26,417 nucleotides of DNA, from the IMG/VR virus record IMGVR_UViG_2703718784_000007. The stretch is one strand, 5' to 3'. The notes under the pieces were generated by a model. The model made no database searches and had not been told where the DNA came from. It saw nothing but the letters and a program-made list of their open reading frames with translations. Shown one piece after another: positions 1 through 26,417 of the stretch. The position numbers and the translations under genes were made by a program. The DNA comes from a virus. Lineage: Duplodnaviria; Heunggongvirae; Uroviricota; Caudoviricetes. The number at the start of each line of letters is the position of its first letter. Positions within the stretch are counted from its first letter, which is position 1.

Positions 1-300
1 TCGAGTCCTCGATGGCGGTCCATTATCTGCATCATGCGTTGTTAGCTCTGATGAGTGAATCATTGTCTTTTGAGCAACAGGCTATCATATAAGATAGTCT
101 CAGATTTCCTTGTTTATTCTCGCCGGATGCTTCGTAGATATTTGCAGGCATCTGTATGCAGGGGTATTATTGCGGCATATATCATCCGGAAAAATAAAAA
201 CTACATGCTGATCCGGAGATGATAGTTACAAGTCCTCCCGGATCCCGCATATTTACTATATTTTATAGATAATTGTTCTTGTTAATATGGAGATGGATAA

Positions 301-729
301 ATGTATTGCCGTGCTGTACCGGTTCTTGTTTTGATATTAGCCAGTCTGACAACTGGCTGCACAAAAGATGTATCGACAAATAATTATGATGCTTCGCTGC
401 ATCACTCAGATAAATTAATAAAGTCGCAAAATTTGAGCTTATCGGAACGTACCCCTGATGCCAGTGAAGAAATCCGGCAGTATGCCATTCAGGTCAGGGA
501 AGCCATAGAAGAACAGTTAAAGGATGCGGGTAAGTATTCAGGAAAAGAGTGTTCACTGAGAATGTATATGGCCCCGAATGGTCTTCTGCTACAGGTTAAA
601 AGAGAAAGCGGTGATCCCGATTTATGTCGTGAAGCGATGAATGCAGTAAAGAATGCTGATATACCATCACCACCGTCTTCAGGAGTATATAAAGCATTTA
701 GAAATGGCGTGCTGGATTTTAAACTCTGA
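301..729 (+). CDS. Lipoprotein with TolA C-terminal (domain III)-like domain; candidate moron
   Basis: ATG at 301 with GGAG upstream; N-terminal signal peptide ending in lipobox-like LTTGC; C-terminal ~90 aa closely resembles E. coli TolA domain III as recalled (GKxCxLR..APxGxLL..GDPxLC...IPxPPS...LDFK). Not verified by database search. Confidence 0.8.
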   Translation: MYCRAVPVLVLILASLTTGCTKDVSTNNYDASLHHSDKLIKSQNLSLSERTPDASEEIRQYAIQVREAIEEQLKDAGKYSGKECSLRMYMAPNGLLLQVKRESGDPDLCREAMNAVKNADIPSPPSSGVYKAFRNGVLDFKL

Positions 730-795
730 CTGGGGGAGAAGATTTTCTCCTGTCCAGATGATTTTGGGGTGCTGGAAAGATATTGTGCTGTGAAG

Positions 796-1042
796 TGTTA
801 AATTCCTCACAATTCAGTAAGTTGACAGTTGCCTGTCAGACTGGGCATTTGTTAAAAAAATTTCGCATGGTGAATCCCCCTGTGCGGAGGGGCGACTGGT
901 GAACGGTATGATCTCTTTGATGATCGTAAGCGAGAATACGCGGGTTTAGTGTCACCGGGCTGAACTCACCGGGAGGCACCCGGCACCATGCTCATGGTGA
1001 TACAGAAATGCGGCTTCAGCCCCTCTCTGGAGGGGCTTTCTT
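796..1042 (+). repeat. Copy A of triplicated structured non-coding module (conserved blocks tgttaaat..cctcacaattcag / gcatggtgaatccccctgtgcggaggggc / ctgaactcaccgggaggcacccggcaccatgc, ending in terminator)
   Basis: Direct comparison with copies B and C; long-range 8-bp helix 865-872/984-991 encloses hairpins 877-892 and 969-983. Confidence 0.6.
1018..1042 (+). terminator. Intrinsic terminator-like hairpin (agcccctc-tctg-gaggggct followed by ttctt)
   Basis: Perfect 8-bp GC-rich stem, 4-nt loop, T-rich tail. Confidence 0.65.
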
Positions 1043-1047
1043 ATGGA

Positions 1048-1115
1048 CAAAAAAGCCCGCGCTGGGAGACGCGGGCGGCAAGGAATAAACAATAAAACGT
1101 GAAGTAATATTTCAG
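1048..1115 (-). ncRNA. Candidate minus-strand small RNA, copy A (about 70 nt)
   Basis: Minus-strand sigma70-like promoter: -35 TTGCGC (plus 1147-1152), 18-bp spacer, -10 TATTAT (plus 1123-1128). Minus-strand intrinsic terminator (stem gcccgcg/cgcgggc at plus 1055-1076, followed by a T-run on the minus strand = plus A-run 1048-1054). Same architecture conserved in copy C. Confidence 0.3.
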
Positions 1116-1477
1116 CTGGCGAATAATACCCCATAGTAATCACTCTGCGCAACTGCGCGGCCTTTTTCGAATTGCGGGCTGTAGTCTCCCTTCTGCCGGG
1201 TGGCCTGGTTGCAGATTTCTTCATGGGGTAGGGTTCGGCAGTTAAAGCAGCGATGGCGCTGGGGCGTCGTGCTATAGGCGTTGAGCTGGATACCGGGCGT
1301 TTTGAACAGACTGCGCAGGCAATCAGGGATATATTTATCGGTAGCTGTTTGCAGAAGTAATCTCCCAAAATTCCATTTTTGGAATGCAGTGGTTGTTGCT
1401 GTAGTGTGGGCAAGTTCTGGAACTGGCTTCGTCCATTGCAGATGATTGTTAGCTGGATATCAGTTACCTCATGGAAA

Positions 1478-1711
1478 TGTTAAATGACTCACAATTCGGT
1501 TGATGGACTATTGTCTGATTGATGGAAGTCTTGTAAAAACGAGCCAGCATAGTGAATCCCCCTGTGCGGAGGGGCGTCTGACATGGTCTCCATAGCGATG
1601 GTCACAATACGCAGATTCAGTAGTCAGGCTGAATCTACCGGGAGGCACCCGGCACTATGCTGCTTATGGTGTATACACAGCGATCGGCCCCTCTCCTGAG
1701 GGGCTTTTTTT
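1478..1711 (+). repeat. Copy B of triplicated structured non-coding module
   Basis: Same conserved blocks as copy A; long-range helix 1547-1554/1653-1660 (gcatagtg/cactatgc) carries a compensatory change relative to A and C; hairpins 1559-1574 and 1638-1652. Confidence 0.6.
1687..1711 (+). terminator. Intrinsic terminator (gcccctc-tcct-gaggggc followed by ttttttt)
   Basis: 7-bp GC-rich stem, 4-nt loop, T7 run. Confidence 0.8.
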
Positions 1712-1730
1712 GTGCGGGAAAAGGCTGTGT

Positions 1731-1974
1731 TGTTAAATGTTAAATCCCTCACAGTTCAGATGGTTGATGCTTGCCTGTCTGACGGGGAGTTGTTAAAAAA
1801 GTTCTGCATGGTGAATCCCCCTGAGCGGAGGGGCATATCAGCGCAGGTGTTTCTACTCTATCCTTTCTGTGCGGGTTCAGGTGCTGATACTGAACTCACC
1901 GGGAGGCACCCGGCACCATGTAGTATACAGAGATTAGGCATACATCCAGGCTCCTCATTGCAGGAGCCTTTTTA
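1731..1974 (+). repeat. Copy C of triplicated structured non-coding module
   Basis: Same conserved blocks; helix 1806-1813/1914-1921 (one G-U wobble at its end). Confidence 0.6.
1948..1974 (+). terminator. Intrinsic terminator (aggctcct-cattgc-aggagcct followed by tttt)
   Basis: 8-bp stem, 6-nt loop, T-run. Confidence 0.7.
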
Positions 1975-1979
1975 CATGC

Positions 1980-2047
1980 AAAAAAACCGCTCCAGGGAAG
2001 AGCGGTTGGCAAGGAATAAATAACAAAACGTGAAGTAATTTATTCAG
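1980..2047 (-). ncRNA. Candidate minus-strand small RNA, copy C (about 70 nt)
   Basis: Minus-strand promoter -35 TTGCGC (plus 2079-2084), 18-bp spacer, -10 TATTAT (plus 2055-2060); minus-strand terminator stem aaccgctc/gagcggtt (plus 1985-2007) followed by T-run on the minus strand. Paralogous to the unit at 1048-1115. Confidence 0.3.
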
Positions 2048-2197
2048 CGCCCTAATAATACCTTACAGTAATCACATTGCGCAACTGTATGTAAGGGCGT
2101 ATTTCTTTTTTGCGGGCTGTTTTGTGTGACTTTTGTGTTTCCGGAGGTCAGCCCGAGCCTTCTCTGACTCAGAACATTATTCCGGCCGGGAGGATTC

Positions 2198-4186
2198 ATG
2201 GCATTTAAACACTACGATGTGGTCAGGGCGGCATCGCCGTCAGACCTTGCTGAACGACTGACACAAAAACTGAAGGAGGGGTGGCAGCCATTTGGCAGCC
2301 CTGTCGCCATCACGCCTTATACCCTGATGCAGGCTATTGCGGCGGAAGGTGATGTCACCACGCCGGTGCTGGTTAAACCATCGGGTGACGGGGAGACGGC
2401 TATCAGCAAGACCGGTGAGCCTGAATATTATTATGTTGTCGCGCTGGCGGGTCAGTCAAATGGTATGTCTTTTGGAGAGGGAGTACCGTTACCTGATTCT
2501 TATGATCGCCCTGATCCGAGAATTAAGCAGCTTGCCCGTCGACGTACCGTTACGCCGCGAGGCGTTCCCTGCACCTATAACGATGTTATTCCGGCAGATC
2601 ATTGTCTTCATGATGTGATGGATATGAGTGAAAAAAATCACCCCCGGGCAGACCTCAATAAAGGTCAGTATGGTTGTGTGGGTCAGGGACTGCATATTGC
2701 CAAAAAACTGTTACCGTTTATACCGGCGAATGCGGGCATTCTTCTGGTTCCATGCTGTCGTGGAGGCTCGGGAGTGACTACAGGTAATGAGGGAACATTT
2801 AACGCCTCTTCCGGGGCAAGCCCTGATTCTGCATTGTGGGGAGCTGATAAGCCGCTGTACCAGGATCTGTTAAGTCGCACGAAAGTCGCGCTGGCTAAAA
2901 ATCCCGGAAATATCCTGCTGGCGGTAATCTGGATGCAGGGGGAGAGTGATCTGGCTTCAGGAAGCCAGAGTCATAATGCTCTTTTTACTGGCATGGTACA
3001 GAAATTCCGTGCTGACATCGCTGATATGTCAGGGCAGTGCGTGGGGGGCTCGGCACTGAGCGTTCCGTGGGTTTGTGGCGATACGACGCATTACTGGAAA
3101 GAAAAATATGCTGCGTCTTATGAAACTGTATACGGTGGATATAAAAATAAGGCAGCGCAGAATATTCACTTTGTCCCTTTCATGGTTGATGGAAGCGGGG
3201 TAAATGTGCAGACCAATAATCCGGCAGAAGATCCTGATATTGAAGGTATTGGCTACTCCGGTTCGAAGTGGCGAGACAGTTCTGTCAGCTGGACGTCAGG
3301 TGACAGGGCAAGCCATTTCGGTTCATGGGCGCGGCGTGGAATTATTTCAGATCGTCTTGCAACCGCAATTCTGACCCACGCAGGCAAATACCCGGCGTTT
3401 ATCACCGGGCGGTCAGAAACGGTAGTTGCAGGAGATGAACGGGAAAACGTTACATCCGGAAATTTCCCGTCACCTGTGGAGGATGCTGCGTTATCACAGG
3501 ATGCACCTCAGAGAAGAACGGTTGTTGAGTATAATTCAGCTGTTGAGAAAGACAGCCTCGGTGGTAACTGGGCAGCCCAGCACTGGAATGCCCGGGACGG
3601 TGTCGCCGAGTTTGTTAATGATGAAAGCAGACAGGTGCTGAAGATTAAGCAGCATGAGGGCAAACAGGGACCGTGGATGCTGTCAGCAGGAGTATCAGCT
3701 GAAGATGCCCGTGCTCTGTATGAAAATGGCGGTGAAATAAAACTTGAATTCAGGTTGCCGGATGGTACCCAGGTTGCAGATGACAAATACCTCTTTGGTG
3801 TTTACCTGCCAGTTTCCGGGTGGACTCAGGAAGGCAACGGCAGCAATATGATGGCCTCCTTTTTCACTCAGACAAAAGCCAGTAACCTGGATGTCATGTA
3901 TCACGGTAAAACACAGCCTAATACAAAAATTGAGTCATTCGGTGCGGTTAATAACAACTGGCACACGCTTGTCTTTAAATATAAAGGAGGCGGCAATCAC
4001 CAGGTTATTCCGGTACTTGACGGAGAAGAGAAAACAGGTTTTGCACTGAAAGAAGGTCCGGTCACTTCTGCCTTTACGGTGGATAACATCACAGTGACAG
4101 GTATCAGCGCAAATCAGGGAAAATCTTATCCTGTCATGTTCCGCAGTATCATGGTAAGCATTAACCAGGCAACCTCTTCATCATAA
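2198..4186 (+). CDS. nanS: Prophage sialate O-acetylesterase (NanS-p family; SGNH/SASA esterase domain plus C-terminal domains)
   Basis: 662-aa ORF with GGGAGGA RBS; GQSNG-type catalytic serine motif (VALAGQSNGMSFGEG); size and position immediately upstream of the lysis genes as in Stx-type lambdoid prophages. Confidence 0.85.
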   Translation: MAFKHYDVVRAASPSDLAERLTQKLKEGWQPFGSPVAITPYTLMQAIAAEGDVTTPVLVKPSGDGETAISKTGEPEYYYVVALAGQSNGMSFGEGVPLPDSYDRPDPRIKQLARRRTVTPRGVPCTYNDVIPADHCLHDVMDMSEKNHPRADLNKGQYGCVGQGLHIAKKLLPFIPANAGILLVPCCRGGSGVTTGNEGTFNASSGASPDSALWGADKPLYQDLLSRTKVALAKNPGNILLAVIWMQGESDLASGSQSHNALFTGMVQKFRADIADMSGQCVGGSALSVPWVCGDTTHYWKEKYAASYETVYGGYKNKAAQNIHFVPFMVDGSGVNVQTNNPAEDPDIEGIGYSGSKWRDSSVSWTSGDRASHFGSWARRGIISDRLATAILTHAGKYPAFITGRSETVVAGDERENVTSGNFPSPVEDAALSQDAPQRRTVVEYNSAVEKDSLGGNWAAQHWNARDGVAEFVNDESRQVLKIKQHEGKQGPWMLSAGVSAEDARALYENGGEIKLEFRLPDGTQVADDKYLFGVYLPVSGWTQEGNGSNMMASFFTQTKASNLDVMYHGKTQPNTKIESFGAVNNNWHTLVFKYKGGGNHQVIPVLDGEEKTGFALKEGPVTSAFTVDNITVTGISANQGKSYPVMFRSIMVSINQATSSS

Positions 4187-4260
4187 AACAAAAAAACGCC
4201 AGCGCAGAGGAGAACGGGAGGATAAGTCTGACGCTGGCGGAGGAGTATCCTCATGGAGAA

Positions 4261-4292
4261 CGATATGTAACACATATCGCCTTTCTTTTATT
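4261..4292 (+). terminator. Terminator-like hairpin after nanS-p (cgatatgt-aac-acatatcg followed by cctttcttttatt)
   Basis: Perfect 8-bp stem, AT-rich, followed by a T-rich tract. Confidence 0.45.
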
Positions 4293-4332
4293 GAAAAGTC
4301 ATCGCCATTGTCAACCATAACGGTAAGAAACT

Positions 4333-4515
4333 ATGACATTTGTTCATCAACTGATGCTGTACTTCTGTACGGTGGTATGCGTGCTGTATCTTCTTTCGGG
4401 TGGGTACAGAGTCGTGCGCGATTTCTGGCGCAGGCAGATTGATAAAAGGGCCGCTGAGAAAATCAGCGCCAGTCAGTCAGCCGGAAGCAAACCCGAAGAT
4501 CCGCTCATTCCGTAG
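4333..4515 (+). CDS. Hypothetical small membrane protein (60 aa, one hydrophobic helix then a basic tail)
   Basis: ORF track only; weak RBS; overlaps the 5' part of ORF 4400-4822 in another frame. Confidence 0.3.
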   Translation: MTFVHQLMLYFCTVVCVLYLLSGGYRVVRDFWRRQIDKRAAEKISASQSAGSKPEDPLIP

Positions 4516-4552
4516 TCACTTTCTTGACAACACCTTTCAACGAGAAAATCCT

Positions 4553-4822
4553 ATGTCAGAAATAAAATCGCTGGTAACTGCTGAGGCAGTGAAGGAAGTC
4601 CTGCGCTCTGAAGAAGTCCTGAGCGCACTGAAACAAAAACTCCGCCAGAATCTTGAGGCGCGTCTTGATGCAGAAGTGGATGCCATTCTGGATGAACTGC
4701 TGGGCGCACCGACTGTTCCGGAGCCGGAAGGCATTGCGGATGACAGTGCTGTTTCAGATGGCGTCGGGTCTCAGCCTGACGGTAGTGAAGAGCCTCAGCC
4801 TGACGGCGAAATGATGATGTAA
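4553..4822 (+). CDS. Hypothetical acidic protein (89 aa)
   Basis: Internal ATG at 4553 (MSEIKSL...) of ORF 4400-4822, chosen because the upstream part overlaps 4333-4515; Asp/Glu-rich C-terminus. Confidence 0.45.
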   Translation: MSEIKSLVTAEAVKEVLRSEEVLSALKQKLRQNLEARLDAEVDAILDELLGAPTVPEPEGIADDSAVSDGVGSQPDGSEEPQPDGEMMM

Positions 4823-4896
4823 CCATGCGCAGGGGTGTCGGTGTGAGCTGATGCCCCACTTGTTGTTGTGAGCTTCCGGATTGCGGGAGACGGGGT

Positions 4897-5112
4897 ATGT
4901 ACCAGATGGAAAAAATCACAACAGGTTTGTCATACACCACGTCAGCGGTGGGAACGGGCTACTGGTTCCTGCAGTTGCTGGACAGGGTTTCCCCGTCTCA
5001 GTGGGCGGCAATAGGCGTGCTGGGGAGTCTGCTGTTTGGGCTGCTGACATATCTGACGAACCTGTATTTCAAAATTAAAGAAGACCGGCGTAAGGCGGCG
5101 CGGGGAGAGTAA
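4897..5112 (+). CDS. S: Class II holin, phage 21 S21-type pinholin with dual-start motif
   Basis: 71 aa; Met1 and Met4 starts (MYQMEK...); strong similarity to S21 as recalled ([14 protein letters not shown]...[20 protein letters not shown]). Confidence 0.85.
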
Positions 5113-5116
5113 GCTG

Positions 5117-5650
5117 ATGAGCAGGAAACTCCGCTATGGTTTATCGGCTGCCGTTCTGGCGCTGATTGGTGCAGGGGCGTCTGCGCCTGAAATCCTCGAC
5201 CAGTTTCTGGATGAAAAAGAAGGCAACCACACCACGGCATACCGTGATGGCGCGGGTATCTGGACCATCTGCCGTGGAGCCACCCGGGTGGATGGTAAGC
5301 CTGTTATTCCTGGCATGAAGTTGACGAAGGAAAAATGCGACCGGGTTAACGCCATTGAGCGTGATAAGGCGCTGGCATGGGTGGAGAAAAACATCAAAGT
5401 GCCACTGACTGAACCCCAGAAAGCGGGGATCGCGTCATTCTGCCCGTATAACATTGGCCCCGGTAAGTGTTTCCCGTCGACGTTTTATAAACGAATTAAT
5501 GCAGGCGATCGCAGGGGAGCGTGTGAGGCGATTCGCTGGTGGATTAAGGACGGTGGCAGAGACTGCCGTATTCGCTCAAATAATTGCTACGGTCAGATAT
5601 CCCGTCGTGACCAGGAGAGCGCGCTGGCGTGCTGGGGAATCGACAGATAA
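5117..5650 (+). CDS. R: SAR endolysin (signal-anchor-release lysozyme, R21-like)
   Basis: Starts 4 nt after holin stop; N-terminal Gly/Ala-rich weakly hydrophobic SAR segment (LSAAVLALIGAGASAP); EG...D...T catalytic region typical of T4-lysozyme-like SAR endolysins. Confidence 0.9.
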   Translation: MSRKLRYGLSAAVLALIGAGASAPEILDQFLDEKEGNHTTAYRDGAGIWTICRGATRVDGKPVIPGMKLTKEKCDRVNAIERDKALAWVEKNIKVPLTEPQKAGIASFCPYNIGPGKCFPSTFYKRINAGDRRGACEAIRWWIKDGGRDCRIRSNNCYGQISRRDQESALACWGIDR

Positions 5651-5740
5651 GCAGAATATTTTGCTGAAAAATGACGTTGACCAACGCGGACGGATAACAC
5701 GAAATCCTGCGAACTGGCAAAACCTAGTGAATAAAAGTAA

Positions 5741-5775
5741 AAACCCCGTTTGTTGGCAGCAAGCGGGGTTTTGTG
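5741..5775. terminator. Hairpin with A-tract before and T-tract after (aaaccccg...cggggtttt), possibly a bidirectional terminator, between R and Rz
   Basis: 8-bp stem with a 15-nt loop; weak as a canonical terminator. Confidence 0.3.
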
Positions 5776-5808
5776 TTTCCTGACTCCGGAAAAGTCAAAG
5801 GAGAAAGT

Positions 5809-5946
5809 GTGTTTAATTTTAGCAAACTGATTCGGGAGATTCGAGTGATGGCTGAAAAATTATCCACCTGGAAGTTCATCCTTATCTGGCTGGTGTTTGT
5901 GATTATGGCCTCCGGTTATTTCATCGGTCAGATACGCTGGTGGTGA
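5809..5946 (+). CDS. Hypothetical small hydrophobic peptide between endolysin and Rz (45 aa from GTG 5809, or 32 aa from ATG 5848)
   Basis: AGGAGA 4 nt upstream of GTG; hydrophobic core [18 protein letters not shown]; stop TGA 5944-5946 lies 1 nt before the Rz ATG. Below the ORF-track size cutoff. Confidence 0.3.
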
Positions 5947-5947
5947 A

Positions 5948-6442
5948 ATGAACCGCGTTCTGTGTGTGGTCATTATTGCCTTGCTGGTGGCCTGTGGTGC
6001 GCTTAGTCTGGGGCTGAATCATTACCGTGATAACGCCATCACCTACAAAGCGCAGCGCGATAAAAAAGCCAGAGAGCTGGAGCTGGCAAACGCAACCATT
6101 ACTGACATGCAGCAGCGCCAGCGTGATGTTGCTGCGCTTGATGCCAGATACTCAAGGGAATTAGCCGATGCGAGAGCTGAAAATGAAACTCTGCGTGCTG
6201 ATGTTGCCGCTGGTCGTAAGCGCCTGCGGCTCAACGCCACCGGCCCCGGTACCGTGCGTGAAGCCACCGGCACCTCCGGCGTGGATAATGCAACCGGCCC
6301 CCGACTGGCAGACACCGCTGAACGGGATTATTTCAACCTCAGAGAACGGTTGATGACAATGCAGAAGCAGCTGGAAGGGGCGCAGGAATATATACGCACT
6401 CAGTGCACTAAGCTGGCTTTTTATTATCCGGAGGATACATGA
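5948..6442 (+). CDS. Rz: Rz i-spanin
   Basis: Strong similarity to lambda Rz as recalled ([16 protein letters not shown]..., ...[23 protein letters not shown]); N-terminal TM helix. Confidence 0.9.
6168..6353 (+). CDS. Rz1: Rz1 o-spanin lipoprotein, embedded in the +1 frame of Rz
   Basis: Lipobox LVVSAC, proline-rich ([27 protein letters not shown]), matching lambda Rz1; fully nested within Rz. Confidence 0.8.
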
Positions 6443-6663
6443 AGAAATTACGGGTAACCGTAGAACCTTTTCAGGGAACAATTCCGTTCCGTATTTTGCA
6501 GCGTGGTCGTGTTCTTGTTGAAGGTTCGTTCAGTGGTAAATGTACGCAATTACACTCCCGGACCTTTCAGGTGAATGCCACGAATGAAGAGCTAACCGTT
6601 GAGTGTACGATGAATGCCGCTAAATGCCGCATGGTATCCGCTGCATTACAGCCAGTGTGTTGA
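6439..6663 (+). CDS. Hypothetical protein (74 aa), start overlaps the Rz stop
   Basis: ATGA overlap with Rz stop; GGAGGA RBS 5 nt upstream; no recognisable domain. Confidence 0.45.
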
Positions 6664-6971
6664 GCGACCTTATTATCCATGGCGCGGTATTGTCGCCGTA
6701 TTCCCGTATTAACAGAGACCGCAGCCCGACAGGGAGACTCCTCTGCGCGAGTGTGCGGGGATAATCAAAAACGATACACACCGGGGTTTACCGCGTTAAC
6801 GGAGCGCGGCGTTGTCCCCTCATGGTCGCTGGTCCGGTGCGATGGTGGAAGAAACCGGACGATGTGTTACCTCGCAAGCTCTGTTATGTCATGTGTCTGA
6901 TTTGTGATTTAAGTCGGATAATTGTCGTTGCCATTAAGCAGAGGATTGATGACCGACAGGGTGGCATTGTT

Positions 6972-6988
6972 AGAATAAGACTTATTCT
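6972..6988. promoter_or_regulatory. Perfect 17-bp palindrome AGAATAAG-A-CTTATTCT immediately upstream of the TonB-like gene (candidate operator or RBS-sequestering hairpin)
   Basis: 8-bp arms around one central base; AT-rich; ends 14 nt before the ATG at 7003. Confidence 0.3.
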
Positions 6989-7002
6989 TATCTGTGCCGG
7001 GA

Positions 7003-7335
7003 ATGAAAATGAAAAGAAATCTTCCGTTAATTATTTTGTTGTCTTCTCTGGTTATGGGCTGTACGCAACATAAAACAGATATGCCCCGACAGTTGGTTAA
7101 GGCATTACCACAATATCCGGCCTATGCAGCGGCAAATTATATAAAGGGACGGGTTGATGTGAAGTTTGATATTGGTGCTGATGGTACTGTCACCCGAATT
7201 GAGTTTATCCGTTCAGAGCCGCACCATCTGTTTGATGAGCAGGTTGTAAAAGCGATGGCAAAATGGCGATTTGAGAAGGACAGGCCGCGTAAAGGCGTGA
7301 AGAAAACGTTTATCTTTAGTCCTTCTGCACCCTGA
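7003..7335 (+). CDS. Lipoprotein with TonB C-terminal-domain-like fold; candidate moron
   Basis: Signal peptide with lipobox LVMGC (MKMKRNLPLIILLSSLVMGC); remainder resembles the TonB C-terminal domain as recalled (PQYPA.A......G.V.VKFD...DG.V.....I.S.P...F...V..AM..WR.E). Start chosen at ATG 7003; GTG 6994 or ATG 7009 also possible. Confidence 0.8.
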   Translation: MKMKRNLPLIILLSSLVMGCTQHKTDMPRQLVKALPQYPAYAAANYIKGRVDVKFDIGADGTVTRIEFIRSEPHHLFDEQVVKAMAKWRFEKDRPRKGVKKTFIFSPSAP

Positions 7336-7466
7336 TTATTTCATCAGAAATTAATTATCACTCTGTTGTTATTCTGTACATCCCGGCAGGGTAAGTCTTG
7401 TTCCGTCGGATATGAAGATGAAATATTGTTGGAGGACAGTGGGTACCTGCTCCTGTAACCGAACGT

Positions 7467-7667
7467 TCATTTCTCGTTATTTGTCATGCTGGCCGGGCGC
7501 AGATGCGTTGCATCTGTTGCCAGCCTTCTCCTGCAGGCTTCAATAACCCACGCTGAAAAGTTACCGGACCCTTTATGCTCAAGGGCGATGTTGATCTGTT
7601 CAATCATGTGATTGGGGAAACGGATATTGCGGGTTGTGGTTCTGCGGGTCCGGTTTTTCGATGACAT
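7467..7667 (-). CDS. Ribbon-helix-helix (Arc/MetJ/CopG-like) DNA-binding protein, orphan
   Basis: Internal ATG at 7667 of minus ORF 7467-7727, with AAGGAAA RBS; N-terminal beta-strand motif RNIRFPNHMIEQI followed by two helices; the ORF-track GTG start at 7727 would overlap the HNH gene. Confidence 0.55.
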   Translation of the reverse strand: MSSKNRTRRTTTRNIRFPNHMIEQINIALEHKGSGNFSAWVIEACRRRLATDATHLRPASMTNNEK

Positions 7668-7708
7668 ATTTATTTCCTTTACTGATTGCCATATGACGGG
7701 GATTTTAC

Positions 7709-8074
7709 ATGGCTCAGCTTCGTACACTCCAGAGCAGAATCAAAACACTGAATACCCGACGGGTGAATATTCTGAAGGGTGAACAGCGTCGTGTCAGTGG
7801 CAGTGCACGTGTTTCCCTCAAGCGTCATATCTGGCTCAGGGACGCCGGGCAGTGCTGTCTCTGTGGTCGTGTGGTTGACCTCTGTGACAGTGAACTCGAT
7901 CACCGAATTGCACTTCAGTTCGGTGGTGGTAATGAGGAGACGAATCTCTGGACGCTCTGTACCGAATGCCATCGACAAAAGTCTGTTCGTGAAGCGGCGA
8001 GTGGTATGCCGGACCCGACACTGCCGGAGGTGTCCGGAGGTAGTGGCAGAGCGGACGACATCATCGGACTGTAA
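7709..8074 (+). CDS. HNH endonuclease (terminase-associated, HK97 gp74-like)
   Basis: Cys-pair zinc finger and HNH motif (CCLCG...DHRIALQFGG.N...NLWTLCTECHRQK); located immediately upstream of the cos region and terminase genes. Confidence 0.85.
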   Translation: MAQLRTLQSRIKTLNTRRVNILKGEQRRVSGSARVSLKRHIWLRDAGQCCLCGRVVDLCDSELDHRIALQFGGGNEETNLWTLCTECHRQKSVREAASGMPDPTLPEVSGGSGRADDIIGL

Positions 8075-8363
8075 CCCGACCCGGGGGGGTATCATCCGGC
8101 GTAAAAAACTATCGCTCCGGACACCGCGCCCCCTCTCACGCAGAGAAAAAATTCCCGTTTCAGGGCAGTTAACATGTTAACTGGCTGTCCGGGCATTTTT
8201 GCGGTTTTTATCTTTATTATTCAGTTTGTTGCGTGGAAAAAATGTTAACAGGCTTTTTCAGCAAATGTTAACCAGGCAGCAGTTAACATTTGCGGCATGA
8301 GACGCCGGGAAAAATGGGCTGAACCATACCCGGCTGAGTGCGTTCTGGACCCGGGAGGAGGCT
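8075..8363. other. cos / packaging-initiation region (candidate cosN-cosB) with multiple GTTAAC(A) motifs
   Basis: Non-coding gap between HNH and TerS; perfect palindrome gttaacatgttaac (8168-8181), further tgttaac motifs at 8243-8250, 8266-8272, 8282-8288 forming an inverted pair; G-rich tract near 8087-8100. Confidence 0.5.
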
Positions 8364-8927
8364 GTGCTGACAACGCAAAAACGAAAATTTGCGCTGGCGC
8401 TCATGTCCGGGAAAAACAAAACAGCGTCAGCCATTGCCGCCGGTTATTCGGCGAAGACAGCCAGGGTTAAAGGCTCGCAGCTGGCAAAAGATCCGGAGGT
8501 GCTTGCGTTTATAGCCCGTAAACAGTGCGAGACGGTGGAGGTGGATGAGGTTCCTGTTTACCGGCAGAAAAAATCAGAGCAGGAGGATAAACCCCGTCGC
8601 CGTGAGGCGGCTGCAATACCACAGCCGGACGAAACAAATCCGGAGATGCCACCGCCCGTGGTGATATCTCCTGGTATTGAGTATATGGAGGACGGTCTTC
8701 CCGATCCTGTGAAAGCGATGGGGCGTCTTCTGGTGGAGAACATTAATACCGACCCCAGGCTGGCGCTGGATGCGGCTTATAAGCTGGCGCAGTTCACGCA
8801 CCACAAAAAAGGGGATGCCGGTAAAAAATCGGCAAAAGGTGACGCGGCGAAAAAAGCGGCTAACCGTTTTGCGGTGCCACCACCACCCCGCCTGGTGGTG
8901 AATAATGATAATGAGGGCAACGGATGA
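8364..8927 (+). CDS. Terminase small subunit
   Basis: GTG start with GGAGGAGG RBS; N-terminal HTH-type motif (ASAIAAGYSAKTARVKGSQL); stop overlaps the TerL start. Confidence 0.8.
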   Translation: MLTTQKRKFALALMSGKNKTASAIAAGYSAKTARVKGSQLAKDPEVLAFIARKQCETVEVDEVPVYRQKKSEQEDKPRRREAAAIPQPDETNPEMPPPVVISPGIEYMEDGLPDPVKAMGRLLVENINTDPRLALDAAYKLAQFTHHKKGDAGKKSAKGDAAKKAANRFAVPPPPRLVVNNDNEGNG

Positions 8928-10585
8928 TACCAGTGTGGAGCACGGCCTGCCCGGACTGGGCAGAGCGTCTGAAAAAGGGGCTGTCGATTATTCCGTCTCC
9001 GATTTACCCGGAGCAGGCCGCACATGCCCTGGCGATTTTTAAACAACTGCGGATTGTGGATGCACCGGGCAGCCCGACGTTCGGGGAGTCCTGTGCAGCG
9101 TGGGTGTTTGACCTGGTGGCGGCCCTGTTTGGCTCCTACGATGCGCAGACCGGTGTACGCCATATAAAGGAAGTGTTCATTCTGATACCGAAAAAAAACA
9201 GCAAGTCCACGCTGGCCGCGGGGATCATGATGACGGCGCTGTTACTGAACTGGCGGCAGGCGGCGGGCTACACCATTCTGGCCCCGACCGTGGAGGTGGC
9301 GGCTAACGCCTTCAACCCTGCCAGGGATATGGTTCGACGGGACGATGATCTGGATGACCTCTGTCAGGTGCAGACACATATCCGGACCATCACCCATCGG
9401 GTGACGGACACCACCCTTAAGGTGGTGGCTGCCGATCCGAATACGGTGTCCGGTATCAAGTCCGTGGGGACGCTGATTGATGAACTGTGGTTATTTGGCA
9501 AGCAGTACAAAGCGGAGGACATGTTACGTGAAGCCATAGGCGGCCTTGCCTCCCGCCCGGAAGGGTTTGTGGTGTATACGACCACCCAGTCGAATGAGCC
9601 GCCAGCCGGAGTGTTCAGACAGAAACTGCAGTACGCCCGGGATGTCCGTGACGGCAAAATTCATGATCCGCACTTTCTGCCGGTGATATTTGAACACCCT
9701 CCTGAAATGGTGGAAAGCGGGGCTCACCTGCTGATGGAAAACCTCGCCATGGTCAATCCGAATCTCGGTTATTCGGTGGATGAGGCTTTTCTGTACCGGG
9801 AGTACCGTAAAGCCCGGGAGGCTGGTGAGGAAGCATTTCGTGGCTTCATGTCAAAACACGCCAATGTGGAAATCGGTCTTGCCCTGCGTTCTGACCGCTG
9901 GGCGGGCGCGGATTTCTGGGAGCAGCAGGGCAGGCGCGTCAGCCTGGACGATATCCTGCAGCGCGCTGATGTGGTGACGGTGGGGATTGACGGCGGGGGC
10001 CTGGATGATCTGCTGGGAATGTACGTGATTGGCCGTGACAGGGAAACCCGCGAATGGCTGGGCTGGGGCCATGCCTGGGCGCATGAAACCGCGGTGCTCA
10101 GACGGAAGAGTGAGGCATCCCGGTTTCAGGATTTTGTGGCCTGTGGAGACATGACGATTGTCCGTCGGGTCGGGGATGACACGGCGGAAGTGGCGGAGTA
10201 TGTGCGTCGTATCCATGAGGCTGAGTTACTGGATCATATCGGTATTGACCCGTCAGGTGTGGGGCAGATTCTGGATTCACTGGCGGAAGCCGGGATCCCC
10301 GACGGAATTGTTGTGGGGATAAGCCAGGGCTGGAAGCTGGGCGGGGCCATCAAAACCACCGAGCGCAAACTGGCTGAGGGAGTGCTGGTGCATGGTGGTC
10401 AGCCACTGATGGCCTGGTGCGTTGGCAATGCCCGGGTGGAGACTAAAGGTAACGCCATCCTTATTACCAAACAGGCCAGCGGACGGGGGAAAATTGACCC
10501 GCTGATGGCGCTGTTCAATGCGGTATCCCTGATGTCCCTGAATCCGGGGCCGAAAAAGAAAGAATATGCGGTTTTTTTCATATAA
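8924..10585 (+). CDS. Terminase large subunit (HK97-like)
   Basis: 553 aa; ATGA overlap with TerS; position and size; ATPase and nuclease regions not verified by search. Confidence 0.85.
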   Translation: MIPVWSTACPDWAERLKKGLSIIPSPIYPEQAAHALAIFKQLRIVDAPGSPTFGESCAAWVFDLVAALFGSYDAQTGVRHIKEVFILIPKKNSKSTLAAGIMMTALLLNWRQAAGYTILAPTVEVAANAFNPARDMVRRDDDLDDLCQVQTHIRTITHRVTDTTLKVVAADPNTVSGIKSVGTLIDELWLFGKQYKAEDMLREAIGGLASRPEGFVVYTTTQSNEPPAGVFRQKLQYARDVRDGKIHDPHFLPVIFEHPPEMVESGAHLLMENLAMVNPNLGYSVDEAFLYREYRKAREAGEEAFRGFMSKHANVEIGLALRSDRWAGADFWEQQGRRVSLDDILQRADVVTVGIDGGGLDDLLGMYVIGRDRETREWLGWGHAWAHETAVLRRKSEASRFQDFVACGDMTIVRRVGDDTAEVAEYVRRIHEAELLDHIGIDPSGVGQILDSLAEAGIPDGIVVGISQGWKLGGAIKTTERKLAEGVLVHGGQPLMAWCVGNARVETKGNAILITKQASGRGKIDPLMALFNAVSLMSLNPGPKKKEYAVFFI

Positions 10586-10611
10586 CCCTGTTCACCCTGT
10601 AACCATCATGG

Positions 10612-10631
10612 ACCGCTGCGGCGGTTTTTTT
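10612..10631 (+). terminator. Weak terminator-like hairpin (accgc-tgcg-gcggt followed by T7) between TerL and the capsid fusion gene
   Basis: 5-bp GC stem followed by a T-run. Confidence 0.35.
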
Positions 10632-10648
10632 ATTTTCAGGAGGCTGAT

Positions 10649-12586
10649 GTGACTCTTAAACGGGCCTGCTCCCTGCTGACGGTGAAATCCTTCAGTGAGG
10701 ATGAGCGGGTGATCACCGGGATTGCGTCAACGCCTTCTCCGGATCGGGATGGTGACATCCTGGAGCCGGAGGGCGCGGAGTTTGGCAGTGCGATCCCGTT
10801 TCTCTGGCAGCATGACCATTCCCGCCCGGTGGGGCAGTGTACGGTGCGCCGGGTCAGCGAAGGGCTGGAAATCACGGCAACACTGGCGAAGCCCGTGCCG
10901 GATATGCCATCGCAACTGGCTGCCCGGCTGGATGAGGCCTGGGCGGCCATTAAGACCGGGCTGGTCAGGGGGCTGTCCGTGGGCTTCCGTCCTCATGAAT
11001 ACACCTTTCTGGACGGAGGCGGACTGCATTTTCTGCGCTGGGAACTGATGGAGGTGTCTGCCGTCACCGTGCCCGCGAATGCGGAATGCACCATCCGGAC
11101 CATTAAATCTTACGACCGCCAGTTTTCTGCCGCGTCCGGCAACCGGAAACCGGTGGTGAAAATCGCATCTTCTGCCGGCGCTGCGGCACAGTCAACAACC
11201 GTTTTTCATAAGGAAAAGACCATAATGAATATTGGCGAACAGATTAAAAGTTTTGAAAACAAGCGTGCAGCGCTGGCAGCCTCCCTTGAGGAGGTCATGA
11301 CCAAAGCCGCAGAGGAAGGGCGCACGCTGGGTGTGGAGGAGGAAGAGCATTACGACAACACCGCAGCGGAAATCCGTCAGGTGGATGCGCACCTGAAGCG
11401 CCTGCGTGAACTGGAAGCCGGTAAGGCCGCCACGGCGCAGCCGGTGAAACAGGCCGGTAACGGGAATGTGGCCGCGGTGGCTTCTGCGCCGGTGATCCGT
11501 GTGGAGCAGAAACTGGATAAGGGGATTGGTTTCGCACGTTTTGCCAAATCACTGGCTGCGGCTAAAGGTGTCCGCTCTGAAGCCCTGGAAGTGGCCCGTC
11601 GTCAGTATCCGGATGACAGTCGTCTGCATCATGTCCTGAAATCGGCAGTGGGCGCGGGGACCACCACGGATCCGCAGTGGGCAGGCAGCCTGTCTGAATA
11701 TCAGGAATACGCACAGGACTTTATTGATTACCTGCGTCCTCAGACCATTATCGGGCGATTTGGTCAGGGCGGGATCCCTGCACTTCGTCAGGTGCCGTTC
11801 AATATCCGTGTGCACGCCCAGGTGTCCGGCGGTGCTGCCGGCTGGGTGGGTGAGGGTAAGGCAAAACCCCTGACGAAGTTTGATTTTGAATCCATCACCT
11901 TCAGTCATGCGAAGGTGTCGGCCATTGCGGTACTGACGGAAGAATTGATCTGTTTTTCCAGTCCGGCTGCTGATGCACTGGTCCGTAATGCGCTGGCGGA
12001 AGCGGTGGTGGCGCGTCTGGATACAGACTTTGTGGACCCGAAAAAAGCGGCGGTGGCAGATGTCTCCCCGGCGTCCATCACCCATGATGTGAAGGGCACG
12101 GCATCAAGCGGTAACCCGGATGCGGATGCAGAGGCTGCGTTTGGACAGTTTGTGGCAGCAAACCTGCAGCCCACCGGTGCGGTCTGGCTGATGTCCAGCA
12201 CCAATGCCCTGGCACTGTCCATGCGTAAAAATGCGCTGGGTCAGAAAGAATACCCGGACATGACCCTGCTGGGTGGCTCCTTCCAGGGGCTGCCGGTGAT
12301 TGTCTCCCAGTACGTGGGTGACCAGCTGGTGCTGGTGAATGCCCCGGATATTTATCTGGCGGATGACGGCGGCGTGGCAGTGGATATGTCCCGCGAGGCA
12401 TCACTGGAAATGCAGTCTGAGCCGACCGGCGACAGTACCACGCCGTCGCCGGTGGAGCTGGTTTCCATGTTCCAGACAGGCAGCGTGGCCATCCGTGCGG
12501 AGCGCTGGATCAACTGGCGTCGTCGCCGTACCGCGGCGGTGGCGGTGATCACCGGAGTGAACTACGGCAGTGCGTCCGGCGGCTGA
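10649..12586 (+). CDS. Prohead protease - scaffold (delta-like) - major capsid protein fusion, HK97 family
   Basis: GTG start with AGGAGG RBS; N-terminal ~150 aa with HK97 prohead protease hallmarks (HDHSRPVGQ, GLSVGF, EVSAVTVPAN); central coiled-coil segment; C-terminal ~400 aa MCP-like; internal in-frame ATG at 11225 preceded by AAGGAAAAG. Confidence 0.85.
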   Translation: MTLKRACSLLTVKSFSEDERVITGIASTPSPDRDGDILEPEGAEFGSAIPFLWQHDHSRPVGQCTVRRVSEGLEITATLAKPVPDMPSQLAARLDEAWAAIKTGLVRGLSVGFRPHEYTFLDGGGLHFLRWELMEVSAVTVPANAECTIRTIKSYDRQFSAASGNRKPVVKIASSAGAAAQSTTVFHKEKTIMNIGEQIKSFENKRAALAASLEEVMTKAAEEGRTLGVEEEEHYDNTAAEIRQVDAHLKRLRELEAGKAATAQPVKQAGNGNVAAVASAPVIRVEQKLDKGIGFARFAKSLAAAKGVRSEALEVARRQYPDDSRLHHVLKSAVGAGTTTDPQWAGSLSEYQEYAQDFIDYLRPQTIIGRFGQGGIPALRQVPFNIRVHAQVSGGAAGWVGEGKAKPLTKFDFESITFSHAKVSAIAVLTEELICFSSPAADALVRNALAEAVVARLDTDFVDPKKAAVADVSPASITHDVKGTASSGNPDADAEAAFGQFVAANLQPTGAVWLMSSTNALALSMRKNALGQKEYPDMTLLGGSFQGLPVIVSQYVGDQLVLVNAPDIYLADDGGVAVDMSREASLEMQSEPTGDSTTPSPVELVSMFQTGSVAIRAERWINWRRRRTAAVAVITGVNYGSASGG

Positions 12587-12600
12587 GTCTGATAAGGAGG

Positions 12601-12622
12601 ACGGGAGGCGTGCGCCTCCCGT
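12601..12622 (+). other. Strong GC-rich stem-loop just after the capsid gene stop (acgggagg-cgtgcg-cctcccgt), no U-tract
   Basis: 8-bp perfect stem with 6-nt loop, 15 nt after the stop; candidate mRNA stabiliser or weak terminator. Confidence 0.4.
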
Positions 12623-12797
12623 AACAGGTTATGGCAAAGATCCGATATCTGCAGGGCACGCATGATGCCCGGGCCGGGGATATCCGTGATGTGGCACAGC
12701 CGTGTGCGGAGGTGCTGGTTCGCCTGGGAAAGGCGGAGTACATCACGGTGCGACGTCCGGCAGGTCAGAAAAAGAAACGTGATGCGGAGCATGGCGA

Positions 12798-14162
12798 ATG
12801 TGGAACCTTTTACGGCGAACCCGAAAAAACCAGAAATCAGGACGTGACGTAAGAGAGGCGGGCTGGACCAGCCTGTTTCAGGCGGTGGCTGAGCCCTTTT
12901 CCGGTGCCTGGCAGCAGGGCGTGAAAGCCGATCCTGAAGCCGTCCTCTCCTTTCATGCGGTGTTTGCATGTATTTCGCTGATATCCCAGGATATCGCCAA
13001 AATGCGGCTGCGTCTTATGCAGACGGATGCGCAGGGGATACGCAGGGAAACGCGCCGGGGGGATATTGCCCGCCTCTGTCGTCGTCCCAACGCCCAGCAG
13101 AACCGCATCCAGTTTTTTGAACTGTGGCTGAACGCCAAACTGCGTCACGGCAATACGGTGGTGCTGAAAATCCGTAATGCCCGGGGGCAGATCAAAGAAC
13201 TGCGTATTCTGGACTGGAACCGGGTTGAACCTCTGGTGGCGGATGACGGCGAGGTGTTCTACCGCATCACGCCGGACCGGAACTGCGGGATCACTGAGGC
13301 GGTGACGGTGCCTGCCCGGGAAGTGATCCACGACCGGTTTAACTGTTTTTTTCATCCGCTTATAGGATTGCCGCCGGTGTATGCCGCCGGGCTGGCGGCC
13401 ACGCAGGGGCATCATATTCAGGAAAATTCGACGTCTTTTTTCAGAAATGGCGGCAGGCCGTCCGGGGTGATTGAGATCCCCGGCAGTATTACGGAAGAAA
13501 ATGCGAAAAAACTGAAGAGCAACTGGGACAGCGGGTATACAGGCGAAAATGCGGGGAAAACGGCCATTCTGAGCAACGGGGCAAAATACAACCCCACGAC
13601 GTTTTCACCGGTGGATGCGCAGACGGTGGAACAACTGAAGATGACCGCTGAAATTGTCTGTTCGGTGTTCCGTGTCCCGGCCTACAAGATTGGCGTGGGA
13701 CAACCGCCTTCCAGTGACAACGTGGAGGCGCTGGAGCAGCAGTATTATTCCCAGTGCCTGCAGACACTGATTGAGTCCATTGAGCTGTTACTGGATGAGG
13801 CGCTGGAAACGGGGGAAAACGAGAGTACGGAATTTGATGTCACCACGCTGCTGAGAATGGACAGTGAGCGGCGCATGAAAACGCTGGGGGATGCGGTGAA
13901 AAATACGCTTCTCACGCCCAATGAAGCCCGAAAACGGGAGAACCTGCCGCCCCTGGCAGGAGGCGATGCACTGTATCTTCAGCAGCAGAACTACAGTCTG
14001 GAAGCGTTGTCCCGCCGTGATGCCCGTGAGGATCCGTTCGCGTCGTCCGGTAAAACAGCTTCCGTGCCTCAGGCGGTCGCTGCATCTGACGGTAATAAGG
14101 CAATCACTGAAACAGAGCATGACGCGGTGAAGGCGATGTTCAGGGGGATTCTGAAAAAATGA
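12798..14162 (+). CDS. Portal protein (HK97 family)
   Basis: 454 aa; first ATG after an in-frame stop at 12780, GGAG RBS; motifs typical of HK97-type portals (AVFACISLISQDIAKM, FFRNGGRPSGV, NAGKTAILSNG). Confidence 0.85.
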   Translation: MWNLLRRTRKNQKSGRDVREAGWTSLFQAVAEPFSGAWQQGVKADPEAVLSFHAVFACISLISQDIAKMRLRLMQTDAQGIRRETRRGDIARLCRRPNAQQNRIQFFELWLNAKLRHGNTVVLKIRNARGQIKELRILDWNRVEPLVADDGEVFYRITPDRNCGITEAVTVPAREVIHDRFNCFFHPLIGLPPVYAAGLAATQGHHIQENSTSFFRNGGRPSGVIEIPGSITEENAKKLKSNWDSGYTGENAGKTAILSNGAKYNPTTFSPVDAQTVEQLKMTAEIVCSVFRVPAYKIGVGQPPSSDNVEALEQQYYSQCLQTLIESIELLLDEALETGENESTEFDVTTLLRMDSERRMKTLGDAVKNTLLTPNEARKRENLPPLAGGDALYLQQQNYSLEALSRRDAREDPFASSGKTASVPQAVAASDGNKAITETEHDAVKAMFRGILKK

Positions 14163-15253
14163 ATGAACGTGAACTGTCCATTATCCGTGCGCTGGGTGAA
14201 GAATTTTCCGCGGTGCTGGCGGATTTACAGCGCACATTTGAGGAGAAAATAGCCGCGCAGGCACAAACGTTTGAAGAAAAACTGGCTTCCCTGTCTGTGG
14301 TATTACAGAAGTGCGTGACGGGCGATGATGTGCGTCCGATGCTTGAACAGATAGTGAAGGAGGCGGTAAGCCATATTCCTGTTCCGCGTGACGGTCGTGA
14401 CTACGATCCGGAAGTACTGCAGAAGGCGGTGAATGATGCGGTCGCAAATATTCCGCAGCCGGCGGACGGTAAAAGTCTCACCCCGGATGATNNNNNNNNN
14501 NNNNNNNNNNNNNNNNNNNNNNNNNNGCGTCCGATGCTTGAACAGATGGTGAAAGAGGCGCTAAGCCATATCCCTGTTCCGCGTGACGGTCGTGACTACG
14601 ATCCGGAAGTACTGCAGAAGGCGGTGAATGATGCGGTCGCAAATATTCCGCAGCCGGCAGACGGTAAAAGTCTCACCCCGGATGATNNGCGTCCGATGCT
14701 TGAACAGATGGTGAAGGAGGCGGTAAGCCATATTCCTGTTCCGCGTGATGGTCGTGACTATGATCCCGATGTTCTGCAGAAGGCTGTTCTGGATGCGGTG
14801 AGTGCCCTGCCGGCTCCGCAGGACGGGCGTGATGCCACGGCACTGGAAATACTCCCCGCCATTGACGATCAAAAATCCTTTCCCCGGGGCACGTATGCCA
14901 CACACCTGGGCGGACTCTGGCGGGCGTATGAAAAAACGCACGGGATGCGGGGATGGGAATGTCTGGTTGACGGGGTGGCGGATATTGACGTCAGCATGAC
15001 GGGTGAACGGTTGTTCTCTGTGGTGGTCCGGCAGAGCAGTGGCCAGCGTACGGAAAAAACATTTTCCCTGCCGGTGATGCTCTACCGCGGTGTGTTCAGA
15101 GCCGGTGAAACCTACCACCCCGGCGATACGGTGACGTGGGGCGGCTCGCTGTGGCACAGCAACAGTATGACCGGTGATAAACCCGGAGAAGCTCATTCAT
15201 CAGGCTGGACCCTGGCTGCAAAACGTGGGCGGGATGCTGGAGGCGGAAAATGA
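14159..15253 (+). CDS. Hypothetical phage structural protein with N-terminal coiled coil and tandem ~54-aa repeats; sequence interrupted by assembly gaps
   Basis: ATGA overlap with portal stop; three visible copies of RPMLEQ.VKEA.SHIPVPRDGRDYDPEVLQKAV.DAV...P.P.DG...; N-runs at 14492-14526 and 14687-14688 lie inside the repeats, so length and frame are provisional. Confidence 0.6.
   Translation: MNERELSIIRALGEEFSAVLADLQRTFEEKIAAQAQTFEEKLASLSVVLQKCVTGDDVRPMLEQIVKEAVSHIPVPRDGRDYDPEVLQKAVNDAVANIPQPADGKSLTPDDXXXXXXXXXXXXRPMLEQMVKEALSHIPVPRDGRDYDPEVLQKAVNDAVANIPQPADGKSLTPDDXRPMLEQMVKEAVSHIPVPRDGRDYDPDVLQKAVLDAVSALPAPQDGRDATALEILPAIDDQKSFPRGTYATHLGGLWRAYEKTHGMRGWECLVDGVADIDVSMTGERLFSVVVRQSSGQRTEKTFSLPVMLYRGVFRAGETYHPGDTVTWGGSLWHSNSMTGDKPGEAHSSGWTLAAKRGRDAGGGK
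14332..14830 (+). repeat. Tandem 162-bp (54-codon) coding repeats, at least 3 copies
   Basis: Copies begin at 14332, 14527 and 14689 (gcgtccgatgcttgaacag...); period 162 bp between copies 2 and 3. Confidence 0.75.
14492..14526. other. Assembly gap (35 N) inside the tandem repeat; second 2-N gap at 14687-14688
   Basis: N characters in the sequence. Confidence 1.
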
Positions 15254-15576
15254 CGGCATTACTGACACTGGAAGAGATCAAGGCACATCTGCGTGTCGAC
15301 CATGACGCGGATGATGACATGCTGATGGAGAAGGTTCGTCAGGCTACCGCCGTGCTGCTGGCCTACATTCAGGGCAGCCGGGATAAGGTGATTCGTGAGG
15401 ACGGTGAACTGATCCCGGGCGAGGCATTAACCCGGATGAAGGGGGCTGCCATGCGACTGACCGGGATGCTGTACCGGAATCCGGATCTTGCGGAGCGGGA
15501 AGAACTGCTTCAGGGGGAGCTGCCGTTTTCTGTTTCCGTGCTGATTTACGATTTGCGTTGTCCGACGGTGTTATGA
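15250..15576 (+). CDS. Head-tail connector protein (phage gp6-like)
   Basis: ATGA overlap with upstream stop; N-terminus LTLEEIKAHLRVDHDADDDML typical of gp6-like connectors. Confidence 0.7.
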   Translation: MTALLTLEEIKAHLRVDHDADDDMLMEKVRQATAVLLAYIQGSRDKVIREDGELIPGEALTRMKGAAMRLTGMLYRNPDLAEREELLQGELPFSVSVLIYDLRCPTVL

Positions 15577-15585
15577 GGAGGGGGA

Positions 15586-15936
15586 ATGGCAATATATGCA
15601 GGTCGTCTGACACAGATGATAAGTGTTCTGAACCCGGTGTTAACCCGTAATGCTGCCGGAGAAATGACGGAAGAATGGGTGTCATGCGGGAAAATTCATG
15701 CGGATATCCGTGGCAGGAGCAGCCGGGAGCGGATGCAGTCCGGTGCGGAAATGGCGCAGGCGGAAATCCGCATCTGGGTGCGCGGTCAGTCCGGTCGGGA
15801 AATCACGGCAGCGTCACGACTTCATGTGCTGAGTGGTCCATGGCGTGACCGGATCCTGAACGTTGTCGGGCTGCCCGTGCCGGATGCGACCGGCGGGCGT
15901 CTGGAAATTCTCTGTCGGCTGGGAGGGGAAAAATGA
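15586..15936 (+). CDS. Head closure / head-tail adaptor protein
   Basis: GGAGGG RBS; size and position after the gp6-like gene. Confidence 0.6.
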   Translation: MAIYAGRLTQMISVLNPVLTRNAAGEMTEEWVSCGKIHADIRGRSSRERMQSGAEMAQAEIRIWVRGQSGREITAASRLHVLSGPWRDRILNVVGLPVPDATGGRLEILCRLGGEK

Positions 15937-16379
15937 TCGAAACCCTGCTGGATTTTTCGGGGCTGGAGGACATCAGCCGCGATTTGCAGCTTCTGAGTGG
16001 TACGGAAAATAACCGGGTGCTGCGTGAGGCAACCCGTGCGGGTGCGAATGTGCTGAAAGAAGAAGTGGTGTCACGGGCACCGGTGCGCAGGGGAAAACTG
16101 CGCCGCAATGTGGTGGTCCTTTCCCGGCGCTCCCGCGATGGCGGGATGGAATCCGGTGTCCATATCCGTGGTGTTAATCCGGACACCGGTAACAGCGATA
16201 ACACCATGAAGGCGGATAACCCGCGGAATGCTTTCTACTGGCGGTTTGTGGAAATGGGGACCGTGAATATGCCACCGCACCCGTTTGTGCGCCCGGCGTT
16301 TGATGTGCGCAGTGAACAGGCAGCGCAGGTGGCGATTGTGCGGATGAACTGGGCCATTGATGAGGTACTGAGACGATGA
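15933..16379 (+). CDS. HK97 gp10-family tail component
   Basis: ATGA overlap; motif NAFYWRFVEMGT...PPHPFVRPAF characteristic of the gp10 family. Confidence 0.7.
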   Translation: MIETLLDFSGLEDISRDLQLLSGTENNRVLREATRAGANVLKEEVVSRAPVRRGKLRRNVVVLSRRSRDGGMESGVHIRGVNPDTGNSDNTMKADNPRNAFYWRFVEMGTVNMPPHPFVRPAFDVRSEQAAQVAIVRMNWAIDEVLRR

Positions 16380-16720
16380 CGGAGGCGGATTTGTATCCTC
16401 ATCTGGCGCATCTTGCCGGCGGGCAGGTGTACCCGTATGTGGTCCCCCTGCTGGATGGCAGGCCGTCGGTGGCGCTTCCGTGGGTGGTTTTCAGCCTGAT
16501 TTCATCGGTGTCTGCGGACGTGATGGGCGGGCAGGCGGAGTCCTCAGTGTCGGTGCAGATAGACGTTTATGCCGGGACTGTGACGCAGGCGCGTCAGATA
16601 CGTCAGGACGCCCGTGAAGCCATAATGCTGCTGGCCCCGGGAGCCGTCAGTGAAATGCAGGACTATATTCCGGAAAACCGCTGTTACCGTGCAACCCTGG
16701 AGTTTCAGGTCACGGTGTGA
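16376..16720 (+). CDS. Tail completion / tail terminator-like protein
   Basis: Overlapping start; position immediately upstream of the major tail gene. Confidence 0.55.
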   Translation: MTEADLYPHLAHLAGGQVYPYVVPLLDGRPSVALPWVVFSLISSVSADVMGGQAESSVSVQIDVYAGTVTQARQIRQDAREAIMLLAPGAVSEMQDYIPENRCYRATLEFQVTV

Positions 16721-16749
16721 CTTTTTCTTTTTTCCCACAAAACCCATAC

Positions 16750-16770
16750 CCCGCCGCGTGCGGGTTTTTT
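16750..16770 (+). terminator. Terminator-like hairpin (cccgc-cgcgt-gcggg followed by T6) upstream of the major tail gene
   Basis: 5-bp GC stem followed by tttttt; likely partial or attenuating within the operon. Confidence 0.4.
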
Positions 16771-16786
16771 ATTATCAGGAGGCAGA

Positions 16787-17503
16787 ATGTCTGCTTTGTA
16801 TGAACGCTCACAGCTGACGCAGGTGATGATTTCATCTGCCCCGGCGACTGCTGAAACTATGGATAAGGCGGAATATCTGCGCCTGGACTGCACCATCAAG
16901 GAAGTCCAGTTCACCGCCGGTCAGAAACAGGATATTGATGTGACCACGCTCTGCTCCACAGAGCAGGAGAACATCAACGGTCTGGGGGCGTCGTCCGAGA
17001 TTTCCATGTCGGGTAATTTTTATCTGAATCAGGCCCAGAACGCCCTGCGTGATGCTTATGACAATGACGCGTTGTATGCGTTTAAGGTGCAGTTTCCGTC
17101 CGGTAAGGGCTTTAAATTCCTGGCGGAAGTGCGTCAGCACACCTGGTCATCCGGTACCAACGGCGTGGTGGCTGCAACGTTCTCACTGCGTCTGAAAGGC
17201 AAACCGGTGTCCTTTGTGGTACCGCTGGCGTTTGTGAAAAATCTGGAAAAGACACTTACCGTGAATACCGGTGCGCTGCTGACAATGTCAGTCAGTGCCA
17301 ACGGGGGAATGCCGCCGTATAAATACGCCTGGAAGAAGGATGGTCAGCCGGTTGACGGGCAGACGACAGACACCTTCAGTAAGCCCGGTGCGCAGTCCGC
17401 TGATGCGGGGAAATATACCTGCGTGGTGACCGATTCGGCAGAGAAAGCACAGAGTGTGACGTCTGTTGAATGCACCGTGACAGTGAGCGCAGCCGCCGGA
17501 TAA
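16787..17503 (+). CDS. V: Major tail protein with C-terminal Ig-like domain
   Basis: AGGAGG RBS; position before G/GT; C-terminal ~80 aa Ig-like (PPYKYAWKKDGQPV...GKYTCVVTD). Confidence 0.8.
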   Translation: MSALYERSQLTQVMISSAPATAETMDKAEYLRLDCTIKEVQFTAGQKQDIDVTTLCSTEQENINGLGASSEISMSGNFYLNQAQNALRDAYDNDALYAFKVQFPSGKGFKFLAEVRQHTWSSGTNGVVAATFSLRLKGKPVSFVVPLAFVKNLEKTLTVNTGALLTMSVSANGGMPPYKYAWKKDGQPVDGQTTDTFSKPGAQSADAGKYTCVVTDSAEKAQSVTSVECTVTVSAAAG

Positions 17504-17517
17504 GGGGATGGGTCATC

Positions 17518-17892
17518 ATGAAAAAGGATCTGAAAACGCTGGCGCTGGCCAGACTGTCAGGGTTTCGTCATAAAACGGTGAAGGTGCCGGAATGGGGTAA
17601 TGTCAGCGTGGTGCTGCGGGAGCCTTCGGCAGAGGCCTGGTATCTGTGGCAGGACGTGCTCAATGGTGATGGAGAGGATGACGATACCCTGTCGGTGGTG
17701 GCGAAAACCCGCCGTAACCTGGAAGCGGATGTGACGCTGTTCTGCGATGTCCTGTGTGATACGGACCTGCAGCGGGTGTTCACTCCGGACGACCGTGAGC
17801 AGGTGCTGGCCGTCTATGGTCCGGTACATGCCCGGTTGCTGCGTCAGGCACTGGAACTGATCGCTGATGCAGAGTCGGCCAGAAAAAAGTAG
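17518..17892 (+). CDS. G: Tail assembly chaperone G
   Basis: ATG at 17518 (MKKDLKTL...); ends at TAG 17890-17892 just after the slippery site. Confidence 0.8.
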   Translation: MKKDLKTLALARLSGFRHKTVKVPEWGNVSVVLREPSAEAWYLWQDVLNGDGEDDDTLSVVAKTRRNLEADVTLFCDVLCDTDLQRVFTPDDREQVLAVYGPVHARLLRQALELIADAESARKK

Positions 17893-18197
17893 CCCGCCCG
17901 GAAATTCGCTTTCTGATGCGACTTGCGCTCCGTCTGGGGCGCACCTTATCCGAACTGCGCCACAGCCTGAGTGCGAGCGAGGCGATGATGTGGATGGAGT
18001 TCGACAGGGTATCCCCGCTGGGTGATGAGCGCGGGGATATCCGTAATGCACAGATCGTGAAAGCGGTTTTCGGGGCACAGGGGATGAATGTTGCACTGAA
18101 GGACGCCATGCTCTGCTGGGGCGAGGATGAGGATAAGCCGGAGGTGGATCCGTTTGCGGCGCTGGAAGACGCGCTGAGCTTTGCAGCACAGTCATGA
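17518..18197 (+). CDS. T: Tail assembly chaperone GT, produced by programmed -1 ribosomal frameshift
   Basis: The downstream ORF (track 17916-18197) is open in the -1 frame from 17889 with no independent RBS; shift site A AAA AAG at 17883-17889. Confidence 0.7.
17883..17889 (+). promoter_or_regulatory. Slippery heptamer A AAA AAG for the G to GT -1 frameshift
   Basis: Heptamer sits in the G frame as A|AAA|AAG, 1 codon before the G stop; same heptamer class as E. coli dnaX. Confidence 0.7.
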
Positions 18198-18244
18198 ATG
18201 ATGAGAACCGCTGAGGCGGTTTTTTTACGCCCGGAGAAAGGTGA

Positions 18245-21200
18245 ATGGCGACGTTACGTGAACTGATTATCAAAATTTCGGCAAATTCACAGTCATTCCA
18301 GTCGGAGATCCAGCGGGCATCCCGTATGGGCAGTGAATATTACCGGACCCTGCAGAATGGCGGACGTCAGGCTGCTGCGGCAGCCAGGGAGCAGCGCCGG
18401 GCTCTGGCTGAGCTGAACAGCCAGTTGACGGAAATCCGCGCTTCGGCTGTCGGAATGACCGGTGCGTTTGCCGGTGCCTTTGCCACCGGACACCTGATTT
18501 CGCTGGCGGATGAATGGAGCTCCGTGAATGCCCGTCTGAAACAGGCGTCGCAGTCATCAGATGAATTTTCGTCATCACAGAAAGTACTGATGGATATCAG
18601 CCAGCGGACAGGCACCGCATTTTCGGATAATGCGGCCCTGTTTGCCCGTTCGGCTGCCTCGATGCGTGAATATGGTTACAGTGCTGATGATGTGCTGAAG
18701 GTGACGGAGGCCATTTCGACAGGGCTGAAAATTTCCGGTGCCAGTACGGCAGAGGCGGGTTCGGTGATCACCCAGTTCAGCCAGGCGCTGGCACAGGGTG
18801 TGTTACGCGGTGAGGAATTTAATTCGGTCAATGAAAGTGGGGACCGGATCATTCGCGCACTGGCTGCAGGCATGGGCGTGGCCCGTAAAGATCTGAAGGC
18901 GATGGCGGACGATGGTCAACTGACGGCGGATAAAGTCGTTCCCGCGTTAATCAGCCAGCTGGGGATATTGCGTGATGAATATGCAGCCATGCCGGAAACG
19001 GTGGCTGACGGGATCACGAAGGTGGAAAACGCCTTTATGGCCTGGGTGGGTGGCGCGAATGAGGCCAGCGGAGCGACGAAAACGCTCTCCGGCGTGCTGA
19101 ACGGTGTGGCCGGAAATATTGATACCGTGGCAACAGCTGCGGGTGTGCTGGTTGCTGTCGGGGTCGCCCGGTACTTTGGCAATATGGCATCCGGTGTGGG
19201 AAAGGCCACGACAGAACTGCTTGCTGCGAAGTCTGGCACTGTTGCCCTGGCAGCGGCGCAGGCAGATGCTGCGGTTCAGGTGCAACGTAAGGCGGCGGCT
19301 GACGCTCTGGCGGCAGAACGTGCCTGGCAACTGGCACAGGCAGAACTCGCCGTGGCCAGAAATACCAGTGCGGAGGCGCTGGTCACACAGAATGCCGTCG
19401 CAAAACGTCGGGCCATGATTGTGGCCAATGCTGCACTGGTGCAGTCGAATCATGCAGTGGCGGCCTCGGGGAAGGCGCTGGAGAATGCCACGTCGGTTAC
19501 GGGAATGCTGAAAAGTGGCGCTGCATCCCTGCTTTCTCTGGTCGGCGGGATACCCGGTTTACTGATGCTTGGGGCCGGTGCCTGGTACACGGTGTACCAG
19601 CGTCAGGAACAGGCCAGGGAGTCCGCGCGCCAGTATGCATCGACGATTGATGAAATCCGGGCAAAGCTGCCAGGAATGACCCTTCCGGAACTGGCTGATA
19701 ATGAGGGTAAAACCCGCGAAGCACTGGAAGAGCAGAATCGTCTGATTGCTGAGCAGGAAAGTAAAGTCCGGGGACTGAAAACACAGATTGCTGACTATCA
19801 GCGCTGGCTGCAGGAAAATCCACAGGGTGGTTCAGGTGCGGAGATTATAACCCACGGCCTTGCTGAGGCAACCGGCAGGCTGGCGGTTGAACAGTCACGA
19901 CTGACACAGATGCAGGAAAGGGCGAGGTCTGTACAGGAAACGCTGGCGTCACTGGAGTACAACCGTGTAGCGAGGATACGTGAGGAGGCGGCAGAGCAGA
20001 ACAGGGCATACCAGGCATTACTGCAGATGAATGTTCAGCATACGGAATTCAACCGCCTGCTGGGGCTGGGTAATGAACTGCTGCAACAGCGTCAGGGACT
20101 GGCGAGTGTACCGCTGCGACTGCCACAGGCCACTCTGGATGATAAACAGCAGAGCGCCCTGAATAACACAGAGCGTCAACTTGCCCTGTCCCGGCGGAAA
20201 GGGGAAGAAAAAGAGCGTGCCCGGCTGGGGTATGCGGCGGATGACCTTGGTCTGGTGGGGGATACGTATCAGGAGGCGAGGCAGCGTTACATCCGTAATT
20301 CGATGGAAGCCTGGCGCAATAATGAGGCGAATAAACCCAAATCCCGGGGCGGAAAATCTGAGACGGAAAAAGCGGAAGACAGTTTTTCCCGTCTGCTGAA
20401 GCAGCAGAAGGAACAACTGGGACTGGCAGGGAAGAATACAGAACTGGCAAAACTGAAATACCAGACCTCGCAGGGCGAGCTGAAAACCCTGACGGAGATA
20501 CAGAAGCAGGAGCTGCTGCGCAATGCTGCCCTGATTGACCAGAAGAAAATCCGGGAGCAGTTACGGGCCCGGGAGGAGACCCTGAAAAATGATAATGCAG
20601 ACGCAAGGGCATCAAATGACGCAGAGCTGCTGGGGTACGGGCAGGGTGAGCGGGGCCGTGAACGGATGCGGGAGCTGCAGCAGATTCGTGACGGCTACCG
20701 CCAGAAGGATGCGGACCTGCAGTCTCAGTATCAGACAGGGGATATCAGTGAGGATTTTTACAGACAGGCGCTGGCGCAGAATGCGCAGTATCTGAGTGAA
20801 CGCCTTAAAGACCAGGAGGCTTTTTATGCCGAATCGGATGCGCAGCGTGCTGACTGGCAGAAAGGACTGCAGGAGGGGGTCAGCAACTGGGTGGACAGCG
20901 CATCAGATTACGCTTCACAGGCAGCACAGCTTGCGACAGACGGTATCTCAGGGATGGTAAGTAACATCACGGATATGCTGAACGGAAATAAAGTGGAATG
21001 GCGCAGCTGGGCTGCATCAATCCTGCAGGAAATATCAAAAGTTCTTATGAATGCGGCCATTGTCAACGGCATTAAGATGGCGGCAAACAGTATGTCCGGT
21101 GCAGGAGGATTTTTCGGCAGTATAGGCAACTGGCTGGGTGGCGCGGTGGCAAATGCAAAAGGCGGCGTTTATACCTCGGCAAACCTGAGTGCATACAGTA

Positions 21201-21511
21201 ACAGTATTGTGGACACGCCCACGTACTTTGCCTTTGCAAAAGGGGCAGGGCTGATGGGGGAGGCCGGACCTGAAGCCATAATGCCCCTGACCCGGGCAGC
21301 GGATGGTTCACTCGGCGTGCGTGCGGTGGGCAGCATGAACGGCAGTGCGGGTCTGGTGTATTCTCCGGTGTACCACATCGCCATTCAGAATGACGGCGCT
21401 AACGGGCAGATAGGGCCGGAAGCGGCGGGCACCCTTGTGCAACTGATTGACCAGCGGGTACAGGCGGTGATGCTGTCCATGCGACGTGACGGGGGAATGC
21501 TGAGTGGATGA
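18245..21511 (+). CDS. H: Tail tape measure protein
   Basis: 1088 aa; Ala/Gln-rich coiled-coil composition; position after G/GT. Confidence 0.9.
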   Translation: MATLRELIIKISANSQSFQSEIQRASRMGSEYYRTLQNGGRQAAAAAREQRRALAELNSQLTEIRASAVGMTGAFAGAFATGHLISLADEWSSVNARLKQASQSSDEFSSSQKVLMDISQRTGTAFSDNAALFARSAASMREYGYSADDVLKVTEAISTGLKISGASTAEAGSVITQFSQALAQGVLRGEEFNSVNESGDRIIRALAAGMGVARKDLKAMADDGQLTADKVVPALISQLGILRDEYAAMPETVADGITKVENAFMAWVGGANEASGATKTLSGVLNGVAGNIDTVATAAGVLVAVGVARYFGNMASGVGKATTELLAAKSGTVALAAAQADAAVQVQRKAAADALAAERAWQLAQAELAVARNTSAEALVTQNAVAKRRAMIVANAALVQSNHAVAASGKALENATSVTGMLKSGAASLLSLVGGIPGLLMLGAGAWYTVYQRQEQARESARQYASTIDEIRAKLPGMTLPELADNEGKTREALEEQNRLIAEQESKVRGLKTQIADYQRWLQENPQGGSGAEIITHGLAEATGRLAVEQSRLTQMQERARSVQETLASLEYNRVARIREEAAEQNRAYQALLQMNVQHTEFNRLLGLGNELLQQRQGLASVPLRLPQATLDDKQQSALNNTERQLALSRRKGEEKERARLGYAADDLGLVGDTYQEARQRYIRNSMEAWRNNEANKPKSRGGKSETEKAEDSFSRLLKQQKEQLGLAGKNTELAKLKYQTSQGELKTLTEIQKQELLRNAALIDQKKIREQLRAREETLKNDNADARASNDAELLGYGQGERGRERMRELQQIRDGYRQKDADLQSQYQTGDISEDFYRQALAQNAQYLSERLKDQEAFYAESDAQRADWQKGLQEGVSNWVDSASDYASQAAQLATDGISGMVSNITDMLNGNKVEWRSWAASILQEISKVLMNAAIVNGIKMAANSMSGAGGFFGSIGNWLGGAVANAKGGVYTSANLSAYSNSIVDTPTYFAFAKGAGLMGEAGPEAIMPLTRAADGSLGVRAVGSMNGSAGLVYSPVYHIAIQNDGANGQIGPEAAGTLVQLIDQRVQAVMLSMRRDGGMLSG

Positions 21512-21845
21512 GATTAAGACCCTTCACTGGTGTCCCCGGGAAGGGATGCAGGTGACGGAGAAACCGTCGGTGATGACGGTGAAGTTTGGCGACGGTTATC
21601 AGCAGCGTCGTCCGGCAGGACTGAATGCGCAACTGAAGACCTTTCAGGTGGTTTTTCGGGTGACAACGGATGCTGAGCGGGAGGCACTGTCCGCGTTTCT
21701 GTCATGGCATGGTGGTTACCGGGCTTTTTTGTGGAAGCCCCCGAAACATAACCGGACGGTCAGGGTGGTGTGCCGGGAGTGGAGTATTACGGATAACGCC
21801 CGGTACAGTGATTTCAGTTGCACGATAGAGCAGGTAGTTAGATGA
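21504..21845 (+). CDS. M: Minor tail protein M
   Basis: Similarity to lambda gpM as recalled (VKFGDGYQQR.PAGLNA.LKT..V.F.V....E...L..FL..HGG...FLW.PP); start overlaps the H stop. Confidence 0.8.
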   Translation: MDEIKTLHWCPREGMQVTEKPSVMTVKFGDGYQQRRPAGLNAQLKTFQVVFRVTTDAEREALSAFLSWHGGYRAFLWKPPKHNRTVRVVCREWSITDNARYSDFSCTIEQVVR

Positions 21846-22043
21846 GAATTATCCTATAAATCATTCTTTATTGTTTAGTTGTTAATTATTTTTAATCTGT
21901 CTTGTCAGAAAGTGCGAAATCGATCCTGTATTTACATTTTGTTACGTAATATAAATTGAACTAAGAATTTGTATTAAAATATTTTAATTTTTGTTCATGA
22001 CATCTGAATGCATGAATAGTTCAGTTTAAATAAGGATTAAATC
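21846..22043 (+). promoter_or_regulatory. Strongly AT-rich upstream region of the porin gene (candidate own promoter)
   Basis: Visibly AT-rich relative to flanking phage genes; AAGGA RBS before ATG 22044; no confident -35/-10 assignment. Confidence 0.3.
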
Positions 22044-23138
22044 ATGAAAAAAATGACAGTGGCACTTTCTGCTGTAGCAGTTGCAGTGATGTTTGCTGCG
22101 GGGGCGCAGGCAGCAGAAGTTTATAATAAAGATGGTAATAAACTGGATCTTTACGGGCGTGCAACCGCTCTGCATTACTTCTCGGATGATAAAGGTAATG
22201 ACGGAGATCAGACTTACGCTCGTCTCGGCTTTAAAGGCGAAACGCAGATTAATGATCAACTGACCGGATTTGGTCAGTGGGAATACCAGTTCTCTGGTAA
22301 CAAAACGGAATCTGAAGGTTCCGCGGGAAATAAAACCCGTCTGGCATTTGCAGGTCTGAGATTTGCTGATGTTGGTAGCATTGATTACGGTCGTAACTAC
22401 GGTATTGCTTACGATGTCGGATCATATACTGACGTACTGCCAGAGTTTGGTGGTGATGGCTGGACTCAGACCGATAACTTTATGACTGCCCGAACTTCCG
22501 GAGTTCTGACCTACCGTAATACAGATTTCTTTGGGCTGGTTGATGGTCTGAATTTTGCGGCGCAGTATCAGGGCAAAAATGAGCGCGATGACCTCCAGAA
22601 GGCCAATGGTGATGGGTATGGTTTCTCAGCCAGCTATGAGTTTGATGGTTTTGGTCTCGTAGCGGCGTACACGAAATCTGACCGTACTGATAAGCAGGTT
22701 AATGGAGGAAGCTCTGTTGCCAGTGGTAAATATGCTGAAATGTGGGGGGCTGGTCTGAAATATGATGCCAATAATCTGTATATTGCGACAATATATTCAG
22801 AGACCCAAAATATGACGGCTTTTGGCGATAAGGTTAACGGCATTGCGGATAAGGCAGAAAACGTTGAAGCTGTAGCGCAATATCAGTTTGATTTTGGTTT
22901 ACGTCCATCACTGGCATTCCTGCAGTCTCGTGGGCAGGAGGTTATAGTTGGTGGGAAAAACTATGGGGATCAGGACCTGGTTAAATATATTGATGTTGGA
23001 GCAACATATTACTTCAACAAAAATATGTCTACCTATGTTGATTATAAAATTAACCTGATTGACGAAAACAAATTTACTCAGAAAGCCGGTATTACTACAG
23101 ATGATATTGTTGCTGTGGGTATGACTTATCAGTTCTGA
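22044..23138 (+). CDS. Outer membrane general porin (OmpC/OmpF/PhoE family); moron inside the tail module
   Basis: Signal peptide [38 protein letters not shown]; porin hallmarks (FGLRPS..., C-terminal ...YQF); located between tail genes M and L. Confidence 0.9.
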
Positions 23139-23312
23139 TTGTTGCTGGTAAGTTAATGGTTACAGGCCGTCTGCCCTTACAGGCGGTCTGTATCAATGAA
23201 AACAGTGTTTTCATTGGTCACTGCAATCAGCAATTGCCATCTGGCATATGCTGATTTAACTTTCTGTTATTACCTTTATTGGTTTTATTTTAAATTGGAC
23301 TTTTATTGTTCG

Positions 23313-23336
23313 GGGCGCGGTTGCGCCCCTTTTTTA
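23313..23336 (+). terminator. Intrinsic terminator of the porin gene (ggggcgc-ggtt-gcgcccc followed by tttttt)
   Basis: 7-bp GC stem, 4-nt loop, T6. Confidence 0.7.
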
Positions 23337-23347
23337 TGGGCGGATAT

Positions 23348-24046
23348 ATGCAGGATATTCACGAAGCAAGCCTGAACGAGTCGGTTAAATCAGAGCAGTC
23401 ACCGCGGGTGGTGCTCTGGGAAATCGACCTGACTGTGCAGGGCGGTGAACGGTATTTTTTCTGCAATGAGCTGAATGAAAAAGGGGAGCCGGTGACCTGG
23501 CAGGGGCGGAAGTATGAGGCGTACCCGATTGAGGGCAGCGGCTTTGAGATGAACGGAAAGGGCAGCAGTGCCCGCCCGTCGCTGACGGTGTCCAATCTGT
23601 TCGGCCTTGTCACCGGGATGGCGGAGGATTTGCAGAGCCTGGTGGGTGCCACGGTGGTCCGCCGCCGGGTGTATGCCCGTTTTCTGGATGCGGTGAATTT
23701 TGTGGCGGGGAATCCGGAGGCCGACCCGGAGCAGGAGCTGACGGACCGGTGGGTGGTGGAGCAGATGTCATCGCTGACAGCCATGACGGCCTCGTTTGTG
23801 CTGGCGACACCGACGGAGACGGACGGGGCGCTGTTTCCCGGTCGCATCATGCTGGCGAACACCTGTATGTGGGATTACCGGGGCGATGAATGCGGGTATA
23901 ACGGTCCGGCAGTGGCGGATGAGTTCGACAACCCCACCACGGATATCCGGAAGGACAGATGCAGTAAATACATGCGCGGGTGTGAGATGCGCGGCATGGC
24001 GGTTAATTTTGGCGGTTTCCTTTCCATTAATAAACTTTCGCAGTAA
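23348..24046 (+). CDS. L: Minor tail protein L
   Basis: Start at ATG 23348 (MQDIHEASLNE...), since the track start 23306 overlaps the porin terminator; close similarity to lambda gpL as recalled (…GFLSINKLSQ end). Confidence 0.9.
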   Translation: MQDIHEASLNESVKSEQSPRVVLWEIDLTVQGGERYFFCNELNEKGEPVTWQGRKYEAYPIEGSGFEMNGKGSSARPSLTVSNLFGLVTGMAEDLQSLVGATVVRRRVYARFLDAVNFVAGNPEADPEQELTDRWVVEQMSSLTAMTASFVLATPTETDGALFPGRIMLANTCMWDYRGDECGYNGPAVADEFDNPTTDIRKDRCSKYMRGCEMRGMAVNFGGFLSINKLSQ

Positions 24047-24056
24047 ATCCTGTTTT

Positions 24057-24800
24057 ATGACACAGACTGAATCAGCGATTCTGGCGCATGCCCGGCGGTG
24101 TGCGCCTGAGGAGTCGTGCGGCTTCGTGATAAGCACGCCGGAGGGCAACCTGTACCAGCCGTGCGTGAATATCTCTGCAGAGCCTGAGGCATATTTTCGT
24201 ATTGCACCGGAAGACTGGCTGCGGGCAGAGATGCAGGGGGAGATTGTGGCGCTGGTCCACAGTCATCCCGGTGGTCTGCCCTGGCTGAGCGAGGCTGACC
24301 GGCGGCTGCAGATAAAAAGCGCACTGCCCTGGTGGCTGGTCAGCCGGGGGGAAATTCACCGGTTCCGCTGTGTGCCGCACCTGACCGGACGGCGCTTTGA
24401 ACACGGTGTGACGGACTGTTACACCCTGTTCCTGGATGCATACCATCTGGCGGGGATTGAGATGCCGGATTTTCACCGCGAGGATGACTGGTGGCGCAAC
24501 GGTCAGAACCTGTACCTGGACAACCTGGCGGAAAACGGCTTTTACCGTGTGTCTCCGTCCTGTGCACAGGCAGGCGATATCCTGCTGTGCTGCTTTGGCG
24601 CATCGGTGCCGAATCATGCCGCCATTTACTGTGGCAACGGTGAGCTGCTTCACCATATACCTGAACAACTGAGTAAACGGGAGAGGTATTCAGAGAAATG
24701 GCAACGACGAACGCATTCTGTCTGGCGTCACCGCCACTGGTCCGCATCTGCCTTCACGGGGATTTACAACGATTTGGTCGCCGCATCAGCCTGTATGTGA
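24057..24800 (+). CDS. K: Tail tip assembly protein K
   Basis: Start at ATG 24057 (MTQTESAILAHARRCAP...), in frame with track ORF 23796-24800, whose upstream part overlaps L; similarity to lambda gpK N-terminus as recalled. Confidence 0.85.
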   Translation: MTQTESAILAHARRCAPEESCGFVISTPEGNLYQPCVNISAEPEAYFRIAPEDWLRAEMQGEIVALVHSHPGGLPWLSEADRRLQIKSALPWWLVSRGEIHRFRCVPHLTGRRFEHGVTDCYTLFLDAYHLAGIEMPDFHREDDWWRNGQNLYLDNLAENGFYRVSPSCAQAGDILLCCFGASVPNHAAIYCGNGELLHHIPEQLSKRERYSEKWQRRTHSVWRHRHWSASAFTGIYNDLVAASACM

Positions 24801-25378
24801 ACACGGCAGCGGAGGCTATCCGTGCCCTGTCGCTGCAGGTGCCGGGATTCCGCTGTCAGATGAACGAAGGCTGGTACCAGATACGTATTGCCGGTGAGGA
24901 TACCGCGCCGGAGGCGGTGTATGCCCGTCTTCATGAACCGCTGAGCGGGAGGGCCGTGATTCATATTGTACCGCGGCTGGCAGGGGCCGGGGGAAATGGT
25001 GTTTTTCAGGTGGTGCTGGGGGCAGCAGCCATCGTGGGCTCTTTCTTCACCGCCGGTGCAATGATGGCGTTGTGGGGCGCAGCCCTGAGTGCCGGAGGGC
25101 TGACTGCCACCACGATGCTGTTCTCACTGGGTGCCAGCATGATACTGGGTGGTGTGGCCCAGATGCTGGCCCCGAAGGCAAAGACGCCGGAGTACAAAAG
25201 CACGGATAACGGCAGACAGAACACGTATTTTTCGTCACTGGACAACATGATTGCCCAGGGGAACCCGATGCCGGTGCCTTACGGTGAAATGCTGGTTGGC
25301 TCACGACGGATATCCCAGGACATCAGCACCCGTGATGAGGGCAGTGACGGGAAAGTGGTGGTTATCGGGCGAGGATGA
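24698..25378 (+). CDS. I: Tail tip assembly protein I
   Basis: Similarity to lambda gpI as recalled (RICL.GDLQRFGRRI.L...T.AEAIRAL...); overlaps the end of K by 103 nt. Confidence 0.9.
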   Translation: MATTNAFCLASPPLVRICLHGDLQRFGRRISLYVNTAAEAIRALSLQVPGFRCQMNEGWYQIRIAGEDTAPEAVYARLHEPLSGRAVIHIVPRLAGAGGNGVFQVVLGAAAIVGSFFTAGAMMALWGAALSAGGLTATTMLFSLGASMILGGVAQMLAPKAKTPEYKSTDNGRQNTYFSSLDNMIAQGNPMPVPYGEMLVGSRRISQDISTRDEGSDGKVVVIGRG

Positions 25379-25382
25379 AAAT

Positions 25383-25545
25383 AAAAAAATCCCGCAGTGC
25401 TCGGCGCCTGCGGGAAGAGAACGATGTTGACTAACCTGTTGGCGTTTTATTTTTATTTACCCGCAAAAAATGTAACGCAGCGTCATTATTGTGGCTACAG
25501 GTAATTTGCAGAAATGTGAATAAATTCAGACTTTTTATCCGGTAG
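25383..25545. repeat. Copy 1 of duplicated ~160-bp non-coding element in the I-J spacer
   Basis: Direct repeat of 25614-25768; hairpin tcccgcag/ctgcggga at 25390-25415 preceded by an A7 tract (a terminator when read on the minus strand). Confidence 0.6.
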
Positions 25546-25613
25546 CGGGGGAGCGGAAGCCAGGCGGGTATCTGTGGAAGAAGACAGATAACATCGTGCC
25601 GGGTTTAAGGGAT

Positions 25614-25768
25614 AAAAAAATCCCGCAGAATCAGCGGAGCTGCGGGAGAGAACGATGAAGATTAACGTTATGGAGTTATTTTTCAGGCATCAAAAATGTA
25701 ACGCAGCGTCATTATTGTGGCTACAGGCAATTGCCGGAAATGTGAAGAATTTCAGAAATTTTATTCCG
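25614..25768. repeat. Copy 2 of duplicated ~160-bp non-coding element in the I-J spacer
   Basis: Same conserved blocks (aaaaaaatcccgcag...ctgcgggagagaacgatg...aaaaatgtaacgcagcgtcattattgtggctacagg...gaaatgtgaa); hairpin 25621-25647 has an identical stem and a different loop. Confidence 0.6.
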
Positions 25769-25776
25769 TCATGACA

Positions 25777-25806
25777 CAGGCACCCTCCGGGGTGCCTGTT
25801 GTTTTT
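25777..25806 (+). terminator. Intrinsic terminator about 50 bp upstream of J (caggcacc-ctccgg-ggtgcctg followed by ttgttttt)
   Basis: Perfect 8-bp GC-rich stem, 6-nt loop, T-rich tail. Confidence 0.6.
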
Positions 25807-25856
25807 GGGCATAAACAGATTCAGACATCAGACATCAGACAGGAGAGGGGGACAGA

Positions 25857-26417
25857 GTGGGTAAAGGGGGCGGCAAGGGGCACACACCGCGTGAGGCGAA
25901 GGACAATCTCAAATCCACGCAGATGATGAGCGTGATTGATGCCATTGGTGAGGGACCGGTGGAAGGCCCGGTGAAGGGACTGCAGAGTATTCTGGTGAAC
26001 AAAACCCCGCTGACGGACACGGACGGTAATCCCGTGATACACGGTGTGACCGCCGTCTGGCGTGCCGGGGAGCAGGAGCAGACACCGCCGGAAGGCTTTG
26101 AGTCCTCCGGGGCGGAAACCGCACTGGGCGTGGAGGTGACGAAGGCAAAGCCGGTGACGCGCACCATCACGTCAGCGAACATTGACCGTCTGCGGGTCAC
26201 CTTCGGGGTGCAGTCACTGGTGGAGACCACCTCAAAGGGTGACCGTAATCCCTCTTCTGTCCGGCTGCTGATTCAGCTTGAGCGTAACGGTAACTGGGTG
26301 ACGGAGAAGGATGTCACCATTAACGGCAAGACCACCTCGCAGTACCTGACGTCGGTGATTCTGAATAATCTCCCTGAGCGCCCCTTTAATATCCGGATGG
26401 TCAGGGAGACGGCGGAC
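25857..26417 (+). CDS. J: Tail fibre / central tail tip protein J, N-terminal part (truncated by window end)
   Basis: GTG start with AGGAGAGGGG RBS; open to the end of the window (187 codons); close similarity to lambda gpJ N-terminus as recalled (GKG..KGHTPREAKDNLKSTQ..SVIDAI.EGP.EGPV); absent from the ORF track because it has no stop. Confidence 0.9.
   Translation, partial: MGKGGGKGHTPREAKDNLKSTQMMSVIDAIGEGPVEGPVKGLQSILVNKTPLTDTDGNPVIHGVTAVWRAGEQEQTPPEGFESSGAETALGVEVTKAKPVTRTITSANIDRLRVTFGVQSLVETTSKGDRNPSSVRLLIQLERNGNWVTEKDVTINGKTTSQYLTSVILNNLPERPFNIRMVRETAD

Follow-up and report, generated by a model that had tools for sequence, protein, structure and literature searches.

[quoted passage not shown] The gene, hereafter ORF 301–729, lies near the start of the window, the whole stretch of 26,417 nucleotides of viral DNA (IMG/VR record IMGVR_UViG_2703718784_000007) that was analysed. 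This DNA represents the late region of an Stx-phage-like, lambdoid prophage of the Shiga-toxin type, which is defective and decaying. RefSeq marks several of the prophage genes as pseudogenes, among them replication genes and the portal gene, and ORF 301–729 is intact. It is preceded by Q, a small ORF, a DNA methyltransferase gene and the genes for tRNA-Ile and tRNA-Arg, and followed by a methyltransferase remnant, a NanS-p-type esterase gene (2198–4186) and the genes for holin, lysozyme and Rz. Downstream of Rz come a gene annotated as 'TonB family protein' and then the HNH endonuclease, terminase, capsid and portal genes. No earlier start codon lies between the preceding stop and the ATG at 301, which has a Shine–Dalgarno sequence GGAG (289–292) 8 nt upstream. 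In E. coli S19-651, whose DNA is 100% identical to window positions 1–1500, RefSeq has an identical CDS. The features of the region are collected in Table 1.

Table 1 Features of ORF 301–729, its surroundings and the TonB-head gene; positions are those of the window unless marked otherwise.
Feature	Position (nt)	Strand	Basis
Phage tRNA-Arg 3′ end (argN-type)	1..22	+	RefSeq tRNA at L001 11946-12022 = window -54..22
AT-rich leader/upstream region	23..300	+	GC 38% vs window 54%
758-bp cassette without Stx2-phage counterpart	49..806	+	blastn L001 vs L004
Complete CDS, 142-aa predicted lipoprotein precursor with TolA C-terminal domain	301..729	+	RefSeq has the same CDS
Predicted signal peptide and lipobox L16-T-T-G-C20 (lipobox nt 346-360)	301..360	+	PROSITE-like pattern match
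Linker, residues 21-54 (~34 residues)	361..462	+	predicted disordered (AF2)
TolA domain III copy, residues 55-142	463..726	+	gapless alignment to TolA 334-421; AF2/Foldseek
Disulfide pair Cys84, Cys109	550-552, 625-627	+	aligned to TolA Cys363-Cys388
β3 docking strand N135-K141	703-723	+	residue mapping to TolA
TonB C-terminal-domain predicted lipoprotein, 108 aa, after Rz	7009-7335		lipobox + Pfam PF03544 E 5e-15

The homology to TolA is confined to the end of the protein, where it is unbroken. Residues 55–142 share 44 of 88 positions (50%) with residues 334–421 of E. coli TolA, with zero gaps and with the ...LDFK end included. The Pfam family PF06519 (TolA_C) matches residues 53–140 over profile positions 8–96 of 96 with 78.9 bits (cutoff 25) and E 3.4e-22, and the TolAIII chains in the PDB are found at E 7e-25. 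An AF2 model built on 43 relatives has a pLDDT of about 90 over residues 50–142, and Foldseek superposes it on TolAIII as seen in g3p complexes at 0.6–0.7 Å (1tol, E 1.5e-11 and rmsd 0.7 Å; 2x9a_B, rmsd 0.6 Å and TM 0.92). [quoted passage not shown] ORF 301–729 is thus confirmed to encode a faithful copy of TolA domain III, with a similarity far beyond chance. When 51 diverse short members of the family are aligned, the two cysteines that correspond to the TolA disulfide pair are invariant (51/51), as are Cys20, Gly81 and Pro122.

Ahead of the domain stands a predicted lipoprotein signal. Residues 1–20, MYCRAVPVLVLILASLTTGC, comprise one basic residue, a 12-residue hydrophobic core and a lipobox ending in Cys20, and LTTGC fits the PROSITE PS51257-type lipoprotein pattern [LIVMFWSTAG]2-[LIVMFYSTAGCQ]-[AGS]-C near residue 20. 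The cysteine is conserved in all 51 diverse relatives and also in 43 further ones, and the earlier assignment of a lipoprotein signal with this lipobox stands. After cleavage, the mature protein would begin with Cys20 as its lipid-carrying residue. The Thr at −3 of the lipobox is atypical, and one common allele (P0001) has Asn at −2, outside the PROSITE pattern; the residue at +2 after Cys20 is Thr, not Asp. Between the signal and the domain, the AF2 model gives a pLDDT below 50 at residues 8–43, and only a low-confidence strand is predicted, at residues 45–48.

This architecture bears on the name that the gene carries in public annotation, 'cell envelope integrity protein TolA'. The NCBIfam TolA equivalog NF007065 reaches 99.8 where its cutoff is 213, and is matched at profile positions 298–386 of 387 only. 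TIGR02794 reaches 72.6 (cutoff 59.45), with a match confined to the C-terminal quarter, and the PGAP label is given because this cutoff is just passed. Domain I of TolA, the transmembrane segment that couples to TolQ–TolR, is absent by profile match and lipobox pattern, the N-terminus being a putative lipoprotein signal instead; domain II, the long helix that spans the periplasm, is absent by profile and AF2, and its place is taken by a 34-residue linker predicted to be disordered. Because domains I and II are missing, the protein cannot be energised. That it is a genuine TolA, substituting for or complementing the host protein, has next to no probability: the TIGR02794 score accounts for the propagation of the name, but only about 90 C-terminal profile positions are matched, the equivalog score falls short, and a protein without domains I and II has no coupling to TolQ–TolR. 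We reject this reading on architecture and profile coverage, and the PGAP name is a misnomer. The sole PHROG match of ORF 301–729 is family 5772, 'unknown function'; PADLOC found no match to known anti-phage defence systems, and the BFVD viral structure library holds nothing matching the fold at E < 1e-3.

A copy of just the last 88 residues of TolA in a decaying prophage could also be a functionless fragment captured from the host gene, and the family at large speaks to this. A distant blastn search finds the TolA-type gene or its alleles in 897 of 5426 complete E. coli genomes (16.5%), about 123 of them at 90% nucleotide identity or more and 761 with a type of about 79%. The host tolA, which every E. 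coli has, is unmatched at the DNA level in the same search, and the copy is therefore old. A commoner allele (loci L002, L003 and L029–L086), with 65% amino acid identity to ORF 301–729, consists of a TolA-like gene followed by a second, more diverged gene of 124 aa with lipobox and TolA_C domain, and this pair directly precedes the holin gene. Between the two main alleles, dN/dS is 0.36 overall and 0.31 in the domain; ORF 301–729 is under purifying selection. When 1.84 billion representative proteins were searched exhaustively, 292 relatives were obtained, and a lipobox is present in at least 73 of 126 short TolA_C proteins (up to 190 aa) as opposed to 3 of 60 long ones. Homologues of about 32% identity and the same architecture occur on 1328 PLSDB plasmids (Klebsiella 672, E. 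coli 550; IncR and IncF), where they sit after a thioredoxin-like gene, and members related more distantly stand alone on the chromosomes of Enterobacter and Gibbsiella, in ordinary, metabolic neighbourhoods. Among sequenced phages, megablast gives no match to ORF 301–729 and tblastn gives one record, mEp460_ev081. A signal peptide and lipobox that were acquired and then conserved in hundreds of relatives, a dN/dS of about 0.3, an ORF intact across alleles, and the presence of the gene in only a fraction of genomes with no DNA-level match to a host gene that all of them possess make a captured fragment very improbable. That reading is close to refuted, and the 'captured pseudogene' is rejected on architecture, selection and profile coverage; a dead fragment and a real TolA are both effectively excluded.

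The location of the gene can be stated precisely by comparison with Stx2 phages, which match the prophage flanks at 85–94%. The argN-type tRNA-Arg is the last element on the left side that is common to them. When locus L001 is compared by blastn with Stx2a_1447 (L004), window positions 1–48 are collinear up to L004 3186 with 94% identity, homology ends at window 48, and it restarts at window 807, which corresponds to L004 4628, 46 nt after stx2B. The segment between the two breaks therefore stands exactly in place of argO-stx2A-stx2B. The slot is the same one that stx2AB occupies in Stx2 phages, between the phage tRNAs and the sRNA/nanS-p region and downstream of Q. Among 80 related viral loci or contigs, gathered with the single ORF 301–729 protein as query, none has stx within about 6 kb of the TolA-type gene.

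Base composition sets the gene apart from its surroundings in the same way as it does stx2AB and lambdoid late-region morons such as bor. The GC content is 34% at 180–300 and 42% in ORF 301–729, in a window of 54%; the AT-rich upstream region that the sequence-only reading had taken as moron-like is real, and the placement is moron-like as well. With presence or absence between conserved flanks, where the cassette swaps for argO-stx2AB of Stx2a_1447, and with deviant base composition in both the ORF and its leader, ORF 301–729 has the features of a moron that this lambdoid prophage carries in its stx slot. Upstream of it, the best sigma-70 match (9/12 at 141–170, 130 nt upstream) is no better than in shuffled sequence. 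No terminator-like site was found on the + strand between the tRNA and ATG 301, nor was a terminator found directly after the stop codon, and read-through into the gene from the tRNA genes or from pR′ seems possible. The commoner allele has TTGAGC-18-TATAAT, a 10/12 match, 30 nt before the ATG of the gene pair, and a terminator-like hairpin between the pair and the holin gene; judged by these consensus matches only, it has what appears to be a classical moron layout.

Which partners the copied domain might bind can be asked residue by residue. In TolAIII, the N-terminus of TolB, the N1 domain of g3p and colicin N all bind by strand augmentation on β3 (A415–K420), with g3p also touching the first helix (PMC7391070, PMC4339652), and colicin A docks on β2, at the opposite edge of the domain (PMC3365938). 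Ridley & Lakey (2015) described seven TolA positions at which mutation impairs killing by ColN or binding of g3p or ColN, namely Y340, I344, I348, F412, D418 (to Pro), F419 and K420 (to Pro) (PMC4339652). With TolA residue n mapped to residue n−279 of ORF 301–729, these become Y61, V65, I69, F133, D139, F140 and K141, of which six are identical and one is conservative, and the β3 strand of ORF 301–729 contains no proline. The β3 and α1 docking positions are also conserved in the 51 diverse relatives, for example the Tyr in 47 and the Phe in 46 of them. The colicin A face has changed: LLDIKP of TolA reads LLQVKR here, with D377 replaced by Gln and P380 by Arg, and K379 and K396 are kept, whereas K368, the partner of the essential Tyr58 of ColA (PMC3365938), has become Tyr. 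This face is variable family-wide. Because the β3 face is kept and the colicin A face partly lost, the ligands of β3 should be bound by the ORF 301–729 protein, and binding of colicin A through its own TolA site is doubtful.

We consider it about an even call that the protein is an outer-membrane-tethered decoy of TolAIII, conferring tolerance to Tol-dependent (group A) colicins and to filamentous phages. The sequence-only reading had also proposed a decoy that excludes phages or colicins, or interference with the host Tol–Pal system; it is partly supported, fully in its description of the gene and as a plausible proposal in what it says of function. In the mechanism that we infer from the sequence, the protein would be expressed in the lysogen, exported and lipidated at Cys20, and then sorted by the Lol system to the inner leaflet of the outer membrane, since the residue at +2 is Thr rather than Asp, a feature shared by the product of the second tandem gene and by the TonB-type protein described below. 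The flexible linker of about 34 residues would position the TolAIII copy in the outer periplasm, where it would come upon colicin translocation domains and g3p on their way in across the outer membrane, as well as the N-terminus of TolB. The unenergised decoy would capture the translocation domains and g3p before the real TolA is reached, and/or capture the TolB N-terminus that TolB-dependent colicins need; either capture would be a dead end because there is no link to the TolQ–TolR motor. A lysogen protected in this way would tolerate group A colicins and resist filamentous phages. Such a decoy could work without wrecking Tol–Pal because the affinities differ widely, at about 1 uM for ColN–TolA and about 40 uM for TolA–TolB (PMC4339652).

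Several lines of evidence count for the decoy. The TolA_C homology is joined by a predicted superposition on TolAIII taken from g3p complexes, and the β3 and α1 docking residues are retained. The tether appears to be important because Cys20 is invariant and the lipobox is concentrated in the short proteins (73/126, as opposed to 3/60). Selection (dN/dS 0.31–0.36), an intact ORF amid pseudogenes and the spread through 897 of 5426 genomes point the same way, as do the moron features, that is, the swap with stx2AB, the deviant GC content and the promoter- and terminator-like signals of the commoner allele. The occurrence of the same architecture on 1328 plasmids and on chromosomes argues that the function is not tied to lysis, and a TonB-head lipoprotein in the same prophage offers a parallel. 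Other observations count against the decoy. At 50% identity, half of the surface has changed; K368 on the colicin A face is lost and that face varies throughout the family; the lipobox has its Thr at −3, and P0001 has an Asn at −2 that lies outside the PROSITE pattern. No promoter better than chance precedes ORF 301–729, and the gene lies in a Q-dependent late transcript, so that most of the protein may be produced shortly before lysis. Some relatives stand in non-mobile chromosomal contexts, a hint of a housekeeping role in the envelope.

The main rival to the decoy is deliberate interference with Tol–Pal. A protein made from the late transcript might tie up the TolB N-terminus at the outer membrane and poison Tol–Pal, producing a transient tol phenotype (a weakened outer membrane, vesiculation and leakage from the periplasm) that aids the spanins or the release of progeny or periplasmic cargo. 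The gene does sit downstream of Q and upstream of holin–lysozyme–Rz, with the commoner allele's TolA-like pair immediately next to holin and with no promoter of its own detected in the ORF 301–729 allele; the conserved β3 face is the TolB site, and TolA β3 mutants yield leaky, SDS-sensitive cells (PMC4339652). The same architecture is found, however, on plasmids and chromosomes that do not lyse their host, where a permanent tol phenotype would be costly, and the commoner allele's own promoter- and terminator-like signals separate its pair from the lysis genes. In the present prophage, 1.5 kb of sRNA copies and the 2-kb esterase gene stand between ORF 301–729 and the holin gene, and the affinity of TolA for TolB is weak, about 40 uM (PMC4339652). 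We regard a lysis or release helper as unlikely.

A physiological modulator of Tol–Pal seems slightly less probable still. Here the anchored TolAIII would bind the free TolB N-terminus, shift the TolB–Pal equilibrium and tune outer-membrane stability or vesicle output, and mobile elements would have borrowed it as a fitness factor. It would sit well with the stand-alone members among metabolic genes in the chromosomes of Enterobacter and Gibbsiella, and with a TolB-binding face preserved across the family beside a colicin A face that drifts. Strong enrichment on mobile elements (prophages of 16.5% of E. coli genomes, 1328 plasmids) speaks against it, and two features suggest an arms race more than homeostasis: the common prophage type keeps two diverged copies in tandem, and the present phage pairs the TolA-type protein with a TonB-head lipoprotein.

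The decoy proposed here can be compared with several known systems. E. coli TolA domain III itself (1TOL, 2X9A, 3QDP/3QDR, 1S62) shares with the phage protein half of its residues, the disulfide pair, the L-D-F-K of β3 and the predicted fold. The phage protein differs in having neither domains I and II nor their attachment to the TolQ–TolR motor, in standing behind a lipoprotein signal that probably tethers it to the opposite, outer membrane, and in a colicin A face that is partly changed (K368 to Tyr). An engineered construct offers another comparison: Levengood-Freyermuth, Click and Webster reportedly found in 1993 that cells exporting the TolA C-terminal domain to the periplasm become colicin-tolerant and leaky. 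That construct likewise provides a free TolAIII uncoupled from energy, and its phenotype is the one predicted here, but it was soluble, overexpressed and made in the laboratory, whereas ORF 301–729 encodes a natural, diverged and putatively lipid-anchored version carried on mobile elements. The g3p of filamentous phages is said to cause exclusion and colicin tolerance (Boeke, Model and Zinder, 1982). The import step blocked there is the same TolA-dependent one as is predicted here, with the logic reversed: there a phage protein occupies the host TolA, and here a copy of TolA would occupy the invader's protein. Cor of phi80, N15 and HK022 and Llp of T5 are phage outer-membrane lipoproteins that block FhuA. 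They too are small phage lipoproteins that shut an import route of other phages and colicins, as is predicted for the present protein; there is no sequence relationship, and Cor and Llp plug a receptor, whereas the ORF 301–729 protein copies a host component. Compared with the stx2AB genes whose slot it holds, the cargo here would be an envelope lipoprotein aimed at bacterial competitors and phages, not an exotoxin.

Full-text searches of the openly accessible literature found no functional study of a TolA-type lipoprotein. The only mention found is in a 2010 Cronobacter genome paper, which noted a prophage 'TolA' and guessed that it helps phage entry. Three other candidates were set aside: a 'TolA' in a transcriptome paper, EDL933_2012, with 32-fold induction by ciprofloxacin, is a tail fibre according to the supplement; the tolA of an O157 soil study is the host gene and not the lipoprotein; and the 'TolA protein' in UPEC tables is a bare annotation. 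The domain has already been seen by annotation pipelines; a tethered copy of a host import hub would be a mechanism distinct from its closest functional analogues, exclusion lipoproteins such as Cor and Llp and the tolerance caused by g3p.

If the decoy is real, one 142-aa gene would serve as a mobile factor for broad tolerance of Tol-dependent colicins and klebicins and of filamentous phages, present in about 1/6 of complete E. coli genomes and with relatives on more than 1300 plasmids, mostly of Klebsiella and E. coli. It would bear on competition between gut strains and on bacteriocin- and phage-based therapeutics, would show that the stx slot can hold anti-competitor cargo in place of toxin, and would correct a systematic misannotation as 'cell envelope integrity protein TolA'. 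Taken with the TonB-head lipoprotein, it would also point to the copying of host import hubs as a common strategy.

That second protein lies after Rz, at the position that bor holds in lambda. It starts with MKMKRNLPLIILLSSLVMGC-TQHK and continues into the TonB C-terminal domain, which aligns without gaps over 79 aa with E. coli TonB, the PQYP motif included, and it is also encoded in phage 21 and in Stx1a phages. Its design is that of the ORF 301–729 protein, with a lipobox and a short linker in front of an energy-transducer head, the part that contacts the outer membrane; its domain family (PF03544) and its slot are different. The parallel design supports a shared logic. More tentatively, and with somewhat less confidence than for the decoy at this locus, we suggest that mobile elements of Enterobacterales, lambdoid prophages as well as IncF and IncR plasmids, carry unrecognised 'import-hub decoys', lipoprotein-tethered heads of TolA or TonB that would intercept bacteriocins and phages parasitising the Tol and Ton systems. 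Such decoys, if they exist, would explain part of the natural colicin and klebicin tolerance and of the phage resistance of clinical E. coli and Klebsiella, and in Stx-type phages one slot would hold either Shiga toxin or decoy cargo. An obligatory pairing of the two genes was considered and rejected: of 27 TonB-type loci with enough upstream sequence, 6 carry a TolA-type gene, and the two types assort independently.

Two genes of the same design lie in this prophage, since a second lipoprotein precursor, encoded downstream of the lysis genes, joins a lipobox to a C-terminal domain of TonB as the TolA-like gene product does to that of TolA. The product aligns with E. coli TonB over 79 amino acids with zero gaps and is also present in phage 21, in Stx1a phages and in one Klebsiella phage; we found no characterised function for it. 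The prophage itself is probably defective, given the frameshifted portal gene and the internal stops in early genes of L001, the RefSeq-annotated E. coli S19-651 locus that matches the window. The TolA-like and TonB-like lipoprotein genes within it are intact.

In the commoner prophage type, which carries the other allele of the TolA-like gene, a further gene for a lipobox and a TolA C-terminal domain (TolA_C) lies directly 3′ of the first. This second gene is much more diverged, with about 25% identity to the first, and the pair is preceded by a promoter-like site and followed by a terminator-like hairpin.

TolA-like homologues also occur on 1328 plasmids in PLSDB. Those of the two plasmid loci L005 and L006 are 144 amino acids long, with the lipobox LITAC and a TolA_C match at E 2e-24, and are always preceded on the 5′ side by a gene for a 182-amino-acid thioredoxin-like (DsbA/TraF-like) protein, plausibly a dedicated disulfide partner of the two-cysteine TolA_C domain. 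More distant members on the chromosomes of Enterobacter kobei and Gibbsiella (L087–L089) stand alone: their neighbours are genes of metabolism and regulation, and the surroundings are neither phage-like nor plasmid-like. Within the TolA-like protein of the window, the AF2 model places a short strand in the linker, immediately before the domain, and this strand might dock on the open edge of β3 as a self-plug.

In the stretch that separates the TolA-like gene from the esterase gene, the Rfam sRNA family STnc100 is represented three times, each copy closed by a terminator-like hairpin. The first is homologous to an element directly 3′ of stx2B in an Stx2a phage, a place that we take to be that of AsxR, the anti-sRNA of O157 Stx2 phages. 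The same slot holds a methyltransferase gene remnant. In Stx2 phages an intact methyltransferase gene precedes the tRNAs, and the remnant is 85% identical to part of it, which suggests that a duplication or a rearrangement once took place in the slot. The esterase gene beyond can be aligned with yjhS of Stx2 phages only over its first ~1190 nucleotides (73%), and thus differs in its C-terminal half.

Features of the window and of the compared loci (L-numbers), with coordinates
Feature	Location	Strand	Remarks
β-strand, residues 45–48 (LSLS)	window 433-444		AF2 model; short, low confidence
STnc100, three copies	window 836-1048, 1518-1713, 1778-1979	+	120–172 bits
DNA methyltransferase gene remnant	window 1196-1360	+	internal stop, N-terminus missing
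SASA/NanS-p-type esterase	window 2198-4186	+	662 aa
TonB C-terminal-domain lipoprotein precursor	window 7009-7335	+	108 aa; lipobox LVMGC, Thr at +2
Portal gene, frameshifted	window about 12798-14536	+	RefSeq annotation
Several early genes with internal stops	L001 988-2472 and 4083-4261		RefSeq annotation
Second lipobox and TolA_C gene	L003:8547-8921; also L002, L029-L086		124 aa
Plasmid TolA_C homologue and thioredoxin-like gene	L005:6406-7435, L006:6406-7435		IncR and IncF plasmids
Distant TolA-like family members, chromosomal	L087/L088:6001-6408, L089:6001-6405		25–31% identity

Follow-up and report, generated by a model that had tools for sequence, protein, structure and literature searches.

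The late region of an E. coli lambdoid prophage contains two small genes for lipoproteins that resemble the C-terminal interaction domains of the host energy transducers TolA and TonB. What might such domains do in a phage genome, and do the two genes belong together? We addressed both questions for a window of 26,417 nucleotides, i.e., the whole stretch of DNA analyzed (Caudoviricetes, IMG/VR record IMGVR_UViG_2703718784_000007). In our assessment, the two are separate accessory genes (morons), each acquired by lambdoid prophages on its own and not part of a two-gene system. Their most likely function, argued by analogy and held at about even odds, would be that of a periplasmic dominant-negative decoy against colicins and phages.

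Domain architecture and conservation of the two lipoproteins

The preliminary description of this locus had assigned two open reading frames to lipoproteins consisting only of the C-terminal domain of TolA and TonB, respectively. Both reading frames are present on the plus strand (Table 1), and the reduced architecture was confirmed by Pfam matches, alignments, structural models, and the lipobox.

Table 1. Positions of the two lipoprotein genes, the spanin genes, and promoter-like sites within the window
Feature	Position	Strand	Remarks
Sigma-70 promoter-like site	141..170	+	TTTGCA-18-TATTAT; consensus match only; ~130 nt upstream of the TolA-like gene
TolA-domain-III lipoprotein gene	301..729	+	142 aa; ORF, profile, and structure matches; RefSeq WP_032330558.1
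Rz i-spanin	5948..6442	+	Phage_lysis, 2.6e-48
Rz1 o-spanin, embedded in Rz	6168-6353	+	Rz1, 2.5e-21
Extended -10 promoter-like site	6949..6976	+	ATGACC-16-TG-TAGAAT; ~33 nt upstream of the TonB-like start codon
TonB-C-terminal-domain lipoprotein gene	7009..7335	+	108 aa; RefSeq WP_000828070.1, "TonB family protein"

The TolA-like protein is composed of a signal peptide with the lipobox LTTG-C20, a low-confidence linker of ~34 residues, and TolA domain III (TolAIII; residues 55-141). Residues 53-140 match Pfam PF06519 (TolA C-terminal, E=3.4e-22), and phmmer aligned the protein with E. coli TolAIII structures (E=7e-25). Comparison of residues 55-141 with E. coli TolA 334-420 gave a gap-free alignment of 51.8% identity with both TolA disulfide cysteines retained. 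The AF2 model, of low confidence over residues 1-53, matches 3QDP with a TM of 0.85 and an rmsd of 1.8 Å, the protein having the TolA domain III fold. Of the TolA membership models (NCBIfam NF007065/TIGR02794), the full-length equivalog NF007065 is covered at positions 298-386 of 387 with a score of 99.8 versus a cut-off of 213. The inner-membrane anchor (domain I) and helical domain II, responsible for TolQR coupling, are absent from the protein, the N-terminus being the lipoprotein signal peptide. The RefSeq name "tolA" for this entry is a misnomer.

In the TonB-like protein, the lipobox VMG-C18 is followed by a linker of ~8 residues and a TonB_C domain (residues 26-104), recognized by Pfam PF03544 (E=5.8e-15) and by TIGR01352 (score 56.4 versus a cut-off of 27.1). 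Its model found the best structure matches in 2GSK_B and 2GRX_C, both of them TonB C-terminal domains. In a gap-free alignment, residues 26-104 share 39.7% identity with E. coli TonB 153-231 and keep the YP motif, F180, G186, F202, W213, and F230. Q160 and R166, which we take to be partner-contact residues, are replaced by L and Y, and receptor binding could be altered by these exchanges. TonB residues 232-239 have no counterpart, and the transmembrane anchor and proline-rich spacer needed for ExbBD coupling are absent; scores against the TonB equivalog models (PRK10819 equivalogs, NCBIfam) are 49-73 versus cut-offs of 265-448. The longest reading frame begins with GTG at 6994, the start codon probably being ATG 7009 as used by RefSeq and conserved in a 71%-identical variant.

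The two genes had initially been regarded as unrelated. This holds insofar as no sequence similarity between the two proteins was detected. The domains themselves, however, are not unrelated: the TolA-like protein additionally matches Pfam TonB_2 (3e-05), and each model weakly matches structures of the other's family.

Of the gene copies retrieved with their loci, 148/148 TolA-like and 90/90 TonB-like ones passed a rule-based lipobox test of the PROSITE PS51257 type, which demands a lipobox ending in Cys and a positive N-region, and so did a Klebsiella phage homologue of the TonB-like protein (40% identity). The lipobox was retained in all 238 copies despite N-termini differing between variants. 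In both proteins, position +2 is taken by T or S instead of Asp; a non-Asp residue at this position predicts sorting to the outer membrane. Lipobox and +2 residue together suggest that both are outer-membrane lipoproteins. Reading frames were intact in 238/238 copies, with a dN/dS of 0.23-0.31 for the TolA-like domain and of 0.10 for the TonB-like gene (variants differing at 20-27% of nucleotides); judged from these sequence comparisons, both genes are under purifying selection. Such data bear on the notion that the genes are debris, i.e., fragments of tolA and tonB left by illegitimate recombination and carried passively. Older annotations as "partial tonB-like membrane protein" and one copy flagged by PGAP as an N-terminally truncated tolA pseudogene speak for it. 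However, the intact frames, the low dN/dS, a lipoprotein signal peptide in every variant down to the Klebsiella homologue, and dozens of clusters of short TolA-domain lipoproteins across Enterobacterales leave it a very slight chance, and we consider it effectively refuted by the conservation data.

Cargo slots and co-occurrence

The TolA-like gene occupies the stxAB slot exactly, located after Q and the tRNAs, and the sequence is again homologous to Stx1a phages from window position 793 onwards, 40 bp past the end of stx1B. Elsewhere this slot is filled by stx1AB or a TerB-family gene. The TonB-like gene lies in a bor-type slot between Rz/Rz1 and ylcI-HNH-terminase, and the gap from Rz/Rz1 to ylcI is ~0.6 kb shorter in prophages without it. 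In lambda, bor itself resides in the post-Rz slot, and in Nissle 1917 the slot holds the lipoprotein gene iss. Bor and Iss are outer-membrane lipoproteins. Sharing of lambdoid cargo slots is the likeness to bor, iss, and stx; sequences and functions of these genes (serum resistance for Bor/Iss, toxin for stx) are unrelated to the TolA-like and TonB-like proteins.

Local GC content at the two genes is 43-47% versus 50-60% elsewhere in the phage, and both show presence/absence polymorphism among otherwise collinear prophages. A promoter-like site precedes each gene, sigma-70-like sites around the TolA-like gene being no more numerous than in shuffled sequence. The promoter-like core ATTGT[T/C]AGAATAAGAC of the TonB-like gene is also present upstream of a 73%-identical variant in Nissle 1917. 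From gene order, the TolA-like gene would also be part of the Q-dependent late transcript. As optional insertions of atypical composition with predicted promoter-like signals, both genes have the character of morons.

The preliminary description had taken the joint presence of the two genes as a sign of a coordinated envelope exclusion system, in which TolA and TonB mimics are co-selected to close both import routes, and had called for a survey of related prophages. This survey showed the co-occurrence within one prophage to be genuine yet only partial. At least 39 complete E. coli genomes carry both genes in one prophage versus ~9 expected under independence, an expectation based on near-identical classes (123 TolA-like and 414 TonB-like of 5,426 genomes); a single prophage lineage accounts for this enrichment, with many of the genomes being near-clonal. 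Genomes with the window-type class of the TolA-like gene also contained the TonB-like gene in 4/5 sampled cases, as did 6/10 IMG/VR loci, and the pair persists while the genes between them vary (53-100% protein identity for a NanS-like esterase, 52-99% for Rz). On a matched prophage backbone, both genes were found in 4, the TonB-like gene only in 8, the TolA-like gene only in 1, and neither in 13 cases, corresponding to a weak, not significant association (odds ratio 6.5, p about 0.12).

Against coordination stands the solitary occurrence of either gene in most of its carriers. Across 5,426 complete E. coli genomes, the TolA-like gene was found in 897 and the TonB-like gene in 1,616, mostly without the other nearby. 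Qin/mEp460-type prophages represent ~85% of the TolA-like carriers, and 0/34 of their loci had a TonB-like gene nearby; conversely, the TolA-like gene was present in 0/15 sequenced phage genomes carrying the TonB-like gene. Approximately 74% of TonB-like loci are without the TolA-like gene, including O157:H7, Stx1a phages, phage 21, and Nissle 1917, and the Klebsiella homologue stands alone in its locus. In the window, the genes are 6.3 kb apart in separate cargo slots, each with its own promoter-like site. A coordinated two-gene system is thus quite unlikely, and that part of the initial proposal is not supported. We interpret the joint presence in this prophage as mosaic assembly within one prophage lineage.

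Candidate functions

Interference with Tol- and Ton-dependent import, the function initially suggested for the pair, is plausible for each protein individually and has a precedent in laboratory fragments, whereas its coordination is unsupported. The sole folded part of each protein is a host-derived partner-binding domain (TolAIII or the TonB C-terminal domain) that, lacking an inner-membrane anchor, is not coupled to the TolQR or ExbBD motors. In the proposed mechanism, each would act competitively as a dominant-negative decoy in the periplasm. On its ~34-residue tether, the TolA-like protein may capture ligands of TolAIII, namely the TolB N-terminus, filamentous-phage g3p, and TolA-dependent colicins via their translocation domains. 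The TonB-like protein, tethered by ~8 residues at the outer membrane, may engage the TonB boxes of group B colicins or of TonB-dependent receptors. Import would be uncoupled from the proton-motive force by either decoy, which would render the lysogen, or else the cell after induction together with its debris, tolerant to colicins and Tol-/Ton-dependent phages. TolAIII binds TolB, g3p, and colicin A via beta-strand augmentation (PMC7391070). Qin-type prophages encode tandem divergent TolA-domain lipoprotein paralogues (25% identical), which would fit a diversification against different ligands. Periplasmic TonB fragments, when overexpressed, inhibit FhuA/FecA transport (Howard 2001, as cited in PMC9841981), and periplasmic TolAIII leads to a leaky outer membrane (Levengood-Freyermuth 1993; Wan & Baneyx 1998, as cited in PMC6195910). 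If true, such decoys would come at the expense of envelope integrity or nutrient uptake, and the cost of a strong TolAIII/TonB decoy (tol phenotype, iron starvation) argues for low or conditional expression. Both genes point in the direction of the late operon, and their expression may therefore fall mainly in lytic growth, not in the lysogen.

Laboratory fragments and the prophage proteins have in common the same domains in a periplasmic setting without energy-coupling anchor. The former are soluble, overexpressed, artificial, and of host sequence, whereas the latter are natural, phage-borne, 40-52% identical, predicted to be lipid-anchored, and under purifying selection. Genuine TolA and TonB share with the prophage proteins homologous C-terminal domains of the same fold in gap-free alignment; unlike them, the prophage proteins are devoid of the transmembrane anchor, TolA domain II, and the TonB spacer and could not be energized by TolQR/ExbBD. 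The superinfection-exclusion lipoproteins Cor (phi80, N15, HK022) and Llp (T5) resemble them as small phage lipoproteins encoded by optional siphophage genes; Cor and Llp shut an import route while working on the periplasmic face of the outer membrane, as the prophage proteins may do. Llp binds FhuA according to a preprint (bioRxiv 10.64898/2026.03.26.714494). Cor and Llp are dedicated one-receptor blockers, whereas the prophage proteins copy the partner-binding domains of transducers and would thus address an entire class of receptors or ligands. No relationship to Cor/Llp or another exclusion family was detected: Pfam and PHROGs gave only TolA/TonB-type matches, and the PADLOC defense models matched neither protein. 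Our literature search on TolA-like or TonB-like prophage lipoproteins found no paper. FimU-like pilins of Pseudomonas phages offer a parallel, a prophage copy of a host envelope component interfering with a structure that other phages need (PMC12952977); they concern the type IV pilus and have an experimentally shown function, whereas the Tol/Ton mimics are known here from sequence.

Alternatively, both proteins might assist lysis or release late in the cycle. Produced from the Q-dependent late transcript, a TolAIII decoy would destabilize the outer membrane, and the TonB-domain lipoprotein would act with the lysis cassette, aiding membrane disruption or blocking receptors on debris and thereby sparing progeny, in the manner of T5 Llp. 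Co-orientation with the late genes, the TolA-like gene at the stx position, and the leakage caused by periplasmic TolAIII (PMC6195910) are consistent with this, as is the location of the TonB-like gene immediately after the spanins in E. coli and in the Klebsiella phage. In PHROGs, moreover, the family of the TonB-like protein is classed with the lysis functions and labeled "Rz-like spanin" (phrog_1267). However, an intact canonical set of holin, endolysin, and Rz/Rz1 is present, with spanin function therefore already supplied. The TonB-like gene is missing from 40/72 prophages sharing the packaging module and the TolA-like gene from most lambdoid phages, and neither is therefore needed for lysis. 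In addition, cargo is known to occupy the post-Rz slot, as seen with iss, and the genes' own promoter-like elements suggest expression outside the late transcript. On balance, we hold a role in lysis or release to be possible but on the unlikely side.

The TonB-like protein was also considered as a spanin and rejected: it is a globular TonB_C domain that lacks both a coiled coil and a hydrophobic or transmembrane segment at its C-terminus, and its gene lies just downstream of Rz/Rz1. Among spanins, the i-type has an N-terminal transmembrane segment followed by a coiled coil, the o-type is a small lipoprotein rich in proline that is paired with Rz or embedded in it, and the u-type combines a lipobox with a C-terminal transmembrane segment. 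The PHROG label is misleading and probably positional.

Instead of acting in exclusion, the genes could modulate host physiology or virulence, be it through a raised vesicle output upon mild disturbance of Tol-Pal, throttled or retuned iron/B12 uptake via TonB, or a serum or envelope-stress benefit like that of Bor/Iss. According to a Tol-Pal review, modulating TolB interactions could regulate vesicle production. An OmpC-type porin is encoded in the same prophage; Lom, a YadA-like adhesin, and an S6 autotransporter protease are carried by the matching genome, and iss takes a neighboring position in Nissle 1917. These hints are circumstantial, and the molecular binding is the same as for decoy exclusion, the data here fitting both alike; a Fur-box-like sequence at the TonB-like promoter (13/19 matches) is not conserved in the other gene variant. 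We regard modulation as a rather improbable main role. Supporting it, stand-alone TolA-domain lipoproteins adjoin icd in Serratia and Kosakonia chromosomes with no obvious prophage, and the function may therefore not be phage-specific. Qin-type prophages encode tandem divergent TolA-domain lipoprotein paralogues (25% identical), which would fit a diversification against different ligands.

Ligand-binding heads of TolA and TonB on lipoprotein signals

Two genes of the late region had been read in the preliminary description as C-terminal domains of TolA and TonB carried on lipoprotein signals, and this reading was confirmed by Pfam, by gap-free alignments and by the lipobox rule. The TolA-like protein contains the Pfam TolA C-terminal domain at residues 53-140 (E=3.4e-22) and matches domain III of E. 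coli TolA in a phmmer search of PDB sequences (E=7e-25), its residues 55-141 aligning with TolA 334-420 without gaps, at 51.8% identity and with both cysteines retained. Within the AlphaFold2 model the domain is confidently predicted (pLDDT about 70-84) and the N-terminus (residues 1-53) is of low confidence; Foldseek comparison with the TolAIII structures 3QDP, 3QDR, 2X9A, and 1TOL gave TM values up to 0.85 and an rmsd of 1.4-2.1 A. The TonB-like protein (108 aa with the RefSeq start, the longest ORF beginning at GTG 6994) was assigned to Pfam TonB_C (E=5.8e-15) and aligns without gaps to E. coli TonB 153-231 at 39.7% identity. It retains the YP motif and the equivalents of F180, G186, F202, W213, and F230, carries the substitutions Q160 to L, R166 to Y, and Y215 to F, and lacks TonB residues 232-239. 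Its AlphaFold2 model is moderate (pLDDT 60) and serves only as confirmation of the fold, the best matches being TonB C-terminal domains from BtuB and FhuA complexes. A profile scan of genome contigs with the TonB-like alignment returned a single, uninformative 418-bp contig.

The transmembrane anchor and spacer of the genuine transducer are absent from both proteins, and the full-length equivalog models remain far under their cut-offs. Each begins with a lipoprotein signal peptide (MYCRAVPVLVLILASLTTG-C and MKRNLPLIILLSSLVMG-C), and the lipobox rule (PS51257-type) is passed by 148 of 148 TolA-like and 90 of 90 TonB-like copies in the fetched loci. Sorting of lipoproteins is governed by the +2 rule; since the residue following the lipobox cysteine is T or S, an outer-membrane location is predicted. 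All 238 copies are intact ORFs, and variants differing at 20-27% of nucleotides put dN/dS at 0.23-0.31 (TolA-like domain) and 0.10 (TonB-like gene). That the two genes are mere debris is extremely improbable, this reading being ruled out by the intact copies, the low dN/dS and the lipoprotein signals of relatives. Each protein is an anchor-less, exported and probably lipidated copy of the ligand-binding head of its transducer, conserved by selection.

The PGAP name of the 142-aa lipoprotein, "cell envelope integrity protein TolA" (gene tolA), arises because the C-terminal domain alone passes the TIGR02794 cut-off, and is likely a misannotation. The same likely applies to the PHROGs label "Rz-like spanin" (phrog_1267) for the TonB-like family, a spanin identity being ruled out by the architecture of the protein. 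Such misleading names can corrupt automated analyses.

Prophage context and cargo positions

The window covers the late region of a lambdoid prophage of E. coli resembling Stx phages, and prophages of nine complete E. coli genomes match its positions 1-8000 at 99% identity or more. In S19-651, the gene order runs from Q, a DNA methyltransferase, tRNA-Ile, and tRNA-Arg to the TolA-like gene, followed by a methyltransferase remnant and a NanS-p-like SASA esterase. The lysis part consists of DUF1378, DUF826, a class II holin, lysozyme, Rz/Rz1, a 74-aa ORF, and the TonB-like gene, beyond which lie ylcI (minus strand), HNH, terminase, HK97-type head genes, and lambda-type tail genes; the lysis cassette and its neighbors were borne out by Pfam. 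The portal gene of the S19-651 copy is broken by IS600 and the tape-measure gene is frameshifted, so this prophage copy is probably defective. Downstream of the window equivalent, its arm encodes J, Lom, a tail fiber, a YadA-like adhesin, and an S6-family autotransporter protease; the annotation of this arm lists no Cor-like gene.

Coordinates of features in the window and in fetched loci (L-numbers)
Feature	Position	Strand	Details
TolA-like gene	window 301-729	+	142 aa
STnc100 sRNA, three copies	window 836-1048, 1518-1713, 1778-1979	+	Rfam RF02076, 121-172 bits vs gathering score 47
74-aa ORF	window 6439-6663	+	WP_000736383.1; between Rz and TonB-like gene; conserved
Fur-box-like sequence	window 6974-6992		13/19 matches to GATAATGATAATCATTATC
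TonB-like gene	window 7009-7335	+	108 aa
OmpC/OmpF-type porin	window 22044-23138	+	364 aa, full-length; Pfam Porin_1 4e-143
S19-651 prophage arm	L170, NZ_CP075852.1 386000-406000
Qin-type tandem TolA-domain genes	L005:10947-11375 and L005:11547-11921
Qin-type tandem TolA-domain genes	L002:10534-10962 and 11113-11508
C7 run in Qin-type TolA-like gene	L005:11290-11310
Serratia entomophila TolA-domain gene	L174:7001-7453		chromosomal, near icd
Kosakonia TolA-domain gene	L176:7001-7423		chromosomal, near icd

The TolA-like gene occupies the Shiga-toxin slot. The Stx1a-converting phage Stx1a_1602 has NinG, Q, stx1A, and stx1B in succession (Pfam RIP 6e-38, SLT_beta 4.5e-48), and homology to the window picks up at window position 793, 40 bp past stx1B. 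This exact positional equivalence marks the stx slot as a site for cargo in general; O157:H7 ATCC 35150, whose TonB-like protein is identical (WP_000828070.1), has a TerB-family gene in its stx-slot region. The TonB-like gene fills the gap from Rz to the packaging genes, a region in which Nissle 1917 also carries the serum-resistance lipoprotein gene iss. A role in host physiology or virulence was considered as well and appears quite unlikely. GC content local to the genes is 43-47%, compared with 50-60% across the bulk of the phage. At 33 nt upstream of the TonB-like start lies a promoter-like site with an extended -10, whose core ATTGT[T/C]AGAATAAGAC is kept upstream of a 73%-identical TonB-like variant. 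These slot, GC, and promoter-like features are typical of morons. Both genes are co-oriented with the Q-dependent late transcript, an arrangement that would also suit a late-lysis or release role; we regard such a role as unlikely.

The Fur-box-like sequence overlaps the -10 of this promoter-like site, and a scan of both window strands gave only 11 hits with at least 13 matches. Since neither the 73%-identical variant nor the Klebsiella homologue has this sequence conserved upstream, regulation of the TonB-like gene by Fur was set down as a weak lead only. The porin gene, situated between tail genes M and L in an island of 44-45% GC and named ompC by RefSeq in the matching genome, is the third envelope cargo gene of the prophage. 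Phage-borne porins, e.g., Lc and NmpC, can replace host porins acting as phage receptors or colicin translocators. The copies of STnc100, a prophage sRNA family, lie between the TolA-like and the esterase gene and each ends in a terminator-like hairpin, which accounts for the excess of terminator-like sites in this interval (12 found vs 2 expected). The 74-aa ORF matches only positions 100-172 of the 291-position phrog_2571 (unknown function, 2.7e-28) and resembles a remnant or a single domain of some larger protein.

Wider families and co-occurrence of the two genes

A narrower homologue search hardly went beyond E. coli and Shigella; the broader family of TolA-domain lipoproteins emerged with exhaustive phmmer against 1.84 billion representatives, revealing 292 relatives, among them proteins of Serratia entomophila, Kosakonia, and Scandinavium. 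Many are stand-alone proteins of 110-160 aa with 30-47% identity, and nearly all of the 35 relatives inspected start with a lipoprotein signal. The commonest form of the family is the tandem of Qin/mEp460-type prophages, in which two TolA-domain lipoprotein genes lie between Q and holin; it fits the class of about 79% identity found in 761 of 5,426 genomes. The first tandem copy is a truncated tolA pseudogene according to PGAP, yet its ORF is intact, and the second is only 25% identical to the protein of the window. Several database cluster representatives have frameshifted C-termini (P0021, P0022, and P0028 of the Qin-type TolA-like proteins; P0050, P0055, P0056, and P0058 of the TonB-like family), which could be sequencing error or slippage-prone variation; the Qin-type frameshifts start at the C7 run.

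The stand-alone proteins of Serratia entomophila and Kosakonia (140-150 aa) are encoded in a neighborhood of mnmA, NUDIX, rluE-like, and icd genes; in E. coli, icd is where phage 21 and e14 integrate. A lipobox (LLLGC) is clear in the Kosakonia protein, whose gene is adjoined by a DinI gene and a restriction-enzyme fragment. The Serratia representative has no cysteine at the lipobox position, and no obvious prophage was found around the icd locus in Serratia. On the TonB side, Klebsiella phage ST13-OXA48phi12.4 encodes a 40%-identical TonB-domain lipoprotein (lipobox LLG-C-S) from a like position: its gene immediately follows holin, lysozyme, and two small ORFs and precedes HNH and terminase.

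The TolA-like gene is present in 897 of 5,426 complete E. coli genomes (123 at ≥90% identity to the gene of the window, 761 at about 79%) and the TonB-like gene in 1,616 (414 at ≥95%, 1,201 at about 73%). Same-prophage pairs were searched by BLAST with query 301-7335 and judged from the matched query coordinates, complemented by sampled genomes and IMG/VR loci. The co-occurrence noted in the preliminary description holds within the lineage of the window, where at least 39 complete genomes carry both genes in one place; beyond it, they are mostly separate. The window-type TolA-like class was accompanied by the TonB-like gene in four of five sampled genomes and 6 of 10 IMG/VR loci, and only 6 of 23 TonB-seeded loci had the TolA-like gene. 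The 79% TolA-like class, located between Q and the lysis genes, had no TonB-like gene nearby in any of 34 IMG/VR loci extending 8 kb or more downstream, nor in locus L005 and phage mEp460_ev081. Likewise, no TolA-like gene was found near the 73% TonB-like class in its representatives (phage 21, ev017, Perceval, Nissle 1917) or in any of the 15 TonB-like-positive genomes of the phage collection.

For a matched-backbone test, loci were seeded by the neighboring HNH gene and thus shared a common packaging backbone. The TonB-like gene occurred in 32 of these 72 loci, ruling out that it is a constant companion of the HNH-terminase packaging module. Of the loci with 9.5 kb or more of upstream sequence, four had both genes, eight only the TonB-like, one only the TolA-like, and 13 neither (odds ratio 6.5, one-sided hypergeometric p about 0.12, for loci that are not phylogenetically independent). 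Because of this non-independence, the pairing is best explained as linkage in one mosaic lineage, which leaves room for a modest co-selection effect. The paired Tol-plus-Ton system put forward at the outset is not supported by these counts, nor is an obligate or coordinated two-gene system, and a truly coordinated pair is very unlikely.

A putative decoy function

TolAIII binds the TolB N-terminus, g3p-N1 of Ff, and colicin A through beta-strand augmentation, and the TolAIII-TolB complex resembles TonB on the TonB box (PMC7391070). Iron import via TonB-dependent transporters is described as inhibited by an overexpressed periplasmic TonB domain (Howard 2001, as cited in PMC9841981), and cells with periplasmic TolAIII as releasing periplasmic proteins (Wan & Baneyx 1998; Levengood-Freyermuth 1993, as cited and used in PMC6195910). 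A decoy function of the two gene products is plausible, its closest mechanistic analogues being laboratory constructs. Overall, we infer at about even odds (a probability of roughly 0.5) that the phage proteins are natural dominant-negative decoys giving colicin and phage tolerance or progeny protection. With its short tether of 8 residues, the TonB-like protein would stay close to the outer membrane on the periplasmic side, the place at which TonB boxes emerge, and the disordered tether of about 34 residues in the TolA-like protein would allow reach to TolB or to incoming colicin and g3p domains. The outcome in a lysogen would be tolerance to Tol- or Ton-dependent colicins and phages; alternatively, in an induced cell, progeny might be shielded from debris.

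Among natural systems, the FhuA-blocking lipoproteins Cor and Llp come closest. Neither protein showed a sequence relationship to them in Pfam, PHROGs, and PADLOC searches; no PADLOC defense model matched either of them. Phage-encoded outer-membrane lipoproteins interfering with import are a known kind, of which these would be a new variant. Searches of the open-access literature, RefSeq accessions included, yielded no paper describing these proteins. As a sequence observation the finding is real and robust, and the two genes are widespread and conserved.

More tentatively, enterobacterial prophages and some chromosomes may have repeatedly captured the ligand-binding heads of both transducers and re-tethered them at the outer membrane as natural dominant-negative decoys, and the lineage of the window may have stacked decoys of TolA and of TonB with a replacement porin. 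If true, this would constitute a class of exclusion or immunity factors disabling a whole energized import route for colicins and phages rather than a single receptor, and the three stacked genes would jointly remodel most colicin and phage entry routes. A decoy mechanism would be a natural case of a virus turning the binding domain of a host protein against host machinery and would account for some of the differences between strains in their sensitivity to colicins and phages. Such differences bear on phage therapy, colicin-based antimicrobials, and siderophore-antibiotic conjugates, as all three depend on Ton or Tol import. About 30% of complete E. coli genomes carry the TonB-like and about 17% the TolA-like gene, with O157:H7, Stx1a phages, and Nissle 1917 among the carriers of these genes.

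Follow-up and report, generated by a model that had tools for sequence, protein, structure and literature searches.

The locus lies in a Stx-phage-like lambdoid prophage with the gene order Q, methylase, tRNA-Ile, tRNA-Arg, a TolA-like gene, an array of repeated units, a SASA (NanS-p) esterase gene, holin and lysozyme. The TolA-like gene occupies the usual place of stx. The array is about 2.9 kb downstream of Q, past the methylase gene, the two tRNA genes and the moron, and its position matches that of the unit that follows stx2B in Sakai Sp5 and in phage Stx2_95. In the window, by which we mean the whole 26,417-nt stretch of DNA analysed, positions 796-1974 hold three units (A, B and C) on one strand with the same conserved blocks. 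The features of the region are as follows.

796 to 864, plus strand: upstream block of unit A, with TGTTAAAT at 796-803, a hairpin TGACAG/CTGTCA at 823-840 and the proximal promoter candidate
865 to 991, plus strand: structured core of unit A (Rfam STnc100, our R1 model, minimum free energy (MFE) fold, covariation), with helices P1 865-872/984-991, P2 hairpin 876-892, P3 892-894/939-941, P4 942-949/960-967 and P5 969-973/979-983, a pseudoknot of 896-902 with 952-958, and a variable segment at about 903-938
992 to 1045, plus strand: linker (992-1017) and intrinsic terminator (stem 1018-1037 and T-tract) of unit A, from the terminator scan
1049 to 1122, minus strand: sRNA candidate 1, facing unit A, with a terminator at 1076-1055 and then a T-run
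about 1196 to 1360, plus strand: 3' remnant (pseudogene) of a DNA methyltransferase gene between A and B, from the PGAP annotation of the identical locus
1478 to 1713, plus strand: unit B, with TGTTAAAT at 1478-1485, core 1547-1660 (copy-specific insert at about 1580-1608) and terminator 1686-1705 plus T-tract
1731 to 1975, plus strand: unit C, with a duplicated TGTTAAAT at 1731-1745, core 1806-1921 (copy-specific insert at about 1836-1872) and terminator 1948-1969 plus T-tract
1981 to 2054, minus strand: sRNA candidate 2, facing unit C, a paralogue of candidate 1 whose terminator stem (2007-1985) differs

The original prediction, made from the sequence alone, was of a triplicated module with shared blocks, and this is borne out by a repeat search, in which the units are covered by three direct-repeat families (D1, D2, D4 and D7 listed), and by the presence of the helices in all three copies. 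The units had also been described as tandem; they are indeed three units on the same strand but are not strictly head-to-tail, as A and B are about 420 nt apart, with the methylase remnant and one of the convergent sRNA candidates (minus strand) in between. The remnant matches phage DNA methylase genes at 88-90% identity, and there is an intact methyltransferase copy upstream of the tRNA genes in the annotated identical locus. This pseudogene fragment is the only annotation in the unit region of the identical RefSeq locus, and the open reading frames at 952-1413 (minus) and 1712-2023 (plus), which had been thought unlikely to be genes, are both absent from that annotation. A conserved small ORF was also considered and rejected, as the ATG inside P1 of A and C is missing in B and in most homologues, which have a different P1.

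The closing helix P1 has 8 bp in each unit, GCATGGTG/CACCATGC in A (865-872/984-991), GCATAGTG/CACTATGC in B (1547-1554/1653-1660) and GCATGGTG/CACCATGT in C (1806-1813/1914-1921), the last with a terminal G.U. Relative to A, a G:C pair is replaced by A:T on both strands in B. This compensatory change, noted in the original prediction, is confirmed and generalises to more than 100 different versions of P1 among 238 unique homologous units, nearly all with 7 or 8 of the 8 positions paired. Each copy has the two conserved hairpins, which in A are CCCC..GGGG at 876-892 and CCGGG-AGGCA-CCCGG at 969-983. MFE folding of each core returns the same helices, with z-scores of -3.5 (A), -2.6 (B) and -2.4 (C). 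The terminator scan found a plus-strand intrinsic-terminator-like site after every unit, as had been predicted, at 1018-1037 (A), 1686-1705 (B) and 1948-1969 (C), and over the 3-kb region gave 12 intrinsic-terminator-like sites compared with 2.8 +/- 1.7 in shuffles. Another conserved hairpin, at 1145-1160, also resembles a terminator.

The three copies are tandem genes of an already catalogued sRNA family, STnc100, to which EcOnc27 belongs. In a covariance-model search the Rfam model RF02076 (STnc100), which has a curated gathering score of 47 bits, matches unit A at 836-1048 (172.3 bits), unit B at 1518-1713 (120.8 bits) and unit C at 1778-1979 (164.1 bits), and all three matches span model positions 1-206 of 206. 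Our own core model R1 gives 94.1, 85.4 and 93.9 bits for A, B and C respectively. All three copies have the STnc100 layout of closing helix, CCCC/GGGG hairpin, central arm and CCGGG/CCCGG hairpin followed by a terminator, and the location in the lambdoid late or moron region between Q and the lysis genes, as seen in annotated locus NZ_CP075852, is also that of the family.

With regard to the fold, an alignment of about 145 distinct homologues from many Enterobacterales genera has 97.3% of 3609 cells paired, compared with 40-46% for slid partners, and changes on both sides are seen in 20 of the 25 pairs. None of 500 shuffles reached the observed covariation values. The proposal that selection on pairing maintains the helix is thus well supported and extends to the fold as a whole. 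The pseudoknot also covaries, with a mean duplex length of 6.30 compared with 4.83 for shuffled sets, where the highest of 200 means was 5.09. Neither the pseudoknot nor the 3-bp helix P3 is in the Rfam consensus line, and the data suggest that the conserved part of STnc100 has a more elaborate fold than that consensus and behaves as a self-contained domain. Among the helix pairs of homologues G.U is tolerated while A.C is rare, which indicates selection on the plus-strand transcript.

STnc100 is matched in 2697 of 5426 complete E. coli genomes, and the triple array is rare, being present in 9 of the 5426. The array of the window is in a non-Stx prophage of human STEC-type isolates. A search of 50,697 phage records gave no match to unit B at 85% identity or above. 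Phage recombination, and not local duplication, seems to have brought the array together. The duplicated methylase 3' end, and units that resemble those of different Stx phages, give it the look of a recombination product.

The published STnc100 members are EcOnc27/sRNA103 downstream of stx2B, EcOnc05/06 and PasD1/2 of EPEC, and are Hfq-associated and detected on Northern blots. EcOnc27 gives Northern bands of about 235 and 247 nt, the 247-nt form being destabilised without Hfq, and in Sakai was recovered by Hfq-CRAC with a peak exactly on linker and terminator (PMC4104026 supplement). In EDL933 there are RNA-seq reads for all 11 STnc100 copies, one of them Northern-verified (PMC5331693). Overexpression of sRNA103 raises fimZ and espA transcripts, and PasD1/2 are Hfq-dependent with RIL-seq partners (PMC8550237).

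In EcOnc27/sRNA103 (Stx2 phage Sp5/933W) and EcOnc05/06 (other O157 prophages) we find the same helices and the same strand relative to the late operon as in our units, and EcOnc27-type loci are likewise between a moron and the esterase and lysis genes. The Stx2_95 unit downstream of stx2B is near-identical to unit A and its tail (100% for P1-P3, 95% for linker and terminator), and the linker and terminator of Sakai EcOnc27 are 84% identical to those of unit C. In contrast to EcOnc27 loci there are three copies here, not one, and the moron ahead of them encodes a TolA-like lipoprotein and not Stx; the variable inserts also differ, with 22-50% identity. PasD1 and PasD2 (EcOnc13, EPEC E2348/69) have P1, P2, P3, the pseudoknot and P4, then linker and terminator, as here, and are also downstream of Q and upstream of an esterase gene with the same proximal promoter layout. 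However PasD has lost P5, and PasD2 (L245 1658-1829) scores 33 bits on the core model compared with 85-94 for the window units. The PasD linker carries a proposed UGUGAG seed, for which MEME support is not significant (E-values 2.4e3 and 6.5) and which is absent from all three window linkers. From these sequence comparisons the window units are relatives of PasD1/PasD2 and not members of that group. OmrA/OmrB, PrrF1/2 and Qrr1-5 are also sets of neighbouring sRNA paralogues that have individual promoters and terminators and combine a conserved with a divergent part, but those RNAs are short with simple structures, whereas the conserved part here is a large pseudoknotted junction.

Each unit has candidate promoter elements. 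The proximal candidate of unit A is TTGCCT (829-834)-18 nt-TAAAAA (853-858), for which the start would fall at the closing helix, and the equivalents are TTGTCT 1511-1516/TAAAAA 1534-1539 in B and TTGCCT 1771-1776/TAAAAA 1794-1799 in C. PasD2 has the same layout, TTGACT-18-TAAAAA, ahead of a mapped 5' end at the start of P1, and in the related phage L235 a consensus TTGCTT-17-TATAAT immediately precedes P1 of its STnc100 gene. A consensus promoter scan gave no promoter at the proximal candidate sites of the units, where the -10 TAAAAA is weak, and we infer the assignment of promoters from sequence. A promoter using TTGACA at 822-827 was rejected, as that sequence is half of the leader hairpin and the consensus scan was negative there. 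The EcOnc27 bands imply a longer isoform also, and TGTTAAAT, which occurs 4 times in the 26-kb window, each time just upstream of a unit, is at unit A (796-803) a candidate extended -10 for a long form of about 235 nt.

Units A and C each face a minus-strand sRNA candidate with the terminators back-to-back, as in the EcOnc27/AsxR and EcOnc06/AgvB dyads of Tree et al. (2014), while unit B has no convergent partner. Candidate 1 has a candidate promoter TTGCGC-18-TATTAT upstream on the minus strand and recurs unchanged in Stx2_95 as the partner that follows stx2. It is linked to candidate 2 by repeat families D3 and D5 and by mutual alignment, and both align with the EPEC RIL-seq sRNA candidate E2348C_1409.E2348C_1408.IGR. 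The partners belong to that class, unlike the AsxR and AgvB partners of the published dyads: AsxR and AgvB (RF02703 and RF02702), which have about 42 nt of conserved 3' region in common, have no match at E<=10 in the window or in Stx2_95, whereas the positive control, the Sakai partner, gives 88.1 bits for AsxR. A minus-strand match to OmrA-B (E 0.4 in the window, 0.013 in L242) is probably spurious, as it consists of a seed-like GGUAUUAUU in the candidate -10 of the partner, the remainder being terminator. A stretch past the esterase gene (minus strand, 4186-4295) was considered as a PasA homologue and rejected, as its alignment with E2348/69 PasA is weak and unconvincing. IpeX, which in DLP12 has a similar place beside the nmpC porin moron, is also not a member of the family, as the core model finds nothing in the MG1655 DLP12 region at E<=1.

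We suggest, with a probability of about 75% for the explanation as a whole, that the array is three separate STnc100 sRNA genes with their own promoters, which act in trans and are read through under Q control. The array is in the moron zone, with the TolA-like moron on one side and the nanS-p esterase gene on the other, and each unit would most likely be driven by its own sigma-70 promoter to give an RNA of about 180 nt and possibly also a longer one of about 235 nt. In this RNA a compact core, about 115-127 nt long, would be followed by 25 nt of single-stranded linker and the intrinsic terminator, the core being a predicted five-helix junction closed by P1 and locked by the pseudoknot. By analogy with the characterised members, Hfq would bind the U-tailed terminator and linker, and the RNA would act on host and prophage mRNAs. 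As the scaffold is common to the copies while variable insert, linker and leader differ, the targets probably differ also. In the lysogen the terminators would insulate the units from one another, and after induction Q-modified RNA polymerase would have to pass them to reach the lysis genes; such read-through is a reasonable inference.

What can be counted against this explanation is the amount of structure, as an sRNA that acts by base-pairing could do with far less than a pseudoknotted 115-nt junction whose loops are near-invariant. The core is also found in other genera with no terminator, adjoining tRNA genes or other cores, which suggests a function for the core beyond base-pairing. It is conceivable, although we think it unlikely, that the core is itself the functional structured RNA (a protein or ligand module, a tRNA-like decoy or a processing substrate), with Hfq pairing secondary or absent and the tandem copies serving to raise the dose or to present variant inserts on a common scaffold. 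The five-helix junction with its covarying pseudoknot points in this direction, as does the order P1, 3 nt, 4-5-bp hairpin with 8-nt loop, two central arms, 5-bp hairpin, P1, which resembles a class II tRNA cloverleaf; but ARAGORN and the Rfam tRNA and tmRNA models are negative in the units, as in the rest of the window, and a T-loop or CCA-end signature is absent, so that the topology is a resemblance only. An 8-nt and a 15-nt block are unchanged in more than 120 species genomes of Enterobacteriaceae, Erwiniaceae and Yersiniaceae, an invariance due in part to the collection of homologues, which demanded an exact pattern match, and the hairpin stems covary where they are variable among homologues. 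The contexts also favour a role for the core: Pantoea has arrays of up to six units in which cores abut with 12-nt spacers only, some cores are in tRNA clusters, 1-5 nt ahead of a tRNA-Met or tRNA-Gly gene, and a chromosomal subfamily is upstream of kdgM-type porin genes (18 species loci). However neighbour clustering of 120 species loci, in which one group has phage late genes (Q, holin, lysozyme) and another kdgM, pectate lyase and LuxR-regulator genes, gave no partner protein common to all contexts, and the published members bind Hfq and depend on it. If the core were an autonomous domain (five-way junction, pseudoknot and tRNA-like topology) recognised by a protein, enzyme or ligand, for which the chances seem to us rather low, it would explain the near-invariant loops across Enterobacterales, the co-transcribed multi-domain arrays of Pantoea, the insertion at the head of phage tRNA clusters and the spread beside kdgM-type porin genes, and the triple array would be showing three variant inserts on one scaffold.

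It is more doubtful still that the units are mainly a cis-acting terminator or insulator array of the late operon, stopping transcription from moron promoters in the lysogen and allowing Q-dependent read-through after induction, with the RNAs as by-products. There are three plus-strand terminators and the 1145-1160 hairpin between Q and the lysis genes, the moron boundaries are flanked by back-to-back convergent terminators, and the published dyad position, from pR' to the lysis genes, recurs in at least 8 Sakai prophages. But about 30 nt suffices for a terminator, which leaves a covarying 115-nt core conserved across genera unexplained; the terminator sequences are unrelated among homologues, and while 150 of 226 homologous units have an intrinsic terminator 20-50 nt past P1, one third (76) have none within 130 nt, and some copies are chromosomal and not in phage. 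The terminator data, together with the candidate promoters of the units and their occurrence upstream of unrelated genes, also speak against a transcription-terminating riboswitch. In copies A and B an ATGGTG further downstream could pair with the 3' strand of P1, and there is a likeness between terminator and P2, but both are absent from copy C and Sakai, and we rejected a riboswitch-like switch. The original prediction had offered three options, of which tandem structured sRNAs is upheld by the covariation while a late-operon leader and an ERIC-like repeat are not. A pR' leader RNA of the lambda 6S or StxS type would be immediately downstream of Q, whereas the array is far past it, with promoter-like elements for every unit. 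In L235 the short unit next to pR' precedes the STnc100 gene and is separate from it. A DNA-level repeat, ERIC-like or a recombination linker, with no selected RNA product is effectively refuted as the sole explanation. The units are at moron boundaries in what looks like a recombination product, and the ERIC core also begins with the block GTGAATCCCC, but a search of the window for the core GTGAATCCCCAGGAGCTTACAT, allowing up to 3 mismatches, gave no match, only its first 10 nt being shared. The compensatory changes and the strand-specific G.U tolerance point to selection at the RNA level, and homologues are transcribed and detected as discrete RNAs.

The window by itself adds little to knowledge of STnc100. 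If the elaborate self-contained fold holds, however, the family merits structural and protein-partner studies and not target searches alone. Few sRNA families are annotated as often in bacterial genomes as STnc100 (PMC9029176), and in one machine-learning study variants in or just upstream of STnc100 were among the strongest genomic predictors of haemolytic uraemic syndrome (PMC12711010). STnc100 sits directly beside stx2.

The triplicated feature belongs to a family that is already known, has been curated and has been detected in experiments. Scanning the entire window against Rfam, one of the checks suggested with the original prediction, gave exactly three matches, all to RF02076 STnc100 (cut-off 47 bits) and all covering the full model. 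A repeat search also placed three plus-strand copies, whose starts are about 682 and 260 nt apart, through direct-repeat families D1, D2, D4 and D7.

836-1048, plus strand: unit A, 172 bits; closing helix (P1) 865-872/984-991, GCATGGTG/CACCATGC; intrinsic-terminator-like site 1018-1037
1518-1713, plus strand: unit B, 121 bits; P1 1547-1554/1653-1660, GCATAGTG/CACTATGC; intrinsic-terminator-like site 1686-1705
1778-1979, plus strand: unit C, 164 bits; P1 1806-1813/1914-1921, GCATGGTG/CACCATGT; intrinsic-terminator-like site 1948-1969

The terminator scan found 12 such sites in the 3-kb region, against 2.8 expected, and when folded alone the three cores form the same helices (z-scores -3.5, -2.6 and -2.4). 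The three units of the original prediction are thus real, by repeat families, closing helices, terminators and core folds, and its preferred reading as tandem structured sRNAs is borne out by the Rfam matches and by the covariation described below.

Several members of the family are in the literature. STnc100 is annotated 3' of stx2B in Stx2 phages (PMC12370729; PMC12711010), and this site coincides with that of EcOnc27, also named sRNA103, which was found by crosslinking to Hfq in O157 Sakai (PMC4104026 and supplement; review PMC7873438). EcOnc27 gives Northern bands of about 235 and 247 nt, of which the 247-nt form disappears when Hfq is lacking (PMC4104026 supplement). EcOnc05 and EcOnc06 are also STnc100 members, as their Northern probes match STnc100-type units. 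In EDL933 there are 11 copies, with RNA-seq reads for all and Northern confirmation for one (PMC5331693). The Hfq-dependent PasD1/2 RNAs of EPEC have RIL-seq partners and are described as structural relatives of STnc100 in a 2026 preprint, a kinship that we could confirm directly: PasD2 (from strain E2348/69) shares P1, P2, P3, the pseudoknot and P4 with STnc100 cores, but has lost P5.

Homologues were collected with the pattern AATCCCCC, 65-95 nt, CCGGGAGGCACCCGG, which fixes only the two invariant blocks and leaves P1 free. This gave at least 120 viral and at least 120 species-genome loci, and the matches listed include Salmonella, Klebsiella, Raoultella, Kosakonia, Enterobacter, Citrobacter, Kluyvera, Cedecea, Superficieibacter, Pantoea, Erwinia, Rosenbergiella and Rahnella. 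From 99 representatives of no more than 80% pairwise identity we built a model, which gave an alignment of 150 sequences. The 8 nt flanking the pattern on each side make up P1, of which the homologues collected have more than 100 sequence versions. In the alignment 97.3% of cells pair, as against 40-46% with slid partners, and 20 of the 25 pairs show changes on both sides, values that no shuffle reached. The helix is thus selected for pairing, and the compensatory change first noticed in unit B is one case of a general pattern. Copies with divergent "invariant" blocks have compensatory changes in the conserved hairpins P2 (CACG/CGTG, CCTAC/GTAGG, CTCC/GGAG) and P5 (CCGTG/CACGG, TCGGG/CCCGA). 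Selection is on the plus-strand RNA, since G.U pairs are frequent and A.C pairs rare.

Two elements missing from the Rfam STnc100 consensus line were found, both with equivalents in units B and C.

892-894/939-941, plus strand: P3 of unit A, a 3-bp helix
896-902/952-958, plus strand: pseudoknot of unit A, linking the segment directly 3' of P3 with the P4 loop

The third pair of P3 is G-C in 49 sequences, A-U in 32, C-G in 21 and U-A in 20. The pseudoknot pairs CTGGTGA with TCACCGG in A, GTCTGAC with GTCAGGC in B and TATCAGCGC with GTGCTGATA in C; over 145 units, with 101 distinct duplexes, the best duplex averages 6.30 bp, compared with 4.83 for mismatched partners and a top mean of 5.09 among 200 shuffles. 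Adding P3 and the pseudoknot makes the core a five-way junction that the pseudoknot locks. The topology is similar to that of a class II tRNA cloverleaf, yet tRNA detectors were negative on the window units.

With regard to transcription, a sigma-70 promoter of good quality ends a few nt 5' of P1 in unrelated phages. The mapped 5' end of PasD2 is at P1, behind TTGACT-18-TAAAAA, the same layout as that of the candidates read from the sequence of the window units.

829-858, plus strand: unit A proximal promoter candidate, TTGCCT (829-834), 18 nt, TAAAAA (853-858)
1511-1539, plus strand: unit B proximal promoter candidate, TTGTCT (1511-1516), 17 nt, TAAAAA (1534-1539)
1771-1799, plus strand: unit C proximal promoter candidate, TTGCCT (1771-1776), 17 nt, TAAAAA (1794-1799)

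Another conserved element, TGTTAAAT, has just four occurrences in the window, all of them about 65 nt 5' of a P1; as a candidate promoter element it would explain the EcOnc27 isoform of about 235 nt. A consensus promoter scan called neither type of candidate. The EcOnc27 Hfq-CRAC peak maps to the end of P5, the 3' strand of P1, the linker and the terminator. This stretch is an Hfq module of the usual kind, and its linker is also where the seed proposed for PasD lies. Among the window units identity is 75-94% for the scaffold, 46-52% for linker plus terminator and 21-46% for the variable insert. Since the scaffold is alike and the inserts and linker/terminators diverge, A, B and C are likely to have different targets, provided that they work through base pairing.

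In our analysis the best-supported reading is that of three independent, Hfq-associated, trans-acting sRNA genes. The original prediction also offered a late-operon leader, but in L235, an Enterobacterales prophage locus with small transcription units between Q, the late antiterminator gene, and the lysis genes (1300-1930, minus strand), the order is a pR'-type promoter with a terminator about 100 nt on, a second promoter-terminator pair, an STnc100 gene with a consensus promoter (TTGCTT-17-TATAAT before P1) and then a tRNA-Thr gene. The pR'-proximal short unit is thus separate from, and upstream of, the STnc100 gene, and the leader reading was rejected. A riboswitch-type switch was rejected as well, a nearby terminator being missing in a third of the homologues. 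The third option offered, an ERIC-like repeat, was rejected, as were a relationship to IpeX and coding ORFs across the units, which had been thought unlikely genes from the start. For the three sRNA genes, the unit terminators would also partition the late region, and Q-modified polymerase would have to read through them after induction, as follows from established lambdoid late transcription. The large conserved core suggests a self-contained domain, because of the tight Pantoea arrays, the tRNA-head positions, the kdgM-type subfamily and the homologues without terminators.

Several human E. coli isolates carry a chromosomal prophage that matches the window at 100% identity. In NZ_CP075852 the order is RusA, Q, a small ORF, a DNA methyltransferase, tRNA-Ile and tRNA-Arg, followed by the genes below, and past the esterase gene DUF1378 and DUF826 genes, then holin, lysozyme and Rz.

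301-729, plus strand: TolA-like lipoprotein gene (annotated "cell envelope integrity protein TolA"), downstream of the phage tRNA genes
1196-1360, plus strand: DNA methyltransferase 3' remnant between units A and B; the intact copy is just outside the window, upstream of the tRNA genes
2198-4186: annotated SASA/NanS-p esterase gene, after the array

The locus is laid out as a Stx-phage late region in which the TolA-like gene takes the moron slot where stx2AB sits in Stx phages: Sakai Sp5 and Stx2_95 have stx2AB, one STnc100 unit and the esterase gene, whereas the window has the TolA-like gene and three units. The Stx2_95 unit is nearly the same as unit A plus the next 140 nt, and unit C has the Sakai EcOnc27-type linker and terminator; unit B had no close relative in a search of 50,697 phage records. 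Phages that differ in their late regions may have recombined to produce the array, as the duplicated methylase 3' end suggests. Of 5426 complete E. coli genomes, 2697 have a match to the family and only 9 have the whole arrangement. Interest lies in the rarity of the triple array in E. coli, in the fold refined by P3 and the pseudoknot, and in what a family so abundant, and placed next to stx2, does.

Units A and C are faced by convergent sRNA candidates, and there are other hairpins nearby.

1049-1122, minus strand: partner 1, back-to-back with unit A; terminator 1076-1055
1981-2054, minus strand: partner 2, back-to-back with unit C; terminator 2007-1985
1145-1170, plus strand: terminator-like hairpin CTGCGCAACTGCGCGG plus CCTTTTT, past partner 1, kept in Stx2_95 and Sakai Sp5 (L242 2843-2868, L243 4711-4736); a related copy follows unit C at about 2077-2100
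4190-4250, minus strand: strong hairpin and T-run directly past the esterase gene, the position of PasA in EPEC E2348/69, with weak sequence similarity to PasA

Both partners conserve a promoter candidate, TTGCGC-18-TATTAT, and have a homologue in the EPEC RIL-seq sRNA candidate E2348C_1409.E2348C_1408.IGR; the Stx2_95 partner 3' of stx2 is identical to partner 1. AsxR and AgvB, which hold the same position in Sakai, were rejected as their identity.

In other genomes, Pantoea (plasmid pAPP145_2 included) and Superficieibacter have arrays of 3 to 6 cores (L148 946-1992, L141 3112-4489, L180 4134-5930, L147 6323-7018). In Pantoea about 1 kb of a plasmid contains up to six copies, and some cores are separated by only 12 nt, a gap too short for a promoter or terminator, implying that multi-domain RNAs are made by co-transcription. 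In some Pantoea-group prophages a core lies 1-5 nt upstream of tRNA-Met (then tRNA-Thr and tRNA-Gly) or of tRNA-Gly (L191 4789-5053, L217 447-790, L220 3637-3835), as if the first member of a tRNA operon, and RNase P cleavage would make its 3' end. There is also a chromosomal non-prophage subfamily, with P1 GTGTGGTG/CACCACAC, in Kosakonia, Klebsiella, Raoultella and Enterobacter (16-18 species loci, among them L128, L139, L140, L142, L145, L149, L153, L162 and L172). Its members, which might act in cis as a leader, precede a same-strand KdgM-family porin gene by about 180-250 nt; also nearby are a gene for a periplasmic pectate lyase (downstream) and a divergent gene for a LuxR-type regulator (upstream).

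Follow-up and report, generated by a model that had tools for sequence, protein, structure and literature searches.

The minus-strand units that follow the first and third STnc100 copies of this prophage, here called units A and C, are a real feature and belong to an already published family that is uncharacterised and unannotated. They are not new, since lambdoid prophages of pathogenic E. coli carry a reported sRNA lying tail to tail with STnc100. We consider it likely that they are two copies of the prophage-borne, Hfq-dependent sRNA family EcOnc08/EcOnc21/EcOnc42, known in EPEC as 'E2348C_1409.E2348C_1408.IGR', and that this family is probably trans-acting and transcribed from two starts. 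The family is widespread: Stx1 and Stx2 phages carry it beside the toxin or moron position, as do prophages of EHEC, EPEC and UPEC, and the accessible part of the published RIL-seq data lists tir, cfa and dppA among its partners. It carries no name, Rfam model or annotation, and its recognition averts a false claim of novelty. The present analysis adds a predicted internal promoter that is conserved and homologous to the AsxR and AgvB promoters, the distinction between long and short forms, and natural seed variants in tandem copies. The remaining interest lies in the long versus the short forms, in the cassette-like sharing of the -35 box with AsxR/AgvB and in the two tandem seed alleles.

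Two convergent units in the STnc100 array

The window, which is the whole 26,417-nt stretch of DNA that was analysed, corresponds to a lambdoid prophage's late region; E. coli S19-651 and several further STEC chromosomes contain it with 100% identity. It runs from the Q antiterminator through a DNA methyltransferase gene, tRNA-Ile and tRNA-Arg to a small tolA-like gene (301-729), which occupies the stx position of Stx phages, and then through a non-coding region to a SASA/nanS-p-type esterase (2198-4186, start codon 2198-2200) and the lysis genes. The non-coding region contains plus-strand copies of STnc100 (Rfam RF02076), namely copy A (836..1048, 172 bits), copy B (1518..1713, 121 bits) and copy C (1778..1979, 164 bits). 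Copies A and C each have a convergent minus-strand partner, and copy B has none, in agreement with the original prediction. The two units are 84% identical across ~140 nt. Within the 26.4-kb window there are exactly two occurrences of the core pattern ACTTCACGTTTTNTTNTTTATTCCTTGCC and exactly two of the promoter block CAGTTGCGCA..GTGATTACT.T..GGTATTATT, where shuffles predict 0, and a search of the window for both patterns gave zero matches near copy B. The RF02076 matches stop at 1048, 1713 and 1979; units A and C lie outside them on the other strand and are not members of STnc100.

The short form of unit A, corresponding to the seed and terminator module of an EcOnc08-type sRNA, was located at 1049..1117 on the minus strand, with a predicted +1 at ~1117. 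Its conserved core (1105-1077) is followed by the terminator stem (1076-1055) and the U-run (1054-1049). Unit C is a paralogue that has diverged and in which the terminator stem has been replaced; its short form spans 1980..2048 on the same strand (predicted +1 ~2048; core 2036-2008; terminator stem 2007-1985; U-run to ~1980). The stems are GCCCGCG/CGCGGGC in unit A versus AACCGCTC/GAGCGGTT in unit C, at the same position in both. Both terminators were recovered by a terminator scan, which found 12 terminator-like sites in positions 1-2400 compared with 2.5 expected. The claim that the stem differs between the copies while its position and T-run are kept is thus correct. The spacing of about 10 bp that had been given for the back-to-back terminators has to be revised, as the stems of the unit and STnc100 terminators are 15-17 bp apart and their tails overlap.

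The predicted 67-68-nt RNAs fold into an unpaired U-rich segment (...UUCCUUGCC), a strong hairpin and a U-tail, with z = -3.2 for unit A and -5.5 for unit C. In the unit A fold, CCUUGCC sits in the unpaired U-rich region ahead of the hairpin. We examined eight variants with six different stems, and found that all form a hairpin of 7-9 bp with a run of at least 6 U after it, the seed being unpaired. Divergent relatives likewise retain CUUGCC, the hairpin and the U-run, and their 5' body varies. RNAalifold on the eight variants detected double changes in only 2/6 pairs, a low yield because MAFFT set the swapped stems out of register, so the folds of the individual variants are more informative. 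A small protein as the product was rejected, since the minus-strand ORF at 952-1413 and a 31-codon ORF in the long forms of Sp4, Sp15 and EPEC are not kept in copy C, Sp5 or UTI89, where the ATG is missing.

Membership and distribution of the EcOnc08 family

Convergent sRNA pairs have been described at the moron site in Sp3, 4, 5, 9, 10, 11, 15 and 17 of E. coli O157 Sakai (Tree 2014, PMC4104026). Table S2 of the same study places EcOnc08 in Sp4 at 1179938-1180010 on the minus strand, recovered in 5/5 Hfq-CRAC data sets, and gives EcOnc21 (1180016-1180101, minus strand) and EcOnc42 (Sp15) as its homologues. The PP6 prophage of EPEC E2348/69 encodes 'E2348C_1409.E2348C_1408.IGR' (NC_011601, 1444797-1444978, minus strand), which is stated to be homologous to EcOnc08/21/42 (Pearl Mizrahi 2021, PMC8550237). 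A later paper and a 2021 review say that EcOnc42 "bookends" stx1AB at the 3' end, and the review gives its targets as unknown.

We found that the Sakai Sp4, Sakai Sp15 and EPEC PP6 loci align lengthwise with the window, and that the PP6 locus is of the same sequence type as the window units. Copy A is identical to the EcOnc08 peak at 70 of 73 positions and copy C at 61 of 77, and both carry the family core ACUUCACGUUUUGUUGUUUAUUCCUUGCC and terminator. The EcOnc08 peak in Sakai Sp4 is the exact homologue of the ~70-nt segment; the Sakai coordinate register was verified with the EcOnc05 probe, which falls in the Sp4 copy of STnc100, and with CLASH read sequences. Like their published relatives, the window units are placed between the moron/STnc100 and a nanS-p-type esterase, antisense to the late operon and tail to tail with STnc100. 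They share with EcOnc08/21/42 and the EPEC homologue this STnc100-esterase position and orientation, the promoter hexamers, the seed and the terminator position. The proposal that the units are sRNA genes convergent with the plus strand is therefore supported by a Sakai homologue that is an Hfq-CRAC peak and an EPEC homologue that is a RIL-seq sRNA. By analogy with these homologues in Sakai and E2348/69, the window copies would be expressed and bound by Hfq.

The window also differs from the published loci. Copy A has one seed change relative to EcOnc08 (GUUUUAUUG vs GUUUUGUUG) and lacks the upstream part of the long form. In copy C the seed contains GUUAUUU, the segment after the promoter is different and the terminator stem has been replaced altogether; this unit C allele recurs in other prophages. 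Each copy shows one G-to-A change in the GU stretch compared with the EPEC/EHEC reference. Moreover, the window prophage holds two copies in tandem, unlike the EcOnc08 and EPEC loci.

The original prediction had proposed looking for the conserved core in other genomes, and the unit is present in 997/5426 complete E. coli genomes, at up to 7 places per genome. Further occurrences are in 59 phage records, chiefly converting phages of the Stx2a and Stx1 types, and in over 100 IMG/VR contigs. The unit is annotated in none of the 40 genome records listed. The core had 0 matches among 185,579 species-representative genomes, which fits a narrow, strain-variable distribution and has no bearing on function. 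The genomic context is unchanged across STEC, EPEC and UPEC prophages and free or Stx phages, and an STnc100 core lies no more than 160 nt downstream in 120 of the 133 unit copies.

Rfam searches, run both at gathering scores and with E values up to 10, assigned zero families to the minus strand. A match to OmrA-B (RF00079; 1048-1136, minus strand) reached 21.8 bits at E = 0.28 against a gathering score of 40 bits and was treated as chance; anti-hemB, Srn266 and rli32 scored far below threshold on this strand. Several prophage sRNAs were also considered and rejected. Esr41, considered because it was reported near PasD, has no match in the window and is located in SpLE1. HnrS (EcOnc10-12) was considered as a multicopy 66-nt prophage sRNA, and its fragment had no match anywhere in the window with up to 4 errors. 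The same search found no match for the probes of PasA and PasC, the homologues of EcOnc51/52 between the esterase and holin genes, or for the PasD probe; the PasB- and EcOnc22-type probes had their sole matches at 25618-25678.

Predicted internal promoter and transcript forms

Each unit contains a predicted internal promoter on the minus strand. In unit A (1123..1152), the -35 TTGCGC (1152-1147) and the -10 TATTAT (1128-1123) are separated by an 18-nt spacer, and the same arrangement is found in unit C (2055..2084; -35 at 2084-2079, -10 at 2060-2055). This geometry, which had been read from both units in the original prediction, is kept in 131/133 copies, with a spacer of 18 nt in every case. 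In seven divergent relatives, taken by BLAST and not by pattern, the hexamers and spacing are constant, and the spacer sequence, the post-promoter segment and the upstream flank diverge. In copy C and the Stx1c allele, for instance, the palindrome around the -35 box is broken, yet the box itself is retained. The -35 box and the 18-bp spacing align with Sp5 (AsxR) and Sp10 (AgvB1), indicating a shared slot and promoter. The primary 5' ends of AsxR and AgvB were mapped by TAP-dependent RACE, and their transcripts are 51-60 nt long (Tree 2014, PMC4104026). Thus, the internal promoter is a credible prediction from the sequence, homologous to the AsxR/AgvB promoters.

These observations could mean that each unit is an independent short gene with a ~68-70-nt primary transcript as its sole significant product, and that longer RNAs are minor read-in. 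The EcOnc08 CRAC peak, which stops directly at the -10 box, with a gap between it and the EcOnc21 peak, agrees with such an arrangement, as does copy A, which has no other identifiable promoter. On the other hand, TTGCGC matches the -35 consensus at only 3/6 positions, so the box is weak and a simple promoter scan missed it. We consider this strict reading unlikely because of the longer RNAs described for the family. The sole Northern probe for EcOnc08/21/42 (AATAATATCCGACAGTAATCACTCTGCGCAATAGC) detects an RNA of ~271 nt (Tree 2014, PMC4104026), and we found that this probe maps over the internal -10 to -35 region; the literature reports no probe specific to the 3' 70 nt. RNA-seq coverage in EPEC gives an RNA of 182 nt (Pearl Mizrahi 2021, PMC8550237). 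Furthermore, the CLASH chimeras include AUAUUAUUCGCCAGCUGAAA, that is, the TATTAT -10 hexamer as RNA. Taken together, the Northern band, the EPEC coverage and the CLASH reads indicate a longer RNA that starts upstream and crosses the internal promoter. The ~70-nt segment of the original prediction coincides with the EcOnc08 Hfq-CRAC peak, but a discrete primary transcript of that length remains a prediction. The reported lengths of the longer RNA, 182 nt and ~271 nt, disagree with each other.

Two CLASH fragments start at UAAAAUGA, just 3' of a promoter-like ATGCCA-17-GATAAT in Sakai and EPEC. This element also lies just upstream of the 5' end of the EPEC RNA-seq coverage, and its -35 overlaps the esterase start codon. 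The window has a candidate counterpart for copy C at 2176..2204 on the minus strand (ATGCCA-17-AATAAT, 9/12 matches in the promoter scan), whose -35 overlaps the esterase start codon as well. The predicted long form of copy C, ~190 nt with a putative 5' end, would occupy 1980..2169 on the minus strand by homology to EPEC 1444797-1444978. Its counterparts are the 182-nt EPEC RNA and the combined EcOnc21 and EcOnc08 peaks, and its predicted fold has z = -3.2. Copy A lacks the long-form part, since its homology stops near 1196, beyond which comes a fragment of a methyltransferase pseudogene. We conclude from these alignments that the long form probably starts at the promoter overlapping the esterase start codon, and that this promoter is present for copy C and was lost for copy A. 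The accessible portion of the literature examined contains no 5' end mapping for the 182-nt or the ~271-nt RNA.

Both starts are probably used, because the internal promoter is conserved and homologous to the mapped AsxR/AgvB promoters. The upstream promoter would yield an RNA of ~190 nt antisense to the esterase 5' UTR, for copy C only. The internal promoter would yield an RNA of ~68 nt and is the sole promoter identified for copy A. The two starts would probably feed the same 3' module.

Probable trans targets and comparison with known sRNAs

The family probably works by pairing with targets in trans, using its CCUUGCC seed and depending on Hfq. The ~70-nt segment would serve as the working 3' module, in which a U/G-rich seed that stays unpaired (CACGUUUUNUUNUUUAUUCCUUGCC) precedes a GC-rich terminator hairpin and an Hfq-binding U-tail. 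With Hfq, CCUUGCC, and possibly the GU-rich stretch too, would pair with GGCAAGG or C/A-rich sites in the cfa, dppA and tir mRNAs, as expected of a class I-type Hfq-dependent trans-acting sRNA. The accessible part of the EPEC RIL-seq data (Table S6B; Pearl Mizrahi 2021, PMC8550237) records 767 chimeras with the cfa 5' UTR and 197 with the dppA 5' UTR, as well as tir, emrA and espC. In the same source, as far as it was available, the targets share the motif GGCA[AG]GG, which is complementary to the seed of the homologue. RNase E-CLASH chimeras also join the GU-rich core to mRNAs, with one chimera per pair. When the window seeds were compared with the cfa and dppA leaders by RNAduplex, the energies were no better than those of shuffled seeds, so this calculation adds nothing past the 7-8 bp CCUUGCC:GGCAAGG match. 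The G-to-A change in the GU stretch of both window copies would weaken pairing with the C/A-rich site of dppA. The literature holds no published regulatory effect on any target. The trans-acting model is favoured because of the RIL-seq data and the selective pattern of conservation. Since most copies are almost identical, however, a good part of that conservation may stem from a recent shared ancestor.

We also considered a mainly cis role, in which the tail-to-tail terminators insulate the moron and STnc100 from the late genes, or the RNA acts as an antisense against the esterase 5' UTR or against late read-through RNA that is Q-antiterminated, the trans targets being incidental. The antisense action would operate by transcriptional interference or RNase III cleavage. 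Every late transcript has to cross both units, the adjoining esterase or DUF1737 gene is constant, and complementarity between the long form and the esterase leader is complete, up to ~30 nt before the start codon that the candidate long-form promoter overlaps. However, copy A has been parted from the esterase leader and yet keeps its promoter, seed and terminator intact, and in some prophages, for example in UTI89, the unit is kept where the esterase is truncated. The seed and terminator are conserved, but the leader-complementary part is not, and the accessible RIL-seq data contain hundreds of chimeras with core-genome mRNAs. A mainly cis role is thus distinctly unlikely. The original suggestion that the transcript would be antisense to late-operon read-through may hold, but the published interaction data indicate trans targets.

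Among the closest known systems are the anti-sRNAs AsxR (RF02703), AgvB (RF02702) and EcOnc03, which occupy the same slot convergent with STnc100, carry the TTGCGC -35 flank and 18-bp spacing, and are short and Hfq-bound, with a variable 5' part followed by a terminator. In Sp5, for example, this slot is taken by AsxR, convergent with EcOnc27 (= STnc100). It is therefore conceivable that the window units are anti-sRNA sponges like AsxR/AgvB, with the 5' or GU-rich region titrating a core sRNA or AgvB itself. The common slot, -35 box and spacing and the shared plan of a variable 5' domain and a conserved 3' module agree with this, and UUGUUGUU appears complementary to the AACAACA motif of AgvB. 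We nevertheless judge it very unlikely. AsxR, AgvB and EcOnc03 differ from the window units in having a -10 of TAAAAT and a body and terminator unrelated in sequence, and the AsxR/AgvB bodies fail to align with the units. Their ~42 nt conserved 3' region (GUAUCUCAUGC.AUUGCCCGAACCCA.UCGGGC; as a 3' body, GUAUCUCAUGC..GCCCGAACCCA.UCGGGC) is absent, and the AsxR and AgvB Rfam models gave no match in 700-2300 at E up to 10, whereas they do match Sakai Sp5 (88 and 41 bits). In the accessible RIL-seq data the partners of the EcOnc08 family are mRNAs (cfa, dppA, tir, emrA, espC), not sRNAs.

Finally, it is extremely improbable that the units are non-functional remnants, carried along with STnc100 and the esterase leader as prophage modules recombine. 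In favour of this, most copies are >90% identical, flanks included, so purifying selection is inseparable from recent spread. Against it, divergent alleles keep the hexamers, spacing, CUUGCC, hairpin and U-run although all the sequence in between has changed, with six different stems, and the RNA is bound by Hfq and RNase E with enriched partners.

We also compared the units with two further systems. STnc100 (RF02076; EcOnc27/EcOnc05/sRNA103, with PasD structurally related) forms the second member of the pair and is always found next to the units in a tail-to-tail arrangement. It differs from the units in being on the opposite strand, ~206-247 nt long, unrelated in sequence and without overlap. 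GcvB, a core-genome sRNA with the GU-rich R1 seed, resembles them in function only: each has an unpaired, U/G-rich seed, and the two share no homology in sequence or structure. The dppA 5' UTR is a partner of the EPEC homologue in the accessible RIL-seq data, and pairing is possible between the EPEC/EHEC allele and the C/A-rich AAACAACAAAC site of dppA, but this predicted pairing is statistically no better than that of shuffled seeds and both window alleles have a mismatch there.

The likeness to AsxR and AgvB also allows a broader proposal, to which we give only a modest chance of being right. The moron-site slot may be a series of modular sRNA cassettes, in which a fixed -35 drives exchangeable -10, seed and terminator parts of the AsxR, AgvB, EcOnc03 and EcOnc08 types and further alleles. 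Tandem duplication would then have produced the AUUG (A) and GUUA (C) seed alleles with different target ranges, one copy making only the short sRNA and the other also a 190-nt cis RNA on the esterase leader.

Natural variants of the sRNA unit and the palindrome at its promoter

In E. coli 06_3044 (NZ_CP074942), at one of the compared loci carrying the same sRNA family, we found an IS66-family element directly upstream of AUAUUACUUCACG (locus positions 2400-2500). This insertion has removed both the internal and the upstream long-form promoter, while the seed and the terminator are intact. Thus, this unit is a naturally promoterless copy. Another natural variant was identified in two IMG/VR prophage contigs (L031 and L108), where the seed of a C-type allele is tandemly duplicated (TTCCTTGCTTCCTTGCC) and the CCUUGC motif is doubled.

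A palindrome, CTGCGCAACTGCGCGG, followed by CCTTTTT, encloses the -35 box of the internal promoter in the A-type allele (TTGCGC, 1152-1147 in unit A). The terminator scan reported a terminator-like site at this palindrome on the plus strand (1145-1170), and the same palindrome is present on the minus strand. Since copy C (-35 box at 2084-2079) is without the palindrome, conservation of the -35 box does not depend on it.

Composition of the STnc100 array

In the stretch that separates unit A from STnc100 copy B (1160-1520), the esterase-leader homology ends near 1196, and next to it a DNA methyltransferase pseudogene fragment is annotated in RefSeq at about 1197-1361. Together, these observations argue against a simple tandem duplication; the A/B/C array seems to be a mosaic that recombination has assembled from the moron regions of distinct prophages.

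Flanks of the window and the stx position

Near the right end, near-matches to two published Northern probes adjoin each other within 25618-25678, one to PasB (2 substitutions/indels) and one to EcOnc22/23/24 (4 errors); the RNA would be encoded on the minus strand. This suggests a further known prophage Hfq-sRNA gene.

At the left edge, no tRNA was found in the window by ARAGORN, because the start of the window cuts the prophage tRNA-Arg gene and leaves just its 3' end (1-22). The 142-aa plus-strand ORF annotated 'tolA' (301-729), whose N-terminus is lipoprotein-like (…LASLTTGC…), is a candidate moron cargo gene. Lying between the Q-tRNA module and STnc100, it occupies exactly the position of the stx genes in Stx phages.

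Follow-up and report, generated by a model that had tools for sequence, protein, structure and literature searches.

The C-terminal domain (CTD) of TonB binds the TonB box found in outer membrane transporters and in group B colicins, the box being added as a strand to β3 of the domain. Another point of reference is iron-responsive prophage cargo: Calderwood and Mekalanos are said to have reported in 1987 that stx1 (Shiga toxin 1) is iron repressed and Fur regulated. Periplasmic fragments of TonB spanning residues 33-239, 103-239, and 122-239 inhibit TonB-dependent transport, according to the account of Howard et al. (2001) given in later papers (bioRxiv 10.1101/2020.01.05.895219 and PMC9841981). 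Llp and Cor are phage outer membrane lipoproteins that inactivate FhuA from the periplasmic side; they act on the periplasmic face of this TonB-dependent transporter and block phages, colicin M, and ferrichrome (bioRxiv 10.64898/2026.03.26.714494).

By analogy, we rate the prophage gene described here as related to both of these known kinds, entry-pathway blockade by a phage outer membrane lipoprotein and dominant-negative TonB fragments. Like the exported fragments of Howard et al., whose inhibition is the functional model that we propose, its product would be an uncoupled periplasmic TonB domain; unlike those fragments, which were reportedly laboratory constructs, soluble and longer, it comes from a natural gene, is lipid tethered, and consists of the CTD only. 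With Llp (T5) and Cor (phi80, HK022, N15, and T1) it shares the character of a small phage lipoprotein predicted to lie at the inner leaflet of the outer membrane. Unlike it, Llp and Cor are FhuA specific and remodel extracellular loops, and they differ from it in fold and are unrelated to it in sequence; a TonB-CTD decoy would instead serve for TonB boxes in general and would leave TonB-independent adsorption unhindered. A PHROG scan matched only phrog_1267 and the TonB-like phrog_34172, and no Cor or Llp family. As an analogy, the resemblance to Llp and Cor is functional only.

A TonB-like lipoprotein gene in the post-lysis slot

All coordinates refer to the window, that is, the whole 26,417-nt stretch of DNA that was analyzed (IMGVR_UViG_2703718784_000007). 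The window represents a lambdoid prophage of E. coli, and the gene at 7009-7335 is one of its morons. Within it, the segment 6700-7500 is 100% identical to several STEC chromosomes. The features surrounding the gene are as follows.

4897-5112, holin
5117-5650, lysozyme
5948-6442, Rz (PF03245, E=2.6e-48)
6168-6353, Rz1, nested in Rz (PF06085, E=2.5e-21)
6439-6663, 74-aa open reading frame between Rz/Rz1 and the TonB-CTD lipoprotein gene
6999-7002, plus strand, Shine-Dalgarno-like GGGA, 6 nt before ATG 7009, read from the sequence
7009-7335, plus strand, TonB-CTD lipoprotein coding sequence, 108 aa (RefSeq WP_000828070.1, "TonB family protein")
3′ of this gene, minus strand, DUF3950 (YlcI/YnfO) gene
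beyond the DUF3950 gene, HNH endonuclease, followed by the terminase small and large subunits

An earlier note, made from the letters of the DNA, had described a plus-strand lipoprotein gene in the moron slot behind the lysis cassette, where lambda carries bor on the opposite strand. Both the gene and its placement beyond holin, lysozyme, Rz, and Rz1 were borne out; phage 21 carries bor (on the minus strand) plus a TonB-CTD lipoprotein gene. The reading frame is open over 6994-7335 on the plus strand. ATG 7009 is the true start codon; it is the start chosen by RefSeq, and the alternative upstream ATG at 7003 is changed to ATA in ~15 related loci.

The gene is already annotated in public records, as a [quoted passage not shown] in EDL933 and, for its homologue in phage 21, as a "TonB C-terminal domain protein"; the databases say only "TonB family protein" or, wrongly, "Rz-like spanin." The literature searched contained no functional, experimental, or expression study of it. 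It is a common gene: regions covering at least 80% of 6700-7500 were present in 414 of 5,426 complete E. coli genomes, and Stx1a-converting phages, phage 21, and 218 IMG/VR viral contigs carry it as well.

The mature protein is a TonB C-terminal domain on a predicted outer membrane anchor

The 108-aa product divides into three parts.

7009-7062, plus strand, lipoprotein signal peptide and lipobox (MKRNLPLIILLSSLVMG/C, with the codon of Cys18 at 7060-7062)
7063-7083, plus strand, short linker TQHKTDM, ~7 to 9 residues that join the lipid anchor to the folded domain, with low AlphaFold2 pLDDT before about residue 26
7084-7320, plus strand, complete TonB CTD, residues 26-104 (α1, β1, β2, α2, and β3), delimited from profiles, phmmer, AlphaFold2, and Foldseek

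We took as the mark of a lipoprotein a positive n-region, a hydrophobic h-region, a lipobox of the form [LVI..][ASTVIM..][GAS]C, and an invariant cysteine. The precursor N terminus (MKRNLPLIILLSSLVMGC/TQHK...; across the cleavage site, MKRNLPLIILLSSLVMGC/TQHKTDMPRQLVKALPQYP...) has a positive n-region, a hydrophobic core, and the lipobox LVMGC that the earlier note had read, with predicted cleavage as LVMG/C, and its cysteine is invariant across 13 family members, down to 34% identity. Residue +2 is Thr in the window protein and Thr, Ser, or Ala across the family, with Asp in none. The Lol +2 rule is the basis for the sorting of lipoproteins without Asp at +2 to the outer membrane. Since its +2 residue is not Asp, the window protein should be located there under this rule.

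By sequence and predicted fold, the mature part is a complete TonB CTD. The earlier note had suggested such a resemblance and proposed a formal homology search, and every such search agreed with it. Pfam PF03544 (TonB_C) matched at E=5.5e-15 (56 bits, cutoff 24.6) and TIGR01352 at 56.5 bits (cutoff 27.1), and a phmmer search against PDB aligned residues 26-104 to the E. coli and Salmonella TonB CTDs (E=3e-16). An AlphaFold2 model from a 16-sequence alignment, which superseded a poor run with 5 sequences (pLDDT 58.8), reached a pLDDT of 87.1 (>96 over about residues 30-100) and had the topology α-β-β-α-β, with β3 (residues 94-103) exposed in the model. Foldseek placed TonB CTDs first (1u07 at E=3e-8), including BtuB-bound TonB (2gsk_B; root mean square deviation [rmsd] 1.0 Å, TM 0.94) and FhuA-bound TonB (2grx_C; rmsd 1.1 Å, TM 0.92); the FusB CTD structures 7zc8 and 9hi3 were among the close matches. 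The domain contains a PQYP motif and the β3 strand, the equivalent of the strand that pairs with TonB boxes in TonB.

The likeness to the E. coli TonB CTD (about residues 150-239) thus extends to 37 to 38% identity over 79 to 83 residues, the same fold at ~1 Å rmsd, the PQYP motif, and β3. Unlike TonB, the phage protein lacks the N-terminal transmembrane helix, the proline-rich spacer, and the last ~8 residues of TonB; it is predicted to be lipid anchored, on the opposite membrane, and it has a sequence motif of its own. Its folded part begins ~8 residues past the lipidated cysteine. By alignment, the family has substitutions of its own at positions that face the transporter in TonB, with Q160 replaced by Leu or Tyr and R166 by Tyr. 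The 108-aa protein thus showed neither the N-terminal anchor nor the spacer nor the full-length score of a TonB transducer: against the NCBIfam TonB equivalogs (PRK10819) it scored 60 to 73 bits (cutoffs 265 to 448), with only the last ~80 model positions aligned, and against the TonB equivalog model with a cutoff of 315 it scored 73 bits. It belongs to the TonB_C domain family and is not a TonB, a spanin, or a homologue of Llp or Cor.

A lipoprotein family of phages and chromosomes under purifying selection

An HMMER scan of 1.84 billion representative proteins returned many proteins of 105 to 135 aa that share this architecture and in which the lipobox cysteine is invariant; the close homologues were all named "TonB family protein." The window protein is 41 to 50% identical to this lipoprotein family versus 34 to 38% to TonB CTDs, and the family has its own motif, SEPxHLFD..V..A..KW(R)FE..KP. 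(The 13-member family alignment was too diverse for locus searching.) The notion of a captured fragment of host tonB was rejected, as the protein is nearer to the lipoprotein family than to TonB, has its own signal peptide, and shows a dN/dS of ~0.1.

Several unrelated Enterobacterales phage lineages, which differ in holins, endolysins, and terminases, have this gene in the post-lysis slot. In classical phage 21, a 71% homologue lies between bor and cosQ; the same phage has the iron cargo sitABCD. A 40% homologue follows the lysis genes of Klebsiella phage ST13-OXA48phi12.4, and in two further IMG/VR prophage clades the gene directly follows differing holin-endolysin-spanin cassettes and precedes different terminases. 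Stand-alone chromosomal copies, outside prophages, occur in Raoultella, Klebsiella, and Serratia. In Raoultella and Klebsiella the copy is set among a lacZ-lacI region, a gene for a glycine-zipper lipoprotein, and a DUF1440 gene; in Serratia it is flanked on one side by ycgL and the genes for an SLT transglycosylase, an FAA hydrolase, and a CxxCxxCC protein, and on the opposite side by dsbB-nhaB. In none of the loci examined was a transporter gene or exbBD linked to a family member.

Purifying selection was evident in every clade (dN/dS 0.05 to 0.3), which marks a functional gene family rather than a fragment of tonB. Between the window gene and its phage 21 homologue, synonymous sites are saturated (dS 1.6), with a dN of 0.19 and an omega of 0.11.

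Promoter, palindrome, and Fur-like site upstream of the gene

Three overlapping features lie upstream of the start codon.

6949-6976, plus strand, σ70 promoter-like site: ATGACC (−35-like, 6949-6954), 16-nt spacer, TG at 6968-6969, and TAGAAT (−10, 6971-6976)
6972-6988, unstranded, perfect 17-bp palindrome AGAATAAG-A-CTTATTCT with 8+1+8 arms, overlapping the −10 and the predicted +1; candidate operator
6974-6992, unstranded, Fur-box-like 19-mer AATAAGACTTATTCTTATC, center 6983, 26 nt before the ATG, 12.4 bits

In a consensus scan the promoter-like site scored 9/12 with a TG extension (extended −10, TGtTAGAAT), and transcription is predicted to start near 6983. The block ATTGT(T/C)AGAATAAGAC is identical at 15 of 16 positions between the window clade and the phage 21 clade, despite the saturation of synonymous sites (dS 1.6) between them. 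In one phage clade (P0034), TGTTAGTAT occupies the same place as the promoter block of the window.

The perfect palindrome that the earlier note had seen immediately upstream of the gene is present as described. Taken alone it is not extraordinary: ~0.45 such palindromes are expected by chance per window (~1.9 with spacers of 0 to 3), and 8 distinct ones are present. Its position is nonrandom: it overlaps both the extended −10 promoter-like site and the second-best match to the Fur matrix in the window. Conservation in related prophages, which the note had made a test of the palindrome, held for part of the relatives. Among 80 near-identical IMG/VR loci, 74 keep the palindrome perfect and the other 6 have single-base changes in it, and it is perfect in a variant of 89% identity (L156) despite altered flanks; in the single 72% variant (L157) it is degenerate, with a Fur score of 0.9 bits, and in the phage 21 clade (~100 loci) the right arm is absent and ATTGTCAGAATAAGAC, i.e., the extended −10, is alone retained. 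Constraint within the close clade is weak (1 to 2 of 29 columns variable versus ~14 of 81). The 72% variant has two double changes that could be compensatory, but these are not significant (simulation P=0.27; 0.12 for keeping all pairs), and no more intermediate variants turned up when IMG/VR and the metagenome collection were scanned. An RNA hairpin was rejected (minimum free energy −4.9 kcal/mol, z=+0.24, no better than shuffles), as was a terminator, since a terminator scan found none at 6972-6988. We conclude that the left half of the palindrome is a conserved promoter element; going by these comparisons, the whole palindrome is possibly a lineage-specific operator, maybe derived from a Fur box.

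For scoring of Fur sites we used a symmetric matrix built from the centers of 15 strong E. coli K-12 sites (Chen et al. 2007, PMC2189734, Table 4; letters from NC_000913.3). Its consensus is AATGATAATCATTATCATT, and leave-one-out scores of the training sites were 16.6 to 27.7 bits; the classical 19-bp Fur consensus, GATAATGATAATCATTATC, served for comparison. The 19-mer at 6974-6992 agrees with 12 to 13 of the 19 classical positions. Its score ranks second of 26,399 positions in the window and was reached by 25 of 5,000 shuffles of 6890-7008 (119 nt). It is below every training site, 4 to 15 bits under bona fide strong sites, and its dyad center (6983) is offset by 3 bp from that of the palindrome (6980). 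In the relatives, the following sites rank first in their loci (score, site, and distance from its center to the start codon).

Raoultella and Klebsiella chromosomal genes, 25.5 to 27.1 bits, ATTGA(G/T)AATTATTATCAAT, 19 to 23 nt
P0034 phage clade, 27.1 to 27.7 bits, perfect TGATAAT-n-ATTATCA right after TGTTAGTAT, 22 nt
L133-L138 phage clade, 26.6 bits, ATTGAAAATCATTATCATT, ~53 nt
Serratia, 26.6 bits, ATTGATAATGATTTTCATT, 58 nt
L009/L121 phage type, 16.3 bits, GATAATATTAATTATCATT, 28 nt

At the equivalent spot, the remaining Klebsiella-phage clade scored 2.5 to 11 bits. Sites of at least 25 bits numbered 8 in 218,780 pooled positions, and 7 of the 8 are boxes before genes of this family. These first-ranked boxes of 25.5 to 27.7 bits, and their share of the pooled top sites, make it very likely that Fur control is an ancestral trait of the family. 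The Fur-like site of the window matches the strong boxes of the relatives in position (center 19 to 28 nt before the start). The note had called a resemblance of the palindrome to Fur boxes speculative and proposed matrix scoring; such scoring revealed canonical boxes (25 to 28 bits) in relatives of five clades, and in the window itself a match of only 12.4 bits on an axis 3 bp away from that of the palindrome.

Both Fur control of the window copy and its palindrome as an operator are plausible but unproven, given the 12.4-bit match, the 3-bp offset, and the restriction of the palindrome to the close clade and the 89% variant. We give somewhat less than even weight to a reading without operator function, in which the left half is simply the extended −10, the right arm is a chance feature or decaying remnant, and this copy is transcribed constitutively or within the late transcript rather than under Fur. 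Such a reading accounts for the retention of the left arm and −10, and the deletion of the right arm, in the phage 21 clade; the number of palindromes in the window, the weak constraint, the nonsignificant compensatory changes, and a Fur score well under the training sites all fit it as well. It sits less easily with the rank of the Fur-like site and the few shuffles that reach its score, with a distance to the start codon equal to that of canonical boxes in the relatives, and with the intact palindrome of the 89% variant, whose flanks have changed.

As a moron with its own promoter, the gene resembles stx1 and lambda bor, which occupies the same genomic slot; stx1 and bor are expressed in the lysogen, with iron as signal. 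Unlike stx1, for which Fur control was reportedly demonstrated, the window gene has a different product and a Fur control suggested by its upstream sequence. In K-12 prophages, the Fur sites of Chen et al. (2007) upstream of nohA and nohB resembled remnants of the promoter seen in the window, a reading that was rejected; they fall in lambda-type cosQ-proximal sequence (GATGATAATCATTATCAC) beside cosN and have no relation to the gene described here.

A putative decoy for TonB-dependent import

We propose, with moderate confidence, that the protein is an outer-membrane-tethered, energy-uncoupled TonB decoy that blocks TonB-dependent import of colicins, phages, and siderophores and was ancestrally Fur controlled. 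[quoted passage not shown] Because it lacks the transmembrane helix and proline-rich spacer of TonB, it should be unable to couple to ExbB-ExbD, and for this reason dominant-negative action is the most likely outcome. Through β-strand pairing it would occupy the TonB boxes of transporters, or those of group B colicins emerging in the periplasm, and energized import would be closed to TonB-dependent phages such as T1 and phi80, to colicins B, D, Ia, and M, to microcins, and in some measure to siderophores. The most economical mechanism is that the protein competes for TonB boxes and occupies them; we infer both binding and inhibition by analogy. The promoter with its extended −10 would make expression possible in the lysogen, and the gene also lies within the late transcript. 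An ancestral Fur box over the promoter would switch the protein on together with its target transporters, so that the blocker scales with its targets; in the window, divergence of that operator would have left a perfect palindrome whose Fur match is only moderate. The J tip of the prophage is lambda-J-like and not of the FhuA type, so the targets are more likely foreign agents than the phage's own kind, and self-exclusion was dropped as the main role.

Several observations speak for a decoy: the identity of the domain as a TonB CTD, the conserved lipobox and +2 residue, the Fur boxes, the post-lysis slot, a dN/dS of 0.05 to 0.3, and the precedents of inhibitory TonB fragments and of Llp and Cor. 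Others speak against it. An uptake blocker induced through Fur would cost the host iron exactly when iron is scarce, Q160 and R166 are substituted, the precedent fragments are longer than a bare CTD, and a PADLOC search gave no match. Against the Fur part in particular stand the weak and offset match in the window and the phage 21 clade, which is without the operator.

In another reading, which we consider unlikely, the gene is a phage-borne fitness gene of the lysogen and the tethered domain helps or tunes TonB-dependent transport or signaling in iron starvation; it might, for example, hold or preorganize TonB boxes, restrain futile cycling of TonB, or modulate signaling of the FecA type. Fur boxes of top strength, strong purifying selection, the sitABCD cargo of phage 21, and the stand-alone copies of Raoultella, Klebsiella, and Serratia, which have no phage genes around them, are all in keeping with such an accessory, and conserved chromosomal copies under Fur point to housekeeping in iron physiology more than to defense alone. 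The protein nevertheless has no part that could couple to ExbBD, no locus examined links it to a transporter or exbBD gene, and the sole experimental precedent for uncoupled periplasmic TonB domains is, in the account cited above, one of inhibition.

A TonB-like fold could also have been repurposed for another ligand (a host protein, heme, peptidoglycan, or a phage component) with no action on TonB boxes. FusB, whose CTDs are among the close fold matches, binds ferredoxin, and the family motif and the Tyr in place of TonB R166 would suit a binder of this kind; the β3 edge and a PxYP motif are kept, though, the structures that match best in fold are of TonB bound to a TonB box, and the gene neighborhoods yield no candidate ligand, so that we regard such a binder as improbable. 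Hardly credible is a role as a lysis accessory or spanin, the function named by the "Rz-like spanin" label of PHROG 1267. The match to that group is strong (E=1.9e-42), the protein is a lipoprotein, and in phages its gene always comes just after the lysis cassette. The label is contradicted by the separate Rz and Rz1 genes of the window and by the TonB-CTD fold, which is globular and has neither a C-terminal transmembrane or hydrophobic segment nor proline-rich o-spanin character, and chromosomal homologues occur without lysis genes. The protein is neither an i-spanin (transmembrane segment plus coiled coil), nor an o-spanin (small proline-rich lipoprotein nested in Rz), nor a u-spanin (lipoprotein with a C-terminal transmembrane segment). 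Annotation transfer by position is the best explanation of the label.

A paired lipoprotein with a TolA domain

Returning to the decoy proposal, two further genes of the same prophage bear on it.

301-729, TolA-CTD lipoprotein gene in the stx position (lipobox LTTG/C; PF06519, E=3e-22)
between the tail genes, complete porin gene

The decoy reading fits with these genes in that the TolA-CTD lipoprotein and the porin would cover other classical entry routes. Fur control of the TolA-like twin was considered and rejected; a 13.4-bit site is present in the window clade only, and the commoner clade, of 65% identity, scores 1.1 bits. What appears to be new is a distinct lipoprotein family, its split between phages and chromosomes, its family-wide canonical Fur boxes, and its pairing with a TolA-CTD lipoprotein. 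As a tentative generalization, possible rather than probable, temperate Enterobacterales phages and some chromosomes may carry natural dominant-negative "coupler decoys," the tip domains of TonB and TolA, the two energized trans-envelope systems, reanchored as outer membrane lipoproteins, with the TonB one timed by Fur to coincide with the transporters that it neutralizes. A lysogen would gain tolerance to TonB-dependent phages, microcins, and group B colicins, and the TolA twin would extend it to filamentous phages and group A colicins. Such a class of defense would jam energy coupling instead of masking receptors, and the paired TolA-CTD lipoprotein suggests a general strategy.

If the protein is a decoy, lysogeny would alter sensitivity to TonB-dependent colicins, microcins, and phages and to siderophore-antibiotic conjugates (albomycin- or cefiderocol-type uptake), and pathogens, STEC and Klebsiella among them, would be affected in their iron acquisition. 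The family-wide Fur boxes offer a clear and cheap experimental handle.

TolA-CTD lipoprotein of the same prophage

A second lipoprotein gene of the prophage and a Fur-like site upstream of it have the following positions.

265-283, top Fur-matrix match of the entire window (13.4 bits; centre 27 nt 5′ of the TolA-CTD lipoprotein ATG)
301-729, + strand, TolA-CTD lipoprotein gene (142 aa; PF06519, E=3.4e-22)

The TolA-CTD and TonB-CTD lipoproteins are twins in their architecture. The signal peptide and lipobox of the TolA-CTD protein read MYCRAVPVLVLILASLTTG/C, the mature part beginning with C TKD, and its gene occupies the slot that holds stx in Stx phages. Relatives were found on 125 IMG/VR contigs, and scoring with the Fur matrix (built from 15 K-12 Fur sites) showed the commoner 65%-identity clade to be without a Fur-like site (1.1 bits).

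Porin gene and Fur sites near cos

The window also carries a complete porin gene inserted between an M-like tail gene (21504-21845) and the tail gene L (23306-24046).

22044-23138, + strand, complete Gram-negative-type porin gene (PF00267, E=4e-143; 364 aa)
21878-21896, 21973-21988 and 23196-23214, elements listed with the porin gene (palindromes, Fur-matrix match)

Perfect AT-rich palindromes are present on both sides of the porin gene, and the window's third-best match to the Fur matrix (10.8 bits) is upstream of it. In E. coli K-12, strong Fur sites were previously reported, with gel shift, upstream of nohB and nohA (Chen et al. 2007, PMC2189734); they lie in the DLP12 (L139, 4090-4114) and Qin (L140, 3589-3613) prophages. 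These sites have the lambda-type sequence GATGATAAT(C/T)ATTATCA and are located ~35 nt from cosN, at the cosQ-proximal end of lambdoid genomes, i.e., in the packaging region.

Homologues of the TonB-CTD lipoprotein and possible gene movement

The b region of phage 21 carries sitBCD, which are iron/manganese ABC transporter genes (L294, 12968-15001; OL657228.1, 21967-24502), presumably alongside sitA. The sit genes are a second iron-related cargo in phage 21, besides the TonB-CTD lipoprotein.

Six phage 21-type protein clusters (P0012, P0013, P0015, P0018, P0019, and P0021) diverge after ...AKWRFEK and have a frameshifted tail in which beta3 is lost. Of 74 IMG/VR loci examined, the 73 of phage 21 type all have an intact gene, and the remaining locus is window-type; assembly errors, or occasional inactivation near a C-run, may therefore account for the frameshifted variants.

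In a Klebsiella phage and on the Raoultella chromosome alike, the TonB-CTD lipoprotein gene has a DUF1440 membrane-protein gene nearby (L004 1277-1903 and L005 7738-8301), and this shared neighbour may be a trace of transfer of the TonB-CTD gene between chromosome and phage. The PHROG family that holds the TonB-CTD lipoprotein, phrog_1267, is labeled "Rz-like spanin" (category lysis); the evidence from this analysis points to a position-based mis-annotation.

Other sequence features of the window

7136-7163, - strand, near-consensus sigma-70 promoter-like site (TTCACA-16-TATAAT, 11/12), antisense within the TonB-CTD gene
8166-8183, perfect 18-bp palindrome CAGTTAACATGTTAACTG, between the HNH endonuclease and small terminase genes
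14492-14526 and 14687-14688, N runs (masked or unknown bases), in the region of the head and tail genes

Conservation of the antisense site's -35 element does not extend to the phage 21 homologue, so the site probably arises as a by-product of coding. The 18-bp palindrome may be linked to cos or terminase binding.

Follow-up and report, generated by a model that had tools for sequence, protein, structure and literature searches.

A probable cos site with a cosB-like array of candidate small-terminase sites in a lambdoid prophage

The stretch of DNA analyzed here, which we call the window, comprises 26,417 nucleotides of a virus of the class Caudoviricetes (IMG/VR record IMGVR_UViG_2703718784_000007). 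Within it, an HNH endonuclease gene is separated from the genes for the small (TerS) and large (TerL) terminase subunits by a gap of 289 bp (8075-8363). The window also encodes a portal protein and, by Pfam assignment, an HK97-fold capsid protein fused to its protease. The features of the locus are as follows, with offsets counted from the predicted nick.

7709..8074, plus strand: HNH endonuclease gene (121 aa; from the open reading frame list; Pfam HNH at 28.7 bits, cutoff 21.4).
8083..8089, plus strand: G7 run, a conserved upstream cos element, possibly cosQ-like.
8119..8156, plus strand: cleavage core GGACACCGCGCCCCCT/CTCACGCAGAGAAAAAATTCCC, conserved in Enterobacterales prophages, satellite islands and the Burkholderia phage Bcep176.
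8125..8134, plus strand: predicted 10-nt 3' cohesive end CGCGCCCCCT, with nicks at 8134/8135 (top) and 8124/8125 (bottom), by homology to the ends of relatives.
8166..8183, no strand: 18-bp palindrome CAGTTAACATGTTAACTG, +32..+49, two head-to-head ATGTTAAC half-sites; proposed primary TerS site.
8184..8239, no strand: AT-rich spacer (39% GC), perhaps bent, with phased T-tracts at +62, +71, +79 and +91.
8240..8249, plus strand: half-site S2, AAATGTTAAC, +106..+115.
8261..8272, plus strand: half-site S3, the left arm of an inverted pair, GCAAATGTTAAC, +127..+138.
8282..8293, minus strand: half-site S4, the right arm, GTTAACATTTGC, 9 nt from S3, +148..+159.
8364..8927, plus strand: terS (187 aa; Pfam Terminase_2; GTG start after GGGAGGAGG); proposed reader of the half-sites.
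8924..10585, plus strand: terL (553 aa; Pfam TerL_ATPase and TerL_nuclease; HK97-gp2-like).

A first-pass annotation of this DNA had called the arrangement HK97-type, and the gene content bears this out: the HNH gene adjoins the terminase genes, the capsid-protease fusion has the HK97 fold, and TerL aligns with HK97 gp2 at 23% identity over 461 columns (BLASTP, E=2e-11). TerL is presumably both the cos nuclease and the packaging motor. We presume that the HNH product serves as an accessory nuclease for cos cleavage; its counterpart in BP-4795 carries an HNH endonuclease annotation, and its pairwise similarity to HK97 gp74 is marginal (E=0.087).

Compared with phage records, the gap region gave 94 matches at 90-99% identity. 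Nearly all of these are Stx1a, Stx2a and Stx2c phages and related lambdoid prophages, among them BP-4795, 2851, 1717 and YYZ-2008. The window is a lambdoid prophage of the BP-4795/1717/Lys8385Vzw type (Marienburgvirus). Of 5426 complete E. coli genomes, 1278 carry this cos region, with as many as seven copies in a single genome, and E. coli genomes hold roughly 3000 copies in all; E. coli S19-651 matches the region at 100% identity.

The small terminase is of a different descent. It belongs to the Pfam family Terminase_2 (PF03592; residues 2-57, 35.7 bits against a cutoff of 26.1), and a comparison with the HK97 small terminase, gp1, found no similarity. Searching the PDB by sequence alone returned weak matches (E 0.18-0.7). 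In an AlphaFold model, made for the monomer and of low confidence in its C-terminal half, residues 1-56 form a confident four-helix domain (pLDDT >90) with residues 33-41 as the predicted recognition helix. Foldseek placed the SF6 small terminase at the top of the matches to this DNA-binding domain (4zc3; TM 0.84, target-normalized; rmsd 1.6 Å), and 2cmp and 3zqq were further top matches of the model. Because TerL is homologous to gp2 and the DNA-binding domain of TerS best matches SF6, we conclude that an HK97-like TerL and HNH cutting machine is joined here to a small terminase of the SF6/SPP1 type. HK97, in which a single site is recognized via the TerS tunnel, is consequently the wrong mechanistic model for this protein, since it is not of the gp1 type.

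Between the cut and terS lies a dense array of short motifs. The first-pass annotation had pointed out a perfect 14-bp palindrome in the gap; it is present (GTTAACATGTTAAC, 8168-8181) and is part of the perfect 18-bp palindrome at 8166-8183. A motif search likewise recovered the three further TGTTAAC copies, two of them inverted around a 9-bp spacer, that had been reported: AAATGTTAAC occurs at 8240-8249 and 8263-8272 on the plus strand and at 8282-8291 on the minus strand, and the last two extend into an inverted repeat with 12-nt arms. In total, the array comprises five half-sites in both orientations, spanning +32 to +159. Of seven TGTTAAC matches across the 26.4-kb window, six are located inside 8168-8288. 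For the GTTAAC hexamer, five occurrences lie within 124 bp, against 0.025 expected from composition (Poisson P = 7.5e-11, or about 1.6e-8 with correction for position).

The motifs are also better conserved than their surroundings. Among 47 distinct sequences with this long architecture, 21 of 54 motif columns vary, compared with 88 of 132 columns in the rest of the gap (P=6e-4). The T-tract pattern of the AT-rich spacer is retained in diverged variants. Separately, we considered whether a 24-codon open reading frame that starts at the ATG of the palindrome (8174-8248) might be a gene, and rejected it: the frame is truncated in one diverged lineage (P0023) and its ribosome-binding site is lost.

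To place the cut, we relied on relatives with defined ends. The Stx1 phage Lys8385Vzw is reported to be of the cos type with 3' ends; PhageTerm, working from reads, gave CGCCCCCCCT as its cohesive sequence, located at the genome end (PMC7946995). Its record (MT225100) ends ...GGACACCGCCCCCCCT (...CGCCCCCCCT) and begins CTCACGCAGAG / CTCACGCAGAGAAAAAATTCCC. This junction aligns to 8134/8135 of the window, and 226 of the 229 positions between the cut and the terS start are identical (98.7%). The Burkholderia phage Bcep176, whose TerS is 37% identical to that of the window, provides a distant comparison. Its record (NC_007497) begins and ends with one 10-nt sequence, CGCACGTTCC, and this terminal repeat sits directly 5' of CTCACGCGCAGAAAA (CTCACGCGCAGAAAATTTTCCC follows), at a position homologous to the window's. 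In both phages the ends lie directly 5' of CTCACGC. Because the ends of these two records align there, we place the 10-nt 3' cohesive end at 8125-8134, and by this homology the genome is most likely cut at that C-rich core. The ends of both relatives thus agree with the earlier proposal that cos, and with it the virion ends, lies in this gap. A further candidate comparator whose ends are mapped, the phage phiE125, was set aside in favor of Bcep176; phiE125 has an unrelated TerS, and its ends do not share the core.

Upstream of the core, the G run forms a separately conserved part of cos, distinct from cosN. Here it precedes the top-strand nick by 45 nt, compared with 42 nt in HK97 and 43 nt in Bcep176, and its length in related loci ranges from 4 to 13, with a mode of 7-8. 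Its role may be cosQ-like.

We then compared the region with more distant loci. The relatives consisted of 17 prophages of other Enterobacterales genera and the Salmonella phage FSL SP-016 (TerS 40-49% identical), followed by about 60 distinct short-architecture loci from a scan of viral contigs. In the search of genome contigs, a single TerS protein as query gave 0 loci and an alignment as query gave 18. In total, 139 loci with core and TerS were analyzed, 118 of them distinct. The cleavage core is kept in the Enterobacterales relatives and in the viral-contig loci. In the short relatives, a near-palindrome, GT[AT]AAC-ATG-TTAAC, sits at exactly +34..+47, over the terS start codon, and terS begins with M-L-T encoded as ATG TTA ACA in every case; for codons 2-3 this count is circular where sequences were selected by the motif, and the 139-locus analysis is the unbiased set. 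Bcep176 also has the short architecture, with a single site in which an inverted TGTTAA/TTAACA pair lies over the terS start codon. One locus (L032) has one extra copy of the motif, so that copy number varies.

In the lineage of the window, the palindrome keeps the same offset even though the start of terS has moved 190 bp downstream. A site thus occupies +34..+47 in short and long architectures alike, and since the offset is the same despite the shifted start, what is conserved is the distance to the cut and not the start codon. We conclude that the ancestral layout is the shorter one, with the near-palindrome over the terS start (GTAAAC-ATG-TTA-ACA), and that the window's lineage gained about 190 bp with extra half-sites, for which a duplicated terS 5' end is a possible source. 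Constraint from translation initiation could account for part of the conservation of the near-palindrome in the short architecture.

Two E. coli lineages (P0023 and P0032) carry the recognition helix KSARCKG instead of KTARVKG, and in both, every observed half-site is TGTTTAT or TGTTTAC, a change from TGTTAAC to TGTTTAY. The palindrome of P0023 becomes ATAAACATGTTTAT and is still perfect; in P0032 its position lies outside the short contig. In both lineages S2 becomes AAATGTTTAT, S3 becomes ATGTTTAC and S4 becomes GTAAACAT, and the inverted pair is still inverted. Other variants with KTARVKG (P0014 and P0033) retain TGTTAAC. The residues that distinguish the two classes, 33 and 36, sit on the predicted recognition helix. 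This association of helix and site comes from a few lineages that are not independent of one another, and one case departs from it, ENSARSKG with ATTAAC.

A second line of evidence comes from satellite-like islands that encode a TerS homolog and lack terL, HNH and portal genes; one of them (L159) contains int, primase, terS and a capsid-like gene, with no terL or HNH. In these islands the cut core is retained, and repeats of a different type, AAAAGTTACAC, come after it. Relative to the window's protein, their TerS is 46-53% identical in the DNA-binding domain and 58-70% in the C-terminal part. Short-type phages show the reverse, with 68-77% in the N-terminal part and 34-46% in the C-terminal part, and they keep GTTAAC-type sites. 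Across these sequence comparisons, the repeat type tracks the DNA-binding domain of TerS and not its C-terminal part. Because satellites without terL or HNH pair their own TerS domain with their own repeats, we tie the motifs to TerS rather than to TerL or HNH.

The suggestion that the motifs are good candidates for TerS sites has therefore gained weight from three sides: half-sites that change with the recognition helix, satellite repeats that differ, and a conserved offset to the cut. The TGTTAAC motifs are very probably docking sites of the small terminase, with binding predicted from these patterns. The element itself, a cos site with a cosB-like array, is of an ordinary kind and can be read clearly in this sequence; we regard it as probable that 8075-8363 as a whole is such a site with TerS as the reader of the array.

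An alternative is that the extra TGTTAAC copies are decaying relics of a tandemly duplicated terS 5' end (ATG TTA ACA) with its overlapping site, leaving only the core, and the first palindrome at most, with a role in packaging. Some observations fit this idea. In about 60 relatives ATGTTAAC is the literal start of terS, the number of motif copies varies (one extra in L032), and the copy at 8265 keeps 14 of 26 identities to terS 5' sequences beyond the motif (uncorrected P ~0.002). However, similarity beyond the motif was not significant for the copies at 8174 and 8242, the former having been tested from 8172, two bases out of register. Decay would also not be expected to produce the concerted change to TGTTTAY in P0023 and P0032 with palindromic and inverted symmetry kept, or motif columns that are more conserved than their flanks. 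Moreover, copies that arose by duplication could still have a function today. We consider it unlikely that the copies are mere relics, and we retain duplication of the terS 5' end as a possible origin of the copies, not as an explanation of what they do.

Equally doubtful is that the repeats are read by another factor, such as HNH, TerL, a nucleoid protein of the host or a regulator that controls expression of late genes or of terS. A regulator would suit the short architecture, in which the site overlaps the ribosome-binding site and start codon of terS, and the region contains a single weak promoter-like match, on the minus strand, composed of the TGTTAAC motifs themselves. Against this, the palindrome of the long architecture holds its distance to the cut, away from the start codon. 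The type of motif follows the N-terminal domain of TerS, and satellites that have TerS and lack HNH and TerL possess their own repeat type beside the shared core. Searches for other signals were likewise negative: the IHF consensus WATCAANNNNTTR, with up to one mismatch allowed, had no match in 8075-8363; Rfam matched no RNA family in 7400-8800 at E<=1; and a promoter and terminator scan of the region gave nothing exceeding the shuffled background.

The first-pass annotation had further proposed the G-rich tract, which it put at 8087-8100 (the G7 run is actually at 8083-8089), as cosN; the run is strongly conserved, HK97 and Bcep176 included, but this assignment is highly improbable, as the relatives' ends map 35-45 nt downstream, at 8125-8134 (the Lys8385Vzw and Bcep176 record ends 43-45 nt downstream, just 5' of CTCACGC), the HK97 run also lies 42 nt inside the right end, and a polymorphic length of 4-13 G would be awkward for a precise cohesive end.

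With TerS as the preferred reader of the array, the following scheme can be drawn. TerS would probably act as a ring, of inferred stoichiometry, with its helix-turn-helix domains facing outward as in SF6. These N-terminal domains around the ring would bind the palindrome and the three distal half-sites, and the AT-rich spacer would probably be bent between them. Binding would position TerL and HNH on the adjoining core, GGACACCGCGCCCCCT/CTCACGCAGAGAAAAAATTCCC, where the two strands would be nicked 10 nt apart. Binding would also mark for translocation the DNA lying right of the cut, and packaging would then run into the terS side. By analogy with lambda and HK97, the terS side would be the end that is packaged first.

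The region is the packaging signal of many Stx1, Stx2a and Stx2c phages. The position of the cut and the bases that probably determine specificity bear on the cross-packaging of co-resident prophages, defective prophages and satellites, and with it on the spread of stx and other cargo. A cut at 8125-8134 also informs where the termini should be placed when such phage genomes are annotated. In addition to this wide spread among Stx phages, the interest of the site lies in its matched natural variants: TGTTAAC with KTARVKG, TGTTTAY with KSARCKG, and AAGTTACAC with the satellite TerS make the recognition code testable by swaps.

More tentatively, the site may be a modular packaging address, in which a shared cut core is combined with lineage-specific repeats, and pairs of TerS domain and repeat alone keep phages and satellites separate or allow one to hijack another. 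The TerS-encoding E. coli islands, which resemble PICIs, would then be satellites of BP-4795/Stx-type phages. We give this broader proposal somewhat less than even chances. If it is true, the islands redirect the TerL and HNH of a helper to their own cos by means of a chimeric TerS, made of a helper-like C-terminal part and their own DNA-binding domain that reads AAAAGTTACAC. TerS swapping occurs in SaPIs, and the islands would represent its cos-type counterpart, acting on Shiga-toxin phages. The proposal would also name helpers for the TerS-encoding E. coli PICIs, two of which showed no transfer upon induction of the resident prophages of their host strains (PMC6092414).

How does the site compare with known packaging systems? 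The phage Lys8385Vzw has the same cos region, and its ends are published. The accessible text of the paper on this phage gives the cohesive sequence, with no mention there of TerS sites (PMC7946995), and we found no earlier description of TerS sites for this phage group in the literature searched. What was already known is thus the cohesive sequence of a near-identical phage, and the candidate TerS sites are the part for which no earlier description was found.

The comparison with the HK97 cos region, proposed at the outset, holds for the cutting machinery and fails for the small terminase. In both phages the HNH gene lies at the right end beside terS-terL, the TerL proteins are homologous, a 10-nt C-rich 3' overhang, predicted by homology for the window, falls in the HNH-terS gap, and a G run precedes the cut by about 42-45 nt. 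The proposed TerS site is also similarly placed, following the cut toward terS at a distance of some tens of bp (+15..+29 in HK97; PMC11331095). However, HK97 uses the P27-type gp1, to which the Terminase_2 protein of the window is unrelated, and it has one 15-bp A-tract site that is read as DNA threads the ring, whereas here five symmetric half-sites extend over about 130 bp. Half-sites spread in this way suit binding by helix-turn-helix domains. Because its TerS is unrelated to gp1, the TerS and cosB part of the site lies outside the HK97 kind.

The layout recalls lambda, whose cos consists of cosQ-cosN-cosB with R3, I1, R2 and R1 (PMC6092414 and established knowledge). Common to both are an upstream element, a nicking site and repeats in two orientations, candidate TerS sites in the window, ending before terS; the DNA between the repeats, bendable in lambda, may be so here. 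There is no sequence similarity between the two sites. Lambda has a 12-nt 5' overhang, the winged-helix TerS Nu1, an IHF site and no HNH protein. The site described here falls outside the lambda kind too, because it has a predicted 3' overhang, an HNH gene is present, and neither Nu1 nor a match to the IHF site is found.

The DNA-binding domain of TerS, in turn, has the same fold and belongs to the same family as the N-terminal domain of the SPP1/SF6 protein G1P. G1P contacts multiple repeated boxes on either side of the cleavage site, in DNA that is intrinsically bent, and the SF6 TerS ring is a 9-mer. These phages are headful (pac) packagers of Gram-positive hosts without HNH or cohesive ends; unlike in SPP1/SF6, TerS of this kind is used here for precise cleavage at cos by a TerL resembling that of HK97. 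The site is also a clear case of a pac-type, SF6-like TerS domain that acts at cos together with an HK97-like TerL and an HNH protein, a combination to which neither the lambda nor the HK97 model of recognition directly applies. Overall, the site resembles lambda in its layout and HK97 in its cutting chemistry, with a TerS domain of the SF6/SPP1 family.

The cut core of the window is also present in PICI-like islands on E. coli chromosomes, which carry a terS homologue and lack the terL, HNH and portal genes (L035, L036 and L159, with TerS variant P0061; L033 and L034, with P0053). These islands and the window share the core GGACACCGCCCCCCGT|CTCATTCGTAGAAAA, and downstream of it the islands have repeats of their own, AAAAGTTACAC. 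One island type, which adjoins yejM and the ccm operon, contains int, an AAA_25 or D5_N primase, terS and a 307-aa capsid-like gene; a second TerS-encoding type combines a Y1 transposase, AlpA and TerS. The C-terminal part of the island TerS resembles that of the window, while its DNA-binding domain has diverged. The common core, the separate repeats and this division within TerS together suggest that the islands are satellites of BP-4795/Stx-type phages. Published work on two E. coli PICIs that encode TerS found no transfer of either when the prophages resident in their host strains were induced (PMC6092414).

Some related viral contigs also combine this core with other sites. L094, L098 and L136 have the same cut core as the window, with other arrangements in place of the palindrome. 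In one class, two direct GTTAACC repeats and one [GA]TAAACC accompany the recognition helix KTAK[VI]KG; in the alternative class, a TGTTAAG..GTTAAC arrangement takes the palindrome's place. These are additional specificity or architecture classes within the same packaging system. TerS itself varies in another respect. The Escherichia albertii protein (P0001) contains a 15-residue tandem duplication, DKPRRREAAAIPQPD twice over (columns 75-115 of TerS alignment A1), in the poorly conserved, low-confidence linker that joins the DNA-binding domain to the C-terminal part. Because the duplication falls there, the linker seems tolerant of changes in length.

The cohesive end is also polymorphic. At window 8125-8134 and the corresponding positions in L002-L156, E. 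coli prophages that are nearly identical elsewhere have CGCGCCCCCT, CGCCCCCCCT, CGCCCCCCGT or CGCGCCCCGT, so imperfect annealing is expected between the ends of different variants.

An open reading frame lies across the palindrome and the spacer that follows it:

8174-8248, plus strand: 24-codon ORF MLTGCPGIFAVFIFIIQFVAWKKC, with its ATG start within the palindrome and its TAA stop within half-site S2

The P0033 variant has an ORF of equal length. In P0023 the equivalent is cut to 14 codons and the upstream GGAGGG is gone. The ORF is probably not a gene but a side effect of the spacer being rich in T.

Two features lie upstream of the cut:

7467-7727, minus strand: DUF3950 gene, opposite in strand to the HNH gene and overlapping its 5' end by 19 nt
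8083-8089: G run

BP-4795 keeps the DUF3950 gene as ORF52, and it is conserved in L027 and L028, two related contigs, as well.

In PPompW prophages (LC567822 and other records; L160, 1046-2504), the IS110-family element ISEc20 sits between the Q/tRNA region and cos, and the HNH and lysis genes are missing. Similarity to the window starts within the G run, at a junction equivalent to 8086. These prophages still have the cut core and terS-terL, along with the TerS sites, but no HNH and only half the G run, and so are natural mutants in which both of these elements can be tested.

G runs also occur in two other phages:

L003, 983-991: G run of HK97
L005: G run of Bcep176

The run varies from 4 to 13 G among related loci, with a mode of 7-8, and may be a termination (cosQ-like) element or a TerL/HNH element. 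In the window's phage family, HK97 and Bcep176, the top-strand nick lies 42-45 nt downstream of the G run, a spacing that is alike although the TerS families are not the same.

Follow-up and report, generated by a model that had tools for sequence, protein, structure and literature searches.

Does a phage gene that joins a prohead protease to a major capsid protein (MCP) in one reading frame specify one product or two? This question is raised by a 645-codon ORF in the 26,417-nucleotide stretch of viral DNA analysed here (the window). A sequence-only reading had proposed that this ORF combines an HK97-type prohead protease, a coiled-coil delta-like segment and an HK97-fold capsid domain, that it is placed before the portal gene, and that an in-frame ATG at position 11225, with its own ribosome-binding site (RBS), could allow the scaffold-MCP part to be made separately from the protease. 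The features on which the analysis builds are listed below.

8364-8927: TerS, first in the gene order TerS, TerL, fusion gene, 73-aa ORF, portal
8924..10585, + strand: TerL, directly 5' of the fusion gene (Pfam TerL_ATPase and TerL_nuclease)
10610..10635, + strand: terminator-like hairpin (GGACCGC-TGCG-GCGGTTT) with T-run, in the gap between TerL and the fusion gene (consensus scan)
10638..10651, + strand: 5' start of the fusion gene, AGGAGG followed by a 5-nt gap and GTG
10649..12586, + strand: full-length ORF, protease-linker-delta/scaffold-MCP (645 aa, 68.9 kDa)
10697..11110, + strand: HK97-type (S78) prohead protease domain, residues ~17-154 (Pfam PF04586 and gp4 alignment)
10811-10813, + strand: putative catalytic H55 (invariant in homologues)
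10976-10978, + strand: putative catalytic S110 (invariant in homologues)
11111..11224, + strand: disordered, fast-evolving linker, residues 155-192 (pLDDT and indels)
11209..11227, + strand: candidate internal initiation region, UAAGGA, 10 nt and ATG (codon 193) (sequence and family conservation)
11225..12586, + strand: nested ORF, delta/scaffold-MCP without the protease, a predicted product (453 aa, 48.1 kDa)
11225..11668, + strand: delta-like scaffolding region, residues 193 to ~340 (AlphaFold model; C-terminal boundary approximate and inferred)
11669..12583, + strand: HK97-fold capsid shell domain, residues ~341-645, about 32 kDa (PF05065, TIGR01554 and Foldseek)
12631-12852: 73-aa ORF between the fusion gene and the portal gene
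12798..14162, + strand: portal gene, 3' of the fusion gene (Pfam Phage_portal, E 8e-82; TIGR01537, 352 bits)

The proposed domain composition, with all three parts in the single ORF, was borne out by Pfam, NCBIfam and AlphaFold/Foldseek taken together. A formal search for the protease domain recovered Pfam Peptidase_S78 (PF04586) at residues 48-153 with 34.1 bits, above its curated cut-off of 21, and the domain missed the stricter NCBIfam equivalog TIGR01543 (46.6 bits versus a cut-off of 59). Alignment with HK97 gp4 by BLASTP gave 29% identity (E 1e-8), paired S110 with gp4 S114 inside the GxSVGF motif, and placed H55 one column off gp4 H65; S114 and H65 are the catalytic residues of gp4. Moreover, only five columns are invariant among 122 diverse homologues, H55 and S110 being two of them, and the domain has a pLDDT of 91-97 in the AlphaFold model. 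Since a Foldseek search with the whole model returned capsid matches only, and no fold match for the protease domain, the assignment rests on the profile models and the gp4 alignment; likewise, a profile search of PDB sequences yielded no solved relative of this domain. The predicted activity is that of a Ser/His protease acting on the capsid precursor.

The AlphaFold model, built on the 122-sequence alignment, had a mean pLDDT of 85.5 and was used in place of a prediction from only 16 close homologues, which was discarded at a pLDDT of 43. It assigns values below 50 to residues 155-189, in a linker that is indel-rich and weakly conserved among homologues, with length differences that stay in frame. 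The alignment with gp4 stops at gp4 residue 162 of 225, and the linker stands where free HK97 gp4 has its C-terminal tail. The disordered linker stops, and the first helix of the delta-like region starts, at the internal methionine; this region is modelled as two long helices (residues 195-222 and 229-262), a flexible stretch (263-292) and short helices (293-331), and positions 199-262 of the family profile match residues 4-67 of 9gyi_B, a 385-aa major head protein chain (E 3e-7). Downstream, Pfam Phage_capsid (PF05065) matched residues 386-635 (50.7 bits versus a cut-off of 24.2) and NCBIfam TIGR01554 major_cap_HK97 matched residues 204-584 (73.8 bits versus 27.5), and capsid proteins in the PDB were also matched by profile search. 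The model retrieved the capsid proteins of Bxb1, R4C, D3 and HK97 by Foldseek, with E values of 2e-14 to 1e-9 and target-normalised TM scores of 0.5-0.73 for the Bxb1, D3 and HK97 chains. BLASTP of the 453-aa part against HK97 gp5 gave no significant match (E 0.15), and the relation to gp5 is visible only by profiles and fold.

Judged by its sequence, the locus belongs to a lambdoid prophage of the BP-4795-like (Stx-phage) type and serves as its head gene. The fusion protein matches PHROG 617, a fused 'major head protein' family of phages, over the full length of the profile (E 5e-260, residues 1-639 on positions 7-626 of 626). It missed the 525-bit cut-off of NCBIfam NF045541 (scaf_prot_MCP2, 'prohead protease/major capsid protein fusion protein'), with 52.5 bits over residues 48-287 only; that model describes a like architecture in another sequence family. 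The fusion gene does precede the portal gene as had been claimed, being flanked by TerL (8924-10585) and portal (12798-14162), and the order TerL-fusion-portal holds throughout the fused family. Its full-length start codon is GTG in 78 E. coli-clade loci, other enterics having ATG in this place, and since relatives initiate at this codon with ATG, the GTG at 10649 is validated by homology. Nearly all the loci fetched retain the element 'gcgggtttttt' 5' of their homologue of the gene, and the HK97 record carries an annotated putative terminator at the equivalent position, 5' of gp4.

Comparison of fused and split relatives showed that most members are fused and that few are truly split. The fused frame is retained in 176 of the 188 fetched loci and in about 140 of the best 150 cluster representatives at 50% identity, and an identical fused frame occurs in 1252 complete E. 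coli genomes and 92 phage records, so that no sequencing frameshift is involved. The gene is present in 23% of complete E. coli genomes (1255/5426), with up to 7 copies each, and more than 1000 protein clusters (50% identity) are made up of the fused form. Split relatives (two Snodgrassella loci, one Acidovorax locus and Burkholderia phage vB_FUBS1) encode protease and MCP in two genes that follow each other in the same order, and the codon at which their MCP starts is aligned exactly with M193 of the fusion protein; correspondingly, the representatives of stand-alone MCP clusters start at query residue 193-196. In three loci an in-frame stop at the junction gives the split state.

In the window, the in-frame ATG at 11225-11227 is codon 193 and is preceded by UAAGGA at 11209-11214, within a stretch that reads AAGGAAAAG at 11210-11218. 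The earlier claim of an ATG with its own RBS at the protease/scaffold boundary thus stood with respect to position and SD-like (Shine-Dalgarno) motif, but the pairing energy is unremarkable within the gene: the internal AAGGA pairs with -6.2 kcal/mol, which is the 24th percentile of in-frame positions and weaker than the AGGAGG at the 5' start, and 13 of the 47 other in-frame ATG/GTG codons are equal to or better than codon 193 by this measure. The 10-nt gap between GGA and ATG is towards the upper limit of what is usual. The surrounding context is distinctive: GC content within the gene reaches its lowest point at 11204-11263 (28% versus 60%), the 80-nt window centred on 11225 has an MFE of -6.9 kcal/mol (median -26.6; rank 3 of 645), and GC3 is 0.33 after M193 and 0.42 before it, versus 0.67 elsewhere in the gene. 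As AAGGA is unremarkable in energy, the case for an internal start in this window rests on family conservation together with the AU-rich, unstructured context.

The low GC content of the linker partly reflects its Lys/Asn/Thr-rich composition, a concern that the GC3 test lessens but does not abolish.

Conservation of the junction was assessed in 46 fused lineages that are less than 70% identical to one another. An SD core (AGGA, GGAG or GAGG) is found 4-11 nt 5' of the junction start in 39 of these lineages, where 3.2 are expected from the in-frame background (binomial P about 2e-38, a value that treats lineages as independent and, given their kinship, overstates that independence, as do the other P values). 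The start codon itself is ATG in 39 lineages and GTG in the remaining 7, and the SD is often a perfect GGAGG. Pairing energy at the junction is in the top 5% of in-frame positions in 25/46 lineages, and averages -8.6 kcal/mol for the internal SD versus -6.9 kcal/mol for the 5' SD, the internal one being the stronger in 30 of 44 lineages (Wilcoxon P 0.0016). Furthermore, 26/46 lineages have a junction whose MFE rank places it within the least structured 5% of windows, GC3 is lowered after the junction start in 40/46 (P 2e-9), and a strong SD and/or an unstructured junction is found in 43/46.

Synonymous choices point in the same direction. All 32 enteric sequences with a glycine within 6 codons 5' of the ATG encode it by GGA (32/32), a codon used for 8% of other glycines. 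Junctions of the form x-E-[G/A] have GAG as the glutamate codon in 28/29 cases versus a background of 58%, and the codon in front of it ends in G, again in 28/29, versus 35%, although the residue that it encodes varies (K, Q, E, P, L, T). The constraint at the junction therefore appears to act on nucleotides rather than on the peptide, and an SD core with ATG or GTG is retained there in deeply diverged fused genes, while the linker drifts freely.

On these grounds the fusion gene is probably a nested two-product gene that encodes a 69 kDa protease-carrying chain and a 48 kDa scaffold-capsid chain. Initiation at 11225 is what we infer from the comparative evidence, and the proposal that scaffold-MCP may also be made without the protease gains support from the coincidence of M193 with the MCP start of split relatives, from the retained SD with ATG or GTG, and from synonymous-site conservation. 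A search of the accessible literature for direct evidence of initiation at 11225 in this or a related phage (protein N-termini, ribosome profiling or reporter data) found none, and no report of internal initiation in any protease-MCP fusion was found there either, although such initiation may have been described before.

According to the proposed mechanism, ribosomes starting at GTG 10649 would produce the 69 kDa chain, comprising the S78 protease, the flexible linker, the delta/scaffold region and the HK97-fold capsid protein, and those starting at ATG 11225 would produce the 48 kDa delta/scaffold-capsid chain alone. Both chains would co-assemble via their identical capsid and scaffold parts. 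With the N-terminal parts presumably facing inward, as in HK97, the protease would be packaged by its covalent tether, which would do the work of the C-terminal targeting tail found on free HK97 gp4. Once the shell has assembled, linker and delta would be stripped from all subunits by the Ser/His protease (S110, H55), so that the mature shell protein would have about 32 kDa. How much protease a procapsid receives would depend on how strong the two initiation sites are relative to each other. It also seems fairly likely that protease-MCP fusion genes throughout the family of more than 1000 clusters are generally dual-product, with the conserved internal RBS making the scaffold-capsid chain that forms the bulk of the subunits and the full-length chain being a Gag-Pol-like minority that only carries the protease into the shell; dose would then be tuned by RBS strength, and switching between fused and split states would be tolerated via a single in-frame stop at the junction.

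The main alternative is a single-product polyprotein, in which only the 645-aa chain is made, every subunit bears a protease (about 415 per T=7 shell), and the internal ATG and SD are an inert leftover of the fusion. In its favour are the uninterrupted ORF, the single CDS in all records and, in the window, a strong 5' RBS (AGGAGG) and an internal SD that is unexceptional by energy, and a fused, autocatalytically cleaved polyprotein has been proposed for phage PAJU2 (Uchiyama 2009, as cited in PMC8306868). A neutral relic, however, should decay at the divergence seen (to 35-45% identity), whereas the SD core, the start codon (GTG where the methionine was lost), the synonymous choices and the unstructured context have all persisted next to a linker that has diverged, and the internal SD exceeds the 5' SD in mean strength. 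We consequently regard the polyprotein as unlikely, albeit as the alternative that deserves most weight.

An SD-like motif might instead slow ribosomes so that the protease folds before the scaffold emerges, with no initiation taking place, and its location at a domain boundary within a disordered linker would suit such a pause or folding signal. SD-induced pausing is disputed, and pausing would require neither the ATG or GTG, homologous to the stand-alone MCP start, that always follows the motif at 4-11 nt, nor the AU-rich, low-GC3 codons that come after it and are typical of gene 5' ends; this explanation is very improbable. Still less credence is given to a separate transcript for the shorter product. 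The junction is AT-rich, and the herpesvirus analogue, HSV-1 UL26.5 within UL26, uses an internal promoter, but no sigma-70-like promoter was found in 10400-12900, the conserved element is an SD and not a -10/-35 pair, and lambdoid phage late genes are read from one antiterminated late transcript. Joining of adjacent protease and MCP genes by sequencing or assembly error, which the assembly gaps elsewhere in the window (N runs at 14492-14526 and 14687-14688) and the few truly split relatives could have suggested, was rejected as next to impossible, being refuted by the genome, phage-record and locus counts given above and by linker length differences that are in frame. A search of 14000-15400 for tandem repeats yielded none, on account of these N runs.

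The fusion and the gene order were already known from the BP-4795 and PAJU2 records and PHROG 617; what this analysis adds is the internal start at 11225, the architecture itself not being new. Many Stx1, Stx2a and Stx2c converting phages have this fusion gene as their capsid gene, and pipelines give it the one label "major capsid protein". Should the internal start be used, this annotation misses the main structural product, and the number of proteases per procapsid would be set translationally rather than fixed at one per subunit. The nested strategy seen in lambda, herpesviruses and an archaeal virus would then extend to the shell protein as the shared part, with a formal likeness to Gag/Gag-Pol in which the enzyme is N-terminal. 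While this is not a new kind of biology, and specialists would find a nested start plausible rather than startling, the fusion gene offers a simple, testable system for the control of protease encapsidation by capsids.

Among known systems, the closest is ORF56 of Stx1 phage BP-4795 ('putative major head protein/prohead protease'), which has 99.1% nucleotide identity over the whole gene, and phages 2851, YYZ-2008, 1717, Stx2a_WGPS and others carry the same gene as the window. The neighbourhood in this group is like that of the window (HNH-like ORF, TerS, TerL, fusion gene, small ORF, portal), and its records show one CDS in which the internal start is not annotated, with otherwise no material difference. 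ORF003 of Pseudomonas phage PAJU2 ('prohead protease fused capsid protein'; UniProt P85500, 'capsid polyprotein') shares 48% identity over its full length as well as the order TerL-fusion-small ORFs-portal. It differs in host, in GC content and in a much stronger internal SD: at the homologous junction its internal site reads CAGGAGGG, 7 nt and ATG, and its 5' site is GGAGAG. A discussion of internal initiation in PAJU2 was not found in the literature search.

HK97 shares the protease family (gp4) and the capsid fold, and its scaffold is likewise the N-terminal domain of the MCP (PMC10275583). However, its gene order is portal-protease-MCP with separate gp4 and gp5, versus TerL-fusion-portal in the window; the C-terminal tail of free gp4 (about 60 aa) is absent here, where a linker and covalent join are found instead, and the delta region measures about 148 aa versus 102 aa in gp5. 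Salmonella phage Gifsy-2, a lambdoid prophage of enterics, is reported by Effantin et al. (2010, Virology 402:355) to have a 'tripartite capsid gene', in which a protease at the N-terminus is followed by a putative scaffolding segment and then by the MCP. Its protease is reportedly ClpP-like and not S78, and its MCP reportedly belongs to another lineage with a lambda-like decoration protein; because its assembly reportedly proceeds from a protease-scaffold-MCP polyprotein, one product alone could be enough. In actinobacteriophages, 'major capsid and protease fusion protein' is an established annotation term (for example in cluster EE and AU phages; PMC9671004, PMC9753647) for the same architectural idea, in hosts unrelated to that of the window phage.

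Nested protease/scaffold genes with in-frame internal starts have been described for lambda, HSV-1 and lately HFTV1 (bioRxiv 10.64898/2026.09.13.751334). In lambda C/Nu3, HSV-1 UL26/UL26.5 and HFTV1 gp17/gp17.5, a long product with the protease and a short assembly protein without it have a common C-terminus and co-assemble, and in nested systems of this type the ratio of the two products is set at initiation, HSV-1 using a second promoter for the shorter one. The analogy with lambda C/Nu3 drawn by the sequence-only reading therefore holds as regards a candidate in-frame internal start after the protease, but not as regards the shorter product, which here would be a scaffold-capsid protein rather than a separate scaffold; the protease families also differ (S49-type for lambda C, S78 for the fusion gene). 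What the two products have in common in the three nested systems is a scaffold distinct from the capsid protein, which has a gene of its own, whereas in the fusion gene the shared part is scaffold plus capsid protein, and the protease would ride on a subunit of the shell itself.

The fusion gene (10649-12586, + strand) is one uninterrupted ORF of 645 codons that starts with GTG, preceded by AGGAGG at a gap of 5 nt. In relatives, the full-length start codon at the same position is GTG in 78 E. coli-clade loci and ATG outside this clade; ATG is encountered in Salmonella, Enterobacter, Klebsiella, and other relatives (position 4001 in fetched loci L002-L018, corresponding to window 10649). The sequence-only reading had assigned a protease, a coiled-coil delta-like segment, and an HK97-fold capsid domain to this single ORF, which was borne out by Pfam, NCBIfam, AlphaFold, Foldseek, and alignment to HK97 gp4. 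Residues 48-153 (Peptidase_S78) and 386-635 (Phage_capsid) scored above the Pfam gathering thresholds, and residues 204-584 above the cut-off of the HK97 major capsid equivalog TIGR01554 (NCBIfam). The fusion protein missed the protease equivalog TIGR01543 (46.6 bits, cut-off 59) and fell far short of NF045541, "prohead protease/major capsid protein fusion" (52.5 bits, cut-off 525). It matched PHROG 617, the fused full-length family labeled "major head protein", from end to end (E 5e-260). The AlphaFold model, based on an alignment of 122 diverse homologues (mean pLDDT 85.5), contains the following segments.

Residues 17-154, folded beta-rich domain
Residues 155-189, disordered linker
Residues 195-222 and 229-262, two long helices, then a flexible stretch and short helices to ~331
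Residues ~341-645, HK97-fold capsid-like domain (Foldseek matches Bxb1, R4C, D3, and HK97, E 2e-14 to 1e-9)

HK97 gp4 and the N-terminal domain share 29% identity (E 1e-8); S110 occupies the gp4 S114 column in a GxSVGF motif and H55 adjoins gp4 H65, and both are among the only five columns that are invariant in the 122 sequences. The profile of the helical segment matches N-terminal residues 4-67 of 9gyi_B, a 385-aa major head protein chain.

As a whole, the window represents a lambdoid prophage of the Stx-phage type, with a nanS-like esterase, lysozyme, and Rz before the head genes.

7709-8074, HNH endonuclease, just upstream of TerS
8364-8927, TerS
8924-10585, TerL
12631-12852, 73-aa ORF between the capsid and portal genes (PHROG 829, function unknown)
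12798-14162, portal, with head-tail connector, head completion, and tail genes after it

An HNH gene directly before TerS is typical of HK97-like cos-packaging modules. The 73-aa ORF is conserved and overlaps the annotated portal start; Pseudomonas phage PAJU2 has two small ORFs at this site. Of two small ORFs (301-729 and 6994-7335), one precedes the esterase gene and the other separates Rz from the HNH/terminase genes; they carry a TolA and a TonB C-terminal domain (Pfam E 3e-22 and 6e-15) and are moron-like accessory genes. Downstream of the portal gene, the ORF at 14159-15253 contains tandem repeats of ~195 nt (RPMLEQMVKEA...SLTPDD); because N runs (14492-14526 and 14687-14688) interrupt the array, it is collapsed or masked in the assembly. 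Its counterpart in the Stx1 phage BP-4795 is ORF59 (1386 nt), and its family is labeled 'portal protein' in PHROGs, whereas the true portal is 12798-14162. In the tail tube protein (16787-17503), the C-terminus carries an Ig-like domain, with matches to Pfam Ig_3, Ig_2, and I-set next to Phage_tail_2.

Between TerL and the fusion gene, a terminator-like GC hairpin with a T-run (10610-10635) overlaps the A/U-rich leader of the 5' RBS, and 'gcgggtttttt' recurs at the same place in almost every homologous locus, distant ones included. A putative terminator is likewise annotated before the HK97 protease gene. The element might act in attenuation, mRNA stability, or processing within the late operon.

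The gene order TerS-TerL-fusion-portal, as had been proposed, was confirmed in the window, and the order TerL-fusion-portal differs from the portal-protease-MCP order of HK97. TerL upstream and the portal downstream were found in 118 of 144 unique loci, the others being truncated contigs or having terminases too diverged to detect, and the portal was upstream of the fusion gene in none of the 144. Comparison of fused and split relatives showed fusion in 176 of 188 fetched loci, which span Enterobacterales, Reyranella, Burkholderiales, and diverse IMG/VR contigs. When 1.84 billion cluster representatives were scanned in full with HMMER, 1159 clusters reached E <1e-30; among the best 150 of these, ~140 were full-length fused proteins (590-740 aa) and a handful were stand-alone capsid proteins (456-478 aa), whose first residues correspond to query 193-196. 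BP-4795 ORF56 is 99.1% identical, is annotated "putative major head protein/prohead protease", and lies in the same gene order. The gene occurs in 93 phage records, mostly Stx1a, Stx2a, and Stx2c converting phages, and in 1255 of 5426 complete E. coli genomes (up to 7 copies per genome), where PGAP labels it as one "phage major capsid protein". Named phages with the fusion also include Salmonella FSL SP-016, Rhizobium RHph_X2_26, and PAJU2, whose ORF003 is noted as "prohead protease fused capsid protein" in the order TerL-fusion-portal. PAJU2 is proposed to make a capsid polyprotein that is cleaved autocatalytically (Uchiyama 2009, cited in PMC8306868). In actinobacteriophages, "Major capsid and protease fusion protein" is likewise an established term of annotation. 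These phages and surveys therefore establish that the fusion and its unusual order are real, yet already on record.

The in-frame ATG at 11225, with cAUAAGGAaaagaccaua upstream, is codon 193 and does lie at the protease/scaffold boundary. The MCP start codons of split relatives from Snodgrassella (L025/L028; protease 234 aa, MCP 439 aa), Acidovorax (L024), and Burkholderia phage vB_FUBS1 align exactly with M193. Three IMG/VR relatives (L130, L135, and L188) are split by one in-frame stop at most 9 codons from the M193-equivalent start. In L135 the TAA directly abuts the MCP ATG (3765-3770), in L188 a TAG lies two codons before it (~4040), and in L130 the single stop is within the junction (4106-4133). 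This points to recent switching from fused to split genes; low-level readthrough producing a minority fusion is a speculative alternative.

Substitutions and indels abound in the linker preceding M193 in the enteric clade, yet 33 of 35 distinct junction sequences have AGGA or GAGG 6-10 nt from an invariant ATG. GC-rich lineages carry perfect AAGGAGG, CAGGAGG, or GAGGAGG 6-9 nt before the ATG, or before GTG where the junction Met is lacking. Among 46 lineages, each <70% identical to the others, 39 have a correctly placed SD core (3.2 expected), and in 25 the junction pairing energy ranks within the best 5% of the gene's in-frame positions. The mean SD energy is stronger at the internal than at the 5' site (-8.6 vs -6.9 kcal/mol, P 0.0016, P values being upper bounds on significance because the lineages are related). 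Codon choice shows that the constraint acts on nucleotides: the Gly of the enteric motif is GGA in 32/32 sequences (8% elsewhere), and x-E-[G/A] junctions encode Glu by GAG in 28/29 and have a third-position G in the codon before it in 28/29, while the residue at that codon varies (K/Q/E/P/L/T).

In the window alone, AAGGA ranks at the 24th percentile by energy, with 13 of 47 other in-frame ATG/GTG codons as good, and the 5' RBS has the stronger SD but is paired with GTG. The GTG start of the E. coli clade may down-tune the protease-bearing chain where the internal SD is weakest. GC content within the gene is lowest in a trough centered on ATG 11225 (28% vs 60%), GC3 at the junction is 0.33-0.42 (0.67 in the rest of the gene), and the surrounding 80 nt are the third least structured of 645 windows. 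In 26 of 46 lineages the junction falls within the 5% of windows with the least structure, and in 40 GC3 is lowered after the internal start; weak-SD lineages, including the window, are those with the most unstructured junctions, and at least one strong junction signal is present in 43 of the 46. A second transcript is disfavored since no promoter-like site was found within the gene, so that the shorter product would arise from internal translation initiation. On this comparative evidence, the hypothesis of a protease-free scaffold-MCP gains strong support, although the window's own AAGGA is unexceptional by energy.

Two co-terminal chains of 68.9 kDa (1-645) and 48.1 kDa (193-645) would be made, and would co-assemble through the scaffold and capsid regions, which are identical in both. 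The protease of the long chain would be packaged by its covalent tether, which fits the absence of the ~60-residue C-terminal tail of free HK97 gp4, as the alignment ends at gp4 162/225; this tail is reportedly the capsid-targeting signal (Duda et al. 2013). The protease would then remove the linker and delta region, leaving a shell protein of ~32 kDa, with the scaffold/shell boundary probably near residue 340 according to the model. The literature searched yielded neither protein-level nor ribosome-level data on the internal start and no earlier description of one in the protease-MCP fusion family, and the hypothesis is directly testable. Nested protease/scaffold genes in lambda (C/Nu3), HSV-1 (UL26/UL26.5), and the archaeal virus HFTV1 (gp17/17.5) are the nearest analogues in function; unlike in these, the shared part of the window's gene includes the capsid protein itself.

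Follow-up and report, generated by a model that had tools for sequence, protein, structure and literature searches.

Between the portal and head-tail adaptor genes of a lambdoid, Stx-phage-like E. coli prophage lies an open reading frame made of tandem repeats and interrupted by runs of N, which raises the question of whether it is an intact gene and, if so, what its product does beside the portal. We refer to this portal-adjacent repeat protein, encoded at 14159-15253, as X, and to the whole 26,417-nt stretch of DNA analysed as the window; the nearest closed genome is 96.3% identical to it over 2.2 kb.

Genomic setting and predicted architecture of X

The siting of X between portal and connector genes, proposed in the first-pass annotation, is borne out by domain matches on either side (Table 1). 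The upstream portal ends in a tail of about 75 low-complexity residues, closing with MFRGILKK, and the X frame stays open on the plus strand throughout, with 13 of its codons translated as the letter X.

Table 1. Features of the portal-X region and its flanks in the window
Feature	Coordinates	Strand	Evidence or remarks
Prohead protease-major capsid protein fusion gene, 645 aa	10649..12586	+	PF04586 and PF05065
HK97-family portal gene, 454 aa	12798..14162	+	PF04860 E 8e-82; TIGR01537 E 2e-105; phrog_2271 positions 1-451
G5 tract within AGGGGG, SD-like, 11 nt 5' of X start	14143..14147	+	G5/G6 polymorphic site
A6 tract (14154-14159) and ATGA overlap	14154..14162	+	sequence
ORF X	14159..15253	+	364 codons as assembled; phrog_1289, phrog_2271 (via homologue), dN/dS 0.18
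X N-terminal long helix (predicted), residues 3-49	14165..14305	+	AF2 model m486aeb406f3c; alignment
Repeat unit A, 162 nt, 54 aa	14332..14493	+	direct-repeat search; two half-modules of ~27 aa
35-N scaffold gap at A/B unit junction	14492..14526	.	length not real
Repeat unit B, 97% identical to A	14527..14688	+	direct-repeat search
2-N run on GT of the boundary GTG codon, units B/C	14687..14688	.	units B and C spaced by the usual 162 nt
Terminal divergent repeat unit C, 74% identical to A, running into C-terminal domain	14689..14850	+	
X C-terminal beta domain (predicted), 143 aa, two CBM5/12-like modules	14822..15250	+	
Ad1 (gp6-like) head-tail adaptor gene, start overlapping X stop	15250..15576	+	PF05135, phrog_40

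AF2 modelling predicts that X comprises a helix of ~47 residues, n copies of the 54-aa unit and a 143-aa beta domain. The protein starts with MNERELS(I/L)IRALGEEFS, a sequence conserved across Escherichia, Klebsiella and other Enterobacterales. The first-pass annotation had described a coiled-coil N-terminus: a single long helix is indeed predicted in the monomer model, but its heptad register is unclear (0.54 vs a background of 0.48). It is followed by helix-loop modules, which in unit A comprise helices at residues 55-71 and 84-97 separated by a PVPRDGRDYDP loop. The two half-modules of the unit, each a helix with a Pro/Asp/Gly loop, align with one another (z = 7.5 vs shuffles), and the resulting stalk is strongly acidic (pI 4.6-4.7).

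That the C-terminus is globular, as had been surmised, is well supported by the model (pLDDT ~96), and this domain is the best-conserved part of the family across genera. Its modules fit the CBM5/12 fold, a small three-stranded beta module with exposed aromatic residues. The corresponding Pfam family, PF02839, is matched in the E. coli X homologue at 18.3 bits (E 0.0024), under the gathering score of 26.2 bits, and in other members at 20-24.8 bits, while a precomputed domain is listed for Klebsiella members. A PDB sequence search with X returned weak matches alone, to the CBM motif. In BFVD the matches were to proteins with collagen repeats, to ChiC_BD proteins and to tail-fibre proteins, and one PHROG profile that matched was that of a tail fibre. 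The X protein of the window contains no Gly-X-Y (collagen) runs; such runs are found in some distant homologues, from a Rhizobium phage and Marinobacter and, as matches to PF01391, in P0297 and P0353, where they may imply that the protein is a trimer.

X belongs to a very large and uncharacterised family, represented by 5380 clusters (50% identity) at E <= 1e-3 in the representative library, and it forms a fixed trio with its two upstream neighbours. The order protease-capsid fusion gene, portal gene, X was found in the window, in all of the at least 25 informative related loci and in two distant loci. The trio was present at every locus with enough flank, these loci coming from Enterobacterales, Pseudomonas, Marinobacter, a Rhizobium phage and the two distant metagenomic loci, in which the downstream genes are unrelated and the order of the trio is unchanged. 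The protease-capsid fusion gene is inherited together with portal and X. NCBIfam holds no model for X, Pfam and PHROG scans revealed neither a Phage_Mu_F domain (PF04233) nor an internal or ejection protein family, and literature searches on portal, frameshift, tandem repeat, Stx, FSL SP-016, phage 2851 and head/neck fibres returned nothing on the X protein.

Repeat copy number and the gaps in the array

At least three units (A, B and C) are present in the window as direct repeats, in keeping with the first-pass annotation, and the two N runs that it placed at unit boundaries are the only non-ACGT bases in the window. TRF reported no array there, probably because the N runs interrupt it. Both runs are preceded by ...CCGGATGAT and followed by GCGTCCGATG, at an equal phase of the unit, where intact units carry the GT of a GTG (Val) codon. 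Across ~85 related loci the unit motif recurs every 162 nt in 251 of 253 cases; a spacing of 195 nt occurs solely in the window, and a 33-nt insertion like that of its gap was found in none of these relatives. The first-pass annotation had called the frame through the gap unreliable; the frame is kept, the 35 N and the following g making up 12 codons.

Three contigs with flanks 99.9-100% identical to those of the window (L125-L127) read straight through A-GTG-B without a gap. Because A-GTG-B occurs in assemblies with 100% identical flanks, the simplest gene has three units and 'GT' in place of both N runs. The 35-N run is a scaffold gap and not real sequence, and the true X gene is most simply 1062 nt long, encoding 353 aa, or 353 + 54n aa; the array may hold further B-type units. 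The assembler broke at the two unit junctions, leaving, as had been recognised, these repeat junctions unresolved and the copy number uncertain. The N runs at unit junctions, and the tendency of short-read assemblies to break at the array or collapse it to one unit, might suggest that the repeats themselves are an assembly artefact, but this is scarcely credible given that gap-free arrays of 2-7 units with a 162-nt period exist in closed genomes and phage records and that units A, B and C are not identical in sequence.

Comparison of related prophages revealed true polymorphism of 1-7 units: arrays hold 1-5 units in closed E. coli genomes and up to 7 in IMG/VR, and one and the same portal protein was found to be followed by 2, 4 or 5 units. 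The number of units would change through slippage or through unequal recombination of one 162-bp unit with another, and such gain or loss keeps the frame because 162 = 3 x 54. The proposal of a hypervariable locus thus holds for unit number but not for sequence, which is under purifying selection (dN/dS 0.15-0.23, ~0.2; 0.185 in split alleles, with fused alleles likewise constrained) and includes a highly conserved C-terminal domain. We also checked for concerted evolution: homogenisation of units appears weak, because identity within loci (mean 0.90) is only slightly above that between loci (0.87). STEC assemblies repeatedly break or collapse at the array or show N runs there, and a unit number that differs between near-identical prophages is both a possible typing marker and a trap for short-read prophage comparisons.

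The junction with the portal gene

The start codon of X (ATG, 14159-14161) overlaps the portal stop codon (TGA, 14160-14162) as ATGA, placing X in the -1 frame relative to the portal. All 81 IMG/VR junctions show this overlap, as do 19 loci from other Enterobacterales, and the SD-like AGGGGG that precedes it has a conserved equivalent, AGAGGA, in other Enterobacterales. Because its ATG overlaps the portal stop and sits behind this conserved element, X is expected to be made from its own conserved start with its translation coupled to that of the portal, roughly 1:1.

A single extra G (G5 to G6) joins portal and X in frame. G6 was present in 29 of the 81 IMG/VR loci, in which an open frame of 386-490 codons (mostly 459) extends 5' of the X start, and 747 complete E. 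coli records contain an exact match to the G6 69-mer, as against 29 with the G5 version of the same haplotype. In phage 2851 the in-frame fusion is a protein of 859 aa, and a portal-X fusion protein of 1237 aa is found in a distant lineage. Portal and X are separate ORFs in Klebsiella, Salmonella phage FSL SP-016, phages BP-4795 and 1717 and the Rhizobium phage; the split arrangement is ancestral and universal outside E. coli. Judged from sequence, the natural fusions offer a Rosetta-stone argument that X may contact the portal directly. The first-pass annotation had drawn no tie between X and the portal, be it the coupling, the in-frame fusion in many E. coli prophages or the names that result from it.

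Those names have spread widely. X is a clear family member of phrog_1289, of phrog_2271 ('portal protein') and of the RefSeq entries 'phage portal protein' and 'phage gp6-like head-tail connector protein', but these labels were taken over from fused alleles or neighbouring genes, X having neither a portal nor a gp6 domain. Its homologue in locus L001 (6001-7224) aligns to positions 455-859 of phrog_2271 (E 3.5e-264) and to phrog_1289 (E 2e-197), and has no match to PF04860 or TIGR01537, both of which are matched by the 454-aa ORF upstream. A mislabelled X gene was found in 1246 of 5426 complete E. coli genomes, about a quarter, and in all long-tailed Stx-phage records examined, as a 'phage portal protein', a 'frameshifted' pseudogene or a 'gp6-like connector', amounting to mis-annotation on a very large scale.

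The layout of the junction could also be read as a programmed -1 frameshift, resembling gpG/gpGT, by which split (G5) alleles would yield some portal-X fusion through slippage on G GGG G or G AAA AAA just 5' of the TGA and 3' of the SD-like AGGGGG. The position of X in the -1 frame, the G5 and A6 tracts near the stop with an SD-like element 5' of them, and the evident viability of the fused product in G6 alleles are consistent with such an event. Nevertheless, in all relatives X begins at a conserved start codon of its own behind an SD-like element, likewise conserved, and no slippery heptamer is conserved at the junctions, which led us to down-weight the idea as improbable. The junctions vary, being mostly CTG AGA AAA TGA or CTG CGA AAA TGA, with CTG AAA AAA TGA also seen and ...ACC AAA TGA in other genera, and none is a canonical X XXY YYZ site.

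Still less plausible is the view, embodied in PGAP annotation, that the prophage is decaying and X is the 3' half of its portal gene, turned pseudogene by a frameshift. RefSeq does label a like arrangement as one 'phage portal protein, frameshifted' pseudogene, and phrog_2271, with its 859 positions, is a model of the fused protein. The fusion, however, is the product of that single extra G, the split state with its conserved start and SD-like element is the ancestral one, and the 454-aa portal matches PF04860 and TIGR01537 end to end. We rejected the pseudogene reading on the strength of the conserved start and of the purifying selection that acts on X in split alleles. X is not a portal, but a real, separate, selected head-module gene.

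Candidate roles of X and comparison with known systems

Our preferred reading, which we hold tentatively and at somewhat below even confidence, is that X is an accessory fibre of the portal vertex with a predicted ability to bind glycan. Head decoration and fibre proteins had both been put forward as candidates for a repeat protein at this position. A fibre is a reasonable reading in view of the helix-loop modules, the CBM5/12-like tip, the collagen-like runs of some homologues and the tail-fibre PHROG match, while a role on the capsid surface is not indicated, the linkage of X being to the portal. We posit that X is docked on the portal by its N-terminal helix, close to the C-terminal tail of the portal, and such docking would explain why the G insertion that fuses the two persists and is common, with X still under purifying selection. 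The helix-loop modules would then build an acidic, segmented and probably trimeric stalk whose length is set by unit number, and the C-terminal domain would bind a conserved envelope glycan and aid reversible adsorption, as is thought for the phi29 head fibres, the T4 fibritin whiskers and SPP1 gp12.

Where X would sit is the point on which a serious rival turns, since fusion to the portal C-terminus would argue against exposure outside the virion and fibre-tip homology for it. X may instead be an internal head protein on the portal crown. It would then lengthen the portal into the capsid, as a detachable part or, in G6 alleles, a covalently joined one, and it might serve to organise DNA or else be released upon infection. 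In favour of this, X is commonly found fused in frame to the C-terminus of the portal, fusion recurs in a distant lineage, and X in fused alleles is still under purifying selection. The linkage of X to the portal and capsid genes also holds at loci whose downstream neck genes are different. The coupled, roughly 1:1 translation expected with the portal also suits an internal protein, and the strong conservation of the C-terminal domain across genera would suit a partner that is itself conserved, for instance peptidoglycan, DNA or a phage protein. Against this, the collagen-like runs, the CBM5/12-like modules and the resemblance to the tips of tail fibres are all typical of fibres that are exposed, a stalk as acidic as that of X would be awkward beside packed DNA, and the family scans gave no MuF, internal or ejection match. 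On balance we consider an internal location rather unlikely.

A third and distinctly less probable proposal makes X an assembly-only factor, a scaffold-like protein tethered to the portal that recruits the protease-capsid fusion, is removed or degraded by the prohead protease and is absent from mature virions. X always accompanies this unusual head type, its stalk is acidic and helical, as are many scaffolding proteins, and a tether could tolerate variable length. The capsid fusion protein, however, already contains a coiled-coil segment, the delta domain that usually stands in for a scaffold in HK97-type heads, and X carries a conserved double CBM5/12-like domain, with collagen-like segments in the family; neither feature is known from scaffolds.

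Returning to the portal-vertex fibre, an extended version, which we regard as unlikely, holds that the fibre is borne by the C-terminal tail of the portal itself and that E. coli prophages switch between non-covalent (G5, two genes) and covalent (G6, 859-aa protein) attachment by a 1-nt homopolymer change. If true, one of two things would follow. A long, acidic fibre with a glycan-binding tip would lie inside the capsid on the portal crown, where it would be an internal appendage of a new kind; alternatively, the C-terminal tail of the portal would reach the outside of the particle, which solved portals suggest it does not. The phage would adjust the length of the fibre by gaining or losing 54-aa units. 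The location and ligand of X, once established, would extend the parts list of HK97-like heads and necks.

Several known systems bear on these readings. SPP1 gp7 and Mu gpF (MuF) are minor head proteins encoded just after the portal, and the X gene likewise lies directly 3' of its portal gene, although X lacks the MuF domain in our scans. In fused alleles the long predicted helix of X continues the portal sequence, which recalls the C-terminal barrel of the P22 portal and SPP1 gp7; the implied link to the portal C-terminus would place X inside the capsid. CBM5/12 modules (PF02839) are known from Serratia ChiB, Streptomyces ChiC and Erwinia EGZ, and X differs from these in that its match is below the gathering score and that two such modules flank a beta-hairpin insert within one domain, its ligand binding being putative.

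The closest parallels are phi29 gp8.5, T4 fibritin (wac) and SPP1 gp12. All three are dispensable, trimeric accessory fibres found on the head or neck; their stalk is helical or collagen-like, and their distal domain is believed to help the phage adhere to the cell wall (PMC7602432). No match of X to any of the three was found in sequence or fold. The title of the phi29 head-fibre structure paper names a repeating helix-turn-helix motif, which resembles the helix-loop modules of X, and SPP1 gp12 is collagen-like, as are segments of some X homologues. Attachment differs: gp8.5 and gp12 sit on capsid hexamer or quasi-3-fold sites and T4 fibritin binds gp13/14, whereas X adjoins, is coupled to and is sometimes fused with the portal. 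X is further set apart from all three by its CBM5/12-like tip and by a unit number that varies between near-identical phages.

The repeat array of X and its unit number

The first-pass annotation, whose interpretation holds only in part, was right in what it observed: X, the gene directly 3' of the portal gene, is an ORF with three 162-nt units and two N runs at repeat boundaries, all of which we confirm. Units A, B and C occupy 14332-14493, 14527-14688 and 14689-14850, and all N of the window fall in the runs 14492-14526 and 14687-14688, each preceded by ...GATGAT and followed by GCGTCCGATG, where intact units carry the GT of a GTG codon. The motif coding for PRDGRDYD recurs at 162 nt in 251 of 253 spacings taken from about 85 related loci; a spacing of 195 nt is seen in this window only, and one of 324 nt once, in locus L121, where the motif pattern apparently skipped a unit. 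The reading frame is open across the 35-N run only by coincidence. Three contigs that stop within the array, with 4.5-kb left flanks 100% (L126, L127) or 99.9% (L125) identical to the window, join unit A directly to unit B via GTG. Most simply, then, the array reads A-B-C, in a gene of 1062 nt encoding 353 aa with GT at both N runs; additional B-type units are possible. In a near-identical scaffold (L120), a run of 100 N interrupts this array, and the exact portal protein of the window was found in 800 collection blocks, the longest carrying contig being shorter than 10 kb in 717 of them.

Unit number is a real polymorphism. Counted in gap-free alleles, closed E. coli genomes hold 1, 2, 3, 4 or 5 units (spans matched by one 2.2-kb query: 1844, 2005, 2169, 2330 and 2492), phage records 3-5, and IMG/VR loci 3-7 (X proteins of 353, 407, 461, 515 and 569 aa). 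X genes that follow the gene for one and the same portal protein, in flanks 98.9% identical or better, have 2, 2, 4 or 5 units. Many database X proteins are partial, ending at contig ends, and some 245-aa one-unit versions share the exact N- and C-termini of the window's X (P0008), which fits array collapse by short-read assemblers; genuine one-unit alleles exist, for example in phage Lys8385Vzw. Unit identity within a locus (0.90) only slightly exceeds that between loci (0.87).

Coupling and fusion of X to the portal

Judged by sequence, expression of X is coupled with that of the portal, the start codon overlapping the portal stop (ATGA) in 81/81 IMG/VR junctions and in 19 loci of other Enterobacterales. 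About 11-13 nt 5' of the start there is an SD-like AGGGGG or AGAGGA, and the opening residues of X, MNEREL..., are conserved. Two homopolymer tracts, G5 (14143-14147) and A6 (14154-14159), fall within the final 20 nt of the portal gene, and one added base in either would make portal and X a single frame. E. coli alleles with one more G (G6 for G5) have this fusion; they account for 29 of the 81 IMG/VR loci, with the frame open for 386-490 codons (459 in most) 5' of the X start, and lie on at least four junction haplotypes. No A7 allele was present among the 81 loci. G6 alleles are common in E. coli; the exact G6 69-mer is found in 747 complete records of this species, and its G5 counterpart on that haplotype in 29. 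Covalent fusion of X to the portal C-terminus is tolerated: phage 2851, reportedly isolated as an infectious, lysogenising phage, has one 859-aa 'portal', the record of phage 1717 describes CP-933V in this single-protein state too, and in a distant 1237-aa protein a portal domain is joined with about 20 modules and the C-terminal domain of X.

As portal-X fusions exist, PGAP calls the split arrangement, which this window also has, one 'frameshifted' portal pseudogene. This reading is wrong: outside E. coli the split is the rule, the portal is complete at 454 aa, and purifying selection acts on X in both split (dN/dS 0.185) and fused (0.152) alleles.

Family, predicted structure and genomic setting

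The sequence of X is common and already in databases, under wrong names: its matches are to phrog_1289 and to positions 455-859 of phrog_2271, two entries that go by the name 'portal protein', and domain profile scans found no portal domain in it. Scanned in full with phmmer, a set of 1.84 billion representatives yielded 5380 clusters at E <= 1e-3; among the 150 matches listed, homologues measure 85-1237 aa, mostly about 200-860 aa, with up to 14 repeat matches each. In AlphaFold models (pLDDT 87.9 for one-unit X, 92.8 for the C-terminal domain alone), residues 3-49 form a helix, each 54-aa unit two short helices with Pro/Asp/Gly loops between (IPxPxDGxD...), and the C-terminus an all-beta domain of 143 aa. 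The N-terminus had been described as a coiled coil; the prediction is a long helix, in which a clear heptad register was not seen. Each unit is a doublet of a ~27-aa module (z = 7.5 versus shuffles), and the distant members P0128 and P0204 are built of at least 20 such modules. X is an in-frame modular repeat array of variable number with a CBM5/12-like tip. Its BFVD structural neighbours are collagen-repeat, ChiC_BD and tail-fibre proteins, and some homologues contain collagen GXY runs, which suggest trimers. In X, an acidic stalk (pI 4.6-4.7) leads to a C-terminal domain that is near neutral.

The window represents the late region of a long-tailed lambdoid prophage of Stx-phage type. In databases it is most closely matched by Stx1a, Stx2a and Stx2c converting phages and by E. 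coli prophages; at least one copy is present in 1246 of 5426 complete E. coli genomes.

Genes of the window in order
Feature	Coordinates	Strand	Remarks
TolA C-terminal domain ORF	301-729	+	
NanS-p-type esterase (presumed)	2198-4186	+	662 aa
Lysozyme, Rz			
HNH endonuclease	7709-8074	+	directly upstream of small terminase gene
TerS	8364-8927		
TerL	8924-10585		
Prohead protease (Peptidase_S78)/HK97-fold major capsid fusion	10649-12586	+	one 645-aa ORF, coiled-coil-like segment between the two parts
phrog_829 ORF (function unknown)	12631-12852	+	73 aa, between capsid and portal genes; 55-nt overlap with portal start
Portal	12798-14162		454 aa
X	14159-15253	+	
Ad1 adaptor	15250-15576		
Head closure, gp10-like, tail completion			
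Tail tube, G/T			
Tape measure	18245-21511		
Porin	22044-23138	+	364 aa

The protease-MCP fusion, portal and X are kept in every informative locus, and this head type always accompanies X. The trio is present in Klebsiella, Salmonella phage FSL SP-016, Rhizobium phage RHph_X2_26, 25 loci of GTDB representative genomes (nearly all Enterobacterales, Pseudomonas or Marinobacter) and two distant metagenomic loci, L118 (8917-15900) and L119 (8860-15863). In these last two, the place of neck genes 3' of portal and X is taken by a cluster of glycosyltransferase and several methyltransferase genes, which might modify virion proteins or DNA.

The HNH-terminase association is usual for HK97-like cos phages and recurs in Klebsiella loci L086-L088, and the phrog_829 ORF is conserved and annotated in every related phage record examined. 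The 662-aa protein (DUF1737, SASA esterase, DUF6645) we take to be a NanS-p-type 9-O-acetyl-sialic-acid esterase, typical of Stx prophages; the small TolA-domain ORF (PF06519, E 3e-22) lies 5' of the lysis genes. The tail-gene block also holds a complete porin gene of Gram-negative type (PF00267, E 4e-143), 3' of the tape measure gene and an M-like ORF and 5' of a lambda I-like gene; it looks like lysogenic-conversion cargo. RefSeq labels the gene for tail assembly protein T in such prophages 'frameshifted' as well (L002, 7111-7391, NZ_CP038374.1), which is expected to be the normal G/GT programmed frameshift, not damage.

Candidate roles of X

We tentatively favour X as an external accessory fibre at the portal vertex that would aid adsorption, because the tip and collagen-like segments are typical of exposed fibres and the stalk is acidic. 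Its N-terminal helix would adjoin the portal C-terminal tail, the modules would build a stalk, segmented and probably trimeric, with a length that tracks unit number, and the tip may bind a conserved glycan; slippage or unequal recombination could alter unit number. These same exposed-fibre features and the acidic stalk weigh against the main rival, an internal protein anchored on the portal crown, which we regard as rather less likely. In its favour, the C-terminus generally faces the capsid interior in solved portals, and conservation of the X C-terminal domain from genus to genus is sooner expected if it binds an invariant partner than if it sets host range. A putative reconciliation is that free X is still translated in G6 alleles, starting at its own ATG behind its own SD, and that the prohead protease trims the portal-borne copy. 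A role for X in assembly only is improbable, and so is X as the product of a programmed -1 frameshift, since the junctions share no conserved slippery site.

Our search of the searchable literature found no description of the function of the X family, its repeat polymorphism or the G5/G6 fusion switch. The practical value lies in the annotation and assembly of STEC prophages, and a clear experimental question is posed, the location of a portal-tethered fibre. The proposed X fibre is comparable to phi29 head fibres, T4 fibritin and SPP1 gp12 (review PMC7602432), and is set apart from known accessory fibres with a carbohydrate-binding tip by its obligatory portal coupling and frequent portal fusion.

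Follow-up and report, generated by a model that had tools for sequence, protein, structure and literature searches.

Between the tail genes M and L of the window (the whole stretch of 26,417 nucleotides that was analysed) a porin gene is present. This raises the question whether the gene belongs to the phage, and what a porin supplied from this position would do in the host cell. The gene is carried by a lambda-like prophage from E. coli of the Shiga-toxin type. In a preliminary description the region 21846-23336 had been taken for a porin moron that interrupts an otherwise contiguous M-L junction. The features of the region are as follows.

21504..21845, + strand: tail gene M, left flank (Pfam Phage_min_tail, E 3e-33; stop codon TGA at 21843-21845)
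21846..22043, + strand: AT-rich leader or regulatory region of 198 nt (GC 0.232; Shine-Dalgarno AAGGA at 22032-22036)
21931..21950, + strand: OmpR-box-like element TTTACATTTTGTTACGTAAT, similar to site C1 of K-12 ompC (TTTACATTTTGAAACATCTA) and to F1 of ompF
22044..23138, + strand: porin gene, 364 aa (Pfam Porin_1, PF00267, E 4e-143)
22044-22112, + strand: signal peptide of 23 aa, cleavage between AQA and AEV
22683..22730, + strand: surface loop L5, residues about 214-229 (14-allele alignment on predicted strands)
23139..23335, + strand: IpeX-like structured 3'UTR, between the porin stop codon and the terminator
23161-23192, 23194-23216 and 23225-23256, + strand: 3'UTR hairpins SL1, SL2 and SL3
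23256-23311, + strand: single-stranded A/U-rich stretch
23256..23279, + strand: candidate seed, with UUAACUUUCUGUUAU (23256-23270) against ompC and the overlapping UUAUUACCUUUAU (23267-23279) against ompF
23312..23335, + strand: intrinsic terminator GGGGCGCGGTTGCGCCCC followed by T6 (terminator scan; 7-bp G-C stem, 4-nt loop, U6)
23336..23347, + strand: right end of the insert (empty-site alignment), with the SD-like GGGCGGA at 23338-23344 for gene L
23348..24046, + strand: tail gene L, right flank (Pfam Phage_tail_L, E 1e-91)

Boundaries, composition and spread of the insert

The stop codon of M overlaps the start codon of L (TGATG) in about 150 phage records besides BP-4795, which defines the insert as positions 21846-23347 of the window. 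These empty-site alignments bear out the idea of an interrupted M-L junction and confirm that the 1,502 bp are an insert, located exactly between the stop of M and the start of L. The elements reported for 21846-23336 were all found in place, but the insert proper runs on to 23347. Its right end is conserved as ATGGGYGGA in most alleles, and the SD-like GGGCGGA within it would stand in for the translational coupling between M and L at the empty site. The insert consists of the 198-bp AT-rich leader, the intact 364-aa porin gene and a 197-nt 3'UTR that includes the strong terminator. The product of the adjoining gene M is identical to RefSeq WP_000343408.1.

The impression that the composition differs from that of the surrounding tail genes was substantiated by formal analysis, which marks the insert as foreign. 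The GC content of the insert is 0.409 versus 0.546 for the rest of the window, in which no other stretch of 1,502 nt falls below 0.449, and the GC3 of the porin gene is 0.378 versus 0.60-0.73 for the phage genes. Neither is the position ancestral. The M-L junction is empty in 151 phage records and in most E. coli prophages; it is filled in only 92 of the 1,902 E. coli genomes in which the M-L region has a match, and in none of the sequenced phages in INPHARED.

The cassette was found in about 105 of 5,426 complete E. coli genomes (~2%), largely Shiga-toxin-producing and bovine isolates. At all 39 loci with porins of at least 80% identity the gene is sited between M and L; several tail-module lineages are represented, and the M proteins that adjoin these 39 porins are 47-100% identical to that of the window. 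A recombination scar at locus L012 is the mark of a transfer from one tail module to another. Rather than a one-off insertion, the cassette is a mobile unit that recurs in different tail modules. A description of a porin between the tail genes M and L was not found in literature searches.

The moron concept for lambdoid phages reportedly goes back to Juhala, Hendrix and colleagues, with lambda lom and HK97 gp15 as examples from the tail region. Like these, the M-L cassette is an additional gene between two that adjoin each other in relatives, deviates in composition, ends in a terminator of its own and codes for an envelope protein; it differs from them in its cargo, a full-size porin together with a predicted regulatory RNA, which makes it a two-part module. 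Another moron (Arc/Ant) is present at the neighbouring L-K junction in phi330.

The porin and its leader

The gene is complete and encodes a signal peptide, as had been noted from the sequence. Residues 29-364 of the product match positions 1-337 of the 337 positions of PF00267, and solved OmpC structures are matched at E 9e-135 (chains of OmpC, PhoE and OmpF span E 1e-135 to 1e-104). Mature PDB chains begin at residue 24, which places the signal-peptide cleavage between AQA and AEV. The mature N-terminus fits the AE(V/I)YNKDGNK type of general bacterial porins. For the mature protein of 341 aa the AF2 model shows 16 strands with moderate confidence (pLDDT 71.8), and the translation contains the PEFGGD motif of the L3 constriction loop (LPEFGGDGW) and a C-terminal YQF. 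The gene product is a general bacterial porin of the Porin_1 type, for which trimer formation and solute conduction are predicted only.

Assignment of the porin to the OmpC/OmpF family stands as far as the general Porin_1 type is concerned, but not in the sense of orthology to OmpC or OmpF: identity amounts to 58-62% with the K-12 porins versus 71% with Lc. The closest porins are the phage proteins Lc and NmpC, and the identity to Lc, NmpC and phage 'OmpD' proteins taken together is 69-73%. The NCBIfam subfamily 'porin OmpC' is matched at 519 bits against a cutoff of 484, and the PhoE and OmpF equivalogs score below their cutoffs. As a refinement, the porin belongs to the Lc/NmpC/OmpD branch. 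An OmpC orthologue was considered and rejected: the protein is 61% identical to K-12 OmpC versus 71% to Lc, and its gene is sited between M and L and not at the ompC-micF locus. It passes only the broad subfamily model, which corresponds to the PGAP name OmpC, and the box upstream resembles the OmpR site C1; it differs from E. coli OmpC in identity and in locus; the true ompC is also present, its genuine leader being found in 5,371 of the 5,426 E. coli genomes. Chromosomal OmpD/OmpC-like porins of Salmonella, Citrobacter and Enterobacter are 69-72% identical and have the same fold and motifs, but the OmpD-type genes end in a short 3' end with a simple terminator and have no IpeX-like element.

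Fourteen alleles of the M-L porin were compared. With dN/dS values of 0.05-0.18 at a dS of up to more than 1, the porin is intact and under strong purifying selection. Variable columns are more frequent in the loops (83 of 162) than in the barrel (47 of 210), as assigned on predicted strands, and are concentrated in the surface loops L4-L8. Loop L5 is hypervariable. It is shortest in the allele of the window and longer by up to 27 residues in other alleles; comparison with the OkiPb01681 allele shows an indel of 75 nt.

The AT-rich upstream region that had been observed by eye was measured at a GC content of 0.232 over 198 nt. A leader with 23% GC is also a typical target for silencing by H-NS. 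Blocks common to all M-L alleles, as judged from an alignment of five alleles, include AAAGTGCGAAATCGATC, TTGAACTAAGAATTTGTATTAAAATATTTT, GTTCATGACAT and ATGAATAGTTCA. The Jukes-Cantor distance between the leaders of different alleles is 0.015-0.54 versus a dS of 0.3-1.26 for the porin, and divergence in the non-coding flanks is 3-13 times slower than at synonymous sites. In a simple scan a sigma-70 consensus site was absent from the + strand of the leader, the total count of sites being at chance level, and the case for a promoter therefore rests on conservation and on resemblance to an OmpR box. The OmpR-box pattern has one match in the window versus 0.02 expected. The sites that it resembles, C1 and F1, we take to be the OmpR sites of ompC and ompF identified by OmpR footprinting work. 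In addition, 17 nt (CTTGCATTTACATTTTG) are common to the L002 allele and the ompC upstream region, and a weak -35/-10 candidate is found at ompC-like spacing (TTGTTC at 21991-21996, AATAGT at 22015-22020). The OmpR-like box and the weak -35/-10 candidate are putative promoter elements of the cassette. A divergent micF-like RNA upstream was looked for and rejected: an Rfam match was not obtained, and promoter-like sites on the minus strand were at chance level.

The structured 3'UTR and its relation to IpeX

The intrinsic terminator that had been called strong was located at 23312-23335 with seven G-C pairs, and its stem does not vary among 11 alleles. A separate feature, on which the preliminary description was silent, is formed by the 173 nt that lie between the porin stop codon and this terminator. 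The folding z-score of the 3'UTR is -7.2. Over 38 pairs, 99.3% of positions are paired across the alleles and nine pairs are changed on both sides, a result matched by none of 500 shuffles. The 3'UTR is a conserved structured RNA with three hairpins that are kept by compensatory changes. A small ORF within it (23196-23375) was discarded, as its ATG is lost in other alleles and a 13-nt deletion shifts the frame.

IpeX is said to have been defined as a porin 3'UTR RNA by Castillo-Keller and colleagues in 2006. A later paper describes it as an RNA that lies downstream of a phage porin gene, in its 3'UTR and ahead of a Rho-independent terminator (PMC12197685). To relate the M-L 3'UTR to IpeX, a covariance model was made from the former (R1) and a reciprocal one (R2); their E-values are rough owing to a shortened calibration. 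R1 found the IpeX of DLP12 and PA-2 (about 42 bits, E about 5e-8) and other NmpC-type 3'UTRs, IpeX being matched over its full length and the scores spanning 41-44 bits (E about 1e-7), and it scored 47 bits with the porin of the P1/P7-like element and 88 bits with L180. A match with E<0.01 was not obtained at 78 species-representative chromosomal porin loci, nor any with E below 0.2 at K-12 ompC, ompF, phoE and ompN. R2 matched the M-L 3'UTRs at 21-25 bits and the window at 24.7 bits, in the latter over the terminator-proximal 54 nt only (23283-23336). In the model-fitted alignment 96% of positions are paired and 23 pairs are changed on both sides, figures that lean towards the model. These structure-aware models were used since the sequence-only nhmmer search with an IpeX profile was not significant, reaching the terminator region only (E 0.24); short common motifs are visible in the alignment. 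An Rfam search of the region gave only a chance match to NsiR9 (E 0.85). The genuine IpeX of DLP12 was likewise without an Rfam match, which shows that Rfam has no IpeX family. The models relate the M-L 3'UTR to IpeX in structural layout, and its place between porin stop codon and terminator agrees with that of IpeX. The svsR RNA was set aside as unrelated, being a cI-linked prophage sRNA that acts on lamB (PMC12247714).

The cassette belongs to the known phage-porin kind of PA-2 and DLP12 and is not a new kind of system. Lc (PA-2) and NmpC (DLP12, qsr') are likewise general porins encoded by phages; they are about 71% identical to the M-L porin and resemble it in the signal peptide. They have in common with the M-L cassette a low GC3 (0.40 for lc, 0.38 for the M-L porin) and a long 3'UTR from the stop codon to a GGGGCG...CGCCCC terminator stem, the same in which IpeX ends; in this 3'UTR, two to three hairpins precede a single-stranded AAC(C/U)UUCUGUUAU motif. 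The M-L porins nevertheless form a clade of their own, with at least 80% identity within it versus 69-73% to Lc/NmpC, in which L5 is hypervariable in length; a member of this clade was not found in a sequenced phage isolate. The primary sequence of their 3'UTR has largely diverged from that of Lc/NmpC, and the position differs as well: the M-L cassette lies in the sense of the late operon, and nmpC and lc are found on the other strand, in the interval from Q to the lysis genes (DLP12 and 50 NmpC-type IMG/VR loci are without M and L flanks). The porin of P1/P7-like plasmid prophages (P7 nmpC) is also phage-borne, 64-69% identical, and has an IpeX-like 3'UTR at L182 (47-66 bits). It differs in replicon and context, and the longest complementarity of its seed is to ompF (16 bp) and not to ompC. 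New here are the recognition of the M-L 3'UTR as a conserved structured RNA and the finding of the DLP12 and PA-2 IpeX by the model made from it.

Candidate pairing and proposed function

Within the candidate seed, UUAACUUUCUGUUAU is complementary to positions -19 to -5 of ompC, which include the Shine-Dalgarno sequence, and would form a helix of 15 bp with two G-U pairs. This length was reached by none of 500 dinucleotide shuffles, and among 47 background start regions the longest helix was 12 bp. UUAUUACCUUUAU is complementary to positions -16 to -4 of ompF (13 bp), a length reached by 11 of 500 shuffles. The part of ompC that would be paired is conserved, with at least 99% identity in 5,362 of the 5,426 E. 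coli genomes. Complementarity to the start regions of ompC/ompF, and not to those of phoE or ompN, was found in four classes of element. For DLP12 ipeX, AACCUUCUGUUAUAU matches ompC -21 to -7 over 15 bp; for other element classes 14-16 bp were found on ompF. One chance run of 15 bp among background start regions was obtained for IpeX, and in the second group of M-L alleles the motif at the position that would pair with ompC is another one. With the 3'UTR taken as a whole, RNAduplex energies beat shuffles for ompC but were no better for ompC/ompF than for 47 start regions unrelated to them; the duplex energy is governed by the GC-rich arms of the hairpins, and the longest contiguous helix was therefore used instead. 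According to a secondary source, IpeX is not complementary to ompC (PMC10690425). We tentatively propose, while leaning slightly towards the contrary, that the 3'UTR RNAs linked to phage porins, IpeX included, constitute a wider family that travels with these porin genes in at least three contexts (Q-S, M-L and P1/P7-like) and would act as base-pairing repressors, their conserved single-stranded stretch occluding the ribosome-binding sites of host ompC and/or ompF.

As to the receptor, the J tip of the prophage is 80% identical to that of phi330, for which OmpC was established as receptor by knockout and complementation (PMC12502783). Judged from this identity only, the prophage itself may be OmpC-dependent. 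The J tip differs in one of the four porin-bearing prophages examined.

We favour, with some reserve, the reading that the cassette is a horizontally acquired moron for porin swap and receptor exclusion, composed of the leader, a porin of the Lc/NmpC/OmpD branch, the IpeX-like 3'UTR and the terminator. In the lysogen it would be transcribed from its own putative promoter, possibly in response to OmpR. Transcription would stop at the terminator, so that the downstream tail genes stay silent, and Q-modified polymerase would read through in lytic growth. The transcript would give rise to a general porin, and its 3'UTR would lower the synthesis of host OmpC and probably of OmpF, likely through pairing of the single-stranded UUAACUUUCUGUUAUUACCUUUAU with the ompC/ompF ribosome-binding sites, in the way that the IpeX of PA-2 and DLP12 lowers OmpC and OmpF. 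The porin supplied by the phage would thereby replace the host porin that serves as phage receptor: permeability would be kept and OmpC-dependent phages excluded, relatives of the prophage itself among them. Surface antigenicity and the uptake of small molecules would also be altered. An effect on receptor availability had been suggested beforehand; the IpeX-like structured 3'UTR provides this idea with a concrete, if predicted, mechanism.

The intact porin under purifying selection would equally be expected if the cassette simply served lysogenic conversion, through a change in permeability (flux of nutrients, bile or antibiotics) or in surface antigenicity, with a 3'UTR that only stabilises or terminates the mRNA and neither regulates host porins nor excludes phages from their receptor. 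The hypervariable loops are as compatible with immune or colicin pressure as with pressure from phages, and both the unexceptional duplex energies with host porin mRNAs, as compared with other start regions, and the statement on IpeX and ompC in the secondary source (PMC10690425) agree with it. We nevertheless consider this unlikely. Three hairpins kept by compensatory changes and a single-stranded stretch that is more conserved than synonymous sites go beyond what a terminator needs, and a 3' end of 20-30 nt suffices in the chromosomal relatives of the porin. Furthermore, the 15-bp match falls exactly on the ompC Shine-Dalgarno sequence, and the related IpeX lowers OmpC and OmpF experimentally (PMC12197685, PMC8065619).

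Somewhat less likely again is a role confined to the lytic cycle, in which the cassette would be silent in lysogens, for instance by the action of H-NS on the leader, and be expressed mainly in the Q-antiterminated late transcript; a late shut-off of OmpC would then spare progeny virions from loss on debris or vesicles. The sense orientation to the late genes inside the tail operon, unlike the antisense nmpC of DLP12, would suit such a role, as would the low GC of the leader (0.232), the lack of a sigma-70 consensus promoter found in it and a J tip like that of an OmpC-dependent phage. However, a strong terminator at the end and conserved upstream blocks with an OmpR-like box are the architecture of an independent transcription unit, and a porin made minutes before lysis could hardly displace the OmpC already in place. 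The analogous porin of PA-2 is made in lysogens, as reported in a paper citing Schnaitman 1975 (PMC8065619). That the cassette is a misassembled chromosomal ompC copy or a decaying pseudogene remnant and no phage feature, which was accorded next to no probability in spite of the RefSeq name 'porin OmpC', is already refuted by the same junctions, seen in 86-92 complete genomes as well as in independent contigs from IMG/VR, Logan and NCBI, by an identity to OmpC of only 61%, by intact ORFs in 14 of 14 alleles with dN/dS of 0.05-0.18, and by a true ompC elsewhere in essentially all genomes.

Porins supplied by phages alter what enters or attaches to a pathogen, be it antibiotics, bile, colicins, antibodies or other phages. 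In the genomes that carry it, the cassette is currently labelled merely 'porin OmpC'. With the present analysis, an alignment that shows covariation becomes available for an IpeX-type RNA, a type absent from Rfam, and a pairing model is offered for the silencing of host porins by such RNAs. If this model is true, it would settle the mode of action of IpeX, so far described in the sources consulted as unexplained by complementarity, and it would define a modular cassette for replacing the receptor porin. Lysogens of this kind are predicted to have altered OmpC/OmpF and to be resistant to OmpC-dependent phages, which would matter for phage therapy and for how Stx phages spread.

A porin gene at the junction of tail genes M and L

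The window holds the late region of a lambdoid prophage, with genes for lysis, terminase, head and tail, the last set reaching to the start of J. Prophages in five complete genomes of human STEC are identical to it over 21400-23800. An ompW remnant adjoins the prophage in strain S19-651. At the empty site, seen in some 150 phage records besides BP-4795, the stop codon of M overlaps the start of L (TGATG). Alignment to this site placed the insert at 21846-23347, that is 1,502 bp between M and L which are absent from related phages.

Features of the insert and its flanks (positions in the window)
21504-21845, tail gene M, left flank of the insert
21931-21946, OmpR-box-like element TTTACATTTTGTTACG (0.02 matches expected by chance)
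23256-23270, candidate pairing stretch UUAACUUUCUGUUAU, in the conserved single-stranded part of the 3'UTR
23312-23335, intrinsic terminator
23348-24046, tail gene L, right flank of the insert

The preliminary description had reported a complete porin gene with signal peptide, AT-rich upstream region, deviant composition and terminator at a lambda-like M-L junction, and this was borne out in every particular, including the terminator at 23312-23335. The GC content is 0.409 in the insert versus 0.546 in the rest of the window, where no other stretch of 1,502 nt falls below 0.449; GC3 is 0.378 in the porin gene versus 0.60-0.73 in the phage genes, and the 198-nt leader has a GC content of 0.232. 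The ORF (22044-23138) encodes 364 residues. They align with Pfam Porin_1 over its whole length (E 4e-143), and also with solved OmpC structures (E 9e-135), whose mature chains start at residue 24, immediately after AQA. The protein has the L3 motif PEFGGD and ends in YQF, and an AlphaFold model of moderate confidence (pLDDT 71.8) has the expected 16 strands. Assignment to the OmpC/OmpF family held as far as general porins (Porin_1) are concerned, but not for the nearest relative, which is Lc of phage PA-2 (71% identity); K-12 OmpC, PhoE and OmpN reach 61-62% and OmpF 58%, and of the NCBI models only the broad 'porin OmpC' subfamily model was passed. These comparisons rule out an OmpC orthologue and place the porin, by its sequence, in the Lc/NmpC/OmpD branch.

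In the window K directly follows L. Phage phi330 (L178 5906-7501) has nothing inserted between M and L; a different insert lies between its L and K and encodes an Arc-like repressor and an Ant anti-repressor besides a hypothetical gene. Morons appear to have landed at tail-gene junctions repeatedly.

Spread, proposed regulation and diversification of the cassette

Relatives of at least 80% identity were collected by protein and locus searches in NCBI, Logan and IMG/VR. This yielded 14 distinct relatives of 364-387 aa across 39 loci, one of them in an assembly labelled Citrobacter farmeri, and the porin lay between M and L in all 39; a 350-aa relative on a truncated contig lies directly upstream of L. 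The NmpC/Lc-type phage porins (about 73% identity), in contrast, are all located elsewhere. The cassette occurs in about 105 of 5,426 complete E. coli genomes, the window's allele in six; no sequenced phage in INPHARED carries it. The adjacent M is 47% to 100% identical to that of the window, and some cassette loci have true lambda-type tail modules. At one locus (L012) the left junction (5653-5800) is a scar: after a lambda-type M stop come a degenerate L 5' end of about 75 nt that includes a stop codon, then about 45 nt of HK97-type M 3' end resembling the window's M, and finally the cassette. This is the trace expected of one illegitimate and one homologous crossover, and shows that the cassette was transferred between tail modules.

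The leader is conserved among alleles. Its OmpR-box-like element resembles the OmpR C1 site of ompC, one allele has 17 nt in common with the ompC upstream region, and a weak -35/-10 candidate lies at an ompC-like distance; a consensus scan of the leader, however, returned no + strand promoter. From these features we infer that the cassette has its own promoter, possibly OmpR-dependent.

Between alleles dS reaches 1 or more, with dN/dS of 0.05-0.18; for the barrel alone it is 0.02-0.08 and for the surface loops about 0.1-0.4. Variable and indel columns make up 83 of 162 in extracellular loops versus 47 of 210 elsewhere, and L5 differs in length by up to 27 residues, being shortest in the window allele. 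Compared with the window, the common allele (OkiPb01681 and others) is mosaic: near-identical to about codon 200, it then drops to about 85% identity and has 75 nt inserted in a loop; its flanks are near-identical once more. The porin gene thus appears to be old, functional and diversifying at the cell surface.

An IpeX-like RNA in the 3'UTR

The 173 nt that separate the stop codon from the terminator are a feature and not a spacer. The 3'UTR folds much more stably than shuffles (z = -7.2), and across 11 distinct alleles the 38 pairs of its three hairpins and the terminator are 99.3% paired, with both sides changed in nine pairs; none of 500 shuffles matched this and slid controls were 36-46% paired. 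Jukes-Cantor divergence of the 3'UTR (0.07-0.31) is 3-13 times below porin dS for the same allele pairs. IpeX has been mapped to the nmpC 3'UTR of DLP12 (PMC12197685). That 3'UTR has the layout of the window's 3'UTR, with hairpins, single-stranded AACCUUCUGUUAU and a GGGGCG...CGCCCC terminator.

By sequence alone (nhmmer) the similarity to IpeX was not significant (E 0.24) and confined to the terminator region. A covariance model built from the M-L UTRs matched the NmpC-type UTRs of DLP12, PA-2, E. albertii and IMG/VR over their full length (41-44 bits, E about 1e-7), the porin UTR of a P1/P7-like element (47 bits) and another porin locus, L180 (88 bits). None of 78 species-representative chromosomal porin loci gave it a hit with E<0.01, and K-12 ompC, ompF, phoE and ompN gave nothing better than E 0.2; chromosomal OmpD-type genes end in a short simple terminator. 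The reciprocal model, from NmpC-type IpeX, gave 21-25 bits on M-L UTRs, its match in the window being limited to the terminator-proximal 54 nt. Rfam has no IpeX family. We conclude from the covariance-model matches, the empty chromosomal controls and the short OmpD-type ends that the element is a sequence-diverged IpeX-like RNA, apparently specific to phage-borne porin genes.

UUAACUUUCUGUUAU can pair without interruption over 15 bp (2 G-U) with ompC -19..-5, spanning the Shine-Dalgarno sequence; 0/500 dinucleotide shuffles reach this length, and the longest helix with any of 47 unrelated start regions is 12. The overlapping UUAUUACCUUUAU can pair over 13 bp with ompF -16..-4 (11/500), and DLP12 IpeX over 15 bp with ompC -21..-7 (1 G-U; 0/500). 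In a second M-L allele group the helix on ompF is 14 bp long (3-4/500) and the one around the ompC start codon 12 bp; the P7-like element reaches 16 bp on ompF (0/500); the phoE and ompN start regions gave nothing in the same test. AACCTTCTGTTATATATTACC is invariant across ten IpeX variants, and 5,362 of 5,426 genomes have an ompC leader of 99% identity or more. One of the control comparisons produced a 15-bp run by chance; it involved a hairpin arm, thus a structured part, of IpeX. Whole-UTR duplex energies were not discriminating, and a secondary source describes IpeX as without complementarity to ompC (PMC10690425). Pairing with the ompC/ompF start regions is a candidate mechanism, a lead and not a result. 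In addition, UUUAAAUUGGACU in the 3'UTR (23290-23302) can pair over 13 bp with AGUUCAGUUUAAA in the cassette's own leader (22020-22032), immediately 5' of its SD. Such pairing may have arisen by chance or may reflect contact between the 5' and 3' parts of the mRNA.

Other cargo, probable receptor use and a proposed porin swap

Two small ORFs (301-729 and 6994-7335) encode nothing beyond the C-terminal domain of TolA (E 3e-22) and of TonB (E 6e-15), respectively. They are further envelope-directed cargo and could interfere with colicins or phages that depend on Tol or Ton. At 2198-4186, upstream of the lysis genes, the window encodes a 662-aa SASA-family sialate O-acetylesterase-like protein, an arrangement shared with Stx-phage late regions; the window has no stx genes and no tRNAs. 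In a GC dip between I and J (25381-25769) about 230 nt are duplicated in tandem, with repeat blocks of 78, 40 and 17 nt that are 75-100% identical. Each unit starts ATAAAAAAATCCCGCAG...CTGCGGGA, on the minus strand a hairpin followed by a T-run, i.e. an intrinsic terminator; the repeats, without a match in Rfam, may be a pair of minus-strand small RNAs. In the identical prophage of L001 the region downstream of J, beyond the window end (L001 28222-38250), encodes an adhesin of YadA type and an S6-family (SPATE-type) autotransporter peptidase in addition to a Lom-family protein, all ahead of the ompW remnant; the prophage is therefore cargo-rich. The portal gene (12798-15253) is split into overlapping ORFs (12798-14162 and 14159-15253; frameshifted according to RefSeq), and that of S19-651 (L001 9842-13855) has an extra IS600, absent from the window. 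In certain hosts the prophage may therefore be defective.

In Schnaitman's work PA-2 reportedly uses OmpC, which is said to be reduced in PA-2 lysogens. The C-terminal 250 residues of J, taken from L001, are 80% identical without gaps to those of phi330 and 54% identical to the J tips of lambda and lambda h434. The tip type is the same in two other porin-bearing prophages, one with a lambda-type tail, and different in a fourth. Phage phi330 does not plate on delta-ompC and is rescued by complementation (PMC12502783). For PA-2, PMC8065619 states that this phage uses OmpC and lowers it in lysogens.

The interpretation as a porin moron between M and L is supported, and a porin swap is the most economical reading of the cassette. 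The cassette would remove the receptor porin while the phage-supplied substitute keeps the membrane permeable, so that kin and other OmpC-dependent phages would be excluded. The strong terminator would keep L-J silent in the lysogen and would be passed by Q-antiterminated polymerase in lytic growth. Such read-through is established for the lambda late operon. Phage porins with IpeX are a known kind, and the cassette is an undescribed member of it, distinct in clade, site and orientation; what it adds is a covariation-supported RNA family and the hypothesis of pairing with ompC/ompF.
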